NCBI GenBank assembly: GCA_026421185.1
Contig: JAPKCH010000003.1
Coordinates: forward strand, 12,375 to 76,374
DNA length: 64,000 bases
Source: Dehalococcoidia bacterium
GTDB taxonomy: Bacteria; Chloroflexota; Dehalococcoidia; Lucifugimonadales; Lucifugimonadaceae
Direction: 5' to 3'
Positions 1 through 64,000 of the stretch are shown piece by piece. Every line of letters begins with the position of its first letter. The stretch's first letter is position 1. Position numbers and translations under genes: made by a program. Below the pieces are notes generated by a model. It was not told the origin of the DNA. It made no database searches and saw only the letters and a program-made list of their open reading frames with translations.

Positions 1-58
1 AACATACCATGTGAGCTGAGATGAAGTTTTCAAGCGGAATAAGGGTAACCGAGAGTGG

Positions 59-685
59 TTACTTCACGACGATATCACCAACTATATTCTGTATAGATTC
101 GGCACTAATTGCACCTGTGCGCAAGAGGATGATCTTTTTATCCTCGTATGCAACCACAGTGCTTGGGGCTGTACTGTTGCCGCACTCTGAATCTAAACAA
201 ACGGCGATAAGTCCCCCGAAAATTTGATCAATTTCGCTGGCATCCTTTATCGGATCATGTCCAGTTAAATTGCAGCTTGTTCCGGTAATAGGTACACCTG
301 ATCGTTGAATCAATTCTTTGGCAATGTTGTTGTCAGGAATTCGTAACCCAACTGTGCCCGATCCGGCAGAAACAACTGATGGAACTATCTCTGCAGCTGG
401 CAATACAACAGTCAGAGCACCTGGCCAAAATTCTTTAGCTAGTTTTTTTAGTGAACTAGGAAATTCACTGGCTAGATTACCGACCATATTTATATCGCTA
501 ATCAACAATGGGACCGGAGTGCCGGGATTACGACCTTTGGTGCGAAAAACAGCCTCGATAGCGCGTGGATTCAACCCGTTTGCTCCGAGGGCAAAGTAGG
601 TGTCGGTCGGGAACGCTACAAGCTCACCCCTGAGTATTGTCTCTACGGATTGGTTCAATCCTAATTCATCTGCTGAAACTAACAT
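59..685 (-). CDS. tsaC: L-threonylcarbamoyladenylate synthase, TsaC/YrdC/Sua5 family
   Basis: 208-aa ORF with YrdC-fold motifs 'VAFPTDTYFALG', 'KGRNPGTPVPLLI', 'FWPGALTVVL', 'VGLRIPD' and 'ITGTSCNLTG'. Divergent from guaA. Confidence 0.85.
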   Translation of the reverse strand: MLVSADELGLNQSVETILRGELVAFPTDTYFALGANGLNPRAIEAVFRTKGRNPGTPVPLLISDINMVGNLASEFPSSLKKLAKEFWPGALTVVLPAAEIVPSVVSAGSGTVGLRIPDNNIAKELIQRSGVPITGTSCNLTGHDPIKDASEIDQIFGGLIAVCLDSECGNSTAPSTVVAYEDKKIILLRTGAISAESIQNIVGDIVVK

Positions 686-895
686 CCGATTATCTTAACG
701 ATCCCGAACACGTTGGTCTCTATATGGTTTGATGGAAATTATCCAACTTAACCGGTGACGCAACCGACGGGAAGGGGTAAATTTATCTTTCAGGCTTAAA
801 GGATTCAGTCGCACGGCGCGCCATCGCAACCGCGTGAGGTGTCCAATATGACATTTGGATAGCCTGTTTTGTTACAACGATCGGGGAACTATGCC

Positions 896-2563
896 ATGGC
901 CCAAAACCCAACTGATGATTCATCCCGACGAGTATCGACTTCAGACGATATCGAAGTAGGTACTTATCTCGAGATTGCTCAGGCCGACCGTACCACTGGC
1001 GGAAATCCGCCTATCGACGAACGGATGAAGACTATTGTCATCATCGACTTTGGATCTCAATACTCCCGTCTTATTGCTCGCCGAATCCGAGAAGCGAATA
1101 CATATTGTGAGATCGTTTCTCACGATGCAGGTAGAGAAATTCTTGATGAGCAGGATGTAATTGGTGTAATTCTCTCTGGTGGACCTAATAGTGTTTATGA
1201 AGACGACGCTCCGATGGCACCGACTTGGGTTTACGAAGCCGGCGTGCCTGTTCTCGGCATATGTTACGGAATGCAGCTAATTGCTCATCAACTTGGCGGT
1301 AAAGTCGAGCGTGGTATCGAGCGTGAGTACGGGCATGCTGTTGTTCACAAAGATGGCCAAGACAACATATTATTCGACGGACTCGACAATGAAGTTCCAG
1401 TATGGATGAGCCATGGTGATCGAATTGAGCAGTTACCACCTGGGTTTCGTTCGATGGCATATACAGAGAACTCTCCCCTCGCAGTGATGGGTAACGAGGA
1501 AGGTACGTACTTCGGAATTCAATTTCATCCCGAAGTTGCCCACACTCCTCAAGGCGCAGAAATTCTGCGTAATTTTTTATTTGGAGTATGTAAAGCTGCC
1601 GGTGACTGGACGCCTAAGAACTTCGTTTCAGATGCCATCGAGCGCATCAAAGAGCGCGTTGGCGACGGTAAGGTAATATGCGCTCTTTCTGGTGGAGTCG
1701 ATTCCACTGTTGCTGCAGCACTGATTCACCGAGCGATTGGTGATCGATTGACCTGTATCTTCGTCGATAACGGTCTTATGCGAAAAGGCGAGGCCGACCG
1801 AGTTCAGAACGTATTTGCAAGTCAGCTCGGTGTGAACCTAATATTCGTAGACGCCACAGAACGATTCTTGAACGCACTCAAGGGTGTGACTGATCCGGAG
1901 GTAAAACGTAAATCTATCGGTGCCGAGTTCATCAAAATTTTCGAAGAAGCTGCTATTGAGATTGGCGAAGTCGATTATCTGGCGCAGGGCACGCTATACC
2001 CAGACGTTATCGAAAGCACTAGTGCCGATTCGACGGCCAGTCACAAGATCAAGACTCACCATAATGTTGGTGGACTCCCAGAACACATGGATTTGAAGCT
2101 GGTTGAACCACTTCGATACATGTTCAAAGATGAAGTTCGAAAAGCTGGTGCTGAACTAGGATTGACTCCTCAGAGCGTCAACCGTCAGCCCTTTCCTGGT
2201 CCTGGTCTAGCGATTCGAATCATGGGTGAAGTCACCTTCGAAAAGCTTGAAATACTTCGTGAAGTCGACTGGATCGTAATCGACGAGATTAAGAACGACG
2301 GCTTGTATGACAGCCTCTGGCAGTCATTCGCTGTACTTACCAACACTCGGACAGTGGGGGTCATGGGCGACCAGCGAACGTACCAGTACGTCACCGCTAT
2401 TCGAGCTGTTACTAGTGCTGACGCTATGACAGCGGACTGGGCTCGCTTGCCTTACGACACACTGGCTAGGATCTCCAGCCGGATCGTCAACGAAGTTGAT
2501 GAAGTTAACCGAGTAGTGCTCGACATCACAAGCAAACCACCAGGAACTATTGAGTGGGAGTAA
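896..2563 (+). CDS. guaA: GMP synthase (glutamine-hydrolysing)
   Basis: Class-I amidotransferase domain ('IVIIDFGSQYSRLIARRIRE', 'GICYGMQL', 'QFHPE'), ATP-pyrophosphatase P-loop 'SGGVDSTV', and a C-terminal end 'PPGTIEWE'. The ORF opens at 869. ATG 896 has a GGGGAA Shine-Dalgarno 6 nt upstream. The conserved domain only begins at ATG 1025, so the true start may be 1025. Confidence 0.95.
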   Translation: MAQNPTDDSSRRVSTSDDIEVGTYLEIAQADRTTGGNPPIDERMKTIVIIDFGSQYSRLIARRIREANTYCEIVSHDAGREILDEQDVIGVILSGGPNSVYEDDAPMAPTWVYEAGVPVLGICYGMQLIAHQLGGKVERGIEREYGHAVVHKDGQDNILFDGLDNEVPVWMSHGDRIEQLPPGFRSMAYTENSPLAVMGNEEGTYFGIQFHPEVAHTPQGAEILRNFLFGVCKAAGDWTPKNFVSDAIERIKERVGDGKVICALSGGVDSTVAAALIHRAIGDRLTCIFVDNGLMRKGEADRVQNVFASQLGVNLIFVDATERFLNALKGVTDPEVKRKSIGAEFIKIFEEAAIEIGEVDYLAQGTLYPDVIESTSADSTASHKIKTHHNVGGLPEHMDLKLVEPLRYMFKDEVRKAGAELGLTPQSVNRQPFPGPGLAIRIMGEVTFEKLEILREVDWIVIDEIKNDGLYDSLWQSFAVLTNTRTVGVMGDQRTYQYVTAIRAVTSADAMTADWARLPYDTLARISSRIVNEVDEVNRVVLDITSKPPGTIEWE

Positions 2564-2614
2564 TTCCACTATAGGATTCGGTTGAGCGTACATTGAATTT
2601 TGATTGAGGTTTAG

Positions 2615-3886
2615 TTGAAAGTTCTATTGGTTGGTTCAGGTGGGCGTGAACACGCTATGGCGTGGAAGCTCGCCAAAAGTCCGAAGTTGTCCGAACTATT
2701 CATTGCGCCCGGCAATGCTGGAACAGCTGAAGTCGGAACCAATGTGAATATCGGCGTCGATGATCACGACGACCTGATTGCATATGCCAGTGAAGAGAAG
2801 ATAGAACTTGTAGTTGTCGCTCCTGATCAACCTATTGTTGATGGGCTTTGCGATCGTCTCAGGAGCGCAGGAATAACAACATTCGGACCGTCAGCAGCAG
2901 CGGCGCGAATCGAAGGTTCGAAAATCTGGTCTGACGACTTAATGACCAAATATGGAATTCCTACAGCTGAATCTGAGGCTTTCACTAGTTCTGGCTCTGC
3001 TATGGAATACGGTCGGTCAAAGCCTGAAGGATCACTTGTCGTAAAGGCCGACGGTCTTGCGGCAGGTAAAGGTGTGATTCTTCCCGACACTTACGCTGAT
3101 CTTGATTCAGCGATCACTGGGATGCTCGACGATGCAGTATTCGGTGAATCCTCATCAAGTATCTTGCTAGCCGAACGCATGTCGGGTCCAGAAGTGAGCG
3201 TCTTTGCGTTCGTCGACGGCGAACACGTATCAGCAGAAATTCCTTCGTGTGATTACAAACGTATCGGTGAAGGCGATGTTGGATTAAACACCGGCGGCAT
3301 GGGAGCGTACGGTCCGCCGGAATTCTGGACTGCCGAACTGGCTGCCAAAGTGCGTAGGGAAATACTCGAACCCGCCGCCACCGCTCTTGTCAAAGAAAAT
3401 AGTTCATTCTCTGGAGTGATATACGCCGGTCTAATGATCACTGAATCTGGACCACGAGTGATCGAATTCAACTGTCGTTTTGGCGATCCTGAAGCTCAAA
3501 TCCTTATGCCTATGCTTGAATCCGACATGCTTGAAATTTGTCTAGCCGTCGCTGAAAACAGGCTTGATAACGAAACTGTGCAATGGTCCAGTGACCCGCA
3601 CACGTTCGTAGTGGCGGTTTCCGATGGCTATCCAGGTTCGTATCCTACTGGCGTCGAAATCGAGGGGATATGTGCTGCCGCAGACCACGGTGTTGTATTC
3701 CACGCTGGGACAAAACGTTATGAAAACGGTGTGCTTATTACCTCTGGTGGACGAGTCTTAGGCGTTGTGGGAACTGGAAAAACTATTCAGGAGTCACGAA
3801 AAACTGCCTACGCTGGTATTGATGAGATCTCATTTGAAGGCATGCGTTTCCGAACCGACATAGCCGAACGTGCGATTCAAGACTAA
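2615..3886 (+). CDS. purD: phosphoribosylamine--glycine ligase
   Basis: TTG start. Motifs 'KVLLVGSGGREHAMAWKL', an ATP-grasp core, and 'GPRVIEFNCRFGDPE'. 423 aa. Confidence 0.95.
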   Translation: MKVLLVGSGGREHAMAWKLAKSPKLSELFIAPGNAGTAEVGTNVNIGVDDHDDLIAYASEEKIELVVVAPDQPIVDGLCDRLRSAGITTFGPSAAAARIEGSKIWSDDLMTKYGIPTAESEAFTSSGSAMEYGRSKPEGSLVVKADGLAAGKGVILPDTYADLDSAITGMLDDAVFGESSSSILLAERMSGPEVSVFAFVDGEHVSAEIPSCDYKRIGEGDVGLNTGGMGAYGPPEFWTAELAAKVRREILEPAATALVKENSSFSGVIYAGLMITESGPRVIEFNCRFGDPEAQILMPMLESDMLEICLAVAENRLDNETVQWSSDPHTFVVAVSDGYPGSYPTGVEIEGICAAADHGVVFHAGTKRYENGVLITSGGRVLGVVGTGKTIQESRKTAYAGIDEISFEGMRFRTDIAERAIQD

Positions 3887-3888
3887 TC

Positions 3889-4581
3889 GTGGCTACTATC
3901 AGCGTTGTATTCGACTTCGATGGGACACTAGTCACCTCATTCATTGGTGGGTTGCTGTTCCGTGGCTTCACACCAGAGGCCGAACTAAAAAAAGCTAGTA
4001 ACCGATTTAAAACCAACGTCACTTCACTTCGTGAATATCAAGAAGAAGTGTTTGATCTGGTGAGTGAATCAACCGCTGAGATGTCGAAAAGAGCCGTTGA
4101 AGGCGCTTCTATCCGATCACAGGCGCATGAAGTCTGTGAACATATATGGAACGTAGGTGGAAAAGTAGCTGTCGCTTCTGCTGGACTCGATTTTTATATT
4201 CAACCGGTGCTAGACAACTCCAAACTGGGACGCATTAACGTTCACAGCGGAAAAGTTATTTCGAACGTTACAGAACTCCCACCTTTTCGATACGATTACC
4301 CTTCGTCCGACGATCAATGCGAAGGAGATTGGATTACTTGCAAGTGCAAAGTGATCAACGATATGAAGAGTGAAGATGAGGAAATCGAAGTCGTGTTTGT
4401 CGGTGATGGCACAGGTCCAGACGAATGCGCTGCTAAAAATGCTGCCGACACAGTTTTCGCAAGAGGCCGGCTACTTTCTTATTGCATTGAAAACCAAATT
4501 CCAGCAATGGAGTTTGGTGAAGATTTTGGACCAGTACTTAGCTATGTCGTAAATAAGACGTCAGCCAATGGAGCTCAATAG
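3889..4581 (+). CDS. HAD-IB family phosphatase, MtnX-like
   Basis: HAD motif I 'VFDFDGTLV', motif II 'VASAGLDFYIQPVL', and motifs III/IV 'K...VFVGDGTGPDE'. It also carries the Cys cluster 'CEGDWITCKCK'. This pattern parallels B. subtilis MtnX ('DFDGTIT', 'SGGMDFF', 'CGCCK', 'GDSVTD'). The GTG start lies 2 nt after the purD stop, and the 3' end overlaps the purB start by 14 nt. Confidence 0.7.
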   Translation: MATISVVFDFDGTLVTSFIGGLLFRGFTPEAELKKASNRFKTNVTSLREYQEEVFDLVSESTAEMSKRAVEGASIRSQAHEVCEHIWNVGGKVAVASAGLDFYIQPVLDNSKLGRINVHSGKVISNVTELPPFRYDYPSSDDQCEGDWITCKCKVINDMKSEDEEIEVVFVGDGTGPDECAAKNAADTVFARGRLLSYCIENQIPAMEFGEDFGPVLSYVVNKTSANGAQ

Positions 4582-5902
4582 AACAGTGATCCCACGATAT
4601 TCTCGACCCGAAATGAACGCTATATGGTCGGAAGACAATGCTTTCGAGCTTTGGCTTCAGGTAGAAATTGCAGCGTCTCAAGCATGGACTGATGAAGGCG
4701 TCGTTCCTGAAGAGGATATGGCAAAGATTCGCGGCGCCAAGTTCAGCCGTGCTGCCTATGATCGTTGGTTTGACGAGACCAAACACGACATCGTTTCGTT
4801 CACACGAGCGGTCGGTGAAAGCCTTGGACCAGAAAGTCGGTGGGTCCACCACGGTCTCACTTCGAACGATGTAAAAGACACGGCCCTAAGCATGCAGTTA
4901 ACGCAGTCATGCGACTTGCTCGAACGAGGCCTTGTAGAACTACTCAATGCGCTTCGTGTACGTGCGATTGAACACAAGGACACACCTTGTATCGGTCGAT
5001 CTCATGGAATTCATGCTGAACCTATGAGCTTTGGTATGAAGCTCGCATTATGGTTCGCTGAAATGAATCGTAATCGAGATCGTCTTGTTGCCGCTCGCAA
5101 GCGCGTTGCGGTCGGCATGCTTTCAGGGCCTGTCGGGACATTTGCATCGGTTCCGCCCGTTATCGAAGAGTCAGTGTGTGCTCAACTCAATCTCTCCCCT
5201 GCTGAAATATCGAATCAGGTGATTCAACGAGATAGGCACGCCGAATACGTTCAAGTGTTGGCGCTCATTGCAGCAACGCTCGACAAGATGGCGACCGAAA
5301 TTAGAGGGTTACAACGCACCGAAGTACGGGAAGTCGAAGAACCGTTTGGAAAACCCGGCTATGTAACTAAGGGATCGTCGTCGATGCCACACAAGCGCAA
5401 TCCTGAGCTCTCAGAGCGTATTTGCGGGCTTGCACGCCTTATTCGCGGACACTCGGTTACTGCTCTCGAAAACGTTGCTCTGTGGCATGAACGTGATATT
5501 TCACATTCATCCGCCGAAAGAATGATTCTTCCAGACGCCTCTCTAGGTCTCGACTACATCATGTCTCTGATGACCGGAATCATTAAAGACATGGTCGTGC
5601 ACGAAGATCGCATGATGCAGAACCTCGAATCAACCCGAGGTCTAGTCTTCTCACCTCGAGTGATGTTATTGCTCGTTGAGCACGGCCTTGATCGAGACGA
5701 CGCGTACGACGCTGTTCAGAGAAACTCGATGAAATCATGGGATGAAGAAATCGATTTCCGAGAATTAGTCAAATCTGATCCCATTGTTTCGGCCAAAGTC
5801 TCTGCAGAAGCTCTAGAAGATTTGTTCGATTACAATTTCTATCTTGGACACGTCGATCACATTTACCGACGAGTAGGAATCTCAGAGGTAGTAATTGACT
5901 GA
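4568..5902 (+). CDS. purB: adenylosuccinate lyase
   Basis: 444 aa. Fumarate-lyase signature 'GSSSMPHKRNP'. N-terminus 'IPRYSRPEMNAIWSE' is typical of PurB. Confidence 0.95.
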   Translation: MELNRTVIPRYSRPEMNAIWSEDNAFELWLQVEIAASQAWTDEGVVPEEDMAKIRGAKFSRAAYDRWFDETKHDIVSFTRAVGESLGPESRWVHHGLTSNDVKDTALSMQLTQSCDLLERGLVELLNALRVRAIEHKDTPCIGRSHGIHAEPMSFGMKLALWFAEMNRNRDRLVAARKRVAVGMLSGPVGTFASVPPVIEESVCAQLNLSPAEISNQVIQRDRHAEYVQVLALIAATLDKMATEIRGLQRTEVREVEEPFGKPGYVTKGSSSMPHKRNPELSERICGLARLIRGHSVTALENVALWHERDISHSSAERMILPDASLGLDYIMSLMTGIIKDMVVHEDRMMQNLESTRGLVFSPRVMLLLVEHGLDRDDAYDAVQRNSMKSWDEEIDFRELVKSDPIVSAKVSAEALEDLFDYNFYLGHVDHIYRRVGISEVVID

Positions 5903-6806
5903 AGCTGTCTTCGAAACAAACCTACCCGGCCTGCTCTATCGAGGCAAAGTTCGAGATACATATGACCTCGGAGATGACCGTCTTCTGATGGTAGCGTCAG
6001 ATCGTATTTCTGCTTTCGACGTGATTATGGATCGGCCTATTCCCGGTAAAGGCGTCATTCTCACTCAGATGTCATCGTTCTGGTTCGACGTAATTGATGC
6101 TGTTATGCCCAACCACGTTATTGCTACCGCAGATGACGAAGTCGCAATGGCAAACGTTGACCGTAACGGCGCTCTCGTAAATCTGCCTCCTGAACTTGCT
6201 CGTAGGTCAATGGTGATAAAGAAAGCCGAACGATTAGATATTGAATGTGTTGTGCGGAATTACATCGCAGGATCGGCTTGGGCTGAATATGAAGAATCTA
6301 GAACTATGAACGGAGAACCACTTCCTGCTGGTATGAAAGCAGCGGAAAGGTTCTCGGAGCCGATATTCACGCCGTCAACGAAAGCTGAATCTGGACACGA
6401 TATGCCTCTGACTCCGAAGGATGCTAAGGATCTTGTCGGTGTAGAAATGCACCAAATCCTAGAAGAGAAAAGCATAGAGGTATTTCAGGTAGCTCACGAT
6501 TATGCGGCTGAACGTGGCATGATCCTGGTTGATACGAAATTCGAGTTTGGCTTTGTTGATGGGGAACTAACGATCATTGATGAGGTCCTTACACCCGATT
6601 CGAGTCGATACTGGGATGTAAATGATTGGACACCGGGAAATTTCCCTCCAGCATTTGACAAACAATTTTTACGAGCATGGCTTCTTGATACCGATTGGAA
6701 TCGAGAACCGCCTGGTCCTGTACTGCCCGATTCAATTGTTGAGCAGACTCAAGAGAGATATCTAGAGTCTTATCGGCGACTCTCAGGCAAGTCACTGGTA
6801 TTGTAG
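5895..6806 (+). CDS. purC: phosphoribosylaminoimidazole-succinocarboxamide (SAICAR) synthase
   Basis: TTG start overlapping the purB end by 8 nt. Motifs 'LLYRGKVRDTYDL', 'SDRISAFD' and 'LVDTKFEFG'. Long (about 300 aa) PurC type. Confidence 0.9.
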   Translation: MTEAVFETNLPGLLYRGKVRDTYDLGDDRLLMVASDRISAFDVIMDRPIPGKGVILTQMSSFWFDVIDAVMPNHVIATADDEVAMANVDRNGALVNLPPELARRSMVIKKAERLDIECVVRNYIAGSAWAEYEESRTMNGEPLPAGMKAAERFSEPIFTPSTKAESGHDMPLTPKDAKDLVGVEMHQILEEKSIEVFQVAHDYAAERGMILVDTKFEFGFVDGELTIIDEVLTPDSSRYWDVNDWTPGNFPPAFDKQFLRAWLLDTDWNREPPGPVLPDSIVEQTQERYLESYRRLSGKSLVL

Positions 6807-6856
6807 ATATCTCTTGAAATTACTGACACATATTTTTGTGTGACAAATGGAATCGT

Positions 6857-7537
6857 ATGGCAGACATAAAGCGCAAAGCAACCACCCGTCCTGAAAGCCG
6901 CCGAGGCATGACAAAAGGACAAATTCGAGAAGAACGGCGAGAACGAAGCCGCACACGTCAGCGTCGAAAACGATCGCTGCTAATGTTCGGCGGAATTCTT
7001 TTCGCCATCGTATTTATAGCGGCACTTGTCGTATCGCCCAACCTGTCTCCACAGAGCACTGGTAGTAGAGGAGTTAATACCGAAGGTCATATAGCGCTCG
7101 ACGTAGATGATGGTCGAGGACACATCGATGGGAATACACCGTACGCTGAAGTGTACTCAGTAGTTCCTGCAACATCTGGTCCGCACTGGGCCGGTGCAAC
7201 AACTCCGATGGGTCTACCATCTCCTGCTCGTTGGGGACAATATGACGGTGTTCTTCCAGACGAAATTCTTATCCACAACCTCGAACACGGTGGAATTGGT
7301 TTCCACTACGACTGTGAAGAAGAATGCCCTGAAATCGTGAAGGCACTCGACGATCTTCTTCCTCGAAACCCGTCTCAGTACATCATGTCTCCATACCTAG
7401 GTCTGCCTAGCAAGGTTGCGATTACCGCTTGGCGTCACCACCTGTACCTAGATGAAGTAGATATCGATCAGATCCTCGAATTTATCGAGGAGTACCAAGA
7501 TCGAGCTCCTGAAAGCCTGATACAGAACCAGTACTAG
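6857..7537 (+). CDS. membrane-anchored DUF3105-like protein
   Basis: Basic N-terminus followed by one TM helix ('LLMFGGILFAIVFIAALVV'). The C-terminal domain with 'IHNLEHGGIGFHYDC' resembles DUF3105. ATG 6857 is preferred over the ORF-track start at 6836. Confidence 0.6.
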   Translation: MADIKRKATTRPESRRGMTKGQIREERRERSRTRQRRKRSLLMFGGILFAIVFIAALVVSPNLSPQSTGSRGVNTEGHIALDVDDGRGHIDGNTPYAEVYSVVPATSGPHWAGATTPMGLPSPARWGQYDGVLPDEILIHNLEHGGIGFHYDCEEECPEIVKALDDLLPRNPSQYIMSPYLGLPSKVAITAWRHHLYLDEVDIDQILEFIEEYQDRAPESLIQNQY

Positions 7538-7603
7538 GTTTCAATTAGATGTCTAGGTCTGAAATAGCCTTGTTAGCGCGTATATAACAACAGAAAGAAG
7601 CGA

Positions 7604-7852
7604 ATGTTTCTCGCAAAGATTCATGTAACGCTAAAACCAACGGTCAACGATCCTCAGGGTCTGACGATCGCGCGTGCTCTTGGTCGGCTTGATTTTGACT
7701 CAATCGAGTCGGTTCGAGCTGGAAAGTACTTTGAAGTGAAGATCAACGGTGACGATGAAACGTCAGTCGGCTCAGACGTAAAGACCATGTGCGAGAAACT
7801 ACTGGCTAATCTTGTTATAGAAACATACACATATGAACTGGAAGCCATTTAG
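7604..7852 (+). CDS. purS: phosphoribosylformylglycinamidine synthase subunit PurS
   Basis: 82 aa. 'KIHVTLKPTVNDPQGLTI...' is the typical PurS fold signature. No purQ or purL follows it. Confidence 0.85.
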   Translation: MFLAKIHVTLKPTVNDPQGLTIARALGRLDFDSIESVRAGKYFEVKINGDDETSVGSDVKTMCEKLLANLVIETYTYELEAI

Positions 7853-7882
7853 GTATATCCAGTTCGTAAGGGCGCCGCAGAA

Positions 7883-8488
7883 CTAGTCGGTTAGCGTGCC
7901 TTTTGTGCTTGGGATTCCGTCTGGATTACGTTCGTCGATACGTGATGCATCACGAAGTGCCCGGGCGAACGCTTTGAATGATGACTCGATAACGTGGTGC
8001 TCGTTCTTCCCGGCCAGCACTCGTATGTGCAGACAGAATCGCCCTTCGACAGCCATCGCTTCAAAGAAGTGACGAGCCATGTCGGCAGGAAACTCACCGA
8101 TGTTGTTATCGCTTCCCATGTTGATCACAGCGTAACCACGACCCGATAGGTCTAGAACAGCGTGTGTTAATGCTTCGTCGAGCGAACAAGTTCGATCTGC
8201 CATTCGCACGATGCCTTTACGGTCACCTAGTGCTTGATCTATTGCCCTACCTAGTACGATCGCAGTATCTTCAACGGTGTGGTGTGATCCAGTTTCGAGG
8301 TCGCCATTTGCTTCCACTTTTAGGTCAATCATTCCGTGACGAGCAACCTGATTAAGCATGTGCTTGAGGAAACCGATTGGTGTATCGACTTCAACTTTAC
8401 CTGTTCCATCGAGGTTGACGGTAACGGCTATTCTGCTTTCGCCGGTCTCGCGGACAATAGTTGCAACGCGAGCTTCTTTTTCGGACAT
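7883..8488 (-). CDS. hisB: imidazoleglycerol-phosphate dehydratase
   Basis: 201 aa with 'RETGESRIAVTVNLDG', 'GSHHTVEDTAIVLG' and 'NEHHVIESSFKAFARAL'. Confidence 0.95.
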   Translation of the reverse strand: MSEKEARVATIVRETGESRIAVTVNLDGTGKVEVDTPIGFLKHMLNQVARHGMIDLKVEANGDLETGSHHTVEDTAIVLGRAIDQALGDRKGIVRMADRTCSLDEALTHAVLDLSGRGYAVINMGSDNNIGEFPADMARHFFEAMAVEGRFCLHIRVLAGKNEHHVIESSFKAFARALRDASRIDERNPDGIPSTKGTLTD

Positions 8489-8569
8489 ACCTGTGCCTTT
8501 TATCTGACAAATGTGCGCCGTATACGATTATTAAAGCGCTGATTATGATGCTAACGGGGGCGGTACGAA

Positions 8570-9652
8570 CTAAACAACGCTTCTGAGTGCGTCGATTAGC
8601 CGGTCTGTCTGCTCTGGAGTTCCGGCACTGATCCTCAAGGAGTTGTCTAGGGCACTCTGAGGGAACCGCCGAACGAAGATTCCATGCTCGGCGAGCCCAA
8701 CGTAAGCTTCTTCGGCTGTACGTCGATCAAATCTGCACAAAAGAAAATTACCTTCGGATGGATAATACGAAATTCCGTCAAGATTATCGATGACTTCTTC
8801 GACACGCTTGCGCTGTTCAACGAGACTATGCGCTCGTTTCAGCAAATCATCTTTGTGTTCCAGAGCCGCCAATACAGCCGTTTCACCGGCGATATTTATG
8901 TTGTACGGCTGTTTGATATCCATCAAGTGCTGAACCAAGTTCACCGAAGCCATTGCATAGCCAACCCTAAGACCGGCTAAGCCGGCCCATTTGCTGAACG
9001 ATCGCAAAACCACAAGGTTTTCGTACTCATCAAGCAAGTGGCTCAGCGTGTTTCTGGAAAATTCGTAATACGTCTCATCAACGCAAACTACAATTCCGGT
9101 TTCGAGCAACGCACGGGCATCTGACTCGGTCAGTAGATTGCCGGTTGGATTATTCGGAGATGCAAGAAATACGATTCGAGCGGAATCATCGATTTCTTCC
9201 AACATTGTCGTAATGTCGATATCCCAAGTCGAATTACGAGGTACCGACACAATTTTGGCGTCGACTTGTCGTGCCGAGAATGCGTACATGCCGAAGGTCG
9301 GCTGACAATCAAGAACTTTTTGACCCGGTGCGACAAATAATCTGATTAATAGATCGATAATTTCGTCGCCACCCGCACCCGCGATGATTCGATCAGGCGG
9401 TTGCCCGGTGTAGTCACTCAACGCTGCTCTCAGTTTTCTTTGTTGAGAGTCTGGGTATAGATGAATATCTAGACCTGTAATCGATTCGGCCACTTTGTCT
9501 AAGGCTCCGTACGGATTTTCGTTAGCGTTTAGCCGTATAACGTCTTCAGGCTTTATTCCTGCTTTACGAGCAAGTTCTGCTGAAGGATCGACACCGTGGT
9601 AGGTTGCGATTTTGGCCATGTGCGGCCGCATGAGTTTTTCGAGTTGTGACAT
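8570..9652 (-). CDS. hisC: histidinol-phosphate aminotransferase
   Basis: Class-II aminotransferase with 'LNANENPYG', 'SPNNPTG' and the PLP-Lys region 'RSFSKWAGLAGLRVGY'. Lies inside the his operon. Confidence 0.9.
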   Translation of the reverse strand: MSQLEKLMRPHMAKIATYHGVDPSAELARKAGIKPEDVIRLNANENPYGALDKVAESITGLDIHLYPDSQQRKLRAALSDYTGQPPDRIIAGAGGDEIIDLLIRLFVAPGQKVLDCQPTFGMYAFSARQVDAKIVSVPRNSTWDIDITTMLEEIDDSARIVFLASPNNPTGNLLTESDARALLETGIVVCVDETYYEFSRNTLSHLLDEYENLVVLRSFSKWAGLAGLRVGYAMASVNLVQHLMDIKQPYNINIAGETAVLAALEHKDDLLKRAHSLVEQRKRVEEVIDNLDGISYYPSEGNFLLCRFDRRTAEEAYVGLAEHGIFVRRFPQSALDNSLRISAGTPEQTDRLIDALRSVV

Positions 9653-9679
9653 GTTGGTGAATTTTGGTGGATTAGTCGA

Positions 9680-10999
9680 TTATTCGCCAATTATTTGGCG
9701 GCGTCGGTATTCAGATGCGGCGGCGTGTCCATGTAATCCTTCAAGCTTTGCAAGAATTTCAGCGTCTTTAGATAATTTCAAGAACGTTTCATCATCGAAT
9801 GTGAGCACCGGAGTTACCCGCACGAAATTCCGCACTGATAACGCCGATGAGAATCGTGCGGTTCCAGCTGTAGGCATAACGTGCGACGGGCCTGCAACAT
9901 AGTCGGCCATCACTTCTGCGGACCACTCACCGACGAACAGACCGCCAGCGCTGGTTACTTTGTCGACAAGTTCATCAGCATCTGCGGTCAATATGCATAG
10001 GTGCTCAGGCGCAGCTGCGTTTGCGACGTCTATAGCTTCGGTCGTATTGTCCACGACTACGGCGACACCTCGATTCGAAAATGCTGCCCTCGCTATGCTA
10101 CCTCTTGGTAGATCTTCTAGCTGACGTTCGATTTCGGCTTCGATTTTTTCAACTATTTCTTCTGAGAGGGCGACCAGTATTGGCATAGCCACAGTGTCGT
10201 GTTCGGCTTGGGCGATTAAATCGGATGCTGTAAAACGTGGTTCTGCTGACTCATCAGCGATGACAAGTGTTTCTGTTGGACCATATAGACCATCTATCCC
10301 AACATCTCCGTATACGAGCTTCTTGGCTGCTGTTACCCAAGCGCTGCCCGGACCGCATATTAGATCGACAGAAGGCACTGACTCAGTGCCATACGCCAGA
10401 GCTGCAATTGCCTGAGCGCCACCAAGTTTAAATACTCGAGAGGCTCCCGCTATTTTGGCCGCCGCTAGAACTGCGGGGTGTGGCATAGAGTTACCCGGCG
10501 CTGGTGTTGCGACGATGATCTCTTTGACTCCGGCTACCTTGGCGGGTACTACCGTCATGATGACTGTCGAAGCCAATGGAGCTGTACCAGCAGGTACGTA
10601 TGCTGCGATCGATCCCAAAGGGGTAACGCGCTCGCCAACTTTGCCTGTTCCATCACTCCAACTCTTGGGCAGTCCTCGGGTCTGAAATTTTCTGACTCTT
10701 TCTACAGCAAGTTCAATTGCTGCGGTCGATGCAGGGTCGAGATTTGCTAGAGCTGAGTCTATCTCTGACTGAGGTACTTCGAAATTTTCTGGCGAAGATC
10801 CATCGAGTGCAGTATTGATTCGTTTCAGACCTGCATCGCCTTCATTTCGGACAATATCAATGACACGTGCAGCGAATTCGTTTGGCGAAACCTTGTCTGA
10901 AAATAGACCTTTGCCATCAGAAAGAACCGCTGACGCTGGCATATTCCGATCGCGTTTAAAGTGTTCAATTCCAGCTGAAGCACCGATTACACGTTTCAC
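9680..10999 (-). CDS. hisD: histidinol dehydrogenase
   Basis: 439 aa, GTG start 2 nt after the hisG stop. Motifs 'GGAQAIAALAYGT', 'ICGPGSAWV', 'AQAEHD' and 'AGPSHVMPT'. Confidence 0.95.
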   Translation of the reverse strand: MKRVIGASAGIEHFKRDRNMPASAVLSDGKGLFSDKVSPNEFAARVIDIVRNEGDAGLKRINTALDGSSPENFEVPQSEIDSALANLDPASTAAIELAVERVRKFQTRGLPKSWSDGTGKVGERVTPLGSIAAYVPAGTAPLASTVIMTVVPAKVAGVKEIIVATPAPGNSMPHPAVLAAAKIAGASRVFKLGGAQAIAALAYGTESVPSVDLICGPGSAWVTAAKKLVYGDVGIDGLYGPTETLVIADESAEPRFTASDLIAQAEHDTVAMPILVALSEEIVEKIEAEIERQLEDLPRGSIARAAFSNRGVAVVVDNTTEAIDVANAAAPEHLCILTADADELVDKVTSAGGLFVGEWSAEVMADYVAGPSHVMPTAGTARFSSALSVRNFVRVTPVLTFDDETFLKLSKDAEILAKLEGLHGHAAASEYRRRQIIGE

Positions 11000-11001
11000 G
11001 G

Positions 11002-12021
11002 CTATTCGTCCGAATCTATGAATGGCTTCAGATTTTCCACAAGCCTGTCGTAAGAGTCACATCTGTCGCGATACACGTATTGAACGTCGTTGGCAGCGAT
11101 ACCAATTCCGCCAAGATCTCGCAGGTGGCTCACTACATCTGGAAGATCCGATTTTCGCACCAATACCTGAACTGTGAACCAATTACTCTTTTTGCCTGTG
11201 TGTATAGCAGAAATGGTTGGACCATCTAGCCCAGCTAACTCGCGACGCTTCAGGACTTGACGAGCGACTTCATCTTCGGATTCACCTTGAATATCGCCAG
11301 TAACTCGCTGGTATTTACGTGCTCGTAAACTTGCTTCGATTTTTTCTAATATTTGTCGAGCGTGCGCTAACTTTTCAGGATCGTTTGCCAACGCCCGGCC
11401 GTTACCGACTATTACCGATTGAGATTCGATTACCTCACCGTCAACCAGAATGCGCAGTCCGTTCTCACGGAGTGTTGTACCTGTTGCAGTGATGTCGGCA
11501 ATTATGTCAGCGTAGCCCATAACTGGCGCCGCTTCGAGCCCACCGGAAACGTGAACCATCGAAACGTAGTTCACGCCGTTCTGATCAAGAAATCGCTTTA
11601 CAAGACGTTCGTACTTCGAAGCGATCCTAAGATCGCGCCCTTTTGCACGGAACTCTAGCGCTATATCCGCTAAGTCAGCCATGCTCGTAACGTCAAGCCA
11701 AACGTCTGGGACAGCAATCACTAGTTTCGCTGCACCGAATCCAAGGCCATCGTGTAATAGAACGGTATCGCCGCGTTCCAGCCGAGATTCGTAGTACCTG
11801 TCGAGTCCTACAACACCGATGTCGGCGCTTCCGCCATCGATTTCTATCGTGATATCAGATTGGCGTTGAAACAGAATATCGACGCCTGGAAGTGCTGGAA
11901 TATCAGCTGTGTATCGCCGTGAATTCGCACGGCGAACCGACAGTCCGCACTCTGACAGCAATTTTGCTGTGCCGTCGAACAATGCTCCGGTTGATGGTAG
12001 GGCGAATCGAAGATTGCTCAT
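11002..12021 (-). CDS. hisG: ATP phosphoribosyltransferase, long form with C-terminal HisG_C regulatory domain
   Basis: Catalytic core 'LRFALPSTGAL', 'DIGVVGLD' and 'ADIIADITATGTTLRENGL'. About 110 extra C-terminal residues ('LAGLDGPTISAI...WFTVQVLV...LRDLGGIGIAANDVQYV') match the HisG_C pattern. 339 aa in total. Confidence 0.9.
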   Translation of the reverse strand: MSNLRFALPSTGALFDGTAKLLSECGLSVRRANSRRYTADIPALPGVDILFQRQSDITIEIDGGSADIGVVGLDRYYESRLERGDTVLLHDGLGFGAAKLVIAVPDVWLDVTSMADLADIALEFRAKGRDLRIASKYERLVKRFLDQNGVNYVSMVHVSGGLEAAPVMGYADIIADITATGTTLRENGLRILVDGEVIESQSVIVGNGRALANDPEKLAHARQILEKIEASLRARKYQRVTGDIQGESEDEVARQVLKRRELAGLDGPTISAIHTGKKSNWFTVQVLVRKSDLPDVVSHLRDLGGIGIAANDVQYVYRDRCDSYDRLVENLKPFIDSDE

Positions 12022-13382
12022 TACGAGCCCTGCCCTTCACTACCAGAATTAATATCTTGGAAATCGACCGCTGCTCGCTTGCCATTGACTCGTAACTTTC
12101 GAGCCGCTTCGACAGCGCTAGAAATCGATCCTTCGTTCGCTGGTGAAACCGCTATTGTTTCACCGCCAGTGTCAGAATTGCTGCCCAGTGCTTCGATAAC
12201 TGCATCGAGATTGTAGGCAAAGCCCAATGACGGTACATCACGGTCATATCCGAGAGCTCGTGTGAGGCCGTCGTATCTACCGCCACCTCCGAGAGTTTCT
12301 CCCTCATTATCTCCCGCGTAAATATCGAAGAGCATGCCCGTGTAGTAGGCGATGCCGCGTGCCATACCGAAATCTACATTGATCTGATCGCTCAATACAC
12401 CTTCGGTTTCCGCTGAAGAAATGACTTCAGTAAGATTTGAGACTACGTCACTAGAAATTCCAGCCGCTGACAGCACTTTAATACCTTCGGCCACTGCCTC
12501 GCTGCTAGATCCATTGACATGTACGAGATTGGAAAGCATTTTGAGTGCCCGTTTGAAATCAGTAGGATTATCAGCTTGGGACATTTTGCGTGCGAGTCGA
12601 GCAACGATGTCCTCTGGCGATCGAGCACCGGTGTTCTTTCCAAGCTGTACACCGATGCCTTCCGACATCACTTGTTCGATTGTCGAAGCAATGCGTTCGC
12701 GATCGGCTGCTGCTTGAGCGTCATCAACTACTGCATCGGAGATGAAGCCTAGCGTAATAGCTCGTTCTGAAACTGCATCAAGTTCGCCGTTCTTCAATTC
12801 CGCAATGCTGTTTATGAGAAACAGCTTTGCACGTTCTGACAAATTGAATTCAGTGAGTGCCGTAAGTACGACTCCTACGTGGCCTATGACAACCCGGACG
12901 GTGGAAACTCCAAGCGTTTCGAGTCCTTCGAGTGCCATGGCGATAATTTCACCATCGGCTGAAGGTGATGGCGCACCGATTAGTTCAGCGCCAAGCTGTG
13001 TGAACTGTCGAGTTTTAGATCCATCTTCGTCTTCTGGTCCTGCATATCTGAAGACAGGACCGTCGTACATGATCCTCAGCGGAGTTGAAGTCGCCGCGTC
13101 ATCGGCAGTTTGGCGAAGAACTGCAGAGGTGAACTCGGGTCGAAGGCTAACTTCTGCACCACCGGGTTCGATAAATCCATAAAGGCGAGAGGAAAGCGCT
13201 CCGCCTGATTTACGAATATATAACTCTGTTTGCTCGAGAATCGGAGTTTCAATGCGGTCATAACCGCGTAGTCCGAAGGCACCACGTAAGGTCGAAATGG
13301 TGGCATCTCGGGCAGCTAGCGCTTTTGGACCTACGTCCTGCATGTTGGGGAGCCGACGAACGGGCTCAAATTGAGAGGTCAT
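12021..13382 (-). CDS. hisZ: ATP phosphoribosyltransferase regulatory subunit HisZ (HisRS paralog) with an anticodon-binding-domain-like tail
   Basis: Class-II aaRS core ('SLRPEFTSAVLR', 'RQFTQLGAELIG', 'GGGGRYDGL'). Catalytic HisRS motifs are degraded: 'FRYAGPEDEDGSK' replaces FRYERPQ, and 'GFAYNLDAV' replaces GxxxGxER. TAATG stop/start overlap with hisG. The C-terminal 'IAVSP...AVEAARKLRVNGKRAAVD' looks like an HGTP_anticodon domain. Confidence 0.7.
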   Translation of the reverse strand: MTSQFEPVRRLPNMQDVGPKALAARDATISTLRGAFGLRGYDRIETPILEQTELYIRKSGGALSSRLYGFIEPGGAEVSLRPEFTSAVLRQTADDAATSTPLRIMYDGPVFRYAGPEDEDGSKTRQFTQLGAELIGAPSPSADGEIIAMALEGLETLGVSTVRVVIGHVGVVLTALTEFNLSERAKLFLINSIAELKNGELDAVSERAITLGFISDAVVDDAQAAADRERIASTIEQVMSEGIGVQLGKNTGARSPEDIVARLARKMSQADNPTDFKRALKMLSNLVHVNGSSSEAVAEGIKVLSAAGISSDVVSNLTEVISSAETEGVLSDQINVDFGMARGIAYYTGMLFDIYAGDNEGETLGGGGRYDGLTRALGYDRDVPSLGFAYNLDAVIEALGSNSDTGGETIAVSPANEGSISSAVEAARKLRVNGKRAAVDFQDINSGSEGQGS

Positions 13383-13593
13383 CTTGCTAAATAATTATGG
13401 GCGATATGCAGGCTTTTTTCGAGTGTGACAACTCAATTCTAATCGAGTTTGACTAAACTACCCTACTACTGAGACCGGGAACCGTGTGATTTTTGGCAGA
13501 ATTGTTCTACGGGTGAGGACGGATTTATAGATTGAACAGGGATTCGAGATTGAGCAGTCCTAAGCGAAGAGATTCGGACTAGACCGACTAGTC

Positions 13594-14373
13594 CTAGAAT
13601 CCCCATACACGCGCAGCTGTCTTTCCAAGTACCCAATCGATATCACTACCACTGGCGAATGCTGGATGATTTCGTACACCTTCAAGAGTATTTCGGTACC
13701 CCTCTCGACCTGCGCTTGGCGGGTAGTCACTGCCCCACATCATACGGTCTGCACCAAAGGCTTCATATGCCATCTCGAACAATGGCGGAATGTTGTCGAA
13801 GTGAAAACCCGGTAACAATATCTGAGGTCTCGACGTTATTTCACCCAGACCTGGCACCTTAATCGTGGTGTTCGGACGTTGGGCGCATTCGAGCGCCGAT
13901 TTGTAATCGGTATACGGAGCGTCAGCAATTCCGACGCCAGCTAAGTGTTCAATTACGATCTGGGTATCGGGGCAGTCATCAATGATCTTCTTGAAATTCG
14001 CACTTGAGAAACGTTTATCATCGCCAATTGAGCTGACTACAAGTCCCAGTTCACCGCATTTACGCCAAATCTCGGTAACGTCAGACAGCGCATTGAATTC
14101 ACCATCAGGGGCGATTCGCACACCAGCGGCACCCTGTTCTGATAGTTTTTCAAGAGTTCCAAGCGGATCAGAATCGACTGGATCTACCAACACGACAACT
14201 TTGAATCGATCACCGCGTTTAGCGGCTTCTACAAACAAGTAATCGTTGTCGTATGTGCCGCCGTGCTGAATGAGTACCGCACCATCGACACCCGACTGGT
14301 TCATTTCGAACTCAAGAGATTCGATAGGTAGAAACCAGTTTTGCCCTGCGTGGCAGTGGGTGTCGATGATCAA
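13594..14373 (-). CDS. amidohydrolase_2 (PF04909/COG3618-like) metal-dependent hydrolase, possible sugar lactonase
   Basis: 'IIDTHCH' (HxH), 'IVIEHLAG' and 'DRMMWGSDYP' are the metal ligands of the amidohydrolase_2 family. 259 aa. Confidence 0.8.
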   Translation of the reverse strand: MIIDTHCHAGQNWFLPIESLEFEMNQSGVDGAVLIQHGGTYDNDYLFVEAAKRGDRFKVVVLVDPVDSDPLGTLEKLSEQGAAGVRIAPDGEFNALSDVTEIWRKCGELGLVVSSIGDDKRFSSANFKKIIDDCPDTQIVIEHLAGVGIADAPYTDYKSALECAQRPNTTIKVPGLGEITSRPQILLPGFHFDNIPPLFEMAYEAFGADRMMWGSDYPPSAGREGYRNTLEGVRNHPAFASGSDIDWVLGKTAARVWGF

Positions 14374-14427
14374 GCGGTTACTCAGTTATGTTTTAGTACT
14401 TGTAGGTTGTTTTGGACCAAGCAACTA

Positions 14428-15429
14428 TTACGTTGCAATTTCCATACCTGATTCGCCGACGCCAGAGCCTTCTGCAAGTACTAGATCATCGATCTCTTTC
14501 CTTAGTTCAGCCGGCATATCCCAGTCACCACCGAGGTTGTCAGTCGCTTCAGTTGGAGTTACCGAACCGGCAAGAGCAACGCTAATCGCATCGTTTGCTA
14601 GTACCCAAGCGATAGCAAGCTGAGGAATCGTCTTGCCGTGATCAGCAGCGATTACCTTCAATTTTTCGACAACTGCAACGTTAGCAGCCAGGTTCTCTGG
14701 TCCCCACGAGTTGATGCCGAAGTTGACACCACCGCGTCGCCAGTCATCATCACCAAATGTCTTGTCGGCACCCCATGTACCTGTCAGCAAACCGTGAGAT
14801 AGCGATCCGTAAGCCATTATGCCCATGCCATTGTTTTTCACAAACGGCATAACTTCGGCTTCAGGACGACGATCAAAAATGTGGTACCCGATCTGGTTCG
14901 TGATAATCGGGCTTGTCTCTCGGCTCTCACTCATCATGTTGACATTGAAGTTAGAGACTCCGGTGTGTCGAATCTTACCAGCCTTCTTAGCCTGCTCGAG
15001 AGCTTCCATGGGCTCCGAGAATGAACGGCCGTGGTCGGGCCAGTGAATCAAAAACAGGTCGATGTAATCGGTCTGGAGTCGTTGCAGGCTCTCATCGATC
15101 GACGCCAGCAGACGCTTCGGGTCAGAGTCAGAAACGGTTGCTGCGCGGTTATCTGGATTATCTCGAACCCATTCACGTGCACCTTTGGTGACAAGAACTA
15201 CGTCCTCTCGAATGCCTTTGAGCGCTTTGCCCATCAGGGTTTCGCCGTAGCCCCAACCGTATACAGCAGCCGTATCGAACAATGTAACGCCGCCCTCGTA
15301 CGAGGTACGAGCAGCGGCAATAGCCTGATCATCATCGAAATCACCGTACATACCTCGACCCATCGGCCAGCCACCGTAGCCAATTACGGAGGTTTCCAGC
15401 CCTGAGTCACCAAACATTCGCTTACGCAT
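14428..15429 (-). CDS. aldo/keto reductase
   Basis: 333 aa. Motifs 'GYGGWPMG', 'FDTAAVYG', 'YIDLFLIHWPD' and 'IRHTGVSNF' are typical of the AKR family. Confidence 0.9.
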   Translation of the reverse strand: MRKRMFGDSGLETSVIGYGGWPMGRGMYGDFDDDQAIAAARTSYEGGVTLFDTAAVYGWGYGETLMGKALKGIREDVVLVTKGAREWVRDNPDNRAATVSDSDPKRLLASIDESLQRLQTDYIDLFLIHWPDHGRSFSEPMEALEQAKKAGKIRHTGVSNFNVNMMSESRETSPIITNQIGYHIFDRRPEAEVMPFVKNNGMGIMAYGSLSHGLLTGTWGADKTFGDDDWRRGGVNFGINSWGPENLAANVAVVEKLKVIAADHGKTIPQLAIAWVLANDAISVALAGSVTPTEATDNLGGDWDMPAELRKEIDDLVLAEGSGVGESGMEIAT

Positions 15430-15503
15430 AAGTTGTCCTGTCTATATTGCTTAGTTTCTAGTTTATAAAAATCTTTTTTATTCAGCTGATCGTAAAATGT
15501 AGT

Positions 15504-16595
15504 TTAGTTCCGGTTATCAAACGAAACATTGCCGTCTGGATCCACTCGTTTTACTGTGCCTGAACCTGTGAACGGACCTGCGGTAATTGTCACAGAAACT
15601 GTTTTTCCTGCCGCAATATTTAGAGCTGTTCCATTTTCTTGGGCTTGCTTTATACCGCCATTTCCGAAGCTTGTGCAGGGTTCTAGGCCTGCGTTGTAGC
15701 ATCTTCCGTACCATGGATACCCGTATCCGCCACCGAAATTACGCCAATACCAGAGATATTTGAATGTCTCGACCGGATAGCTGACAGCCCAACCAATATT
15801 GGTTTCTCCGTTCAGCAGTGCGTACCAGCCTTCAGACATTTCGGTCATGTATGCCATGTCTAGCGAGCGGTCTTCTTTAGGTGGAATTATGCTGAAATCT
15901 AGAACTGAACCGTCTTTGGCGTTCATTTTAGGCCAGTCGCCTCTATAATCAGGTTCAAGCTTGGAATTTGGATCGATGCTTTCAGGATGACTCAGTAGTT
16001 TAGATTCTGGAACAAATAGCCTTGATTTTTCCGAAAGTACAGGTGGTCCAATGGCGATGTGTTCAAGCCAAACAATATCGAGATCTTCCTCACCTTCATT
16101 GGTCACCGACTCGTGGACCCGGAGAGTTGGAGAACCCGAAACGAGCGACAATGTCTTAGAGACTTTCATCGGCATTCTGACGCTTTTAGCGGTGAACCGA
16201 ACACTTACCTTTTCGGCTGTATCCTCTAGCACCTGAACGTCCCATGGAATGAGACTTACATCTCCGTGGATACCAAAATCAGCACCGTAGACTTGATCTG
16301 AATAACCGCCGTGGGGAACGACGGTCTGCCAACCGCCCTCATAGAAATCTAGCCATATCGAGCTAGGGTCACCCGTTGGTGGGACCGTTTTACGGGGATC
16401 GCGGACTCCCGATGGCGTGCGCCACATGAAATCGGTATCGGTCGGCTTGTGCACGAAGCTGTAAATATCAGCGCCTTTATCAGCGAGTACGGTAATTCGC
16501 ACCAGCTCGTTCTCAAGAACCACGGTCTTCAGACCACGATACGTCCAAGAATCTGAAACTCGGCAACCAGTAGTTCGTTCATCTTGATAATGCAT
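15504..16595 (-). CDS. galactose-mutarotase-fold (aldose 1-epimerase-like, DUF4432-like) protein
   Basis: 363 aa, beta-rich, with a 'GIHGDVSLIPW' type HG motif. Paralog of 19152-20225. The family call is from memory of DUF4432 and has not been searched. Confidence 0.5.
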   Translation of the reverse strand: MHYQDERTTGCRVSDSWTYRGLKTVVLENELVRITVLADKGADIYSFVHKPTDTDFMWRTPSGVRDPRKTVPPTGDPSSIWLDFYEGGWQTVVPHGGYSDQVYGADFGIHGDVSLIPWDVQVLEDTAEKVSVRFTAKSVRMPMKVSKTLSLVSGSPTLRVHESVTNEGEEDLDIVWLEHIAIGPPVLSEKSRLFVPESKLLSHPESIDPNSKLEPDYRGDWPKMNAKDGSVLDFSIIPPKEDRSLDMAYMTEMSEGWYALLNGETNIGWAVSYPVETFKYLWYWRNFGGGYGYPWYGRCYNAGLEPCTSFGNGGIKQAQENGTALNIAAGKTVSVTITAGPFTGSGTVKRVDPDGNVSFDNRN

Positions 16596-16610
16596 TTGGC
16601 ACTCTTTCTT

Positions 16611-17672
16611 CTACGAACCGGGCTGAATCACGATGCGGTAAATATCTTTGTTTGGATCGAGCATACGTTTGAACCCATCTTCCATCGCTCTACTCAGCGG
16701 CACTACATCTGAAATCAATGGTTTTACGTTAATTTTGCCTTGACCGACCAATTCAACAGCAGCTTCGAGATCTCCTGGTGAAGTTGCTACCGATCCAATG
16801 ACAGTAATCTCTAGACCGACCACTTTGTTGAAATTTATCTCAGGCGTAGTTGAATAAATCCCTAGGAGAAGAGTCGTACCACCGCGGCGAGTCCACTCAA
16901 TCGCCATCCGTGGGGTTTCTTTAGCCCCAGCAGTTTCGACGACAATGTCTGGTCCAATACCGCCGGTGAGTGCCAGTAGTTCAACTCCAGCTTTTTCTTC
17001 ATCACGTGAACTTAATATGTCATCGGCTCCGAGCTCTTTGGCCAGACCTAGGCTTTGTTCACGTACATCGAGCCCAATAACTCGAGCACCGGCAGCTTTG
17101 AAAGCTTGAATAGTGAGCAGTCCGACCGTGCCACATCCTACAACTGCGACATTGTCGCCGGGCCGAACACCTGAGCGACGAACCCCGTGGACTGCGACCG
17201 TTGCTGGCTCTAGTAACGGACCTTCGATATCCGAGATACTATCGGGCATTGGAACGAGTTTCGCTGCAGGCCAAACCATAAACTCCGCGAGACCGCCGTC
17301 GGCCATAAATCCAGCGACAGCCATGTTCGGGCAAACTGCTTGTTGGCCACGCATGCACCAAAAACAGGTTCCACAGGTCAATACTGTGTTGATGGCAACG
17401 CGGTCACCAACCGATACGTTGTCGACACCTTCGCCGAGTTCAACGACAGTTCCGGCAGTTTCGTGACCTAGAACTAACGGAGTCTGCTTTCCTGTCATTG
17501 CATTAGGCGAACCATGCTGAACCCACAGTGGTCCGTACTGCCACTCCTCGATATCAGTTGCGCAGATGGATGTCCCAGTGATTCGAATTTTTGCTTCACC
17601 CAATCGCGGAACTGGTTCCGGAATATCTTCGAGTCGTAAGTCTTTGTTGTCGTGATAGACGATTGCTTGCAT
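16611..17672 (-). CDS. zinc-dependent medium-chain alcohol/polyol dehydrogenase
   Basis: Catalytic Zn ligands 'CATD' and 'GHETAG'. Structural Zn 'CGTCFWCMRGQQAVC'. Rossmann motif 'VVGCGTVG'. Confidence 0.9.
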   Translation of the reverse strand: MQAIVYHDNKDLRLEDIPEPVPRLGEAKIRITGTSICATDIEEWQYGPLWVQHGSPNAMTGKQTPLVLGHETAGTVVELGEGVDNVSVGDRVAINTVLTCGTCFWCMRGQQAVCPNMAVAGFMADGGLAEFMVWPAAKLVPMPDSISDIEGPLLEPATVAVHGVRRSGVRPGDNVAVVGCGTVGLLTIQAFKAAGARVIGLDVREQSLGLAKELGADDILSSRDEEKAGVELLALTGGIGPDIVVETAGAKETPRMAIEWTRRGGTTLLLGIYSTTPEINFNKVVGLEITVIGSVATSPGDLEAAVELVGQGKINVKPLISDVVPLSRAMEDGFKRMLDPNKDIYRIVIQPGS

Positions 17673-17809
17673 GTTAATTGTTCAGTCGACTTTGAATTTC
17701 TTTAAATATCGTCGGAATTCTACACGTGGTTCATTGGACTGCAATCACCTCTTCCATCAAGGATTACCTGACTCTTAAGTGCTAAAATCTCGCCGCGAAA
17801 TCAATTAAA

Positions 17810-17837
17810 GTCAGAGATCACATCTTGTGGTTCTGAC
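17810..17837. promoter_or_regulatory. imperfect inverted repeat in a divergent promoter region (candidate operator)
   Basis: GTCAGAGATCACA-TCT-TGTGGTTCTGAC, about 12 bp arms with one bulge. It lies 60 nt upstream of the enolase-superfamily gene start, between divergent genes. Confidence 0.25.
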
Positions 17838-17896
17838 TAATCAATCGATCAGCTAACTCGTTTGAAGAAACCCTGAATAAGGGTAGGGAGTCTGAA

Positions 17897-19069
17897 ATGA
17901 AAGCTAGTCCGAAGATCACAAAAGTCTCGGTCACCACGTACGAGCATGAACTCGAAAATCTTGGCAAGGACTACAACACGTTCAATACGGTTTACGAAGC
18001 CGGTTCCAAGCTGAAGCAAACAGGCACTGTACTCCAGATCCACACGGACCAAGGAATCGTCGGTGAGTACCCCGACATTGGTCCAGCAATTAGCGATATA
18101 CAAACAGTGGCTGAATATCTTATCGGTAAAGATGCGCTATCTCGAGAGAAGATTTACAACGACACCAAACGTGGATTACGGCACGGCGCCATGCTTGGTG
18201 TTGGTGTTATCGACATCTGCCTTTGGGACATCGCTGGAAAACTCTACGACGAGCCGCTGTATCGGCTACTAGGCGGCGAGAAGAAGGCTCTTCCTGCGTA
18301 TGCATCGACACTCCACGGTGATGAAAACGGAGGGCTACAGACTAAAGAAGACTTCGCTGATTTCGCTGAACAGTGTTACGAAATGGGCTATAGATCGTTC
18401 AAAGTACATGGCTGGGGACTCGCAGGCAGCAACATCAAGCGTGAAGTCGACAATGTTTTAAATTTGGGAAAACAGTTCGCTGACCGAATGGATCTATTGA
18501 TCGATCCGGCTTGTGAGGTTAAAAACTTCGGTGACGCACTCAAACTTGGTTACGCTGTGGATGAAGCCAATTTCTTCTGGTGGGAAGATCCGTATCAGGA
18601 CGGTGGTGTGTCACAATTTGCTCATCGTAAACTTCGGCAAATGGTGAAAACACCGCTTTTGCAAACTGAGCACATTCGATTGCTCGAACAACATGTTGAC
18701 TTCATCGTTGCTGATGGAACCGACTACGTTCGAGCTGGTGCTCACGAAGACGGTGGAGTGACCGGAGCTATGAAGATCGCCCACGCATCCGAAGGTTTCG
18801 GCCTTGATGTGGAACTTCACGGGCCTGGACCAGTTCATCGTCACATCATGTCTTCAATCAGAAATACGAACTTCTTCGAATTAGGTCTCGTTCACCCAAA
18901 GGTGAAAAGCACCAAGGCGCCTCTCTACCTCGGATATAACGATGATCTCGACGGAATCGACAGCAAAGGAAATGTCTACGCACCAGACGGTCCGGGAATC
19001 GGTGTTCCCTTGGACTGGGACTGGATTCGAGCACACCAGACCGATGAAGGTGTTCTAGCTGAAGCTTAG
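17897..19069 (+). CDS. enolase-superfamily enzyme (mandelate racemase/muconate lactonizing family), probable acid-sugar dehydratase
   Basis: 390 aa. GGGAG Shine-Dalgarno upstream. Capping domain followed by a barrel with 'FKVHGWG', 'LLIDPACE' and 'FFWWEDP', which are metal-ligand-type D/E/D positions of the MR/MLE family. Confidence 0.85.
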   Translation: MKASPKITKVSVTTYEHELENLGKDYNTFNTVYEAGSKLKQTGTVLQIHTDQGIVGEYPDIGPAISDIQTVAEYLIGKDALSREKIYNDTKRGLRHGAMLGVGVIDICLWDIAGKLYDEPLYRLLGGEKKALPAYASTLHGDENGGLQTKEDFADFAEQCYEMGYRSFKVHGWGLAGSNIKREVDNVLNLGKQFADRMDLLIDPACEVKNFGDALKLGYAVDEANFFWWEDPYQDGGVSQFAHRKLRQMVKTPLLQTEHIRLLEQHVDFIVADGTDYVRAGAHEDGGVTGAMKIAHASEGFGLDVELHGPGPVHRHIMSSIRNTNFFELGLVHPKVKSTKAPLYLGYNDDLDGIDSKGNVYAPDGPGIGVPLDWDWIRAHQTDEGVLAEA

Positions 19070-19084
19070 AGTTTCAGAGGCTTA

Positions 19085-19140
19085 AACAAAAAAGGTCGGT
19101 GAACTGGCATGAATATGTTGGTTCACTGACCTTTGCTTAT
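19085..19140. terminator. bidirectional rho-independent terminator
   Basis: An A-run, then stem GGTCGGTGAAC (19094-19104) pairing with GTTCACTGACC (19121-19131, one G:U), then TTTGCTTATT. Sits between convergent genes. Confidence 0.5.
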
Positions 19141-19151
19141 TCACAGTAGGA

Positions 19152-20225
19152 CTAACTCGTAGTTACTTCACCATCTTGTGAAATATGCGAAACACCGTTA
19201 GTGCTCTCGTAAACGACAGCTCGAACCGTAGCCGATTTAGTTTCACCCGGCTTGAATACTATTGATGTTCGTTGATCCGATCCAGGTTCGGGGATGCCTG
19301 CACTCAAGCTTGTGAACGGCTCAAGCCCCACATTATAGGTTCTTCCGTAAAAGGGATAACCGGATCCACCTCCGAATACCTGCCAGTACCATAGGTACTT
19401 GAAAGGATCGACTGGATAGGCGAGACCAAACCCGACGCCGCGGTCAGGATTCGTGATGGCGTACCAGCCTTCTTTCTGGTTCTTGAAAACTGAGTAGTCC
19501 ATTAGTCGATCTGATTTCTGAGGGAAAGTGGTCAAATCGACTTCGTTACCCTCAGGATCCACTGCAGTCGGCCATTTCCCAACGTGCCCATCTTGAAGTC
19601 TATTGCCACCACGTTCAGGAACGAAGTGATCGGCTGGGGCCATATCTAGTCGACAGTTTGGTGTAACAAACGGATCTCCCAGTGCTACATGTTGTCCCCA
19701 TTGAGCCTCTGCCTCTTCTTCTGCCTGATTCGTCAAGGTATCGGTAACCGTCAAAACAGGACTATTTGCCTCCAATGTCACCACTTTCTCAATCCAAAAC
19801 GGCGTTCGAACAGTACGCACGCTGAATTTGGCACTTACTCGTTCTGGGGTATCTTCGAGAATCACGGTATCCCAAGGCATCAATGTGGCCTCAGTGTGTT
19901 GACCTAAATCGGCATTTGCGTACTTTTGAGGTGGTCCGCCAGTTGGAGCTATAGTCTGCCAACCGCCTATGTAAGCATCGTGCCAGATATTGTCGCCGTT
20001 GCCTGTCGGTGGAGTTGAGAGGCTCTGATTACGAACTGACCAAGGGGTTCTCCACATGAACTCAGTATCGGTCTTTTTATGAGTCAGCTCGAAGACGTCT
20101 GCACCCTTGTCGGAAATTATCGACACGCGCAAGAGTTCGTTTTCTAATACGACAGTTTTCAAACCTCGATAAGTCCATGAATCTGATATGCGACACCCAG
20201 TGGTTCGTTCATCTTGATAATGCAT
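19152..20225 (-). CDS. galactose-mutarotase-fold (DUF4432-like) protein, paralog of 15504-16595
   Basis: 357 aa. The N-terminal 32 aa are nearly identical to the paralog ('MHYQDERTTGCR[VI]SDSWTYRGLKTVVLENEL'). The two are colinear throughout ('GGWQT', 'FKYLWYW', 'GLEPxTS'). Confidence 0.5.
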   Translation of the reverse strand: MHYQDERTTGCRISDSWTYRGLKTVVLENELLRVSIISDKGADVFELTHKKTDTEFMWRTPWSVRNQSLSTPPTGNGDNIWHDAYIGGWQTIAPTGGPPQKYANADLGQHTEATLMPWDTVILEDTPERVSAKFSVRTVRTPFWIEKVVTLEANSPVLTVTDTLTNQAEEEAEAQWGQHVALGDPFVTPNCRLDMAPADHFVPERGGNRLQDGHVGKWPTAVDPEGNEVDLTTFPQKSDRLMDYSVFKNQKEGWYAITNPDRGVGFGLAYPVDPFKYLWYWQVFGGGSGYPFYGRTYNVGLEPFTSLSAGIPEPGSDQRTSIVFKPGETKSATVRAVVYESTNGVSHISQDGEVTTS

Positions 20226-20404
20226 TAGCGTTCAGGTTTATACCTATTAGAACTTGTGATGTAGTACAAATGAACCAGCTCTGAAAGATTGACAGATGTT
20301 CTGTTCTGTAATTTACCGTAACGTAAAGATTCTGTGCAAAGAATAACGAACTGTGGAAGAATCAGGGCAGTGAGTTTCACTCGAACGTATTAGCAAACTT
20401 TTGA

Positions 20405-20824
20405 ATGTTAATGAATTTTGCAGAGGTGACTAGGCTATTGGCTCGAATACTTGTCGTTGACGACAGCCCCGATCTAAGATCAGATTTGGCAACCATTCTT
20501 GAAGACGCTGGACTCGATGTTGTTGAAACTGAGGATGGTGATCAAGTATTTGGTATATCGGTCTCGGAATCTCACAATCTCGTTCTTCTCGACGTCATAA
20601 TGCCTCGAATCAATGTCTTCGACGCTCTTGTAACTCTGAAGGACGACACTCGCACATGTCCCATCCCCGTAATCATGGTCACCGCCAAAGGTTGGGCTGA
20701 AGAACTGGTAATGACTCATTCACTTGGCGGTGTTAAACACATCACGAATTCTTGCGTCGGCGGTAATGTAGAACTTCGGGTTGACTGTGCGCTCAGATCC
20801 GACCACGAACAGAAGAGCCGATAA
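20405..20824 (+). CDS. stand-alone response-regulator receiver (CheY-like)
   Basis: Acidic pocket 'ILVVDDSPD', phospho-acceptor 'LVLLDVIMP', and the T/K positions in 'VIMVTAKG'. No output domain. Confidence 0.8.
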   Translation: MLMNFAEVTRLLARILVVDDSPDLRSDLATILEDAGLDVVETEDGDQVFGISVSESHNLVLLDVIMPRINVFDALVTLKDDTRTCPIPVIMVTAKGWAEELVMTHSLGGVKHITNSCVGGNVELRVDCALRSDHEQKSR

Positions 20825-20848
20825 CCTGATCTCGCTAGTGAGCCGATT

Positions 20849-21727
20849 ATGACCAACACTGCGATTGTTCTCGTTTTAATTGCGGCATTAAGCCACGCTT
20901 CTTGGAATCTGCTCGTACGTCGCTCTCTAATTCCTGAACTTGCGAATTGGTTCATGGCGTTTCTTGGAGGAGTTATTGCCCTTCCGTTCGCTGTTTTCTA
21001 TCTGGTAACCACCCCACCGTCTGCAATCGGCTGGGTCTTCATTTCCGGCACAGTGATCCTCCACATCGGATACTTTTTTACACTTGGGCGCGCCTATAAA
21101 CACGGCGATATGTCGGTGGTTTACCCGATTGCTCGTGGTTTAGGTTTGGTGTTGATCCCAATATTCGGCGTACTAGTTCTGAATGAATCAGTATCAGCGG
21201 TCGCTGTACTAGGAATAGTTTCCATTTTTGCAGGAGTGATTATCGTTGGGGCTTCGTCACCGACAGGCCTCAAAATTTGGCTCCACCCAAAATCATTTAT
21301 TGCTGACCGTGGTGTGGCATTCGCAGTAATTACCGGGTTACTTATTGCAACCTATTCGAATTGGGACAAACGTGGCGTCGAATACGTCGCACCTTTGCTG
21401 TACATGTTCACGGTTCAGATAGGTGGCTCTCTCGGCATTCTTCCGATCCTTCGTCGTTCCTATTCGACTAACGATTTCACCGCCGAGTTCAAACGAGCTT
21501 GGAAGATTTCAGTGGCCGGCGGCGCATTACAGTTCACCTCGTACGGCTTAGTGCTAACTGCGTTCACACTTGCACCCGTCAGTTACGTCGGTCCGTTTCG
21601 TGAACTGGCAATAGTGTTTGGCGTATTGCTTGCTGCGCTAGTTTTGAAAGAGTCGGTTGGTAAAACGAGAATCGTTGGGGCTACGGCTATCGGAATAGGT
21701 GCAGTAACGGTGGCATTGGCTCCTTAG
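20849..21727 (+). CDS. EamA/DMT-family transporter
   Basis: 292 aa with about 10 predicted TM helices arranged as two EamA-like halves. Confidence 0.85.
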   Translation: MTNTAIVLVLIAALSHASWNLLVRRSLIPELANWFMAFLGGVIALPFAVFYLVTTPPSAIGWVFISGTVILHIGYFFTLGRAYKHGDMSVVYPIARGLGLVLIPIFGVLVLNESVSAVAVLGIVSIFAGVIIVGASSPTGLKIWLHPKSFIADRGVAFAVITGLLIATYSNWDKRGVEYVAPLLYMFTVQIGGSLGILPILRRSYSTNDFTAEFKRAWKISVAGGALQFTSYGLVLTAFTLAPVSYVGPFRELAIVFGVLLAALVLKESVGKTRIVGATAIGIGAVTVALAP

Positions 21728-21924
21728 AAGTCTAGTAACCACTGTAGATTGCCGCCCTTGACCTTCGCTCTGTACTCTTCCGACCAATGAGCCAATTGAG
21801 TGTCGACAATGGCTAGTGAACCACTTCCCCACACCATACGATCAGGTCCGAATGAATAAGCTACCCATCGACTGAAAGTAATCCAGCCTCTAATCACGTA
21901 ATTGAGAATAATAATCGCTGACAA
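21724..21924 (-). pseudogene. 3'-terminal remnant of an amidohydrolase_2 gene
   Basis: Only about 55 codons remain with homology-like signal. 'FGPDRMVWGSGS' compares with 'FGADRMMWGSDYP' in the intact paralog at 13594-14373, and the catalytic Asp is lost. The tail 'GGNLQWLLDF' fits the family C-terminus. There is no ATG and a stop lies 12 codons upstream. Confidence 0.35.
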
Positions 21925-22119
21925 ATTGACGCTAACGGTTATCGCCCATATTATTGTTTATTAGTTCTACTTCCTGAAGTGATTCAGATTCTCATTAAGA
22001 ATCCTTTAGGTTGTCGGTGAATCAACGAGCTTCGGATCAGAAGCTGCTGTTGTCACTCCCGGCCGGACTGCCGGAAGTGATGTATGCAACTCCTTCCGTT
22101 GAGAGGTCCAGTTTAGAAA

Positions 22120-23349
22120 TTGCCATACGTCCAGTCTCTGCGCTGTAAAGAGTGCGGTCGCGACTACCCACAAGAGCCGATCTATGTTTGCGACTTTTGC
22201 TTTGGTCCGTTGGAAGTCAATTACGACTACGACGCTATCGCCAAAAACATCAGCCGTGAATCTATTCAAGATGGTCCGTTGACTATCTGGCGATATGACG
22301 CGCTTTTGCCTGCCGATCGAGATAACGCTGTAAACATCGGTGCAGGAATGACCCCATTACTTAAAGCCGACAATCTCGGTAAAGTGCTGGGTTTGAATAA
22401 TCTTTGGATCAAAAACGACGCAGCTAATCCAACGCATTCGTTCAAGGATCGCGTTGTTTCAGTAGCTTCAACTAAAGCAGTCGAATTCGATTTCGACACG
22501 ATTGCTTGTGCTTCCACTGGAAACCTAGCAGGTGCTACGGCTGCTCACGGAGCCAAAGCAGGAATGAATACGATGGTATTCATTCCTGCCGATCTCGAAC
22601 GAGGTAAAATACTTGGAGCGGCAGTATTTGGTTCAGTCGTACTTGTCAACGGAAACTACGACGATGTAAACCGGTTGTGCTCCGAATTGGGTGACGACCG
22701 TCGATGGGCGTTCGTAAATATCAACATGCGCCCATACTACTCCGAAGGAAGTAAGTCGATCGGATACGAACTTGCTGAACAGCTTGGCTGGCATGCTCCA
22801 AAGCACATTATCGTGCCGGTTGCATCTGGTTCATTATTCACCAAGGTTCACAAAGGTCTTCAGGAATTTGCGCAGCTAGGTATTATCGAGAACGCCGATA
22901 CCAAAATGCACATCGCACAGCCGTTCGGATGTTCTCCGGTAGCTAAGGCGTTCATCGAAGGTCAAGCACACCCTAAACCAGTGATACCAAACACGATTGC
23001 TAAGTCTCTCGCTATTGGATCGCCAGCAGATGGCATGTACAGCGTTGGTATAGCAAACAAAACCGGTGGTTCAGCCACGATCGTTCCAGAGAGCGAAATT
23101 GCCGAAGGAATGAAGCTGCTTGCTGAAACTGAAGGTATCTTTACCGAGACGGCTGGCGGTGTTGTCATCTCGACGCTTCGACGGCTTGCACGTGAAGGCG
23201 TGATCGGTCCTGACGAAGAAACTGTTGCACTTATCACAGGTACCGGACTCAAAACACTTGAAGCTATTGCCGATTCGGTTGAAACTCTAACTATCGATCC
23301 GACTGTACGGTCCTTCGACGAAATAGTGACAGGAGCACCAGTTTTATAA
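22120..23349 (+). CDS. thrC: threonine-synthase-family PLP enzyme with N-terminal Cys4 zinc ribbon (ThrC or ThrC-like homocysteine synthase)
   Basis: TTG start. 'CKECGRDY...CDFCFGPL' ribbon. PLP-Lys motif 'NPTHSFKDRV'. Glycine loop 'ASTGNLAGATAAH'. 409 aa. Confidence 0.8.
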   Translation: MPYVQSLRCKECGRDYPQEPIYVCDFCFGPLEVNYDYDAIAKNISRESIQDGPLTIWRYDALLPADRDNAVNIGAGMTPLLKADNLGKVLGLNNLWIKNDAANPTHSFKDRVVSVASTKAVEFDFDTIACASTGNLAGATAAHGAKAGMNTMVFIPADLERGKILGAAVFGSVVLVNGNYDDVNRLCSELGDDRRWAFVNINMRPYYSEGSKSIGYELAEQLGWHAPKHIIVPVASGSLFTKVHKGLQEFAQLGIIENADTKMHIAQPFGCSPVAKAFIEGQAHPKPVIPNTIAKSLAIGSPADGMYSVGIANKTGGSATIVPESEIAEGMKLLAETEGIFTETAGGVVISTLRRLAREGVIGPDEETVALITGTGLKTLEAIADSVETLTIDPTVRSFDEIVTGAPVL

Positions 23350-23591
23350 TGCCTTTCCGAAGAGTTAAATTCACTTTCAAAACCGAGCGTATCCAGAGCC
23401 CAGTGATATATGACCTCGGACAGAAGTTCGATGTTGTAACCAATATACGACGTGCTGATATCGATGCCGATAATGGCTGGGTCATTCTCGAAATTGAAGG
23501 CGCAGTAGATGAGATTGAACGCGGTTTGGAGTGGGTGCGAGATCAAGGCTCGGACGTAAGTTCGTTAGATGGAGATATTCTTGCTGGCTAA
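23349..23591 (+). CDS. stand-alone NIL-domain protein
   Basis: 80 aa. 'VKFTFKTERIQSPVIYDLGQKFDVVTNIRRADID...GWVILEIEG' matches the NIL (MetN C-terminal) domain pattern. Its ATG overlaps the thrC TAA (TAATG). Confidence 0.75.
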   Translation: MPFRRVKFTFKTERIQSPVIYDLGQKFDVVTNIRRADIDADNGWVILEIEGAVDEIERGLEWVRDQGSDVSSLDGDILAG

Positions 23592-23727
23592 CGTATTAGT
23601 GTCGGCCTTATAGAAATTAACAAAATTTACTCGCAACGAATTTGAGTAAATAACAACTAACATATTTGTAGACATAATTTGAGTCTGATATTTCAAATCA
23701 GATAACTCACTAGAAACAGGAAATCTG

Positions 23728-24009
23728 ATGGCCGTAACAGTAAAAATCCCAACACCGCTCAGGAAACTGACCAATGGCGCTACAAGTGTCGATGCTGATG
23801 GTTCAACCATTGGTGAAGTCGTAGTAGCCCTTGAAGCAGCTTACCCTGGTATAAAAGAGCGATTAGTTGATGAATCTGGTGATCTTCGCCACTTCGTTAA
23901 CATCTACCTTAATGGTGAAGACGTCCGCTACTTGGATGGCCTAAATAGCGCTGTTGTTGACAAAGACGAGTTGAGTATCGTTCCTGCGGTTGCAGGCGGT
24001 ATCGCTTAG
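23728..24009 (+). CDS. MoaD/ThiS/CysO-family sulfur-carrier protein with GG followed by Ile-Ala
   Basis: 93 aa. The beta-grasp pattern 'VKIPTPLRKLT...', 'FVNIYLNGEDV' and 'DELSIVPAVAGGIA*' is CysO/MoaD-like. AGGAAA Shine-Dalgarno upstream. Confidence 0.8.
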   Translation: MAVTVKIPTPLRKLTNGATSVDADGSTIGEVVVALEAAYPGIKERLVDESGDLRHFVNIYLNGEDVRYLDGLNSAVVDKDELSIVPAVAGGIA

Positions 24010-24044
24010 GTCTCTTGCGGTCGCAGTGTTGGCTGTCTGAAATA

Positions 24045-24095
24045 TATAAATGCACCCTACTCAGTTTTACTGGGTAGGGTGCATTTATATTCTCT
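24045..24095 (+). terminator. rho-independent terminator after the sulfur-carrier gene
   Basis: Long stem TATAAATGCACCCTAC(TCAG) pairing with (CTGG)GTAGGGTGCATTTATA, followed by a T-rich ATTCTCT tail. Confidence 0.6.
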
Positions 24096-24109
24096 AAGAA
24101 ATTATCAAA

Positions 24110-24526
24110 ATGTTGCTTGCTTTCATCAATTCCCACAAAGCATAAATAGAGATGAACCTCGATACTCATAAACGAGTCATCCGAGAGGCTGCTGACGTTG
24201 ATTGTGAATTGGCTGTATTCCCTGAGATGTCGCTCACCGGATATCTCGACCCTGGCACACTGTCGTGTTCCATTCGTCAGCATCCGCTCTATATGCTCCT
24301 TGCAAGACAGATGATGGCGAAGTCGATTCGACTATTGGCGAACACCATGCACCTAAAAGCACGGTAGCCGAGGGAAAAAGTTGGGTTGAGTATCGCTCTC
24401 GCAACTCGGGCATATGCTACGGTCGATGAAGACTTGCCGGGCTGGTCTGCACTGTTCTGACCAGATGGAGAGATTGTTTCGGAATTGCCGTATTGGCGAG
24501 CAGGAAATCTGATCCTCGATATTTAG
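24110..24526 (+). pseudogene. decayed carbon-nitrogen hydrolase (nitrilase-superfamily) gene
   Basis: 'MLLAFINSHKA' is followed by an in-frame TAA at 24143, then 'MNLDTHKRVIREAADVDCELAVFPEMSLTGY', the typical CN-hydrolase N-terminus including the catalytic-Glu 'FPE'. After a frameshift comes 'DGEVDSTIGEHHAPK...GICYG'. A further frame gives the C-terminal-like 'PDGEIVSELPYWRAGNLILDI*'. The total length is about half that of an intact gene. Confidence 0.5.
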
Positions 24527-25629
24527 TCTAGGATGCTTTGGATCGCTTCTCGTACGAGTTCTTCAGGAACATCGCATCGTGTAGTCGCTTTACCGGGCCC
24601 TTCAAGCAGTACCCAACGAATAGTTCCTCCACGTGATTTCTTGTCGCTCTTCGTTGCTTCGATCATTTCGTTGACGTCTAGTCCGACTGCACGTGTTGGT
24701 AGAGCGTAGCTTTCGAGAACAGCGCGCTGTCTATTTAGTAGGTTTGTATCGATCATTCCGAGTTGCACGGCAATTTTGCCTGCAGCCATCATCCCAATGG
24801 CGACCGCCTCACCGTGTAAATAAGTTCCGTACCCAGAAACTTTTTCGATAGCGTGACCGATTGTGTGTCCATAGTTCAACAGAATCCGGTGATCACCGGT
24901 CTCAAACTCGTCAGCAGACACGATATCGCCCTTAATTGCGACGCTTTTACGAATGGCGTCGACTGGCTCATCACCCTCAAGAGCACGCATCTGCGGAGCA
25001 AGTCGTTCAAACGTATCCAGCAATTGAGCGTCCAGAATAATTCCGTGCTTAACTGCCTCAGCCCAGCCAGCAGACATCTCACGCGCTGGAAGTGAATCAA
25101 GATGCCCAACGTCTTGAAGGACAAGTTTCGGCTGGTGAAACGCTCCAAGTAGATTTTTTCCATTTGGAATATTTACGCCTGTTTTACCACCTATTGAAGA
25201 ATCAACCATGGCAGCCAGACTCGTTGGCACATGCACAACTGCTACGCCACGGAGCCATGTTGCAGCAGCAAATCCAACTAGATCACCGGTTACGCCGCCG
25301 CCCATCGCTACCACTATGTCGCCACGATCCGCTCGAAGTTCGGCGAGCCAATCGTAGACGAGTTGGACAGTCTCGAGATTTTTGTTTGATTCACCTATTT
25401 CTAGTGCCAATAAGTGAGTCGCGTATCCACCCCGTTCAAGAGCTTCTTGTGCTCGTCGTGTCGGATTAGGGAACATCACCTCATCTGCTACGAGGAACGC
25501 CCTGCCCTGTAAGCCGGTCTTTTTTAGCTCGAATCCGAGATCGTCGATAACGTCACGTCCGACTATCACCCGATAACTACCTTGAGTCGTGTTTACTATC
25601 GCCGCTAGATTTTGATCTTGGTCAGTCAT
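24523..25629 (-). CDS. aroB: 3-dehydroquinate synthase
   Basis: Motifs 'GGGVTGDLVGFAAATWLRG', 'SSIGGKTGVN', 'GAFHQP' and 'LNYGHTIGHAIE'. ATG 25629 ('MTDQDQ') lies 4 nt after the aroK stop and is preferred over the ORF-track start at 25668. Confidence 0.95.
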   Translation of the reverse strand: MTDQDQNLAAIVNTTQGSYRVIVGRDVIDDLGFELKKTGLQGRAFLVADEVMFPNPTRRAQEALERGGYATHLLALEIGESNKNLETVQLVYDWLAELRADRGDIVVAMGGGVTGDLVGFAAATWLRGVAVVHVPTSLAAMVDSSIGGKTGVNIPNGKNLLGAFHQPKLVLQDVGHLDSLPAREMSAGWAEAVKHGIILDAQLLDTFERLAPQMRALEGDEPVDAIRKSVAIKGDIVSADEFETGDHRILLNYGHTIGHAIEKVSGYGTYLHGEAVAIGMMAAGKIAVQLGMIDTNLLNRQRAVLESYALPTRAVGLDVNEMIEATKSDKKSRGGTIRWVLLEGPGKATTRCDVPEELVREAIQSILD

Positions 25630-25633
25630 TGGA

Positions 25634-26188
25634 TTAAGCCATCCCGCTGTCTTGCCATGCACGAGCAATGGCCTCGGCTACTTCATCATGAGATTTGCGT
25701 TCAGTATCGACGGCAACATTGGCGGTCGAGTAAGCTTCCTCCCGTTCATTGAGCATATTTCTAAGCTTCTCAATTGGTGCGTCACCGCCTAGCAATGGAC
25801 GAAGCGTTCGACCTCGCCTTAGAGCTGAACTAACCAGTCGTTGGTGGATGGTTTCAGGGCTGGCGCATAGTCGAATTACGAGACCGGATAATTTCATAAC
25901 CTTACGATTATCAGCCCGAATTGGAACTCCACCACCAGTAGATACTATGCGACCACCGCGACTGGCGACTTCTTCAAGTATTTGAGCTTCGAGATTACGA
26001 AAATATTCTTCGCCGTTTTCTTCGAAGATACGAGGGATCGATTTTCCTACACGATCTTCGATGACGCCGTCCATCTCGACAAAAGGCCAGCCAAGCAGTT
26101 CAGCGACGCGCCTTCCTGATCTCGTCTTCCCAGTGCCTGAGAGACCGATCAAGTAGATGTTGGGTTTAGGAACGCTGGCTTCAGTCAA
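25634..26188 (-). CDS. aroK: shikimate kinase
   Basis: TTG start. P-loop 'LIGLSGTGKT', 'FVEMD' and 'VSTGGG'. 184 aa. Confidence 0.9.
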   Translation of the reverse strand: MTEASVPKPNIYLIGLSGTGKTRSGRRVAELLGWPFVEMDGVIEDRVGKSIPRIFEENGEEYFRNLEAQILEEVASRGGRIVSTGGGVPIRADNRKVMKLSGLVIRLCASPETIHQRLVSSALRRGRTLRPLLGGDAPIEKLRNMLNEREEAYSTANVAVDTERKSHDEVAEAIARAWQDSGMA

Positions 26189-26223
26189 TGTTGATTGCTT
26201 CTGGAGATGATGACTGTCGTGAA

Positions 26224-27405
26224 CTAACTGTTGCCGAACGCTTGATGAGATTCGACGTACCCAGCGTAATTCCTCTTGATTTCACTAAGCGAATCGCCAC
26301 CAAATTTCTCAAGCATTGATTCGACTAGTACTAGCGCCATCATTGCTTCGCCAACTGGGCAAGCACGTGCCACTTGGCAAATGTCACTGCGATTGTATGC
26401 AGCATCAACTAACTCGCCTGTATTGATATCAACTGAAGGCAGAGGATTAGTCATCGTTGCGATCGGCTTAATTGCGACGTTTACAACGATCGGGTTACCG
26501 TTCGACATGCCTCCTTCGATTCCACCTGCATTGTTAGAAATTTGGCGAAATTTACGTGGATCAGACGCATCTGGTTCGATTACGTCTTGGACATCACGGC
26601 CTGGCTTCCGAGTGTTGTCGAATCCGGTTCCGATTTCGACACCCTTGACTGCATTGATGCTCATCATAGCGTGAGCTAACCGTGCGTCAAGCTTACGATC
26701 CCAATGCACGTGACTCCCGAGACCAACAGGTGGACCGAATGCTACGACTTCGAAAACTCCACCGATTGTGGTTCGTTCTTTTTTAGATTTATCTATAGCA
26801 GCTTTGAATCGAGCATCTGCATCGTCATCGGATGCTCGTACTTCAGATGCTTCAACAGCGTTCCAATCAACATCTTCAGTAGCAACCGAACTACCATCTT
26901 GATCCCCAGTTGAAATAGAACGGGAGTGGATCGAGATTCCGATCTCCTCAAGAAGTCGTCGGGCGATTGAACCAGCGGCAACTCGGGCGGCAGTTTCACG
27001 CGCGGAAGATCGCTCGAGCACGTTTCTAAGATCATGCTGAACGTATTTCAGCGCACCCGGAAAATCGGCGTGACCAGGGACTATTTTTGTGTAGACCTTC
27101 TTATCTACATCGTCGCCGACTTCTGAAATCGACATAGCGTCTGTCCAGTTGGCAAAATCCCGGTTCTCAATCCACATTGCTATAGGTGAACCAAGTGACA
27201 TTCCATGACGAACGCCTGAACGAATGTCGGCGCGATCCTTTTCGATCTTCATCCGACCGCCGGAACCGTAGCCCTTCTGGCGACGAGACATCTGCTTTTC
27301 GATGTACTCCTCGGTCACTTCGAGACCGGCAGGGATTCCCTCAACAATTACCGTGAGGCCAGGACCGTGTGATTCACCAGCTGTGAGGTATCGAAATGTC
27401 GTCAT
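26224..27405 (-). CDS. aroC: chorismate synthase
   Basis: Motifs 'LTAGESHG', 'RQKGYGSGGRMKIE' and 'RSSARETAARVAAG'. 393 aa. Confidence 0.95.
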   Translation of the reverse strand: MTTFRYLTAGESHGPGLTVIVEGIPAGLEVTEEYIEKQMSRRQKGYGSGGRMKIEKDRADIRSGVRHGMSLGSPIAMWIENRDFANWTDAMSISEVGDDVDKKVYTKIVPGHADFPGALKYVQHDLRNVLERSSARETAARVAAGSIARRLLEEIGISIHSRSISTGDQDGSSVATEDVDWNAVEASEVRASDDDADARFKAAIDKSKKERTTIGGVFEVVAFGPPVGLGSHVHWDRKLDARLAHAMMSINAVKGVEIGTGFDNTRKPGRDVQDVIEPDASDPRKFRQISNNAGGIEGGMSNGNPIVVNVAIKPIATMTNPLPSVDINTGELVDAAYNRSDICQVARACPVGEAMMALVLVESMLEKFGGDSLSEIKRNYAGYVESHQAFGNS

Positions 27406-27555
27406 TCGTGATTGTTCTCGTTGCTAATTCGTGAACGAATGTGAATACAGACGTTCGATAGTTACTTGTCCTAAGCTCATGTGCTATTCGTAACGATGGG
27501 CTTGGTGGTTTCGATTATAAGTAGTTGCCAGAAACTATTTCAAGCGGCAATCCGC

Positions 27556-28407
27556 TTAGCTAGATTTCAGAGCTTGCTCAATAGCAGCAAACATCGTCTC
27601 TACTGGAGCTGTTTTGCCTGTCGACATTTCGAACCCCTCAATGCCCTGGAACACCAGCATAGTCATCCCCCCTGAAGGTTCAGCACCAGCTTCTTCGACT
27701 TCTCGTAAGAACTTAGTCATCGGTGGAGCGTAGACAATATCGTATCCAACGGCATCAGCCGAGATCATGTCGGCTGTTGCTGGAGTCGCCAATTCTGCCG
27801 GACCACCAGCCATACCCAGAGACGTGGTATTGACCAGGAGATTTGCATACGGAACAAAGTTAGAAAGTTCGTCGCGACTCATTCCGATGGCATTTGGCTT
27901 GAATTTTCCTTCAGAAAAATCGGATGCAAGTGCCTGTGCTTTTTCCACAGTTCGATTGGCAATTGTAAGTCGATTTACTCCAGCTGTTTTCAGTGCGTAA
28001 ATTATTGCTCTTGCTGCACCACCCGCTCCAAAAACAACTACGTTAGCGCCTTTAGGATCAAAACCGGCTTTTTCCTTCAGTGCTCGCAAAAATCCGGTAC
28101 CGTCGGTATTGTGACCAACGAGTTTGCCATCACGATTGAAAATCCAATTCACTGCACCAACAGCCTGTGCGGCTTCAGTGAGTTCGTCGACTAATGGAAT
28201 TACAGCCTGTTTGTGCGGTAGTGTCACACACGCTGCGAGGAAGCCATCAGCACGGAAAGTGGCTACTTTCTCTTCAAGATATTCCGGCGCTACATCCCAA
28301 GCCTCGAACGTCTCTTTTATGCCGAGTTCGTCCAGTCCTGCTTGATGAAATACAGGGGATTTTGTGTGACCAATGGGGTGACCCATAACGCCGATATTGC
28401 TGCTCAT
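27556..28407 (-). CDS. aroE: shikimate 5-dehydrogenase
   Basis: Motifs 'GHPIGHTKSPVFHQ', 'VTLPHK', 'GHNTDGTGF' and 'VFGAGGAARA'. Confidence 0.9.
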   Translation of the reverse strand: MSSNIGVMGHPIGHTKSPVFHQAGLDELGIKETFEAWDVAPEYLEEKVATFRADGFLAACVTLPHKQAVIPLVDELTEAAQAVGAVNWIFNRDGKLVGHNTDGTGFLRALKEKAGFDPKGANVVVFGAGGAARAIIYALKTAGVNRLTIANRTVEKAQALASDFSEGKFKPNAIGMSRDELSNFVPYANLLVNTTSLGMAGGPAELATPATADMISADAVGYDIVYAPPMTKFLREVEEAGAEPSGGMTMLVFQGIEGFEMSTGKTAPVETMFAAIEQALKSS

Positions 28408-28435
28408 AGCTCTCCGTGTCCGTACTCGGACTGGT

Positions 28436-28837
28436 TTAGTTCGACCGCATGAACGAGTCGAGGATTATTGCGGCAGACGCTGAGTCTATCTTGCCTCTTG
28501 CAGCGCCACGTGCTCTAGATGGCGATTTTCCAGCTTCTCTGAGTAAGGAATGTGCTTGAACCGTGGTCATTCGCTCATCCCATGTAAATACTGGAAGATC
28601 AGTAGTTTTGCGCAATCGCGCACAAAATGCACTAACTTTCCTAGCAGCGGGTCCACGTGAACCATCAAGTGACAGTGGCAATCCAACAACGATTCCACGA
28701 GCTTCTCGGGCGACTGCAACTGTCGATATGTTTGAAGCGTCAGCCGACCCTACAGCTTTGATCGCGTCTATAGGTGTTGCGATTAAACCCGTAGGGTCGC
28801 TTATAGCAAGGCCAATTCTGGCCTCACCGTAGTCCAC
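28436..28837 (-). CDS. ruvX: Holliday-junction resolvase-like nuclease RuvX/YqgF
   Basis: Motifs '(V)DYGEARIGLAISD', 'IVVGLPLSLDG' and 'DERMTT'. The only canonical start is a GTG inside the conserved 'LGVDYG' strand. The frame stays open and homologous up to 28870 (see finding). Confidence 0.8.
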   Translation of the reverse strand: MDYGEARIGLAISDPTGLIATPIDAIKAVGSADASNISTVAVAREARGIVVGLPLSLDGSRGPAARKVSAFCARLRKTTDLPVFTWDERMTTVQAHSLLREAGKSPSRARGAARGKIDSASAAIILDSFMRSN

Positions 28838-28866
28838 TCCGAGAAATCGGCCATTATCTGCGATGA

Positions 28867-31710
28867 CTAGTTACCTGCCCCGCCACTTAGCGATTCACGA
28901 ATAATTTCTTCGGCTGCTCCAAGAGCTTCTGAAAGCTGTTCGGCGTTCTTACCGCCTGCCTGAGCTACTGTAGGGTTTCCGCCGCCACCGCCACCCATTT
29001 TGCCGGCAATGGCCTTTGCGATGTTGCCAGAGTGAATACCGACCTTCACAGTGTCATCAGTTGCCATCACTACAACCATTGGTCGCCCATCGATCACACT
29101 TCCAAGAATTACAACACCTTTGCCTATCTGATTCTTCAGATGATCACCGGTTTTTCGCAGCGCTCCAAAATTCGTCGCTGTAACTTCACTAACTTCGACA
29201 TGAATAACTGTGCCATCTGTTTCGATGTCAAAGTTATTGGAGGAGTTATTAGAACTTCCTCCGCCGACGCTGGCTTGCAGCAGCTGCTCTTCGAGTTGAG
29301 CAACTTGCTTGCGAGCTTGCGACAAATCCTTAGAAAGTTCGTCGACTCGACCACTTGCATCAGATATCGGCACTCGGAATTTCAAAGCAATAGTGTCTAG
29401 TGCTCTAAATCGCTCGAAAATAGCTTCCTCAGAAGCCACCCCTGTGATTGCTTCCATTCGGCGCATTCCTGATCCTATGCCGGTTTCAGAAGTGATCACG
29501 AATGTACCGATTCCGCCGGTGTAATCCATGTGGGTTCCACCACATAGCTCATAACTCCACGGAGCATCGATTTTGATGGTACGAACTTCGTTGTCATATG
29601 TGTCACCAAAGAAAGCCAGTGCACCTTCTTCGACTGCTTCGCCATAAGTGGTGAAATTAACTTCAACAAGTCGGTTGAGTCGGATCTTTTCGTTGACTCG
29701 ATCTTGAACAGCCTTGATCTGTTCCTTAGTCAACGCTCGAATGTTGGTGAAATCAAATCGAAGACGATTAGGATCCACGACTGACCCTGCTTGCCGAACG
29801 TGGCTACCGACTATTTCACGTAACGCAGCGTGTACTAAATGCGTAGCTGTGTGATTGCGACGAATACGCTCGCGTCGCTCTCCGTCGACCTGAGCTGTGA
29901 CTTTGGCACCCTTGTTCAACGATCCAGATGTAATTGTGCCGTAGTGAACGTTCACGTGACCGTACGGAGCCAGAGTGTCGTTGATCATTACTTCGACACC
30001 ATCACCAGAAATTACTCCAGTGTCGCCAACCTGTCCACCGCGGGCTGCGTAGAAAGGTGTTTCACCAAGAATAATTTCAACTTCGTCACCTTCATTTACT
30101 GAGTCTACCGCTACACCATCTTTGACGATGGCCATGACTGAGGTATTCGACTCAAACGTTTCGTAACCAACAAATGGTGTGTCCTCAACGCCGAGCGATT
30201 CATATACACGCGTTGAATTTACATTACCGCCGAAACTTCCGGCTGCACGACCGCGTTCACGCTGAGCTTCCATCTCTGAGCTGAATCCATCTTTGTCTAG
30301 CGACATCTGGGCTTCTAGTGCAACCTCTTCGGTCACTTCGACGGGGTATCCATAGGTGTCATAGAGAACAAACGATTCGGTGCCAGAAATATTGTTACGC
30401 CATCCATCTATGGCTTCGGCATCCTCGGAAGTAACCAATCGTTCGAGTTCCACAATTGCCAGCCGAGTGCCCACTGAACGTCCGTCATCACCAGTTGGAA
30501 GCTTCAACTTCTTGCCGTCTTTGAGCTGTTCTGCAGCATCCGGGTTAGAAATTCTGTAGTCGATCATCCCTGCAAGAACTAGTGCACCAAATTCGAGAGT
30601 TCGGGAGAAACTTTTTTCTTCTTGTTCAAGGACGTCTTTTATGAATTCAAAGTTACCGACTAGTTCTAAGTACGCATGCCCCATGTGGTCGGAAACCGTT
30701 TTGGATATCGACGACAACATGGGCGTGTCCATGCCTAACTCTCGACCGAACAACATGCCTCGACGTATAAGCCTACGCAGGACGTATCCACGACCTGAGT
30801 TACCCGGAATTACGCCGTCACCAATCAGGAATGAAGCCGAACGTGCGTGTTCTGCAACTATTCGTATAGCGCGATCTACTTCTTTGTCTTGGCCCCACTT
30901 TTTACCTGAAAGCTGTTCAACGTGCGCAATGATCGGGCGGAAAGCATCCGTTTCGTAGACATTGGGTGCTCCTTGTAAAACCGCTAACATGCGCTCGAAA
31001 CCCATTCCTGTGTCAATGTTTTTCGCTGGTAAAACAGTATCGTTGCCGTCTAGATCACGGTAGAACTGTGTAAATACGAGGTTGTATAGCTCTACGAAAT
31101 CATCGTGATAATTCGGACCCCATTCACCGTTTCTGATTGGATCGTCTTTTGCTGGGACGTCATCCAATGAACCGCGGTAGTAGTTTATTTCTGAGCTGGG
31201 ACCACAGACGCCTTCATCTCCGGCAGGTCCCCACCAGTTATCTTCATCGCCGAACCGGTAGATACGATCTTCAGGAATTCCAAGTTCTTTCCAAATGTTC
31301 TCAGCTTCATCGTCTGTCGTGTACACGGTGTAGTAGAGGCGTTCCGGATCAAGACCAAATCTGTTCGTTAAAAGATCAAGCGCCCATGCACAAGCTTCTT
31401 TTTTGAAGTAGTTGCCAAAACTGAAATTCCCCAGCATTTCAAACATCGTGAGGTGGGTGTCATCACCGACCTCTTCGATGTCAGTTGTCCTAAAGCATTT
31501 CTGCGAAGTCGTAATTCGGGGGTGTGGCGGTTCTTTTTCACCAGAGAAATATGGCTTGAACTGCGCCATACCCGAATTGATGAGCAATAGCGTAGGGTCA
31601 GCGGCAGGAATCAGTGATGCTGAAGGCATTCGAAGGTGGTCTTGTCCTTCGAAGTAAGAAAGGAATGCCTCTCGTAATTCATCTGCTGTTTTTGGGGGGC
31701 TGGAGGTCAT
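28867..31710 (-). CDS. alaS: alanine--tRNA ligase
   Basis: Motifs 'MAQFKPYF', 'QKCFRTTDIEEVGD' and 'FEMLGNFSFGNYFK'. Editing domain 'HTATHLVHAAL' and 'CGGTH', plus a C-terminal DHHA1-like region. ATG 31710 has a GGAGAAAA Shine-Dalgarno and is preferred over 31758. Confidence 0.97.
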   Translation of the reverse strand: MTSSPPKTADELREAFLSYFEGQDHLRMPSASLIPAADPTLLLINSGMAQFKPYFSGEKEPPHPRITTSQKCFRTTDIEEVGDDTHLTMFEMLGNFSFGNYFKKEACAWALDLLTNRFGLDPERLYYTVYTTDDEAENIWKELGIPEDRIYRFGDEDNWWGPAGDEGVCGPSSEINYYRGSLDDVPAKDDPIRNGEWGPNYHDDFVELYNLVFTQFYRDLDGNDTVLPAKNIDTGMGFERMLAVLQGAPNVYETDAFRPIIAHVEQLSGKKWGQDKEVDRAIRIVAEHARSASFLIGDGVIPGNSGRGYVLRRLIRRGMLFGRELGMDTPMLSSISKTVSDHMGHAYLELVGNFEFIKDVLEQEEKSFSRTLEFGALVLAGMIDYRISNPDAAEQLKDGKKLKLPTGDDGRSVGTRLAIVELERLVTSEDAEAIDGWRNNISGTESFVLYDTYGYPVEVTEEVALEAQMSLDKDGFSSEMEAQRERGRAAGSFGGNVNSTRVYESLGVEDTPFVGYETFESNTSVMAIVKDGVAVDSVNEGDEVEIILGETPFYAARGGQVGDTGVISGDGVEVMINDTLAPYGHVNVHYGTITSGSLNKGAKVTAQVDGERRERIRRNHTATHLVHAALREIVGSHVRQAGSVVDPNRLRFDFTNIRALTKEQIKAVQDRVNEKIRLNRLVEVNFTTYGEAVEEGALAFFGDTYDNEVRTIKIDAPWSYELCGGTHMDYTGGIGTFVITSETGIGSGMRRMEAITGVASEEAIFERFRALDTIALKFRVPISDASGRVDELSKDLSQARKQVAQLEEQLLQASVGGGSSNNSSNNFDIETDGTVIHVEVSEVTATNFGALRKTGDHLKNQIGKGVVILGSVIDGRPMVVVMATDDTVKVGIHSGNIAKAIAGKMGGGGGGNPTVAQAGGKNAEQLSEALGAAEEIIRESLSGGAGN

Positions 31711-32119
31711 TTTTCTCCGAACTGCACGCGACGTAATGATTTGGTGTAAACCTAACAAATGATTTTAGTTAGCAGTAAATTCATGTGTCAAAGATGATTT
31801 TCGCCATCGAAACTTTGACGGCAAGTTGATCAAGTGGTTGAATTTGTCCTAAATATGAAACGACTGCCGTAAAAATCGCTTTTCATCAGTGATTTGCAAG
31901 TTACGCGCAGGGCAAATTTTAGGTCTCATCATCGCGGTAAAAATCAGAGTTAGTCGCCAATTAAGAATCCTACTCGGTTATAAGTAAAGCAAAGTGACGT
32001 ACAAGCACTCGTCAGATGAAATTAGACGAGCGATTGTAAGCAGAGAAGTTCAGTCCTATTCATATCAATAAAACAACAACTTCTATAGATACATCTTTCG
32101 ACTAACTGTTTACGACACA

Positions 32120-32419
32120 TTGGTCTCAGTGCCGGCCATCGATAGAAATCCTAGATCGTTTTACGATGGCTTTTTGGTCAAAACGAGGCATAGTGGGATG
32201 ATGCTCAGAGAAACAAGTGGCGCCAAAATAAGTGGTAATACTGAACTACTGTTCAAAAACTTTTCACTAGTCGAATTCTCAGATATTTCTGCAATGATTG
32301 ACGCCATGTCAGCGGCCAACTCTGAATCGACAAGGATTCAAACTGTGAAAGTTGACCAAATTGAAGGGACGATCTCATCAATCAAACCCTCTGACTTGAT
32401 CCAAGGAGCCTTTGAATAG
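32120..32419 (+). CDS. hypothetical protein (doubtful)
   Basis: The only ORF in a 0.7-kb AT-rich gap. TTG start, or ATG at 32197. No recognisable motif and a weak Shine-Dalgarno. Confidence 0.2.
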   Translation: MVSVPAIDRNPRSFYDGFLVKTRHSGMMLRETSGAKISGNTELLFKNFSLVEFSDISAMIDAMSAANSESTRIQTVKVDQIEGTISSIKPSDLIQGAFE

Positions 32420-32451
32420 CTCAATGTAATTCTAGGCTCCCGTTAGCGAAC

Positions 32452-33903
32452 CTACTCGCCGTCGAACGTGTCTACTAGCAAACTGCGTGCTTGGATATCG
32501 ATGGTGGCATCGGCAAGCCTGGATGCTGTTGCAATCGCAATAACGGCCAAAAGTTCTTCACGCCGTTCAGGAGTCATCATCTCGTCATCACGACTTTCCG
32601 TCGATGTCGGACGTTGTGGCGTTGTGACAGTTGATGGACGACTTGTCTCTGCGGGCGTTGGCTGAGGTTGCGTGGTCGTCCCGATGTCCCGAACGTCATC
32701 TGCGACAACTTCAGGCCGGAATGGTGGCTGAGCATCACCCCAGTAAACCGTTTGATGAGGGAATGGGATTTCGATGCCTTCAGCATCGAGGCGAATCTTG
32801 ATACGTTTCCGCATCTCACCCATGATCTCCCACTGCTTCATTGGTTTGCAATCACCCAACATTTTGAACGTTACTGCTGAATCATCCAATGAGTTAAGAC
32901 GTAATACCTGAGGAGGCGTTATTAGCATCAATCCGTAGTAAGGATCGGCGGCGATTTCCTCACCAACGTCGTTTAAGACCATAATGACTCGATCAATATC
33001 TTCTTTGTAAGCAACACCAATATCTAAATTAACGCGTGACCAGTACTTGGTCTTGTTCGAAGCAACTGTAATTTCACCATTTGGGATCACGTGGACTTGA
33101 CCGTCCAGATCACGCAGTACCGTACGACGAAGGTTGATCGATTCAACGAGTCCAGATTTCCCGGCGATAGTCACCACGTCGCCAGTTCGATATTGGTTCT
33201 CAGCAAGAATAAATATTCCAGCGATTAAATCGCGAACAAGATACTGAGCGCCGAACCCGACAGCGATACCCGCAATTCCGAATCCACCAAGAATTGGGCC
33301 AATCGGAATTGAAAGTTCAGTTAGCACCATGAATAGCGCTGACACATAAATCAACGCCACAGCAGCGCCGACAAACACGCTCGACAGTGTTTCCGATCGC
33401 TTTAGGACTTCGTCATGATCGACAGTAGATGCCTGCCCTAGCATGATCGACGACATCACTCGCGGGATTACGCGTCGTGCGATTCGAGTAACGACCCAAC
33501 TCATAAATAAGATTAGGACGATTCTCAGAGCGTCCGTAGCTATCCAGTTAGCAGTCGCAGACCCAGCGTCTTTGAGATAAGCCAATGCAGGATCAATATT
33601 GTTGCCGAGAACGGAAAGAATTCCGAGTATGGCTGCTCCTGCGAACACGGCACCGACTAGGAAATTGGATATCCACGAGTCTGCGGCTTGAACCGCCATT
33701 CCAACATCGGCAGTAGCCTCGTGTTGATCTAGCCCGCGAACTGCTTGTCGCAATCCTCGTCGGAGCATGATCCTGACGATCCACCAAGCAAAGACGGCTC
33801 CACCCGCGATTAGGAATGCCCAAAGACCGCCTTCAGCGAGCCAACCCATGAAGCTGCCTTCAGCTGGGTGTCCAAGAAATGTATCGAGGAAGGAGTCTTC
33901 CAT
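32452..33903 (-). CDS. mechanosensitive ion channel, MscS family, with Pro/Thr-rich C-terminal extension
   Basis: Several TM helices. Pore-helix and beta-domain signature 'GFGAQYLVRDLIAGIFILAENQYRTGDVV'. About 90 aa of low-complexity tail. Confidence 0.9.
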   Translation of the reverse strand: MEDSFLDTFLGHPAEGSFMGWLAEGGLWAFLIAGGAVFAWWIVRIMLRRGLRQAVRGLDQHEATADVGMAVQAADSWISNFLVGAVFAGAAILGILSVLGNNIDPALAYLKDAGSATANWIATDALRIVLILFMSWVVTRIARRVIPRVMSSIMLGQASTVDHDEVLKRSETLSSVFVGAAVALIYVSALFMVLTELSIPIGPILGGFGIAGIAVGFGAQYLVRDLIAGIFILAENQYRTGDVVTIAGKSGLVESINLRRTVLRDLDGQVHVIPNGEITVASNKTKYWSRVNLDIGVAYKEDIDRVIMVLNDVGEEIAADPYYGLMLITPPQVLRLNSLDDSAVTFKMLGDCKPMKQWEIMGEMRKRIKIRLDAEGIEIPFPHQTVYWGDAQPPFRPEVVADDVRDIGTTTQPQPTPAETSRPSTVTTPQRPTSTESRDDEMMTPERREELLAVIAIATASRLADATIDIQARSLLVDTFDGE

Positions 33904-34016
33904 AGGGTGATCTATCGAATCATGTTGGGCATCGAAGATCTAACTTCGACACAGGTGGTTGGTAAGTAACTACAACAGACGATACAGATCACGCGTCGTC
34001 TCAAACTGAGGAAGCG

Positions 34017-34589
34017 TTACTTCCCGCTTCTTTCCCAGAGAGTGACGTAAGGACCGCTTTTACCGGAAATCAGCCCTGAGAGGTCATGTTTCGTGGTTTC
34101 CTGAATTGAAGTTCGCTCTTTTTTCATGAGGCCAAACAACTGTTCATTGAGTTGATCTATGACCTGATCAGAAAGCTTCTTCCCGAACAATTCACGTGTT
34201 GCCTCGTGCAGCTGTCCTTGTTCGAATGTAAGTAGAGTGCCTGCGAAAAATAGTACTCCAACACTTCCGCCGGGTTCATTCGAGTCTTGGGGTACGTTAA
34301 TTCCTAGCTCGGCGATGATCCTCTTTAATGAGTTGGCGCGAATGACAGCTTCAACCTGCTGGGGCATCCCCATAAGTTCAAGGAAGCCTGCATCATGGCG
34401 CCTGATCAGCTTCGAGAAATCTTGCTCGACCTTGGAGTAAAATTCCTCACCAAGTACATTTGAAATCGAGAGCTTTAGGATAGCTGGACCACCCGGACGA
34501 TCTTCCCGGGCATCAATAGCAATGAACTCGCGCAAATGCGGAAAGATACACAGTGTTATGTCGGCGCTACCTCGGTCTGAATCAAACAT
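34017..34589 (-). CDS. hypothetical protein
   Basis: 190-aa ORF, 15 nt downstream of the Zn-ribbon gene on the same strand. No motif recognised. Confidence 0.5.
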   Translation of the reverse strand: MFDSDRGSADITLCIFPHLREFIAIDAREDRPGGPAILKLSISNVLGEEFYSKVEQDFSKLIRRHDAGFLELMGMPQQVEAVIRANSLKRIIAELGINVPQDSNEPGGSVGVLFFAGTLLTFEQGQLHEATRELFGKKLSDQVIDQLNEQLFGLMKKERTSIQETTKHDLSGLISGKSGPYVTLWERSGK

Positions 34590-34604
34590 GATTCAATTTT
34601 AACC

Positions 34605-35051
34605 TTAGTTGAACCCGAATAACTGCTTCAACCGCTGGAAAACGCCGACCTTATCGCCACGTCGAGCAGAATGCCAGCTCTTTTCAGCCGATGCTGCTCT
34701 GCCGAGATTTGAACCACGCTGTTTCATAACGTCTCGAATTTCACGGTCTTCGCTCTTATCGAGCCAAAATCCTGCGTCATTTGGGCAAGCTTCGATTTCA
34801 ATGTTATAGCCACGATATCGGAATCGAATCATCTGATCGCCACAGTGCGGACACTCGTGGTCGACGACATGCTTGCCGTATTGACGCTGACCTTTGACCA
34901 TGTCGTCGCTGGCTGCGTTATCTTCCATAGACTCAAGAGTTGTTGTTGTAATCCAAACGCCGTCACATTGATCGCATGTGGATGACTCTTCTCCAGATGT
35001 TTTGGAATCAACCAGATGAGATTGGTCTAAGGGGCACTTTAGTTGTGGCAA
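34605..35051 (-). CDS. TFIIB-type zinc-ribbon protein (COG3809-like), two ribbons
   Basis: First ribbon 'CPLDQSHL...CDQCDGVWI'. Second ribbon 'CPHCGDQM...CPNDAGFWLDKSE'. TTG start. Confidence 0.7.
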   Translation of the reverse strand: MPQLKCPLDQSHLVDSKTSGEESSTCDQCDGVWITTTTLESMEDNAASDDMVKGQRQYGKHVVDHECPHCGDQMIRFRYRGYNIEIEACPNDAGFWLDKSEDREIRDVMKQRGSNLGRAASAEKSWHSARRGDKVGVFQRLKQLFGFN

Positions 35052-35278
35052 ATTCGAGAGTCCTTCGGAATGTGAAGCGGTAACTGATTGTACGAATTAC
35101 GGTCGGGTTTCGGTTCTTTCAGGTATCTCAGGCGGGTCGAATAACTTTATTAATCCGTTCAACACCGATTTCATTTTGAAATGCTCTGAGACTGAGGCCA
35201 AGAACAATTGCATCGACCTTACGTTGATTACTCGATTGTAACGGTCGAAAGTCAAAGTGCTTTTCGGTACGAAGCAGA

Positions 35279-36475
35279 CTATTGCAGCGAAATGCTCATA
35301 GCTACTGCGCCACCACCGGCGTGGCAGATGACTGCAAGTCCTTCTTTTCTATGTGTGGATTGCAAGCCATACATCAGCGTTACAAGTATTCGAGAACCGC
35401 TCGCTCCGATTGGGTGTCCGAGCGCAATAGCTCCACCCCGCAAGTTCACTCGATCCCAATCCCAACTGAGAGCCTGACCATTGGCGAGTACCTGACCTGC
35501 GAATGCTTCGTTGACTTCAATGAGGTCGAATTCATCGAGTGATTGGCCAGTCTTGGCTAATAAATTCGTCACAGCTATTCGAGGGGCATCGAACAGCATT
35601 CCCGGTTCGTTCGCTGCGTGCGAATATCCGGTTATTCGAGCGACTGGTCCACTCGAACAGTTTGCAGCCAAGGCTTCATTCGAAACGACGACTGCGGCAG
35701 CTCCGTCGCTAATCGATGACGCATTACCCGCAGTGACCGTCATCCCTGGAGGAAATACCGTTCGTAGAGCTGAGAGACCATCGAGAGTTGTGTCAGCGCG
35801 CGGCCCCTCATCTGTAACGAACGTGGTGACTTTACCGCGTCCTCCCTTCACATTAACTGGGGTGATCTCGTCGGAAAATAACCCTTCGGCTGACGCATTT
35901 GAGGCAAGACGATGGCTGCGCTCTGAGAACTCATCTTGCTGATCGCGAGTTATGCCGTATTTTTCGCTTATCGCTTCAGCAGATCCGCCCATGTGCCGAT
36001 TTTCGAATGGACACCAGAGCCCATCGTGAACCATTGAATCAATGAGATTCGTGTCGCCTAATCGTTGGCCGGTACGGCTGTTGATCAACAGATGAGGTGC
36101 TGCGCTCATGTTTTCCATGCCACCAGCAACGACGGAGTATGCCTCACCCAATTGGATCGACTGAGAAGCGAGCACAATTGCTTGCATTCCAGAAGCACAG
36201 GCTTTGTTAATCGTTAGAGCTGAAACAGAGTTTGGAATACCTGCGTTGATCGCTGCTTGGCGTGCTGGGGTTTGTCCCAATCCTGCCGACAGCATGTTCC
36301 CCATCACTGTGTAATCAATGTCACTTCCTGCCAGGCCAGACCGCTCGATCGCAGCCTTGATAGCGGTCGCTCCGAGATCGGTTGCCGGAGTGGTAGATAA
36401 GCCACCTTGAAAATTGCCAAGCGGTGTTCTAGCTGCGCCGGAGATGAAAACATCGCCCTTAAGCGAGTTGACCAT
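35279..36475 (-). CDS. acetyl-CoA C-acetyltransferase (thiolase II)
   Basis: Active-site Cys 'INKACASGMQAI'. Motifs 'NLRGGAIALGHPIGASG' and 'CHAGGGAVA'. 398 aa. Confidence 0.95.
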   Translation of the reverse strand: MVNSLKGDVFISGAARTPLGNFQGGLSTTPATDLGATAIKAAIERSGLAGSDIDYTVMGNMLSAGLGQTPARQAAINAGIPNSVSALTINKACASGMQAIVLASQSIQLGEAYSVVAGGMENMSAAPHLLINSRTGQRLGDTNLIDSMVHDGLWCPFENRHMGGSAEAISEKYGITRDQQDEFSERSHRLASNASAEGLFSDEITPVNVKGGRGKVTTFVTDEGPRADTTLDGLSALRTVFPPGMTVTAGNASSISDGAAAVVVSNEALAANCSSGPVARITGYSHAANEPGMLFDAPRIAVTNLLAKTGQSLDEFDLIEVNEAFAGQVLANGQALSWDWDRVNLRGGAIALGHPIGASGSRILVTLMYGLQSTHRKEGLAVICHAGGGAVAMSISLQ

Positions 36476-36548
36476 TAAATATGTTCCTAATGACTAATCT
36501 GCGAAGTAGATTTGTGGAGTATAAATCGGTCAGAGCAATTGTGCGGTC

Positions 36549-37694
36549 TTAGGCAGGGACGACTCTGACAGTTAGACCGTCGGCAGTGAGTGCAATTTCG
36601 CCCTTTTTAAGTGCGATAGCGTCATTGCCGTATATTTCTCGGCGCCATCCGGACATAGTCCTGACATCTGGCTCGTCTTCCGTTGCAATACGGTCGAGTT
36701 CTTTTCGATTAGCAATGAGTTGCGCAGCCACACCATTCTCGTCACTTCTAAGTTTGAGCAGTGCCTGGAGTAACGCTACCAATGTCTCGTGACCACGAAG
36801 CGGCGATCGGCCCTTCTCAGGATCGGGACAATCATCATTAGGTATTTCGAGACCAATCTTCACGGCTTCGAGTAGTGCTTTCCCATCTCTACCGTTTGCG
36901 AACCGATCATTCACACCACGAACCCGTTCTAGTTCGGCAGGATTTTGTGGGGTGTTTAGTGCGATCTCGGCAAGTGCTTCGTCTCTGCAGACCCAGCCTT
37001 TTGGAATATCTCTGTTCTGAGCACTTATTTCTCGCCACTCTGTGATCTCTCTTAGAACTGCAAGCGCACGACGTGTAGGTCGACGTAGCCGAACTTTTCG
37101 CCAAAGATCACGATGGTCAATGTCATATAGGTCTTGGTTGCGAAGATGTCGCATTTCTTCGTGTGCCCAAGTGGTGCGGTCCGCTTCTTCAAGCTCTTCA
37201 TTGAGCTTGTCATACACATCGATCAGGTATGTAACATCGCCGATAGCGTAGTCGACCTGATTGTCGGTCAACGGACGTCGAGCCCAGTCAGTCATTTGAG
37301 ATCGTTTGTCGATCGTTTCGCCGACTATCCGCTGAACTAGCGTCGCATACGCTGGTTGATCACCGTATCCACTCACCATCGCGGCAATCTGCGTGTCGAA
37401 CACTGGCTCCACCATTCCGCCGCTAGCGTTGTACATGATCTGCATGTCTTGGCTTGCCGAGTGAAAGACCTTAAGTATCGAAGTGTCTCTCATCAGGTCG
37501 TATACGGGTTCAAGATCGATGCCGTTGGCAAGAGGGTCGATAGCTACTGCTTCCTCGCGAGTAGCTATCTGAATAAGACAGAGAATTGGCCAGTACGTCT
37601 TCTCTCGGACGAATTCAGTATCGACGGTTACGAACTCAAAATTGGCGGCACGTGCGCAGAAATCTGCGACATCGGCGGAATTAGTAATAAGCAC
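36549..37694 (-). CDS. rnd: ribonuclease D
   Basis: GTG start. DEDDy exonuclease motifs 'VTVDTEF', 'KVFHSASQDMQ' and 'YAIGDVTYL', followed by HRDC-like repeats. Confidence 0.9.
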   Translation of the reverse strand: MLITNSADVADFCARAANFEFVTVDTEFVREKTYWPILCLIQIATREEAVAIDPLANGIDLEPVYDLMRDTSILKVFHSASQDMQIMYNASGGMVEPVFDTQIAAMVSGYGDQPAYATLVQRIVGETIDKRSQMTDWARRPLTDNQVDYAIGDVTYLIDVYDKLNEELEEADRTTWAHEEMRHLRNQDLYDIDHRDLWRKVRLRRPTRRALAVLREITEWREISAQNRDIPKGWVCRDEALAEIALNTPQNPAELERVRGVNDRFANGRDGKALLEAVKIGLEIPNDDCPDPEKGRSPLRGHETLVALLQALLKLRSDENGVAAQLIANRKELDRIATEDEPDVRTMSGWRREIYGNDAIALKKGEIALTADGLTVRVVPA

Positions 37695-38415
37695 TTATTG
37701 TGATGTGAGCGTTGTGCGACCCTATTTGAGAGTCGTTTACCGAATCGTGGTAACTACTGGTTGTACTCGATACCACGACTGACCGCAGACACTGCGGGAC
37801 TCACTCAGCATACATGCGAGTCCGTTAGATGAACGTACGTACTGCAGTCAGAGTGGTTCAAGTTACACGATGTGTCCGCTGGACTGAATGTGAAAAGTAC
37901 ACAGCGCTGGCCTGTGATATTTTCGAAACGGAGTAGAATCTCACAAGATCAAAAGGCTTTGCAATATTTTTAGCGACAAATATTGGAATCGACTAAATAT
38001 CCCTGTAGAGATAGATAGTATCGAGTACGCCATCAAACTTGAGGATCGTTGGATCCTCTTCATTTCAAAACTTAGTTATAAATTCGAGGATGAACTACGG
38101 GTATTTGTTCCTTACAATTCGCCAGATAACCCGTCATCCGCGTTATTTACGGGGCATTTTGTGAGTTACGAATATCTGCTAGGCAACCACGATTGGTCTA
38201 TACACATCTAAACTTGTGGCGGAGACAAGTAGACATTTCTAAGACAGATACGAGAGAGATTCAAAGTGGACTCGAAAGCATATCGAGGTCGAAAACACCC
38301 GCCCTACTGTACCTGTTTCACCTGCGTCGCTGATCGTCTGACTCGAAATAGTGTTTCCGGGCCTAAGGGATTACTTCTACGGATTCTGCGAATTTTCAGT
38401 GTTAGTCGATAGCTT

Positions 38416-38631
38416 CTAGAGCTTTTCGAACCCGAAGAATCTGCCTAGAACCCAACCGATGGCGAGTCCGATCAGGACTGAAAACGGGATACCGAACAGA
38501 ACGCTGACCATCGCTACATCTTTTGCGTTGGTTTCCGCATCATCGAACTGGAATAGTGAGATTACGAGAAACGCTATTCCCATAATAAATCCCAATGCTG
38601 CACCCATCAGTGCCGATTTACTAAATCTCAA
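38416..38631 (-). CDS. small two-TM membrane protein
   Basis: 71 aa with two hydrophobic helices. TTG start with a GAGGA Shine-Dalgarno 9 nt upstream, 34 nt after the C45 gene stop. Confidence 0.5.
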   Translation of the reverse strand: MRFSKSALMGAALGFIMGIAFLVISLFQFDDAETNAKDVAMVSVLFGIPFSVLIGLAIGWVLGRFFGFEKL

Positions 38632-38665
38632 CTCTGTTGATCCTCTTCGCTGGTACGCTGATCCA

Positions 38666-39751
38666 TTATCCAGCGTTATATGTTTCGTATTTGTTCTCGC
38701 ACGGATTTCCGTTAGTTACGTGCATTCGATTATCACTAGGTTCAAGGATGATAGAAATAACGCTACGTTGCCAACCCGTGTTTGGATCATCATTGGGATG
38801 CCGACATATCGACGTAGGGAAACCATCGTGGTCCGACAACAATAATTTAGCGTCGTCGATCGATACTTTTCCTTGATTCAGTCGAGCGTTTAGAAGTTCT
38901 TTACCGCGATCTCGTCGTTGGAATGACTGACCATAGATTTTGTCGGAAAAATCAAGATTGTTCGACACATACGATGGATGAACACAGTGATTCGTGTGGA
39001 CCAATACACCATCTGAATCTGTCGTAATCGATTCGACAGATTCAGGCATAATCTCAAGATTTAGTGGGCCTTCATTCGTAATCATCGCAGCGTTGGCAGT
39101 GAGTGCTCTCGGAGCTGACTCCACCGCACTTATAGCTTCAGCAGTAGTCTTTGCCTCCAGGATCGCACGAACAAAGAAGTACCAAGGAAGCCCTTTTGGA
39201 TCCGATGGTCCATTTAACGCATTCATGCATATGCCGATTCCAGACGAACTGAATCCCATGTAAGCAATTAATCCTGGCTGCATCCATGATGTGAAGGCTG
39301 CCTTGCCGTGTCCCTTCCGAGTGATCACGGTCGACAGCGGAGCCATCGCTGGATCGTTGTCCCAGTTCTGACCTGCAAAGCCCTTGCCTGAACCAGAAGA
39401 CTCCGCCGAAACCAAGATCGACGTACAGCCCTCCGATTGGTAACCGAGCATGTTCCTTGCATTGAACACCATCAAGCGCTCGACAGATATACCTGAAGCG
39501 TTGGATGTACCTTCCATCTCTTTGAGAGAGTCAGGGAAGAACTCAGTAACACGGTCGAAACTACGCAGAGCTACTTGTTCAGCGCGTTCCCATGTAACTT
39601 GTTGAATTGCACCTTTGTTGAAGCGTTCGAGCACGATATCCGAAAGTTCAACGATCTGGCTTCGAAAGTGCTCGCCAATCTGTTGTCCCATTTCGACTGG
39701 TGAGCCGCTAACGGTTAATTCAGGAAAACGTGCATTGGTTTGAGAATTCAT
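38666..39751 (-). CDS. peptidase C45 family acyl-CoA:6-aminopenicillanic-acid acyltransferase-like (Ntn) hydrolase
   Basis: 361 aa. Nucleophile context 'SEGCTSILV', 'AGQNWD', 'MNALNG' and 'HTNHC' are typical of the C45/AAT family. Confidence 0.75.
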   Translation of the reverse strand: MNSQTNARFPELTVSGSPVEMGQQIGEHFRSQIVELSDIVLERFNKGAIQQVTWERAEQVALRSFDRVTEFFPDSLKEMEGTSNASGISVERLMVFNARNMLGYQSEGCTSILVSAESSGSGKGFAGQNWDNDPAMAPLSTVITRKGHGKAAFTSWMQPGLIAYMGFSSSGIGICMNALNGPSDPKGLPWYFFVRAILEAKTTAEAISAVESAPRALTANAAMITNEGPLNLEIMPESVESITTDSDGVLVHTNHCVHPSYVSNNLDFSDKIYGQSFQRRDRGKELLNARLNQGKVSIDDAKLLLSDHDGFPTSICRHPNDDPNTGWQRSVISIILEPSDNRMHVTNGNPCENKYETYNAG

Positions 39752-39884
39752 AAATAATTAACTAGACCTATATGGCTTCCTATTCATACTTGGTGACAAT
39801 GAATGCAATCAAAATAACACCGAGTTGTTTGCTAGACTCGCCACCTCTTGAGATTTCATTAGCTAATTGTGAGGGTACGTATCG

Positions 39885-41651
39885 ATGGGAACAGACCAAG
39901 CCAATGGCAAAATACTTCGTTCAGAGGAGTGGTTTGGAACCAGAGATCTTGAAGGCTTCTTGCATCGTGCCGGTCTAAAGAATCAAGGATGGTCTGAGAA
40001 ATCATTCGCTGGACGCCCAGTGATCGGCATTGCCAACTCTTGGTCGGAAGCCACGCACTGCAATGCTCACCTACGTGATCTTGCTGAACACGTAAAACGT
40101 GGAGTTCTCGCTGCTGGTGGATTCCCGATTGAATTCCCAACTATTTCACTTGGCGAGTTCTTCCTTTCACCGACATCTATGTTTTGTAGGAATCTTATGT
40201 CGATGGACACCGAAGAGATGATCCGCGGTCTCCCGATTGATGGTGTCGTTCTGCTTTCGGGTTGTGACAAAACCACGCCTGCAATGCTGATGGGCGCTGC
40301 TTCAGCTGACCTGCCTGCAATCGTTCTTACCGGTGGACCTCAATTAAAGGGCAACTGGAAGGGCGAAGAACTTGGGTCTTGTACCGACTGTCGTCGTTAC
40401 TGGGCTGAGCTACGCGCTGGAACAATAACTCAAGCCGAATACGATTCGATGGAATCGGCAATTTATCGTTCACCAGGCCACTGCATGGTCATGGGCACAG
40501 CTTCGACTATGGGTGCGATTGTCGAAACTCTCGGCATGTGCTTACCCGGGGGAGCTGTCGTTCCCGGTGCTGACTCCCGCCGAAAAGTTCTCGCCGAAGA
40601 CTCCGGTCGAGCAGCAGTGGATCTTGTAAAGAAGGGCATTCGACCTTCCGACATCATGACTGAAGATGCATTCGACAACGCAATTCGCATGCTTTTAGCA
40701 GCTGGTGGTTCGACAAATGCGATTATCCACCTAACTGCTATAGCCGGTCGTGCAGGCATAAAGCTCCCACTTGAACGGTTCAATGAGCTGTCCGAAACAA
40801 CTCCGGTAATCGTCAATCTCAAGCCGGGCGGAAAGTATCTGATGGAAGACTTGTTCTACGCCGGCGGCGTAGAAGCTGTTCTCAAGAAGATGTCGAGTTT
40901 GCTAACACTAGATTGCCTGACGGTCACTGGTGATACGCTCGGAGAGAACATTGCTGACGCTGAATGCCATAACGATGACGTCGTCCTATCTCTTGAAACC
41001 CCGCTTGCCAAAGAAGGTGGCTTGTCAGTCCTGAAAGGGTCGCTTGCTCCGGATGGCGCAGTGATCAAACACATTGCAGCTTCTCCTGAATTGTTGCAGC
41101 ACACAGGTCGCGCTGTCGTATTTGAGAATCCACTCGATCTCAAGAACCGAATCGACGACCCTGATCTTGATGTAACCAAGGACGACATTCTCGTCATGAA
41201 GGGAGCAGGTCCTGTTGGTGGCCCAGGAATGCCAGAGGCTGGATTTCTACCACTGCCGAAGAAGCTTCTCGCTCAAGGCGTGCGCGATATGGTCCGAATA
41301 TCCGATGCACGTATGAGCGGTACGGCGTTTGGAACGATCGTGCTTCACGTGTCACCAGAGTCCCACATTGGAGGCCCGCTAGCCCTCGTGCAATCGGGAG
41401 ACATGATTACGTTAGATGTTGAAGCGAAGAAGCTTGATTTAAATGTTAACGAAGTTGAGCTTGCACGACGCCGAGCAGCATTACCGGAGCCTGTAGCAGA
41501 TGGCGGGTTCACTCGTGGTTACGGAAAGATGTACTCACAACACATTACCCAAGCTCAGGATGGCTGCGACTTCGACTTCCTGGTCGGCAAAACACCTGTT
41601 GAGACCCACGTCGAATCAGCAACTCACAACGCTGGATTCCACACTGGTTGA
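39885..41651 (+). CDS. IlvD/Edd-family dehydratase, sugar-acid (arabinonate/xylonate-like) subtype
   Basis: 588 aa. GAGGGT Shine-Dalgarno upstream. Motifs 'LRSEEWFG', 'PVIGIANSWSEATHCNAH', 'LLSGCDKTTP' and 'SPGHCMVMGTAST' supply the Fe-S Cys ligands. 'FPTISLGE' replaces the IlvD 'vsDGiamG' motif. Confidence 0.85.
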   Translation: MGTDQANGKILRSEEWFGTRDLEGFLHRAGLKNQGWSEKSFAGRPVIGIANSWSEATHCNAHLRDLAEHVKRGVLAAGGFPIEFPTISLGEFFLSPTSMFCRNLMSMDTEEMIRGLPIDGVVLLSGCDKTTPAMLMGAASADLPAIVLTGGPQLKGNWKGEELGSCTDCRRYWAELRAGTITQAEYDSMESAIYRSPGHCMVMGTASTMGAIVETLGMCLPGGAVVPGADSRRKVLAEDSGRAAVDLVKKGIRPSDIMTEDAFDNAIRMLLAAGGSTNAIIHLTAIAGRAGIKLPLERFNELSETTPVIVNLKPGGKYLMEDLFYAGGVEAVLKKMSSLLTLDCLTVTGDTLGENIADAECHNDDVVLSLETPLAKEGGLSVLKGSLAPDGAVIKHIAASPELLQHTGRAVVFENPLDLKNRIDDPDLDVTKDDILVMKGAGPVGGPGMPEAGFLPLPKKLLAQGVRDMVRISDARMSGTAFGTIVLHVSPESHIGGPLALVQSGDMITLDVEAKKLDLNVNEVELARRRAALPEPVADGGFTRGYGKMYSQHITQAQDGCDFDFLVGKTPVETHVESATHNAGFHTG

Positions 41652-41667
41652 TCCAGCGACTGAATAG

Positions 41668-42687
41668 TTAGTCAGGCGTTGGTGCATTGTCGGGAATAAG
41701 ACCTGCAATACGCATGTCGCTCCATACCGCAGCAGGAATGTCTTGCTGCACCATGGCGATATTTTGCTCTAGCTCAGCGATCGTCTGGGCACCTGGTACC
41801 GCAGTAGCAACTGCCGGGTGAGCAAGAACGAACTGAAGCGCTGCGGCTTTTAAGTCGACTCCATGCGCAACACATATTTCAGTCAATTTACGTGCCGTAG
41901 AAATTAAATCATCTGACGCCTGTTCGTAATCGAACGTTACCGGTTGTGAAAGATCACGAGCGAGAATGCCCGAGTTGTACGGGCCACCAATAGTGATCTT
42001 CACTTCACGTTCGACACAGGCAGGCAGGAATTCAGACAAGCCTGAGTGGTCTAGGAGAGTGTATCGCCCCGCCAGCAGGATGATGTCTAGGTCGAATCGC
42101 TGGATGAATTGCAATGGCATTTGCCACTCGTTCATTCCACAACCGATCGCCTTGATAGTTCCTTGATCTCGTAATTCAATCAGAGCTGGGAACGCTTCGT
42201 TTAGAGCTTGCCCTTCACCGTAAGTTTCTACATCTGGATCATGAACGTAGATGATTTCCACGCTATCGAGGTTTAATCGCTTCAGGCTTTCTTCGATAGA
42301 TCGGTGAACGTCGTCTCGAGTCCACGAATTGACAGCGACTAGCTCCCCGATACCATCCGGATCATCTGTAGGAACCATTCCGCCTTCAACGGCATTAAGA
42401 ACACGACCGATTTTGGTCGAAACAACGAATGAATCTCGATCTGCAGACGCGTACGAAGATTGACCTACCCGAGCTTCTGCACGCCCAGAACCATAGAGTG
42501 GTGCTGTATCGACATACGAAATACCCAGTTCTTGAGCACGGTCAATGACCTTTACCGCCTCGTCATGTGCTGTGCCGCCGTAGAGGCCGTCAGCGAGCAC
42601 CATTCCACTCAACGGCGCAGTTCCTAGGCCGAGCCTCGGAACTGAAATGCCGGTGTTTCCTAATGGGATTTTCTGGAATGGATCCAT
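41668..42687 (-). CDS. aldo/keto reductase (aldose 1-dehydrogenase-like)
   Basis: 339 aa with 'LGLGTAPL', 'YVDTAPLYG', 'EIIYVHDPD' and 'IKAIGCGMN'. Confidence 0.9.
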   Translation of the reverse strand: MDPFQKIPLGNTGISVPRLGLGTAPLSGMVLADGLYGGTAHDEAVKVIDRAQELGISYVDTAPLYGSGRAEARVGQSSYASADRDSFVVSTKIGRVLNAVEGGMVPTDDPDGIGELVAVNSWTRDDVHRSIEESLKRLNLDSVEIIYVHDPDVETYGEGQALNEAFPALIELRDQGTIKAIGCGMNEWQMPLQFIQRFDLDIILLAGRYTLLDHSGLSEFLPACVEREVKITIGGPYNSGILARDLSQPVTFDYEQASDDLISTARKLTEICVAHGVDLKAAALQFVLAHPAVATAVPGAQTIAELEQNIAMVQQDIPAAVWSDMRIAGLIPDNAPTPD

Positions 42688-42737
42688 CTCGATGAACTTT
42701 CCTGTCGATTACTAAGTGCTAGATGTTTACTTATGAA

Positions 42738-43802
42738 CTACTTCGATACCAACTCTGCGATGGCGTCACCAACTCCTTCGGTGGTCGAAGAACCGCCAAG
42801 GTCAGGTGTCAGAAGTTCGCCCTGCTCAAGTAACTGCAGAACAGCAGCATCAACGTCGGCGGCAGCAGCGTCTTCACCGAGGTGGCGAAGCATCATTGCA
42901 CTTGTCAAAATTTGAGCCATCGGATTGGCAATTCCCTGACCTGCAATGTCTGGAGCCGAACCATGTGTTGGCTCGAACATAGATGGAACTGATCGGTCAG
43001 GGTTTATGTTTGCGCTTGAAGCCAATCCCATGCTGCCAGTGATGATCGCACCAATGTCTGTAATGATGTCTCCGAAAAGGTTCGGAGCCACGATTACATC
43101 AAACATCTCGGGTCGTCGAATAAGATCCATGCAAGCTGCGTCTATCAGTAGCGATGCCGAGTCGATGTCTGTGTACTCTTCTGCAACTTCTGCGAACGTC
43201 CGGTCCCAGATAGTCATGTAGCCAAGAGCGTTCGATTTCGTGATGGATGTGACGTGGTTCTTTTTGCCACGTTCACGGGCGAGATCAAACGCGTAGCGAA
43301 TAGCTCGTTCACAACCCATGCGTGTGTAAACGGCTGTCTGTACAGCGACTTCGTTTGGTGTCCCGTGGTAAGCGAATCCACCAATGTTGAGGTATTCACC
43401 TTCAGTATTTTCTCGAATTACGGTTAGGTCAATGTCGTAAGGTTTCTTGCCTGACAAAGGAGACTCAACACCAGGGTACAAAACCGAAGGACGTAAGCAA
43501 ATGTACTGGTCGAAACGTCGACGAATCGGCAGCAGTAGGCCGTCGAGAGTGATGTTGTCCTGAATGTCAGGGTGCCCCACTGCTCCGAGGAATACAGCGT
43601 TGAAGTCCTCAAGAGTTACCAGCGCGTCATCCGGCATCATCTTGCCGTGTTTAAAGTAGTAATCTGAACTCCAAGGAAGCTCTGTGTAATCCCATGTAAT
43701 ACCGTATTTTGGAGCAAGGGCATCGAGCACTTTCATGCCTTCGTTTACAACGTCGACACCAATTCCGTCACCTTTGACGATTGCGATTTTATGTGTTGCC
43801 AT
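42738..43802 (-). CDS. tartrate dehydrogenase/decarboxylase-like beta-decarboxylating dehydrogenase (isocitrate/isopropylmalate DH family)
   Basis: Motifs 'KIAIVKGDGIGVDV', 'LRPSVLYPG', 'VIRENTEGEY' and 'NLFGDIITD'. 354 aa, TtuC-like N-terminus. Confidence 0.8.
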   Translation of the reverse strand: MATHKIAIVKGDGIGVDVVNEGMKVLDALAPKYGITWDYTELPWSSDYYFKHGKMMPDDALVTLEDFNAVFLGAVGHPDIQDNITLDGLLLPIRRRFDQYICLRPSVLYPGVESPLSGKKPYDIDLTVIRENTEGEYLNIGGFAYHGTPNEVAVQTAVYTRMGCERAIRYAFDLARERGKKNHVTSITKSNALGYMTIWDRTFAEVAEEYTDIDSASLLIDAACMDLIRRPEMFDVIVAPNLFGDIITDIGAIITGSMGLASSANINPDRSVPSMFEPTHGSAPDIAGQGIANPMAQILTSAMMLRHLGEDAAAADVDAAVLQLLEQGELLTPDLGGSSTTEGVGDAIAELVSK

Positions 43803-43911
43803 TCGAGCGGATTCCTATTTTTTTTGGTTACGTAATAATTGGATAGTGTGGTGAGATCCAGTGATCGAATCGAACCACGTTGTTGAATTTGTTTGAACCC
43901 ATGAAACGGGA

Positions 43912-44784
43912 TTACTTAGATCGCTCTTCAATGAGTTCGAGAACTCCCGAAATGTCATGCTCTTTTTTGCCGGCATCCATCATCGTGTTGTACATCTCGA
44001 GTGACTTTGTAGCCAGTTCAAGCGAAAGACCTTCATCTTCAGCTAACTGGCCGATAATGCCGAGATCTTTCCAGATGAGACGGAGAGGCGCAGCTGAATC
44101 TGGGAAGTCTCGAGCTGCAGTCATTGGAGCATTTCGTTCGATCATCGTGCTACCGCCCCAACTTACTCCAAGTAAGTCAGCAGCTGTTTGAATATCGACT
44201 CCAGCTGAATTGGCGAGGGCGAATGCTTCAGCAGCGGCAACGCTATGTACGCCGACGAGGAGCTGGTTGATCAGCTTCATTGCTGTGCCTGCGCCAGTAG
44301 GTCCCATCAGTTTGACGTTGGCACCCATTTTGGAAAAGTACTCATGCGCAAGTTCGAACGCATCTTCGGAACCGCCCGCCATGATCGCCAATGTGCCAGC
44401 TGCTGCTCCACCAGGACCGCCTGAGATAGGAGCATCGAGGAAATGGGCACCTTTGGCCTGTGCGGCTTCGGCACAAGCACGTGATGTCGCAATATCTACC
44501 GTTCCGTGATCAACGATCACCTGACCCGAGTGTGCGTTGGCGATTACGCCATCTTCACCAAGAAGAATTTCTCGGGAAGTTTTCACATCTGGCAAACAGA
44601 CCATCACGACTTCGACGTTCTTGGTTAGTTCGGCGACGGAAGTTGCGCCCTTGGCACCACGTTCGATCATCGCTTCGATCTTGGATTGTGTGCGTGTGAA
44701 CACAGTAAGATCAGTACCCTTTTCGAGGAGGTTGTCTACCATCCCCTGTCCCATGTATCCAAGACCCACAAAGCCGACTGACAT
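43912..44784 (-). CDS. NAD(P)-dependent beta-hydroxyacid dehydrogenase (3-hydroxyisobutyrate / tartronate-semialdehyde reductase family)
   Basis: Rossmann motif 'VGFVGLGYMGQGM', 'DAPISGG' and 'GAGTAMKLINQ'. 290 aa. Confidence 0.9.
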   Translation of the reverse strand: MSVGFVGLGYMGQGMVDNLLEKGTDLTVFTRTQSKIEAMIERGAKGATSVAELTKNVEVVMVCLPDVKTSREILLGEDGVIANAHSGQVIVDHGTVDIATSRACAEAAQAKGAHFLDAPISGGPGGAAAGTLAIMAGGSEDAFELAHEYFSKMGANVKLMGPTGAGTAMKLINQLLVGVHSVAAAEAFALANSAGVDIQTAADLLGVSWGGSTMIERNAPMTAARDFPDSAAPLRLIWKDLGIIGQLAEDEGLSLELATKSLEMYNTMMDAGKKEHDISGVLELIEERSK

Positions 44785-44823
44785 TATTTGAGAACTCCCG
44801 TGGAAAATCTGATATTGATTGTG

Positions 44824-44854
44824 CGTAAATGTGAATTTATGTCACATCGTTACG
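44824..44854. promoter_or_regulatory. palindromic candidate operator upstream of the dehydrogenase operon
   Basis: CGTAA-ATGTGA-atttatg-TCACAT-cg-TTACG, 45-70 nt upstream of the 44784 start codon. Confidence 0.25.
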
Positions 44855-44960
44855 TAAATAAAGAAGATAGCTCCCTCGATACGTGACGCGATTATATCCG
44901 CTACTCGCCTGTGGTTTGTCGAAAGGTTAATAAATTTTCAGCAGATACGTATTTAGTTAA

Positions 44961-44995
44961 AACAAAAAAAGCGCCGGAATAATCCAACGCCTTTT
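44961..44995 (-). terminator. rho-independent terminator after the permease gene
   Basis: On the minus strand: GCGUUGG-AUUAUU-CCGGCGC (two G:U pairs) followed by UUUUUUUGUU. Confidence 0.55.
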
Positions 44996-45018
44996 TTTGT
45001 GTTTCTTTTGAATTGAGA

Positions 45019-46065
45019 CTAGTCCAGTTGTCTTAATCTCGGGTCGAGACGATCACGTAACCAGTCACCGAAGAAGTTCAATGCCATCACAACCAAGAAG
45101 ATTGCGAATCCAGGCCAGAATGAAATCCACCATGCTTCTTCAATGAACTGCCTACCGTCACTAACACTCTTACCCCATGCAGGGATCGGGTCTGGAATAC
45201 CAGCACCCAAGAATGAAAGTGTTGATTCCGTCAGAATCAATTGACCAACTCGAAGTGAGGCAACAACAAGAATTGTGCTGTACGTACCTGGCAATATGTG
45301 CCTGAGAATAATCCGTATCGAAGACGCACCAGCTACTCTAGCCGCAGCGACATATTCCTGACCACGAATAGTCAATACATCAGCACGTACTTGTCGTACG
45401 AAAGCTGTCCAAGCCACAAGAGTGATCAAGAATATGACAACACCCTTCGCGGCTCCTCCTGACGTTAAGAATTGCTGCGCTACCACCAGTGCGATCAAAA
45501 TAAACGGAAGTGCTAACCACACATCCACAAGACGCATCAATATCTCGTCAGTCCATCCACCAAAGTAACCTGAGATTATTCCCAAAAGAGATCCGACAAT
45601 AATTCCTGTAGTAAGGGCGTATGCAGTCACTTCAAGAGAAATACGTGCGCCGTAAATCACACGAGAAAGTACGTCACGTCCTAAGTTATCGGCACCAAGT
45701 ATGTATACCGAACGTGGGAAGGTGCTCTTCTTCGCCCTATTGAATGCCGAGCGCTGTTTAGTTATCGACATGTCGTAGTCAGCGGGGTCTGGCGCAGTGT
45801 TGAACTCTGGTCTTTCAGCACCCCAAGTTGGCGGGTAGTTTCTGAATGAAAGAGACTGTGAAACAGGATCTGCTGGTGCTATAGCAGGAGCGAATATACC
45901 AGCAATAAGCAATACAGACATGATTATCAACGGGATTATCGGCCATCGCCTAAGGAAGTAGAAAGCCTGAGAAGCGATTCGACGTTTTGCAACGCTACGC
46001 AGTTCTACGCTTTTACCCGTATCCGAAGCACTATTGTTGGTTTGTATGTCAGCCTGTTGAGCCAT
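45019..46065 (-). CDS. ABC transporter permease, DppC/OppC type
   Basis: 348 aa. An N-terminal TM helix followed by a long loop and five further TM helices. BPD_transp_1-like 'AARVAGASSIRIILRHILP' EAA region. Confidence 0.9.
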   Translation of the reverse strand: MAQQADIQTNNSASDTGKSVELRSVAKRRIASQAFYFLRRWPIIPLIIMSVLLIAGIFAPAIAPADPVSQSLSFRNYPPTWGAERPEFNTAPDPADYDMSITKQRSAFNRAKKSTFPRSVYILGADNLGRDVLSRVIYGARISLEVTAYALTTGIIVGSLLGIISGYFGGWTDEILMRLVDVWLALPFILIALVVAQQFLTSGGAAKGVVIFLITLVAWTAFVRQVRADVLTIRGQEYVAAARVAGASSIRIILRHILPGTYSTILVVASLRVGQLILTESTLSFLGAGIPDPIPAWGKSVSDGRQFIEEAWWISFWPGFAIFLVVMALNFFGDWLRDRLDPRLRQLD

Positions 46066-46110
46066 GTGCCTACGCTAAAAACTAAATGTCTTTAAAAAGT
46101 TGTACCGCGT

Positions 46111-47046
46111 CTAGTCGTACCGAATTCTCGGATCGATGTACGCGTACAAGAGGTCGGTGATGAAAGTCATACCAACGAACAAAATTGTGAAGAAAAACAC
46201 AACGCCTTGCAGTACCGGAAAGTCGTTGTTATTCACAGCCGTTATAGCCATTTGCCCCATTCCAGGCCAAGCAAATATTGTTTCTACTAAAACTGAACCA
46301 GTAAGAAAATAGGTCAATCCCAAAGTCATGCCAGTTAGGGGCTGAATGAAGGCATTTTTAAAGGCATGCTTCCAAATTACCTTGCTATTGCCGACACCTT
46401 TGGCACGTGCAAGCCGTACATACTCAGAATCAAGTACTTCTAACATTGCCGTTCGAGTGATTCGCATGTAGAACGCAAATCCGCCTGATGCCAAAGTGAT
46501 TGTCGGAAGCACCAGAAATTTAACGTCCCAGAAACCATCACCCTTGAGCCCGGCTGGAAATATTTGCCACTTCACAGCGAACAGCATGATCAACACAAGG
46601 CCGAGCCAAAATTGAGGCACCGCCTGTCCTAGCAATGCAAAAAATCTACCGAGATAATCCCAAATACTTCCACGTTTTACCGCAGATAGAACTCCAAGCG
46701 GGATACCGACCACAAATGAAAGAATGAACGCTGTGGCTCCTAAATGAAGAGTAGTTGGGAGGCGTTTCAAAACCACCCTCAACACTGGCTTACGATCCTT
46801 GATCGTCTCTCCCATGTCGCCTTTGAGCGTGCGGCCAAGCCATAGCGCATATTGAACTGGAACTGGACGATCCAGCGCCAATTTCTTGCGTAGAGCCGCT
46901 TCACTTTCAGCTGTTAGGCCGTATCCCGAAGTGGCGTAAAGCAGTAACGGGTCGCCATTTGCGCGCGACAGCAAGAATACCGCCATGGTCGCAACCACAA
47001 TACTGACTAACGAAAACACGAATCTACGAATAATAAAACGCCGCAT
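46111..47046 (-). CDS. ABC transporter permease, DppB/OppB type
   Basis: 'MRRFIIRRFVFSLVSIV' is the classic DppB N-terminus, so ATG 47046 is preferred over 47139. EAA motif 'YVRLARAKGVGNSKVIWKHAFKNA'. Confidence 0.9.
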   Translation of the reverse strand: MRRFIIRRFVFSLVSIVVATMAVFLLSRANGDPLLLYATSGYGLTAESEAALRKKLALDRPVPVQYALWLGRTLKGDMGETIKDRKPVLRVVLKRLPTTLHLGATAFILSFVVGIPLGVLSAVKRGSIWDYLGRFFALLGQAVPQFWLGLVLIMLFAVKWQIFPAGLKGDGFWDVKFLVLPTITLASGGFAFYMRITRTAMLEVLDSEYVRLARAKGVGNSKVIWKHAFKNAFIQPLTGMTLGLTYFLTGSVLVETIFAWPGMGQMAITAVNNNDFPVLQGVVFFFTILFVGMTFITDLLYAYIDPRIRYD

Positions 47047-47188
47047 TGATTCCTTGAATCCCACGAGATAATTAATTTTTTGTAAGAGTGGGTTGAGATT
47101 ACCATATATAAAGCTAATCTCACCTATTAGTAATCCCAAATAATGTATTTATAAGCCTTTATTTGGAATTACTAACAGATATTAAATA

Positions 47189-47221
47189 GGAAGGGGACCA
47201 CCAAATGGTGGCCCCCTTCTT
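47189..47221 (-). terminator. intercistronic stem-loop between the binding-protein and permease genes
   Basis: Minus strand: GAAGGGGGCCACCA-UUU-GGUGGUCCCCUUC, a long GC-rich stem about 50 nt after the SBP stop. There is no clear U-run. It is more likely an mRNA-stabilising or attenuating hairpin. Confidence 0.45.
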
Positions 47222-47268
47222 GTTTAACGTTAACCGTTACAAACTGGCAACTTGATCTGAAGTTCGAA

Positions 47269-49209
47269 CTACTTGAGTTCTAGGTTCCAGAGTGAGTTGA
47301 GGTTTGCAGCAGCAGCAACGTCCATAGTGAAGCTCTTTACTTTCTTGTTGTTGAAGTAATAAGCGTCAGGAACGGCTACAACACCAGGCTGTAGAGCCTG
47401 ATCGTAAACGTACGCTAGGTATCCGTTAGCTGCTTCAGTTGCCGTGGCAGTGTCAGGAGCCTGAGCCATCTTCTGGTAAAGATCCAGGATGACTGGTGAT
47501 TCGAAACCACATGAGAAACCACCACGGGTTAGAGATGTCTGTACAAGGCCCTTAGGGAAGTGCCATGGGTTAGACGCCCTACCCTTGTCACAAGATGTGA
47601 TCCATGGGTGCGTGTTGGCTCGACCAACGACAGTAGGTCGGAAGGCCGTGTAGGAGAACTTCAGTGAGAAAGTTTCAAGACCGATGTCGGCCCAGAAGCC
47701 AGCTACAGCGTCAGCAATTTCACCAGTAATCGATGCACCACCACCAAGTTCAGGACCAGCGTAGACGGAGATTTCAAAGGCGTTATCGCCAAGAGGTCCA
47801 TCGGTAGGTGCTCCACCGGATTTGTAGTCACCGTCGAGTCCGTTGATCATCTCAACGGCTGTGTCTGGGTCGTAACCGTATTCGTACTTCGCGTCCCAGT
47901 TAGGGGATGCGTTGTTGAAGTATGTAACATCAACCGGTGCACCAAGACCTGCAAGCAGGGTGTCGTTTACAAGGTCACGGTCGATGGCAATGGCCAAAGC
48001 GTTTCGAACAGTTTTTGCTTGTTCGAGGTCACCTTCACCGTGGCTTGTGCCAGGCTTACCAATCCATGCTAAGTCATGAACGAAAGTTGCCTTAGGTGGA
48101 AGAGGCTCGCCAGTCTTGGCGTTGGTGTCTTCCCATAGGTTACCAGCGAAGAAAATACCAAGCTGAACAGCACCGCCAGCGGACGTCTGTGTGAACTCTG
48201 TCAAGTCATACTTGGCAGCGTCCTTCGGCTCGAGGTGAGCAATGTCAACCTGACCAGTTCGCAGAAGCGAAGATCGAGTAGTTGCTTCAGTTACCTGAAC
48301 CATTTGAATTCGTTCACTCTTTGGCTCTAAGTCACTATCCCAGTGAGTGCCTTCTCGGTTAACGATTGTGTATGACTCGTCTCGGAGCCATTCTTCAACC
48401 TGGAAAGGACCGGTAGCGACAATGTTGTCACGAGACCAGTCTTCGCCTTTTTCGTCAAAAGCCTTCTTCGATAAAATCGAGAGAGCCTGACCTGACTGGT
48501 TGACGTAGTCGTCTTTCCAAGTCGAGTCGAAGCTAGTGAACTTGAACTCAACAGTTTCGTCGTCTATAGCAGTCCACTCACCCCAGAGACCGGCGAAGTC
48601 ACCAGCCTGGCCGTGAATTGACTCAGGATTTGTCTCACTGTTGGCGTTGTTCATAGACCACGCAACGTCGTGTGCGGTCAGGTTGCCTGCGTCATAACCA
48701 TCAACAACCTGGAACGGGATGCCTTGCTGAATTTTCACGGTTGCGCCGGAAAGATCCGCTGTAATCGTGAAGTCATTAGCGATCCAGTTCAATGTGCTGT
48801 CATCAGCAGCACGTCGGAACAAAGTCTCAGCAATTCCAACGTTCTTCAAAAAGTCTTGAGATTGTGCTGAGTTCAGTCCGTTTTGAGCACCCATGTCTGC
48901 GCTGTTAACGGCGATTACAGCCGTGCCTGCAGGTGTGGATGTATCAGGGGCAGTAATAAGTGCCTCAACCACTGCAGCCGGTGCTGCAGGTTGTGCCGTT
49001 GCCGTAGCAACAACAATGATCGTGTCACCCTTTTCGGTGACGGTGATCGTCTCACCCTTTTCGGTGATGGTGATCGTCTCACCCTTTTCGGTGACAACAA
49101 CAGTCTCGACGACAGTGATGGTTTCTGTACCACCACAAGCGACAAGAGCTGTCATTGCAGCACCAATCAAAAGCCCGATTACGAGCTTCATCTTGCTTAT
49201 CTTAAACAA
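47269..49209 (-). CDS. ABC transporter substrate-binding lipoprotein, family 5 (peptide/opine/nickel type)
   Basis: TTG start 8 nt after a GGAGG. Signal peptide with lipobox 'LVACGG'. Repeated 'TEKGETITx' tether followed by an SBP_bac_5-like body. 646 aa. Confidence 0.9.
   Translation of the reverse strand: MFKISKMKLVIGLLIGAAMTALVACGGTETITVVETVVVTEKGETITITEKGETITVTEKGDTIIVVATATAQPAAPAAVVEALITAPDTSTPAGTAVIAVNSADMGAQNGLNSAQSQDFLKNVGIAETLFRRAADDSTLNWIANDFTITADLSGATVKIQQGIPFQVVDGYDAGNLTAHDVAWSMNNANSETNPESIHGQAGDFAGLWGEWTAIDDETVEFKFTSFDSTWKDDYVNQSGQALSILSKKAFDEKGEDWSRDNIVATGPFQVEEWLRDESYTIVNREGTHWDSDLEPKSERIQMVQVTEATTRSSLLRTGQVDIAHLEPKDAAKYDLTEFTQTSAGGAVQLGIFFAGNLWEDTNAKTGEPLPPKATFVHDLAWIGKPGTSHGEGDLEQAKTVRNALAIAIDRDLVNDTLLAGLGAPVDVTYFNNASPNWDAKYEYGYDPDTAVEMINGLDGDYKSGGAPTDGPLGDNAFEISVYAGPELGGGASITGEIADAVAGFWADIGLETFSLKFSYTAFRPTVVGRANTHPWITSCDKGRASNPWHFPKGLVQTSLTRGGFSCGFESPVILDLYQKMAQAPDTATATEAANGYLAYVYDQALQPGVVAVPDAYYFNNKKVKSFTMDVAAAANLNSLWNLELK
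49018..49098. repeat. 3 x 27-nt in-frame tandem repeat inside the SBP tether
   Basis: Units 49018-49044, 49045-49071 and 49072-49098 share GATCGT[G/C]TCACCCTTTTCGGTGA. On the minus strand they encode (T/V)TEKG(E/D)TI(T/I) three times. Confidence 0.9.
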
Positions 49210-49432
49210 AATATAATCCTCCTGAGACGTGCAAAGATCCTAGATTGGACCTTTGACTGGCAAATAGATTGAAACCTTATTACCACGTCATGTTGCAAGT
49301 TTTAGAGAACTTTCGATGATCTAAATCGCTACTTCAGGTAAGTGAATAAAGCGCCTTTGCGCTCGAATCATCACCGGAGTGCTCTTAAACTAAGATGCAA
49401 AAATATAACCTCTAGCCTACTGTGTCAATCTC

Positions 49433-50443
49433 TTAGGTGACCCTGTGGCGGACAATTTCTTGCAGGTAATCCACCACATTGTCCACAACCATGTTTAGAG
49501 ACACTGTCAAAGCTTCACTTGTATTTGATGCGATATGAGGCGTGAGAATGACGTTCGGCAATCGTGCTAGAGCAGAGTTTCGGTCAAGCGGTTCATTGTT
49601 GAATACGTCTAGTGCAGCACCTGCGATCGTCTCGTTTGCTAGTGCTTCAGCGAGCGCTTGGTAATTGACCAATTGACCACGAGCTGTATTCACGAACAAA
49701 GCCGTCGGCTTCATTCGTGAAAATTCAACAGCGCCGAACATTGAACGAGTTTGTTGTGTTAAGCGCGCATGGATCGATATTGCATCCGAATTTGCTAGTA
49801 ATTCTGAAAAACTAACTTCCGTCCAGTTTGACTGGTCAGCATTAGCGGGAGCAAAGGCAGTATCGCTGAGCGAACTCGCTAAAATTCGCATCCCAATACC
49901 GCTGGCGATCCGTGCCAAACGTACTCCCACGGCGCCAGTTCCTACAATTCCCAACGTTTTTCCGGCCAATTGTGTGAGTTGCCCACCTGGCCATTCGCCC
50001 TCACGAACTCTCAAGTCTAGTTGTGGGATCTTTCTAGCTAAGGACATCAAGAGCGCTAAGGCATGTTCTGCTACTGCAACAGTTGCAGCATTTGGGGTGT
50101 TGGTGACGACAATCCCTAACCTTCGTGCCGATTCGAGTGCAACGTGATCAGCAGCTGTGCCCCAGATTGCAACATGTCTCAGGTTTGGTGCTACAGATTC
50201 AAGAATAGTGTTAGTGATTCTTGTTGTAGTTCTGACCAGTATCACCGTATGTGCACCGGAAATTCGTTCGGTCAGTTCAGATGAACTGCCCGGACGTTCA
50301 GTGAACGTGTTGACTTCGACGTTTGGTAAACGGGAGAGGCGGGCCATCGCTGCAGAATCTGCAAAAACTGAAGGATCGTCATCGGGAATGACCACTCGTA
50401 TCACGCCATCTGGCACATTCGATTTCAAAACTTTGTCTGCCAC
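49433..50443 (-). CDS. D-isomer-specific 2-hydroxyacid dehydrogenase family protein
   Basis: Motifs 'GIVVTNTPNA', 'GKTLGIVGTGAVG', 'FVNTARG' and 'LDVFNNEP...ILTPHIAS'. Confidence 0.85.
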   Translation of the reverse strand: MADKVLKSNVPDGVIRVVIPDDDPSVFADSAAMARLSRLPNVEVNTFTERPGSSSELTERISGAHTVILVRTTTRITNTILESVAPNLRHVAIWGTAADHVALESARRLGIVVTNTPNAATVAVAEHALALLMSLARKIPQLDLRVREGEWPGGQLTQLAGKTLGIVGTGAVGVRLARIASGIGMRILASSLSDTAFAPANADQSNWTEVSFSELLANSDAISIHARLTQQTRSMFGAVEFSRMKPTALFVNTARGQLVNYQALAEALANETIAGAALDVFNNEPLDRNSALARLPNVILTPHIASNTSEALTVSLNMVVDNVVDYLQEIVRHRVT

Positions 50444-50597
50444 CTAATATTGGCCGCCGTATTTCTTTGCGGACAATGCGAGCATATAGGCGACAAGAGA
50501 TTTTCGCCTCATTCGAATGATCATCAGGTGGCCTCGATGCTACGATTATCTTCCGACTACTCCGCTTACAGTGGTTTCTAAACGTGAAAGAAGAAAT

Positions 50598-50936
50598 ATG
50601 ACGCGTGCGCGAGTGCTGTACTGGAAAGAGATCCCAGTGCAAGTTCAAGCTGAAGATGAAAATGGACGAGTTTCGAGGCAACTCGAAGAGAGATTTCAAA
50701 AGGCAGCTGATGCCGTAGCTATGAAAGACGGCAGTGAGGGAACTGACGAATACCTTGATGCTTGGGAATTCGGGTCATACGAGGATGCGGAGGGGGCAGC
50801 GTCAGATGTAGCTGAACAATTAGGCAAAAATTTAGAACAAATGCCTTCCAATTTCGTTCAACGGATCGTTAAAATGCAGGATGATGGTACGAGAGACCCT
50901 CGTCCTGGAGCTATTGACCACTGGGTTGAGCTTTAG
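50598..50936 (+). CDS. 'virulence factor' (PF13769-like) small protein of unknown function
   Basis: 'MTRARVLYWKEIPVQVQAED...LEERFQKAADAVAMKDG..GTDEYLDAWEF' matches my memory of the YWRDIPAQV...RF..AID.AAM...TD.YL..W family pattern. ATG 50598 is preferred over the ORF-track start at 50517. Confidence 0.6.
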   Translation: MTRARVLYWKEIPVQVQAEDENGRVSRQLEERFQKAADAVAMKDGSEGTDEYLDAWEFGSYEDAEGAASDVAEQLGKNLEQMPSNFVQRIVKMQDDGTRDPRPGAIDHWVEL

Positions 50937-50995
50937 TCGGTTTGAACTAGATATATATCTTAGTATCAGTTCAGAAAATATTTTGGAGAAATCAT

Positions 50996-51892
50996 ATGGC
51001 AGTATCTGACGGCAAGCCAGGCATACTTGATCGACTCGAAGCTGGCGATACCCTGATCTTCGATGGGGCGACAGGAACATACCTTCAAAATAATGGACTC
51101 GAACCTGGCGGTAGCCCTGAACTGATGAACGCTACTCACCCAGAAGTGGTTAAGGGAATGTCTAAGCAGTACTTTGATGCTGGTTCAGACATTGTTTTGA
51201 CCAATTCGTTCGGTGGTAATAAGTTCATGCTCGAGCGTTACGGAGCCGGGGATCGCTTGTTCGAGCTAAACCGTCTTGCTGCGGAACATGCACGATCAGT
51301 TGCTCCTGAAGGGAAATTTGTTTCTGGTTCTATTGGACCTACTGGCGAATTTATTGAACCTCTTGGTACAGCAACTGAAGATGAGCTGTACGACACTTTC
51401 TCTGAAATGTCGAAGGCGTTCGAAGCAGGTGGTGCCGACGCCGTAATGATCGAAACTCAGCTCGCCATCGAAGAAGCGGTTATTGCTGTTAGAGCAGCTA
51501 AGGAAACTACCGGACTAGTCGTAATGGCGACGATGGTGTTTGATAAAGGTCCGCGCGGTTATTTCACTATGATGGGTGTGACTCCTGAGCAAGCAGTTGA
51601 GGGACTCGAAGAAGCCGGCGCTGATGTAGTAGGCACGAACTGTGGAAATGGTATTGAGAAAATGGTTGAAATCGCTGCACGTATGCGTGCGGTGACAGAC
51701 AAGTACCTAGTAATTCAGTCAAACGCTGGTATCCCAATCATTAAGAACGGTGAAACCTGTTACCTCGAAACTCCAGAGTTTATGGCGAAACACTATGGTG
51801 ATCTCGCTGAATTGCCTATAAATATTCTCGGTGGATGCTGTGGAACCACTGCCGAACACATCCGAAAACTCATACAATCTGTTCGTAAATAA
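50996..51892 (+). CDS. homocysteine S-methyltransferase domain protein (stand-alone MetH-type Hcy-binding module)
   Basis: Motifs 'LIFDGATGTYLQ', 'THPEVV..YFDAGSDIVLTNSFG', and Zn ligands 'VGTNCGNG' and 'LGGCCGTTAEHI'. 298 aa. Confidence 0.85.
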   Translation: MAVSDGKPGILDRLEAGDTLIFDGATGTYLQNNGLEPGGSPELMNATHPEVVKGMSKQYFDAGSDIVLTNSFGGNKFMLERYGAGDRLFELNRLAAEHARSVAPEGKFVSGSIGPTGEFIEPLGTATEDELYDTFSEMSKAFEAGGADAVMIETQLAIEEAVIAVRAAKETTGLVVMATMVFDKGPRGYFTMMGVTPEQAVEGLEEAGADVVGTNCGNGIEKMVEIAARMRAVTDKYLVIQSNAGIPIIKNGETCYLETPEFMAKHYGDLAELPINILGGCCGTTAEHIRKLIQSVRK

Positions 51893-51930
51893 CTAAACTG
51901 AATCTAATTTACTATTTGGAGAGAAGAGCG

Positions 51931-52602
51931 ATGGCCCCGCTAGCGGAAAAATCAATAGTCGCCCGAAACGTCGCAAGACTTGGGAACTGTATTGAGCTCG
52001 TATCACTAGACCCACACTTTCACGATGTGAGTATTGGTCTCTTTATAAAAGACGGGATTATGACTATCTCGTCATACAGTACTTTCGATGGGATTGATGC
52101 TCGAATCGAGCAAATTCGTGATCGTTGTGCTCATCTTGGCGATGTGGTTGTAGTAAAAGACACCACAGATCAACTTCAACTGATTTCAGATCTCTATTTA
52201 GATCGTGCGCTTCGGTTTATGTTCATTGCTGCTGTGGAAAAAGATCCTTTATCAGAATTTCCAACAGGTCGAATCACAGCCCCTGACACAAAGACAAAAC
52301 TCACATTTGTCGTTGAAGGCGCTGAAGAAGACGGTAAATATGTGTATACCGTTTCTACAGAAGGCGAAGCTGAGCGAGCGGAAATGCGAGTGCGCGCAGC
52401 GGTAGGCGGCTTCATGCGTTATTCAGGCTGCTTACGTGTCGAGAAAAATAAGTTCTCATTCCCTGATGGAAAAAAGTATGACAAATTTGCACGTCTTATT
52501 CTTCCTCTCGCCCGAAATGTGAGTGCCGTTGAAGCACAACTCGAACAAGACGAGATGGCTGGTCAGATGAATACCCAGACACTCGGTTTTGCCCAAAGCT
52601 AG
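51931..52602 (+). CDS. hypothetical protein embedded in the corrinoid methyltransferase cluster
   Basis: ATG 51931 lies 8 nt after a GGAGAG Shine-Dalgarno (the ORF track starts at TTG 51916). 223 aa. No motif recognised. Short gaps to both neighbours. Confidence 0.6.
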   Translation: MAPLAEKSIVARNVARLGNCIELVSLDPHFHDVSIGLFIKDGIMTISSYSTFDGIDARIEQIRDRCAHLGDVVVVKDTTDQLQLISDLYLDRALRFMFIAAVEKDPLSEFPTGRITAPDTKTKLTFVVEGAEEDGKYVYTVSTEGEAERAEMRVRAAVGGFMRYSGCLRVEKNKFSFPDGKKYDKFARLILPLARNVSAVEAQLEQDEMAGQMNTQTLGFAQS

Positions 52603-52636
52603 TCATAAATTTAGAAAAGGTCCTTAGGACAAACTA

Positions 52637-53674
52637 ATGTCACCCGTAATTGAAAAAATGACCTCTCGTGAACGAACAATGGCTGCGCTTGCGGGCGAGC
52701 CTGTGGATCGTCCACCTGTTTGTACTCCGACTAATGTTGCAACCGTTGAGCTTATGGACTTGGTTGACGCTCCGTTTCCTGAAGCAAACCGTAATGCGGA
52801 AATGAATGCACGTCTCGCCGCTACTGCTTACACCGAACTTGGTTTCGACACAATCGCACCGTATTTTTCGATCATTCAGGAATCTTCCGCACTTGGCTGC
52901 GACATGCAGTGGGAACAGAAAGACAACTGGCCAACGGTCAGAATGTCGAAGCCAATTTGGAAAGGCTCTTCCGACGTAAAGATCCCGTCTGATTTTCTTG
53001 AACACAAAGACACCAAAACCATTACCGACTCGATCAGAATTCTGAAACAGGAATTCGGCAATGAAGTCGCAATAGTTGGTAAAACTATGGGACCGTGGAC
53101 ATTGGCTTACCACGTGTTTGGTGTAGAGCCATTCCTTCTTGGAACTGTCGATGACCCAGACGAGATAATGAAATCTCTAGAAGCACTCAAAAAGGTCACA
53201 ATTTTGTACGGTCAGGCTCAAATCGATGCCGGTGCCGATGTACTTACGATTCCCGACCACGCCACAGGCGACTTGGTAAGTGGTGAGTACTACCGCCGGT
53301 TCTTGATGGAAATGCATCAGGAAATCGAAGAAGAACTTTCCGTTCCATTGATACTTCACATCTGTGGTTCGACTGTCGACCGAATGCCATACATCGCAGA
53401 GACGGGTATGGCTGCATTCCACTTCGACTCGAAGAACGATCCTGTTGAGGCGATGGCTGCGGTTGATGGAAAGATTCGTCTTGTGGGAAACATCAATAAC
53501 CCGACAACTCTTTACGCTCGAGGTCCTGAAGAGGTTCGAGCAGAAGTAAACACGGCATTAGATGCTGGAGTTCAGTTGATAGCGCCAGAATGTGCGATTC
53601 CTCTGAAAACAAAGTTGGAAAATCTTCTTGAAATCCCAATCGCTATCGAAGATTGGGTAGCTGAACGCGGCTAA
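52637..53674 (+). CDS. UroD-family (MtaA/MtbA/CmuA/MtsA-like) zinc methyltransferase acting on a corrinoid protein
   Basis: 345 aa. 'MTSRERTMAALAGEPVDRPPV' is the classic MtaA N-terminus. Zn motif 'LILHICGS' (HxC) plus 'IAPECAIP'. Confidence 0.85.
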   Translation: MSPVIEKMTSRERTMAALAGEPVDRPPVCTPTNVATVELMDLVDAPFPEANRNAEMNARLAATAYTELGFDTIAPYFSIIQESSALGCDMQWEQKDNWPTVRMSKPIWKGSSDVKIPSDFLEHKDTKTITDSIRILKQEFGNEVAIVGKTMGPWTLAYHVFGVEPFLLGTVDDPDEIMKSLEALKKVTILYGQAQIDAGADVLTIPDHATGDLVSGEYYRRFLMEMHQEIEEELSVPLILHICGSTVDRMPYIAETGMAAFHFDSKNDPVEAMAAVDGKIRLVGNINNPTTLYARGPEEVRAEVNTALDAGVQLIAPECAIPLKTKLENLLEIPIAIEDWVAERG

Positions 53675-53817
53675 AACCAAGGCCGGAAATTACTAATACG
53701 AAATTAATCAATCATTTTCTTTCGATACGATGAGAGAATAGTTGATTCAATCCGGTTGCATAACTCAATTTGAGCCGGACCCCAAATACACAGAATCCAT
53801 ACTTTTAGAGACTACTA

Positions 53818-54567
53818 ATGCCGATTACGCACGAGGGCCTTGCCCGAGAATTTGAATACGTTACTAATGCCGGTGAGCAAAAGCACATTTCTGAAGGGAT
53901 CGACGGTACTGCTCCGATCATGCAGGAAATTGCCTATCAGCTGATCATTGGAAATAACACTGATGTAGATCGTCTTACTCAGGAAGCATTGTCAGAAGGC
54001 TTCACCGCAAATCAATTGCTCGATGACGGCCTACTCAACGGGATGGCGATAGTGGGCGTGAAATTCCGTGACAACCTGATTTTTGTTCCTGAAGTTCTTG
54101 TCGCTGCACGTGCTATGAAAGCTGGAATGGTACATATCGAACCAATCCTTTCCGCATCTGGCGCCGAACCTGCGGGAACAATAATAATGGGCACCGTTAA
54201 AGGTGATCTCCATGACATAGGCAAGAACCTGTGCATCATGATGCTTAGGGGTGCGGGATTCGTTGTCCACGATATTGGAGTTGACTCGTCGCCTGATGAT
54301 TTCATCGACGCTGTTGAGGAGTTCCAACCCCAGGTGGTTGGCATGTCCGCTCTACTCACGACAACCATGCCAAACATGGGACGCACTATTGCGACCTTTG
54401 AAGACATGGGCTTACGTGATGAAGTCAGAATTATGGTTGGTGGAGCACCTGTGACTCAGGACTTTGCTGATGAGATGGGTGCTGACGCATATGGTGACAA
54501 CGCTGTTGACGCAGTCGACAAGGCAAAAGAACTTGTCAAATTGCTTGCAGAATTGAAGTCCAGCTAA
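53818..54567 (+). CDS. corrinoid (cobalamin-binding) protein, MtaC/MtbC/MetH-B12-domain type
   Basis: B12-binding_2 cap ('ALSEGFTANQLLDDGLLNGMAIVGVKF') followed by a Rossmann B12 domain. The latter carries 'GDLHDIGKN' (DxHxxG), 'MSALLTTT' and 'VGGAP'. Confidence 0.9.
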   Translation: MPITHEGLAREFEYVTNAGEQKHISEGIDGTAPIMQEIAYQLIIGNNTDVDRLTQEALSEGFTANQLLDDGLLNGMAIVGVKFRDNLIFVPEVLVAARAMKAGMVHIEPILSASGAEPAGTIIMGTVKGDLHDIGKNLCIMMLRGAGFVVHDIGVDSSPDDFIDAVEEFQPQVVGMSALLTTTMPNMGRTIATFEDMGLRDEVRIMVGGAPVTQDFADEMGADAYGDNAVDAVDKAKELVKLLAELKSS

Positions 54568-54600
54568 ATATCTGGACAACGTCTAATTGGGGGATATTCA

Positions 54601-54867
54601 TTGGCTGATGGGCAGGGGCGAAACGAAATTCCCAAACTGGATGCTGATAAAGCACGTGCCAGTTTGGATCGTTTGTACGATATCTACAAAGACATCGCTT
54701 CGACGGCTGATGACGTAATGCTGACTCGGTGCCCGTATAAAGACGCATCAAGTCGCTGTACGGCAAAATTTGGCTGTAGAAATCAATTCTTTACGTCCGA
54801 TCCCACCGCCCTGCCCGCCTGTTCCGGCAGCGACCAAATCGATTATCGAGAAGCTTGGGACACGTAG
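54601..54867 (+). CDS. small Cys-rich protein of unknown function
   Basis: 88 aa. TTG start 7 nt after a GGGGGA. Cys pattern 'RCPYKDASSRCTAKFGC...(18)...C'. Lies between the corrinoid protein and its activator. Confidence 0.5.
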   Translation: MADGQGRNEIPKLDADKARASLDRLYDIYKDIASTADDVMLTRCPYKDASSRCTAKFGCRNQFFTSDPTALPACSGSDQIDYREAWDT

Positions 54868-54963
54868 CCCAAGTTTCTACTCTTTTTTTTCAAATCACGT
54901 ACGACCATTTCTGTGATAGTCCAGATCGATTGTTCGTATTCAAAATCCGACAGGCACTGAAGC

Positions 54964-56595
54964 TTGAGCCCCGTATACCTCAATTCACAGAAACTCGACG
55001 CTAATACCAACGACTCATTGTTTGATCTTGCTGATTCACTTTCGGTCAGAGTGCCGACGTCATGCGGTCGTACCGGCGAGTGCCACGAATGTATCGTCGA
55101 AGTCCGGAAAGGTACCGAAGCCCTTACTCCACCGACTGAAGAGGAAAAGTTTCTTCGAGGTAACTATCGTCTCGCTTGTCAGGCGTGTGTCACAGATACA
55201 GAAGTCGATATTGATTTTGCAGTCCTAAGACGGCAACCCCGAATTCTCACTGCTGGAACCAAGCGTGAGATAAAGCTTCAGCCTGCGTATGTCCGTGTCG
55301 AAGACGAAGTTGTGTTCAATGGCGCTGATGGACAAGTATCAGTAGATAAATACCGCGGAGCTATTTACGGGATTGCTGCAGATCTGGGTACTACCACTGT
55401 CGTCCTCAACCTCGTGAATCTCGAAACAGGTGAAACCGTATACACGGCATCCTTCGAGAATCCTCAGCGATTTGGTGGCAGCGACATCATGAACCGTATT
55501 TCCTACGATGGCGGGAAAGACGCGGGCGAACTACGAGCGGTGATGGTCTCATCCATCAATTTCGAAATTGGTGAAATGGTTCGTGCTCTGAAAATTCGTA
55601 GACGTCAGATTTTTGAATTCGTAGCGGTTGGAAATACCACGATGCGAGATTTGTTTTTTGGTATCGATGTGCAAAGCATCGGAACTCGGCCATATAAATC
55701 GTTGATAGAAGATGAGTTCCGAGAATCAAAACGCGAAACCACCGCACTCACTACAAGTGCAGCCGAACTCGAACTTAGAATCAACCCTAAAGCTACAGTC
55801 TATGGCGGTCCGCTCATCGCATCCCACCTGGGAGCTGATACAGCGGCCGATCTTCTTGCTTTGGGTATTGAGGACCAAATAGAACCGGTCATTCTCGTCG
55901 ATGTTGGTACAAATACTGAGGTTGTTATTGGTAACCGCGATCGCCTACTGGCGGCCTCATGCCCTGCTGGACCTGCATTCGAAGGTGGCGAAGTTACCTA
56001 CGGCATGCCTGGATATGATGGTGCAGTTGAAAAAGTAACGATCGATGAGAACGGTGAAGCCGAATCGCAAGCGATAGGTGAAATCGACCCGATTGGTATT
56101 TGTGGATCAGGACTGATTGATCTGCTGGCTGAACTACGCCGTACAAATCTAATGAACCCACTCGGGAAGTTCGAAGACGACTCAAACGAGTACGAATTTT
56201 CCTCTACCAACAACCTTACTATTTCACGAGCCGATATTTCTGCACTAGCTCAGGCCAAAGCTGCGAACTATTGTGGTCAAGCTATTGTTCTCAGAGAGTA
56301 CGGACTTCCAATAGAGAAGTTCGAAAAGCTTTACCTTGCCGGCGGATTCGCCAACTATGTCGATGAATCTAACGCCATAGATATTGGGTTTATCGCAAAC
56401 ATGCCACTGGAAAAAGTCGAAAAAGTTGGAAACGCATCGCTGGAAGGTGCTGTCATCATGCTTTTATCGACCGTCAAACGGGTCGAAATCGAAAAGTTGA
56501 CAGCTACTATCGAACACGTGGAACTCGAAACGGCTCCTGACTTTTTCGATTTCTTCGTGGAAGGTTGCATGTTCAAGCCGATGGAATCGGTGTAG
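54964..56595 (+). CDS. RACo-type reductive activator of corrinoid enzymes (2Fe-2S ferredoxin + ASKHA ATPase)
   Basis: TTG start. N-terminal plant-type ferredoxin 'SCGRTGECHEC...LACQAC'. ASKHA phosphate-1 motif 'IAADLGTTTVV' and a second 'VDVGTNTEVV'. 543 aa. Confidence 0.85.
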   Translation: MSPVYLNSQKLDANTNDSLFDLADSLSVRVPTSCGRTGECHECIVEVRKGTEALTPPTEEEKFLRGNYRLACQACVTDTEVDIDFAVLRRQPRILTAGTKREIKLQPAYVRVEDEVVFNGADGQVSVDKYRGAIYGIAADLGTTTVVLNLVNLETGETVYTASFENPQRFGGSDIMNRISYDGGKDAGELRAVMVSSINFEIGEMVRALKIRRRQIFEFVAVGNTTMRDLFFGIDVQSIGTRPYKSLIEDEFRESKRETTALTTSAAELELRINPKATVYGGPLIASHLGADTAADLLALGIEDQIEPVILVDVGTNTEVVIGNRDRLLAASCPAGPAFEGGEVTYGMPGYDGAVEKVTIDENGEAESQAIGEIDPIGICGSGLIDLLAELRRTNLMNPLGKFEDDSNEYEFSSTNNLTISRADISALAQAKAANYCGQAIVLREYGLPIEKFEKLYLAGGFANYVDESNAIDIGFIANMPLEKVEKVGNASLEGAVIMLLSTVKRVEIEKLTATIEHVELETAPDFFDFFVEGCMFKPMESV

Positions 56596-56783
56596 CGCTG
56601 CACTTGATTGAGAGTACACAGGTTCAACTGCTGAGCTTCTCTAGATTTTCCTAACCGACTGTCGGCACAGGAATTATCAACTTCTTCACGGCTGATCATT
56701 AACATAAATGGTCCATAAACATGCAATGAATCAAAAGCTCTTGAATTGGTGCGGGGATAGATTGGTAGGTATCATTCTGAATT

Positions 56784-57770
56784 ATGACCACCAAAGTACT
56801 AATCACCGACTACGTATGGCCTTCGACAGATCCTGAACGAGAAGTTCTAGAAGCTGACGGCATTGAACTGGTTATCGCCCCCGACACTTCGGAATCTACT
56901 CTCGCTGAGCTAGCAAAAGATGTCGACGCTATCATGTTTTGTTTCGCACAAGTAACAGCCAAAGTTCTTGAGTCTGCGAAAAAATGCAAAATTGCAGCAC
57001 GGTACGGAATCGGCGTCGATAACGTTGATATTGCGAAAGCAACGGAACTCGGAATAGTAGTAACAAACGTTCCTGATTACTGCATGGACGAAGTAACTGA
57101 TCATGCATTAGCTATGATCCTAGCTTTGAATCGCCGGCTAGTGCCACACACAAGTTCTGTTGTGGCAGGTGGTTGGAATGACGTAGCGTTGAACCAACCT
57201 ATGCACCGAACGCGTGGGGCCACTCTAGGTATCGTCGGTTACGGCCGAATCGGCCGCTCTCTCGGTGCTAAGGCCGTGGGCTTTGGCATGGAAATTCTTG
57301 CGTACGATCCCATGATAGAAGTAGGTTCAGACGTAGAAGGGGCAACAGCCGTTTCACTCGATCATCTACTGGCGAAGTCTGACTTCGTTTCATTACATGT
57401 ACCGCTTATACCTACAACCCAAAATATGATCAGTGCACCTGAACTGGCAAAGATGAAAGCCGGTTCGATAATTGTGAACTGCGCTCGTGGAGGTCTGATC
57501 GATGAAGATGCTCTCGCTGCTTCACTAGCATCGGGCCACACTGCAGGCGCGGGACTTGATGTTGTAGAACCAACTCCCCCTAGTTCTGACAGCGCTCTTA
57601 TTCAGCAAGAAAATGTGATCATCACGCCTCACACTGCATTCTTCTCTCAGGCTTCCACATTGGAACTTGAGCAACGAACTGCTCAGGAAGTCGTTCGTGT
57701 ACTCGCTGGAGAAAAACCTAAGAACCTGATCAACCCACACGTGTTGGGCAAAGCGCGATCAGGAATTTAG
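56784..57770 (+). CDS. D-isomer-specific 2-hydroxyacid dehydrogenase (CtBP/PGDH-like)
   Basis: Motifs 'GIGVDNVDI', 'GATLGIVGYGRIG', 'IVNCARGGLID' and 'LDVVEPTP...IITPHTAF'. Confidence 0.9.
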   Translation: MTTKVLITDYVWPSTDPEREVLEADGIELVIAPDTSESTLAELAKDVDAIMFCFAQVTAKVLESAKKCKIAARYGIGVDNVDIAKATELGIVVTNVPDYCMDEVTDHALAMILALNRRLVPHTSSVVAGGWNDVALNQPMHRTRGATLGIVGYGRIGRSLGAKAVGFGMEILAYDPMIEVGSDVEGATAVSLDHLLAKSDFVSLHVPLIPTTQNMISAPELAKMKAGSIIVNCARGGLIDEDALAASLASGHTAGAGLDVVEPTPPSSDSALIQQENVIITPHTAFFSQASTLELEQRTAQEVVRVLAGEKPKNLINPHVLGKARSGI

Positions 57771-57948
57771 TCGGTCTGCTAATTGGTCTTAGATCTCAGG
57801 CCTTTAGCGTGATACAGAGATGAGATTACTTGCTCGGTTTAGAGTTACGGGACTCTATATCCGTTGCTCAACCGATGGGAGCATCGTAGTCTTAACCGAT
57901 GTTCAGTTCCAAAGCATTGCATATTGCTATGTTGCTGAAACATAACTA

Positions 57949-58023
57949 GCCAACGTAGCTCAGTGGTAGAGCAGCTCATTCGTAATGAGCAGGTCGGAAG
58001 TTCAATCCTTCTCGTTGGCTCCA
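57949..58023 (+). tRNA. tRNA-Thr (anticodon CGU), CCA encoded
   Basis: Cloverleaf folded by hand. Acceptor GCCAACG/CGTTGGC, D-arm GCTC/GAGC, anticodon arm GCTCA-TTCGTAA-TGAGC, T-arm GGAAG-TTCAATC-CTTCT, discriminator T, then CCA. Confidence 0.93.
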
Positions 58024-58033
58024 TATAAAAAAA

Positions 58034-58066
58034 GCCCTCAACTATACGGTTGGGGGTATTTTGTTT
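58034..58066 (+). terminator. rho-independent terminator after tRNA-Thr
   Basis: GCCCTCAAC-TATACG-GTTGGGGGT followed by ATTTTGTTT. Confidence 0.55.
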
Positions 58067-58103
58067 CAGTAAGACGTCAATGACATGATTATTCATATCG
58101 GTC

Positions 58104-58147
58104 TTAAACAAAAGCGGCCTCGTCGGCATTGGATTGCTAACGAGGCC
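58104..58147 (-). terminator. orphan minus-strand rho-independent terminator
   Basis: Minus strand: GGCCUCGU-(16 nt loop)-ACGAGGCC, then GCUUUUGUUU. There is no annotated minus-strand gene upstream of it. Confidence 0.4.
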
Positions 58148-58305
58148 TATGTCACCCAGAGAGTCCCCAGTGGATGACACAGCTTTAACGATACAGCCTA
58201 CTTCGTTCAAATTGGGTGAATCATCAACCGATTGAACACTTATCCGCTTCTGCCTATCTGACTCTGTGAAACAATTTCTATCAATAGCACTCGCTAACCT
58301 GTCAT

Positions 58306-58974
58306 GTGATGATGTTAGTGTCCGATAAACGAAGTGCTGAAACATATGAAATAAGGTATGCCCGAACATTGAAATTAGCCGTATTGCAACTTCGATCAAA
58401 CTGGTACATACCGCTGATCATCTTTATCGCTGTGGGTTTTGTATTTACGATAGCCAGCTGTGGCGAAAACGGATCAAATGCTGAGTTCGACCCTGAAAGC
58501 TCTCTGATTGCCGAGATTGAAATATCTTCTGTAGCGTTTGAAGACGGTGGCAATGTTCCGATTGAGTACACGTGCGATGGAGAAAACATTTCTCCACCGC
58601 TCCGCTGGTCTGAGGTGCCTATAGGAACGCGTTCGATCGCTATCATCGTGGATGATCCCTACTCCGCGGGTCATATTTTCAGGCACTGGTCTGTTTTCAA
58701 TATTCCATCAGTCACACGATCGCTGGATGCAAACCAAGCGACTACACCTGATTTGAAGAACTCGACCAGACAAGCACTAAATGATTTTGGCGATACGGGA
58801 TACAGTGGTCCATGCCCGCCTGAGGGACAAGAACACGAGTACGTATTCTTTATCTACGCATTGTCTGAGCCGTTGGAGATTGAAGGAAATGCGACTCCAT
58901 TAGATGTTTCGGCTGCACTGCGTGGAAAGGTCGCTGGCACGGGCTCTTTCTCAGGCATATACGTTCGCCGGTAG
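58306..58974 (+). CDS. YbhB/YbcL-family PEBP (Raf-kinase-inhibitor-like) protein with signal/lipoprotein N-terminus
   Basis: Motifs 'IEYTCDGENISPPLRW', 'VDDPYSAGHIFRHW', 'GYSGPCPPEGQEHEYVFFIYAL', and an N-terminal TM helix plus 'IASCG'. Confidence 0.85.
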   Translation: MMMLVSDKRSAETYEIRYARTLKLAVLQLRSNWYIPLIIFIAVGFVFTIASCGENGSNAEFDPESSLIAEIEISSVAFEDGGNVPIEYTCDGENISPPLRWSEVPIGTRSIAIIVDDPYSAGHIFRHWSVFNIPSVTRSLDANQATTPDLKNSTRQALNDFGDTGYSGPCPPEGQEHEYVFFIYALSEPLEIEGNATPLDVSAALRGKVAGTGSFSGIYVRR

Positions 58975-59299
58975 TGTTTTGTGGATTTACCGTACCTTGA
59001 GCACACCCGTAATTGATTTAATTACAGGTAACGTAGAAGAACTGATATTGCTTCGACTGCTCGCAGAATACGTCTACGGTCAGAACTCTGCCCTACCCAA
59101 ATGCAGTACAGGGGTTCTTCAAACCTACTCAGTTCGATACTTCAACACTGTCGCAGGATTTAGCGTTGGTTGAATACCTGTGCAGATGATGCTTGGATTG
59201 GGTGCTAGACTTGCTGATTCGTTCGGAATAGGTAGAGTACGCGCGAGTTTGCGATCAAATTTCAAAATCCTGAGCGCTCGAACAGGCGATTAGGAACAA

Positions 59300-60211
59300 T
59301 TGGCGAGAGTATTGTCGGCACTTCAGCACACTGAACACCCAATTCTGAGCAACACAGTCTTCCTAGCTGCATGGGGCGGCTGGCCAGATGCTGCCGAGTC
59401 AGCTACTCGCTCGCTTCGTGAACTCGTGCGCCAACTTTCAGCCACCCATTTCGCATCTATTGACCCTGAAGATTTTTATGATTTTGCTGAGCAGCGCCCA
59501 GTAATTTCGAATGAGTCAGACGGTTCTCGAAAACTGACCTGGCCAAAGAACGAGTTCTACTACTGGAAATCCGAAGATGGTGGACGCGACTTACTCATAT
59601 TCCTTGGTGTAGAGCCAAATTTGAAATGGCGCACGTACACCGACCTGATCCACAAGGTAGCTAGTGAGAGCGACACCAAATTACTCGTCACTGTTGGCGC
59701 CTTACTTGATTCTGTACCTCACACGCGATCAGCACGTGTGACAGGTTCATCGATTAATACCGATCTAGGCATAGGATTTGAGCACATCAAATACTCAGTG
59801 CCTAACTACGAGGGGCCATCTGGGGTTACGTCTGTTCTTACGGATCGTCTTAACCAAGATAAGATTCCTTCAGCAAGCGTTTGGGGACATTCGCCCCACT
59901 ATTTACAGGTAGCTCAGAATCCAACGCTGACACATGCGATTCTTACCGAGCTACAGCAGTTTATTTCCGCACCTATTGACCTAAGCAAACTGTCCAAAGA
60001 AGCCGAAGAATTCGATGAAAACTTGGTACGAGCGCTTTCTGATCAACAGGAAATTGAAGGATATGTGAAGCGACTTGAGGAACGTTATGACTCGGAAGAG
60101 GAATTTCGACAAAGCCCCGAACCGGCCGCACTGGTCCAAGAACTTGAAGACTTTTTACGCCAGCAACGGGTATCAGATGACCCTACTGGTGATGGAGACA
60201 TCGCAGATTGA
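59300..60211 (+). CDS. PAC2 (proteasome assembly chaperone 2-like) family protein
   Basis: TTG start. 'VFLAAWGGWPDAAESAT', 'LLIFLGVEPNLKW', 'VTVGALLDSVPHTR' and 'EGPSGVTSVL' fit the PAC2/PF09754 pattern seen in actinobacterial proteins. Confidence 0.7.
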   Translation: MARVLSALQHTEHPILSNTVFLAAWGGWPDAAESATRSLRELVRQLSATHFASIDPEDFYDFAEQRPVISNESDGSRKLTWPKNEFYYWKSEDGGRDLLIFLGVEPNLKWRTYTDLIHKVASESDTKLLVTVGALLDSVPHTRSARVTGSSINTDLGIGFEHIKYSVPNYEGPSGVTSVLTDRLNQDKIPSASVWGHSPHYLQVAQNPTLTHAILTELQQFISAPIDLSKLSKEAEEFDENLVRALSDQQEIEGYVKRLEERYDSEEEFRQSPEPAALVQELEDFLRQQRVSDDPTGDGDIAD

Positions 60212-60975
60212 GTAAGATTTCCGAACGACTAACCAAACTCGGGCAGACTGAACGTTCTGGTTTTGGATTTGCCGCAAAAGCGGCAAGCACAAAAATCCCA
60301 GTAATTCTCGTCGGAGTAACGGTCACAGATTCTGCCGCGGCGAAAGGGATTGAAGCAGACCTTTTCGTTCTTTCCCCTGATTCAACTGGAGCGCCTCAGG
60401 CAACTCCAATTGAAGGAGCCGATATATGGGGAGCGGCTGTATCAGGCGGCACATCGAAAGATATCGATGCTACTGTCGAATCCGGCGCTGATTTCGTTTT
60501 GGTGGAAGGAGAATCTGCTCCAGGATCAGCATTACGAGACGATGAGACTAGTAAAGGTTTTGTAGTTGAAAATGACGTATCCGAAAATCGTACTAAAGCA
60601 ATCAATTCAAGTCCTTTTGATTTTCTAATTCTCAATGGTAATGATCTCAAATTACCTCTCAACGTAGGATCAGTTCTCGATGTCCAAGAAGAATTAGCCA
60701 AGTACTCACAACACATTTTTCTAAGTGTTTCTGAGATTCCCGATCAGGAAAATCTGGAGTTACTTCGAGATATCGGGATATCTGCTTTGATTTACGACGG
60801 TAAAACAACTGTTAGTGCTGATCTTGCCTCACTTCGAAAAACTATTGAGCAGCTTGAGCCTAAGAAGCAAAAAAGTAATGCGGGAGCAACTCTCCCCCGT
60901 TCTGGTGAGTCATTCGCTCCAGAAGAGGATCACGAAGATCATGACCACTCCGATGACGACGACGATTGGGAATAA
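60208..60975 (+). CDS. hypothetical protein with strongly acidic C-terminal tail ending DDDDDWE
   Basis: TTG start overlapping the PAC2 stop (TTGA, 4 nt). 255 aa. No recognised motif. Tail 'EEDHEDHDHSDDDDDWE'. Confidence 0.6.
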   Translation: MSKISERLTKLGQTERSGFGFAAKAASTKIPVILVGVTVTDSAAAKGIEADLFVLSPDSTGAPQATPIEGADIWGAAVSGGTSKDIDATVESGADFVLVEGESAPGSALRDDETSKGFVVENDVSENRTKAINSSPFDFLILNGNDLKLPLNVGSVLDVQEELAKYSQHIFLSVSEIPDQENLELLRDIGISALIYDGKTTVSADLASLRKTIEQLEPKKQKSNAGATLPRSGESFAPEEDHEDHDHSDDDDDWE

Positions 60976-61046
60976 AGGTCGTTACAACCAAAATCTCATT
61001 CGTAACGTGGATGTTTGTAACTACCCACAACTAGCAGGAATTCAAT

Positions 61047-62072
61047 ATGACTAATTACACGATCATCGGACTTGGAAGAATCGGCACATCTTTGGGTATG
61101 GCCATCCGTAGCAAGGGTGGACATCGAGTCGTTGGATACGATGCCGATAACACAGCGCAGAGCCTTGCTCAGCGAATGGGAGCTGTCGACGAGACGGAAT
61201 GGAATCTCGATAAGGCCGTTTCCGATGCAGATGTGGTTATAGCAGCTACCCCTGCTGGTGCTCTGTACGACGTTTTCGATGGCATCGCCAGCTATCTAAA
61301 AGCCGGATCTGTTGTGACCGACACGTCCCCTTCTAAGCGATCTGTAATGGAATGGGCGCATGAACTTCTCCCTTCAAACGTCGATTACGTGGGAGGTAAT
61401 CCATTGACGGGTGCTTCGATCAAGGAACAAAAAGACGCTTCTGGCTACATATTCCACAATGCAAAGTGGGCAGTTGTCGCTCCTCCAAATGCAGGTCAGC
61501 AGTCGATTCGATCGATAATTGATCTGATTGAAAATGTTGGGGCTAAACCCGTTTTCATGGATGCCCATGAGCACGATTCTTTTTCGGCAGCAACTAGCGG
61601 TCTACCAGCGGTAGTGTCTGCGGCAGTAATGAATGTTGTAAGTACTTCACCATCTTGGGCGGAAATCAGCCGTTTCGTCGGTGCCGATTTTGACAACATA
61701 ACGGCTCCGGCATCGGGAGATCCAGCATCATCACAAAGTGCTGCGGCTACAAATGCCGACATGCTCGCCCACTGGATCGATCAACTTATTGAACGGTTCC
61801 AAGCGATTAGAGAAGGTTTGATCGACGACGAAGCTCGATTTTCCTCTGATGGAATTCTTGCTGATTCATTTGTCCAGGCATGGGAACAACGTGCGCGACT
61901 CGAAGCAGGCGTAGCTGACCGTCGACCAGAAACTGAAGAACGCGCTTCAATTCCTTCATCTGGCGACAGCATGATGGGACTGTTCTTCGGAAGTCGAATC
62001 TCCAAATTAATGGGCAACAACAAAGAAAAGAAAAAAGACTCGACGACTTACGATCGTCGAAGAATGAACTAA
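61047..62072 (+). CDS. tyrA: prephenate/arogenate dehydrogenase
   Basis: Rossmann motif 'IIGLGRIGTSLG', 'VVIAATPAGA', 'VTDTSPSK', 'YVGGNPLTG' and 'HDSFSAATSGLP'. Confidence 0.85.
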   Translation: MTNYTIIGLGRIGTSLGMAIRSKGGHRVVGYDADNTAQSLAQRMGAVDETEWNLDKAVSDADVVIAATPAGALYDVFDGIASYLKAGSVVTDTSPSKRSVMEWAHELLPSNVDYVGGNPLTGASIKEQKDASGYIFHNAKWAVVAPPNAGQQSIRSIIDLIENVGAKPVFMDAHEHDSFSAATSGLPAVVSAAVMNVVSTSPSWAEISRFVGADFDNITAPASGDPASSQSAAATNADMLAHWIDQLIERFQAIREGLIDDEARFSSDGILADSFVQAWEQRARLEAGVADRRPETEERASIPSSGDSMMGLFFGSRISKLMGNNKEKKKDSTTYDRRRMN

Positions 62073-62082
62073 CAGGACTCGA

Positions 62083-63393
62083 ATGTCAGTAACTATTGCA
62101 CGGCCGCGATCGCTTCGCGGAGAAATTATTGCACCCGGCGATAAGTCCGTTTCACACAGGGCGATTATGTTCAATGCCCTTTCTAACAGGGGTATAGCAA
62201 GGGTCACGAACTTCTCTCCCGGCGCTGATTGCACCTCGACCGTTGAGATTATGCGTGCCCTCGGCGTTGAAATATCACGTAAAGCAGGTAAGCCCGGCAT
62301 GGGTGACAGTCTGACCGTGAAAGGAGTAGGTCTTAACGGACTTCAAGAGCCTTCAGGCATTCTCGATGCTGGAAACAGCGGTACAACAACTCGACTGATG
62401 TCAGGCATCCTTGCCGGTAGAGACATCATGACGATTCTCACCGGTGACGATTCGCTTAGTTCACGTCCCATGGGTCGTGTGGTCAACCCTCTCACCCAGA
62501 TGGGCGCCCAGATTTCTGGCCGAGCGAACAACACACTCGCTCCTCTGGTATTCCATGGCGGATCGCTACAAGGTACTGACTACGATATGCCAGTCGCCTC
62601 CGCACAGTTGAAGTCGTGCCTTCTTCTCGCTGGTCTTAGAGCAGATGGCGTAACAACGCTCACACAACCGGCAGAATCACGTGATCACACCGAGCGTATG
62701 TTCTCTGCAATGGGTGTGAATCTAAAAAAAACTGGATTAGATCTCGTTCTCGAACCTTCCGAATTAGAAACAGTCGATGTTGAAGTTCCTGGTGATATCA
62801 GTAGTGCAGCTTTCTGGATGGTTGCAGGAATCTGCCATCCTGATGCTGAACTAATGATTCGTAACGTAGGTATCAACCCAACGCGTGCAGGAATCATCAC
62901 AGCTCTGCAAATGATGGGTGCAGACCTAACGTTGATTGATCAACGTGAAGTGGCCGGTGAACCTGTAGCTGATGTATTGGTCAAGACCAGTCAACTAAAA
63001 GGAGTCGAACTTTCAGGTGATATTGTTCCATTGCTGATTGATGAAATACCAGTGATCGCCGTCGCTGCCGCCGTTGCAGAGGGCGAAACGGTCGTTAGAG
63101 ACGCTGAAGAACTTCGGGTGAAGGAATCAGACCGTATTGCGGCAAGTGTCTCTTGGTTGAACGGTGCCGGAGTGGAAGCTGTAGGCACGCCTGATGGCAT
63201 GATTGTGGCTGGCGGTAATACAATTCGTGGTGGACAGTTCCAGAGTTTCGATGATCACAGACTTGCCATGAGTTTGGGAGTTGCTGGATTGATTTCTAGT
63301 GAGCCGATCACGGTTCTAGATCCTGAAGTGGCAGGTATCTCGTACCCTAATTTCTGGGAGATTATCGAGAGGATTGGTGGATTGGTTGGGTAA
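62083..63393 (+). CDS. aroA: 3-phosphoshikimate 1-carboxyvinyltransferase (EPSP synthase)
   Basis: Motifs 'APGDKSVSHRAIMF', 'LDAGNSGTTTRLM', 'LSSRPM', 'ELRVKESDRI' and 'DHRLAMS'. Confidence 0.95.
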   Translation: MSVTIARPRSLRGEIIAPGDKSVSHRAIMFNALSNRGIARVTNFSPGADCTSTVEIMRALGVEISRKAGKPGMGDSLTVKGVGLNGLQEPSGILDAGNSGTTTRLMSGILAGRDIMTILTGDDSLSSRPMGRVVNPLTQMGAQISGRANNTLAPLVFHGGSLQGTDYDMPVASAQLKSCLLLAGLRADGVTTLTQPAESRDHTERMFSAMGVNLKKTGLDLVLEPSELETVDVEVPGDISSAAFWMVAGICHPDAELMIRNVGINPTRAGIITALQMMGADLTLIDQREVAGEPVADVLVKTSQLKGVELSGDIVPLLIDEIPVIAVAAAVAEGETVVRDAEELRVKESDRIAASVSWLNGAGVEAVGTPDGMIVAGGNTIRGGQFQSFDDHRLAMSLGVAGLISSEPITVLDPEVAGISYPNFWEIIERIGGLVG

Positions 63394-63409
63394 CTCACCA
63401 GTAGCCAAT

Positions 63410-64000
63410 ATGAAACCTATAGTAGTCGTGATATCTGGACCATCAGGCGTTGGAAAAGATGTCATGATCGAACGGATGATCGAATCAGGTCGACTCGGAT
63501 TTCATTTCACTGTTACAACGACCACTCGGGATCCTCGTCCGGGTGAAAAAGATGGGGTCAATCACCATTTTGTTACCGTAGACGATTTTGTTAACCTCAT
63601 AGCGGCAGATGATTTGCTCGAATGGGCTCAGGTTTACGGGAACTACTACGGAGTACCCAAGCAGCAGGTCAGAGACGCACTCAATGCAGGTACTCACGTC
63701 ATCATCAGAGTTGATGTGCAGGGCGCTAAACGCCTAAGCGAAATCATTCCTGAAGCGCTTCTCATTTTCATCACTCCGCCTTCGCTAGATGTACTGGAAA
63801 AGCATCTCAAAAACCGCGGTGTTGATTCTGAAGAGGAAATGGTCAAACGGCTTGCTGCAGCCAACGAAGAAATTAGCCAAGAGAGCCTATTCGATTTCAC
63901 GGTGATCAATGTCGAAGGCCAACTCGATCAGACCGTCAATAGTGTTGTCGCGATCATTCAGTCCGAATCACAAAGAATTCCACCTCGGAACGTGATTATC
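63410..64000 (+). CDS. gmk: guanylate kinase (3' end beyond the window)
   Basis: Translated by hand: 'MKPIVVVISGPSGVGKDV...TTTTRDPRPGEKDGVNHHFV...EWAQVYGNYYG'. The frame is open to base 64000 and the ORF is absent from the track because no stop is reached. Confidence 0.9.
   Translation, partial: MKPIVVVISGPSGVGKDVMIERMIESGRLGFHFTVTTTTRDPRPGEKDGVNHHFVTVDDFVNLIAADDLLEWAQVYGNYYGVPKQQVRDALNAGTHVIIRVDVQGAKRLSEIIPEALLIFITPPSLDVLEKHLKNRGVDSEEEMVKRLAAANEEISQESLFDFTVINVEGQLDQTVNSVVAIIQSESQRIPPRNVII

Follow-up and report, generated by a model that had tools for sequence, protein, structure and literature searches.

As the seven-gene cluster at positions 50598-56595, from a marine SAR202 Chloroflexota bacterium (~95% amino acid identity to Ca. 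Lucifugimonas marina), combines a stand-alone homocysteine module with a corrinoid protein and an MtaA-like methyltransferase, we were interested in where its methyl groups come from and whether the MtaA-like enzyme replaces a folate module or works beside it. All seven genes (g1 to g7) are co-directional on the forward strand with intergenic gaps of 59, 38, 34, 143, 33 and 96 nt, matching the 33-143 nt of the original prediction, and Pfam, NCBIfam and the motifs in the translations showed its parts list for the seven genes to be correct. Searches with tblastn across the window, the whole 64-kb stretch of DNA analysed, found no pterin-binding, MTHFR, MttB or DUF1638 gene, so that the claimed absence of MttB-family and pterin-binding genes extends well beyond the cluster. 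A terminator-like hairpin from a consensus scan (54849..54888, forward strand; 11-bp stem and T run) overlaps the stop codon of g6, 5' of g7, but is only a lead, as such sites are no more numerous in total than expected from shuffling.

Our preferred reading, with a probability of about 50%, is that the cluster encodes an MtgBCDE-like corrinoid methyl-transfer hub together with a split cobalamin-dependent methionine synthase, with g4 as the enzyme on the methyl donor side, and is for Chloroflexota/Acidobacteriota what the MtgBCDE system is for Proteobacteria. The MtgC-like g5 would alternate between Co(I) and CH3-Co(III), the activator g7 would re-reduce oxidised Co(II) driven by ATP, and the MtgE-like Zn module g2 would transfer the methyl group to homocysteine to give methionine. 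We infer that g4, always co-encoded with g5, g3 and g6, acts on g5 as a dedicated third methyltransferase, most likely filling the slot of the MttB-family MtgB in Proteobacteria, and that g1, g3 and g6 have roles in the same system. By demethylating a small S-methyl compound (methanethiol, DMS, methylmercaptopropionate or similar) g4 would load the corrinoid, from which the methyl group would pass to homocysteine or, in clusters with a pterin module, to tetrahydrofolate. Methyl-THF (through the pterin module, often with MTHFR) would be a second entry or exit point in most relatives.

The acceptor and reactivation parts were assigned from profiles and motifs. The stand-alone homocysteine-binding Zn methyltransferase module g2 (50996..51892; PF02574, E 3e-61) contains the NCG and GGCCGT cysteines, and its top NCBIfam match was the alphaproteobacterial 'BHMT' model (245.7 bits), followed by YitJ (234.5), MetH (155.9) and MmuM (64 bits), all under the equivalog cut-offs. 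Judged by sequence, it is nearest to MtgE/'Bmt'-type and YitJ/MetH-type homocysteine modules; an MmuM-like identity, which the original prediction had named as speaking against it, was rejected on the 64 bits compared with 245.7 and 234.5. The corrinoid (cobalamin-binding) protein g5 (53818..54567; PF02607 and PF02310) carries the motif DLHDIG (DxHxxG), and g7 (54964..56595; Fer2, RACo_middle and RACo_C_ter) is a RACo/RamA-type ATP-dependent reductive activator with an N-terminal 2Fe-2S domain, scoring 328 bits with the AcsV model, under that model's cut-off. The small PF13769 ('virulence factor') protein g1 (50598..50936; Pfam E 1e-12) has its longest open reading frame from 50517, and 50598 was chosen since orthologues begin at the MTRARVLYWKEIP position. 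Its YWKE.P.Q motif is kept in 88 orthologues and homologues directly precede MetV-MetF-pterin MT-ASKHA in S. meliloti and Azoarcus, pointing to an accessory role in corrinoid methyltransferase clusters that depend on RamA/RACo. A D-2-hydroxyacid dehydrogenase gene 3' of g7 (56784..57770, forward strand; PF02826/PF00389; best NCBIfam match PGDH, under cut-off) is a probable eighth member, with orthologues of 50-59% identity directly 3' of g7 in ~30 related loci spanning both cluster variants. A second such gene, assigned by Pfam and divergent from g1 (49433..50443, reverse strand), is tied to the cluster in a subset of relatives only, with homologues of 47-50% identity at the same position in L009, L058, L073, L080 and L170.

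For the MtaA/CmuA-family (UroD fold) Zn methyltransferase g4 (52637..53674; PF01208, E 8e-65) the MtaA/CmuA subfamily cut-offs were passed (256.7 over 235.4 for TIGR01463, and 270.4 over 244 for a second model), the score lay under the MtaA and MtbA equivalog cut-offs, and M. mazei MtaA (4AY7) was matched over the full length (E 5e-55). The hemE model gave 73 bits only, and the identity with HemE that the original prediction had feared was rejected. The motif LHICG...APEC was read in the translation, and H241, C243 and C319 are invariant in 243 orthologues; conservation across these reaches 98% or more at 126 of 345 positions. More conserved than any other gene of the cluster, g4 retains 66-83% identity from SAR202 to Acidobacteriota, ~95% to Ca. 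Lucifugimonas marina and at least 72% in all of the best 120 clusters. Such conservation weighs against our preferred reading, as it would be odd for a catabolic, substrate-specific methyltransferase and better fits a universal or endogenous substrate. Since the His-Cys-Cys triad is invariant, since this ligand set has been argued to mark S/Se-methyltransferases (PMC10418091) and since CdmB, a haloalkane-specific UroD-type enzyme, is without Zn (PMC13222342), thiol/thioether chemistry is suggested, with a thiol or S-methyl compound as the best reading of the substrate.

Profile searches led to no family for g3 and g6 in NCBIfam or, even at E 10, in Pfam. The 223-aa g3 (51931..52602; an alternative TTG start at 51916 would give 228 aa) matches 205 representative clusters among 1.84 billion proteins, and its AlphaFold model (pLDDT 83, pTM 0.75) found no fold match in the PDB (best E 0.017, TM 0.23); DUF1638 was rejected as its family (hhalign probability 0.5%). 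In the 88-aa Cys4 protein g6 (54601..54867), C44, C53, C59 and C74 are invariant in 95 orthologues, which keep the motif RCPYK..CTAxFxCRNQ..CxGSDxLDYRxAWE.

Conservation of the gene neighbourhood, raised as a check by the original prediction, was confirmed. Six independent metagenome assemblies with an identical g4 hold the seven genes in unchanged order, and ~160 diverged loci were found in Dehalococcoidia, SAR202 and Acidobacteriota, arguing against a chance arrangement. Across the latter, g3, g4, g5 and g6 form an invariant core, usually linked to the homocysteine module, RACo, PF13769 and a 2-hydroxyacid dehydrogenase; the core occurs alone as a minimal operon in L138 and relatives. The order g1-g2-g3-g4-(pt)-g5-g6-g7, where pt is the pterin gene, repeats in L007-L009, in 80 genome loci (the best 80 of 317 pterin loci in GTDB species genomes, found via the pterin gene) and in 80 metagenome loci. 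Nearly all Chloroflexota clusters hold both g2 and g4, strongly conserved, and Acidobacteriota clusters read MetVF-g4-pt-g5-RACo without g2. No transporter or catabolic gene naming a substrate was consistently linked across the related clusters, which counts against the preferred reading. Inserts in some of them are selfish or defence-like genes.

The lack of a folate module had been claimed for this cluster and holds, but the further claim that the UroD-type enzyme stands in its place was not supported. Of the 47 informative loci in a g3-anchored sample drawn without bias, 16 have a pterin-binding methyl-THF methyltransferase gene beside the UroD-type gene (and one more has it upstream), and ~70 of the best 80 of 317 pterin-found loci hold both; with the pterin gene co-encoded in so many relatives, the UroD-type enzyme comes as a third, additional methyltransferase and not as a substitute. 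Consistent co-encoding, which the original prediction took as counting against it, was thus found in a large part of the family but not in the source's own clade. The PF00809 gene either sits between g4 and g5, next to both, or lies immediately 5' of g1 together with an MTHFR fusion; MetFV-pt precedes g1 in L058 and L080, the clusters of the marine relatives L010 and L013 contain a homocysteine-MT/MTHFR fusion, and MetV-MetF adjoin the cluster in Acidobacteriota. The pterin-less architecture accounts for 26 of the 47 loci, and on a tree of 118 clusters pterin presence changes at least five times, a clade-level, stable trait.

A folate-independent methionine route may exist in the source clade, although we regard as rather improbable the full proposal, in which the genome lacks a pterin methyltransferase and the UroD-type enzyme is the sole corrinoid feeder, with a methylated thiol, methyl halide or methoxy compound as donor. 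It agrees with the lack of PF00809 and MTHFR genes in the window, with the stability of the pterin-less layout and with the absence of any Lucifugimonas record among the best 80 of 317 pterin loci, and a precedent exists in principle in MesA/B/C, folate-independent methionine synthases using methyl-corrinoid (PMC7857596). For the methionine synthase step, the supplement of the Lucifugimonas culture paper gives only 'yitJ' (COG0646 and COG0685), which was also counted for the hub reading as a sign of housekeeping character, and does not list K00548, which would agree with the full proposal, or K00549; the COG0685 (MTHFR) annotation speaks against the proposal, as methyl-THF would be left without an obvious other consumer. 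Sister-clade clusters also carry a pterin gene, MTHFR fusions or MetVF. Since the MTHFR-pterin (MetFV-pterin) pair is movable and free-standing in seven other Chloroflexota genomes, a pterin gene missing from the cluster need not be missing from the genome, and the source clade's pterin module may lie outside the cluster with an MTHFR fusion.

The characterised close relatives of g4, the methylcobamide:CoM methyltransferases MtaA and MtbA, run in the opposite direction, from methyl-corrinoid to thiol, which speaks against the preferred reading. That g4 is likewise an MT2, methylating a thiol, sulfide or selenide from a corrinoid loaded by the pterin module with methyl-THF, and that its product is a methylated sulfur compound such as methanethiol for O-acetylhomoserine-based direct methionine synthesis or detoxification, is jointly improbable. 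Its invariant thiolate-activating Zn site would suit this direction, the Acidobacteriota layout without homocysteine module would naturally suggest a path from methyl-THF over the corrinoid to a thiol, and ClMlp2 methylates sulfide and selenide in vitro (PMC10418091). However, the source-clade cluster has no methyl-loading enzyme besides g4, and with g4 on the acceptor side it would hold two acceptor modules and zero donors. Moreover, coenzyme M synthesis is not known from these bacteria, which also counts against g4 as an MT2.

Very improbable is g4 as a homocysteine/selenohomocysteine methyltransferase, an MtaA-fold 'core methionine synthase' on methyl-corrinoid partly redundant with g2, for which the relation of MetE barrels to MtaA-type enzymes, reportedly discussed in a MetE structure paper, was counted. 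Acidobacteriota without g2 do retain g4 with MetVF, pterin MT, corrinoid protein and RACo, corrinoid-fed core methionine synthases exist (PMC7857596) and the very high conservation of g4 suits a housekeeping role, but redundancy is argued against by the strong conservation of both g2 and g4 in nearly all Chloroflexota clusters, the site is the His-Cys-Cys of CoM methylases, and the g4 sequence gave no sign of an amino-acid binding pocket.

The preferred hub reading builds on a known system, the proteobacterial split MetH/corrinoid hub, to which g4, g3 and g6 are added here. In Rhodobacterales and S. meliloti, genetics show that MtgBCDE, with its three-part split MetH, serves glycine betaine demethylation and methionine synthesis (PMC12478193; PMC5764234); its loci comprise PF13769-MetV-MetF-pterin MT-ASKHA and a corrinoid protein, to which S. 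meliloti adds an MttB-family gene and Azoarcus genes for glycine betaine transport. Shared are the stand-alone MtgE-like module, the MtgC-like corrinoid protein (46% identity to that of the S. meliloti hub), RamA/RACo-type reactivation replacing the SAM domain, the PF13769 gene, in relatives of this cluster the adjoining MtgD-like pterin-binding module and MetV/MetF, and presumably several methyltransferases on one corrinoid protein. In contrast, the substrate-specific enzyme there is of the MttB family and here MtaA/CmuA (UroD fold), DUF1638 belongs to the proteobacterial system and is absent here (a point against the hub reading), g3 and g6 are invariably present, the genes form a single tight operon-like cluster, the source clade has no pterin module in it, and the hosts are Chloroflexota and Acidobacteriota. 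With the soluble coenzyme M methyltransferases of methanogens (MtaA/MtbA/MtsA) g4 shares full-length homology, the UroD-type barrel, the HxC...C zinc ligands and, as partners, a small corrinoid protein and an ATP-dependent activase; it differs by its scores under the equivalog cut-offs, by an aerobic marine heterotrophic host in which coenzyme M use is not known, and by being co-encoded with a homocysteine module (in relatives also a folate module) instead of MtaB/MtbB-type donors. Type 1 mlp clusters (Kountz and Balskus, PMC10418091), proposed to serve methyl-sulfur/methyl-selenium metabolism and methionine salvage, likewise bring together MtaA-like His-Cys-Cys enzymes, a corrinoid protein and a bacterial RACE/RACo activase and often lack a folate methyltransferase, but require at least two distinct Mlps (Mlp2, Mlp3) compared with one MtaA-like gene here, are confined to obligate anaerobes, mostly Firmicutes, compared with aerobic lineages, and do not share the PF02574 module, g3, g6 and PF13769. 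Bacterial three-component O-demethylase and chloromethane (Cdm, Cmu) systems, with a UroD-superfamily MT I, corrinoid protein, pterin-binding MT II and activating enzyme, follow the logic of the pterin-containing relatives; g4 differs from the Zn-free CdmB by its MtaA-like, intact thiolate-type Zn site and is set apart from the O-demethylases, which PMC10418091 puts on a branch of their own, and from the O-demethylase and chloromethane systems alike the cluster differs by its linked homocysteine module.

The corrinoid cluster of the window occupies 50517-56595 on the + strand and consists of seven open reading frames separated by gaps of 33-143 nt, here called g1 to g7. The first gene, g1 (PF13769), most likely starts at 50598, where its orthologues begin. 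It is followed by a homocysteine S-methyltransferase module (g2; PF02574, E 3e-61) with the Cys of NCG and the GGCCGT motif present, a 223-aa protein (g3), an MtaA-like enzyme (g4; PF01208) scoring above the MtaA/CmuA subfamily cut-offs and far under that of hemE, a corrinoid protein (g5) with B12-binding cap and domain (PF02607 and PF02310) and a DLHDIG (DxHxxG) motif, an 88-aa protein (g6) and an activator (g7). The Fer2, RACo_middle and RACo_C_ter matches of g7, each above the Pfam cut-off, correspond to the RACo/RamA type with N-terminal 2Fe-2S ferredoxin, middle and ASKHA ATPase domains. All domain assignments of the original prediction for these genes were confirmed by Pfam and NCBIfam, as were the GGCCGT, HxC...C and DxHxxG motifs by reading the translations, while g3 and g6 gave no match in Pfam or NCBIfam, in Pfam even to E 10. 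The functions assigned to the cluster proteins rest on homology and synteny. Six independent metagenome contigs carry the same cluster with an identical g4. Upstream of the cluster no SAM, B12 or THF riboswitch was detected, whether at gathering scores or with the limit relaxed to E 1. A strong terminator-like hairpin with an 11-bp stem and a T run (54849-54888, + strand) lies over the stop codon of g6, just 5' of the RACo gene, and may separate or attenuate the transcription of g7.

Analysis of g4 gave 256.7 bits against TIGR01463 (MtaA/CmuA family; cut-off 235.4) over the full length and 270.4 bits against NF004889 (cut-off 244), with scores under the equivalog cut-offs of MtaA (241.9 vs 400 bits) and MtbA (204.7 vs 600 bits). 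In a PDB search, M. mazei MtaA was aligned over the full length (E 5e-55) and HemE chains followed at E 6e-15 or weaker, which together with 73.2 bits against hemE (cut-off 302.95) bears out that g4 is not HemE. A comparison with CmuA via a plasmid collection led to HemE-level matches only, with no CmuA among them. H241, C243 and C319 were invariant in 243 orthologues and align with HxC...C (LHICG, APxC) of M. mazei MtaA, and 126 of the 345 positions were conserved to at least 98% in the same set. Such a His-Cys-Cys site has been argued to mark a sulfur or selenium substrate (PMC10418091), and its invariance in g4 argues for a sulfur (or selenium) compound as the putative substrate. A methyl halide is less likely, as the haloalkane enzyme CdmB is Zn-free. 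No other gene of the cluster is as conserved as g4, with 66-83% identity from Acidobacteriota to SAR202, and this very high conservation suggests a ubiquitous or endogenous compound, e.g. methanethiol, as a candidate substrate.

For g2, the best NCBIfam models were the alphaproteobacterial 'BHMT', YitJ and MetH models, all under their equivalog cut-offs, and the first of these has been reinterpreted as MtgE by Mausz et al. (PMC12478193). As the MmuM model gave 64 bits (cut-off 215), g2 does not appear MmuM-like, in line with the original prediction, and its tight linkage to the corrinoid protein argues for a putative corrinoid dependence. The corrinoid protein g5 itself is 46% identical to the MtgC-type corrinoid protein of S. 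meliloti, the hub of the proteobacterial MtgBCDE system. PF13769 genes were found immediately 5' of MetV-MetF-pterin methyltransferase-ASKHA (RamA) sets in S. meliloti (locus L090, 8986-9288) and Azoarcus KH32C (locus L091, 9001-9336), where a gene for a corrinoid protein and DUF1638 are next to them; the S. meliloti set also has an MttB-family gene, and the Azoarcus set has genes for glycine betaine transporters. This placement beside proteobacterial corrinoid clusters points to g1 as an accessory protein common to corrinoid systems that depend on RamA; the Pfam label 'virulence factor' is probably a misnomer, and the literature searched for PF13769 contained no account of the cluster. The g3 family is small (205 representative clusters among 1.84 billion proteins), and its predicted model, although confident (pLDDT 83), showed no match to PDB folds (best E 0.017, TM 0.23). 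A diverged DUF1638 was rejected for g3, with an hhalign probability of 0.5% and no Pfam match at E 10. Four cysteines within a conserved motif are invariant in g6, which may hold a metal ion or an Fe-S cluster. Both g3 and g6 are conserved proteins without a described family.

Neither the cluster nor the 64-kb window contains a PF00809 pterin methyltransferase gene, and DUF1638 was absent from the 64-kb window by tblastn. The same seven genes were found in two related loci (L008 and L009, g4 identity 73% and 83%, respectively), and a third (L007, 76%) carries an extra pterin gene (pt; PF00809, 346 aa) between g4 and g5. A pterin-family scan with one genome per GTDB species led to 317 relatives, the best 80 of which were examined by tblastn with the window proteins. 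Among these best 80 of 317, a sample biased toward pt by its anchor, about 70 carried pt directly 3' of the g4 orthologue in the order g1-g2-g3-g4-pt-g5-g6-g7, in Dehalococcoidia, other Chloroflexota, SAR202 MAGs and Acidobacteriota, and no Lucifugimonas locus was present. In a second scan, of metagenome contigs and anchored on g3, 16 of 47 informative loci had g4 followed by pt, 26 had g4 directly followed by g5 (one of them with pt 5' of g1) and five had an unrelated insertion between g4 and g5; these counts vary with contig ends and scan ranking. The pterin gene thus goes with the cluster in much of the family, though not in the window's clade, and the original description of a UroD-type enzyme standing 'in place of' a folate module is misleading, as pt and g4 normally coexist. 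In a rough neighbour-joining g4 tree of 118 clusters, the presence of pt was clade-structured with at least five changes, and the window grouped with pterin-less clusters including L008, L009 and minimal g3-g4-g5-g6 operons. Acidobacteriota clusters lack g2 and have MetV-MetF and a 2-hydroxyacid dehydrogenase alongside, and two marine Chloroflexota MAGs (L010, 4431-6392, and L013) encode a 653-aa homocysteine methyltransferase/MTHFR fusion (YitJ-like) between g6 and g7. An MTHFR-pterin (MetFV-pt) pair lies 5' of g1 in one small clade and stands alone, without the cluster, in seven loci among the best 80 of 317. From these recurring variants the invariant core consists of g3, g4, g5 and g6; the homocysteine module, RACo, PF13769, pt and the downstream 2-hydroxyacid dehydrogenase are frequent, separable companions. 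Two loci (L010 and L018) contain two tandem MtaA-like paralogues. In long-read soil Dehalococcoidia MAGs (L022, L027, L028, L038, L042 and L043), DUF4268, DUF433, Fic/DOC and GmrSD genes were observed inside the cluster at the g3/g4 or g4/pt junction, and the same junctions appear to be hit repeatedly. Such insertions, a glycosyltransferase included, were rejected as substrate clues, being unrelated and selfish or defence-like.

The D-2-hydroxyacid dehydrogenase gene 3' of the RACo gene in the window (56784-57770, +) has orthologues at 50-59% identity in the same place after RACo in about 30 related loci, e.g. L008, L010, L012, L030 and L064, and relatives occur 3' of free-standing MetFV-pterin pairs and 5' of MetV-MetF in Acidobacteriota. 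Its best model, phosphoglycerate dehydrogenase, scored below cut-off, and serine/C1 supply is one candidate role beside others. A second D-2-hydroxyacid dehydrogenase gene is located at 49433-50443 (-), and a tRNA gene (57949-58020, +; 68.6 bits) lies just 3' of the first, with a terminator-like hairpin behind it at 58034. The divergent set at 43912-49209 (-) encodes an SBP_bac_5 protein, two Opp/Nik-type permeases and a 3-hydroxyisobutyrate-dehydrogenase-like protein, and is extended by Iso_dh and aldo-keto reductase genes on contigs L001 and L009. It was rejected as a substrate hint, being common to L009 and not to L008 or most loci, and probably has no link with the corrinoid cluster.

With identities of about 95% (g4) and 82% (g3) to proteins of Candidatus Lucifugimonas marina, the window derives from a close relative of this organism within SAR202 (Chloroflexota). 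SAR202 bacteria are among the most abundant of the dark ocean. Ca. Lucifugimonas marina is a cultured SAR202 member, and while the main text of the culture paper is silent on cobalamin and methionine, its supplementary pathway table assigns only 'yitJ' (K24042; COG0646 and COG0685) to the methionine synthase step, with both K00548 (metH) and K00549 (metE) unlisted. As the table of the cultured relative has no metH or metE orthologue, the cluster is probably the route to methionine in these organisms and would set their B12 requirement.

Corrinoid proteins carry methyl groups between donor-side and acceptor-side methyltransferases, Co(I) is restored by RamA/RACo, and methylation of homocysteine by PF02574 modules proceeds through a Zn-thiolate. 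For g4, we infer both the substrate and the direction of transfer. A donor-side role fits all three architectures observed: g4 would load the corrinoid protein, from which the methyl group would pass to homocysteine in the window's clade, to THF and on to MetF in Acidobacteriota, and along both routes in most Chloroflexota. Alternatively, g4 might act on the acceptor side as in methanogens, which is compatible with the Acidobacteriota and the full clusters but would mean that nothing in the window-type cluster loads the corrinoid protein, unless a pterin module is encoded elsewhere. A folate-independent route to methionine in the window's clade, as originally predicted, is possible but unlikely, since MetFV-pt pairs are movable modules, an MTHFR COG is part of the Lucifugimonas annotation and the inspection covered only the best 80 of 317 pterin loci. 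We consider it equally doubtful that in pterin-less SAR202 g4 is the sole feeder of the cell's sole methionine synthase, with the methyl group coming from a non-folate S-methyl compound and with g3 and g6 as obligatory components; methanethiol or a DMSP breakdown product would be tentative donors. If true, methionine and hence SAM would be built from S-methyl groups, tying the growth of a deep-ocean lineage to the marine organosulfur cycle, and g3 and g6 would be new obligatory parts of a methyl-transfer machine. A role of g4 as a methyl-THF enzyme that substitutes for the folate module is only remotely possible, as MtoA, considered as a UroD-type precedent for pterin methylation, is MtrH-like and not UroD-type according to its paper.

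The literature searched covers the hub concept, split forms of MetH, mlp clusters and core methionine synthases, and in it no account was found of the cluster, of g3 or g6, or of an MtaA-like enzyme from SAR202, from aerobes of the class Dehalococcoidia or from Acidobacteriota. Besides SAR202, the cluster is carried by many Chloroflexota and Acidobacteriota from environmental metagenomes, and it singles out g3, g6 and the misnamed PF13769 accessory protein. If the substrate of g4 were identified, a so far overlooked aerobic process that consumes or produces methylated sulfur compounds might come to light. Type 1 mlp clusters combine at least Mlp2 and Mlp3, two distinct MtaA-like genes, with a corrinoid protein and an activase in obligate anaerobes (PMC10418091), a definition that does not apply to the window cluster with its single MtaA-like gene. 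With split MetH (MtgCDE) it shares the PF02574 module, the corrinoid protein and the RamA/RACo activator, and differs by the absence of PF00809 and DUF1638 from the 64-kb window. Genetic work on MtgBCDE showed that one corrinoid protein can take part both in methionine synthesis, together with the pterin and homocysteine modules, and in the removal of methyl groups from an environmental donor by an MttB-family enzyme (PMC12478193; PMC5764234). As the cluster follows the same logic with several homologous parts, g4 is read as the third, dedicated methyltransferase of such a hub, which would widen this recently recognised idea to new phyla and to a methanogen-type methyltransferase, an MtaA-type enzyme holding the position of the MttB-type one.
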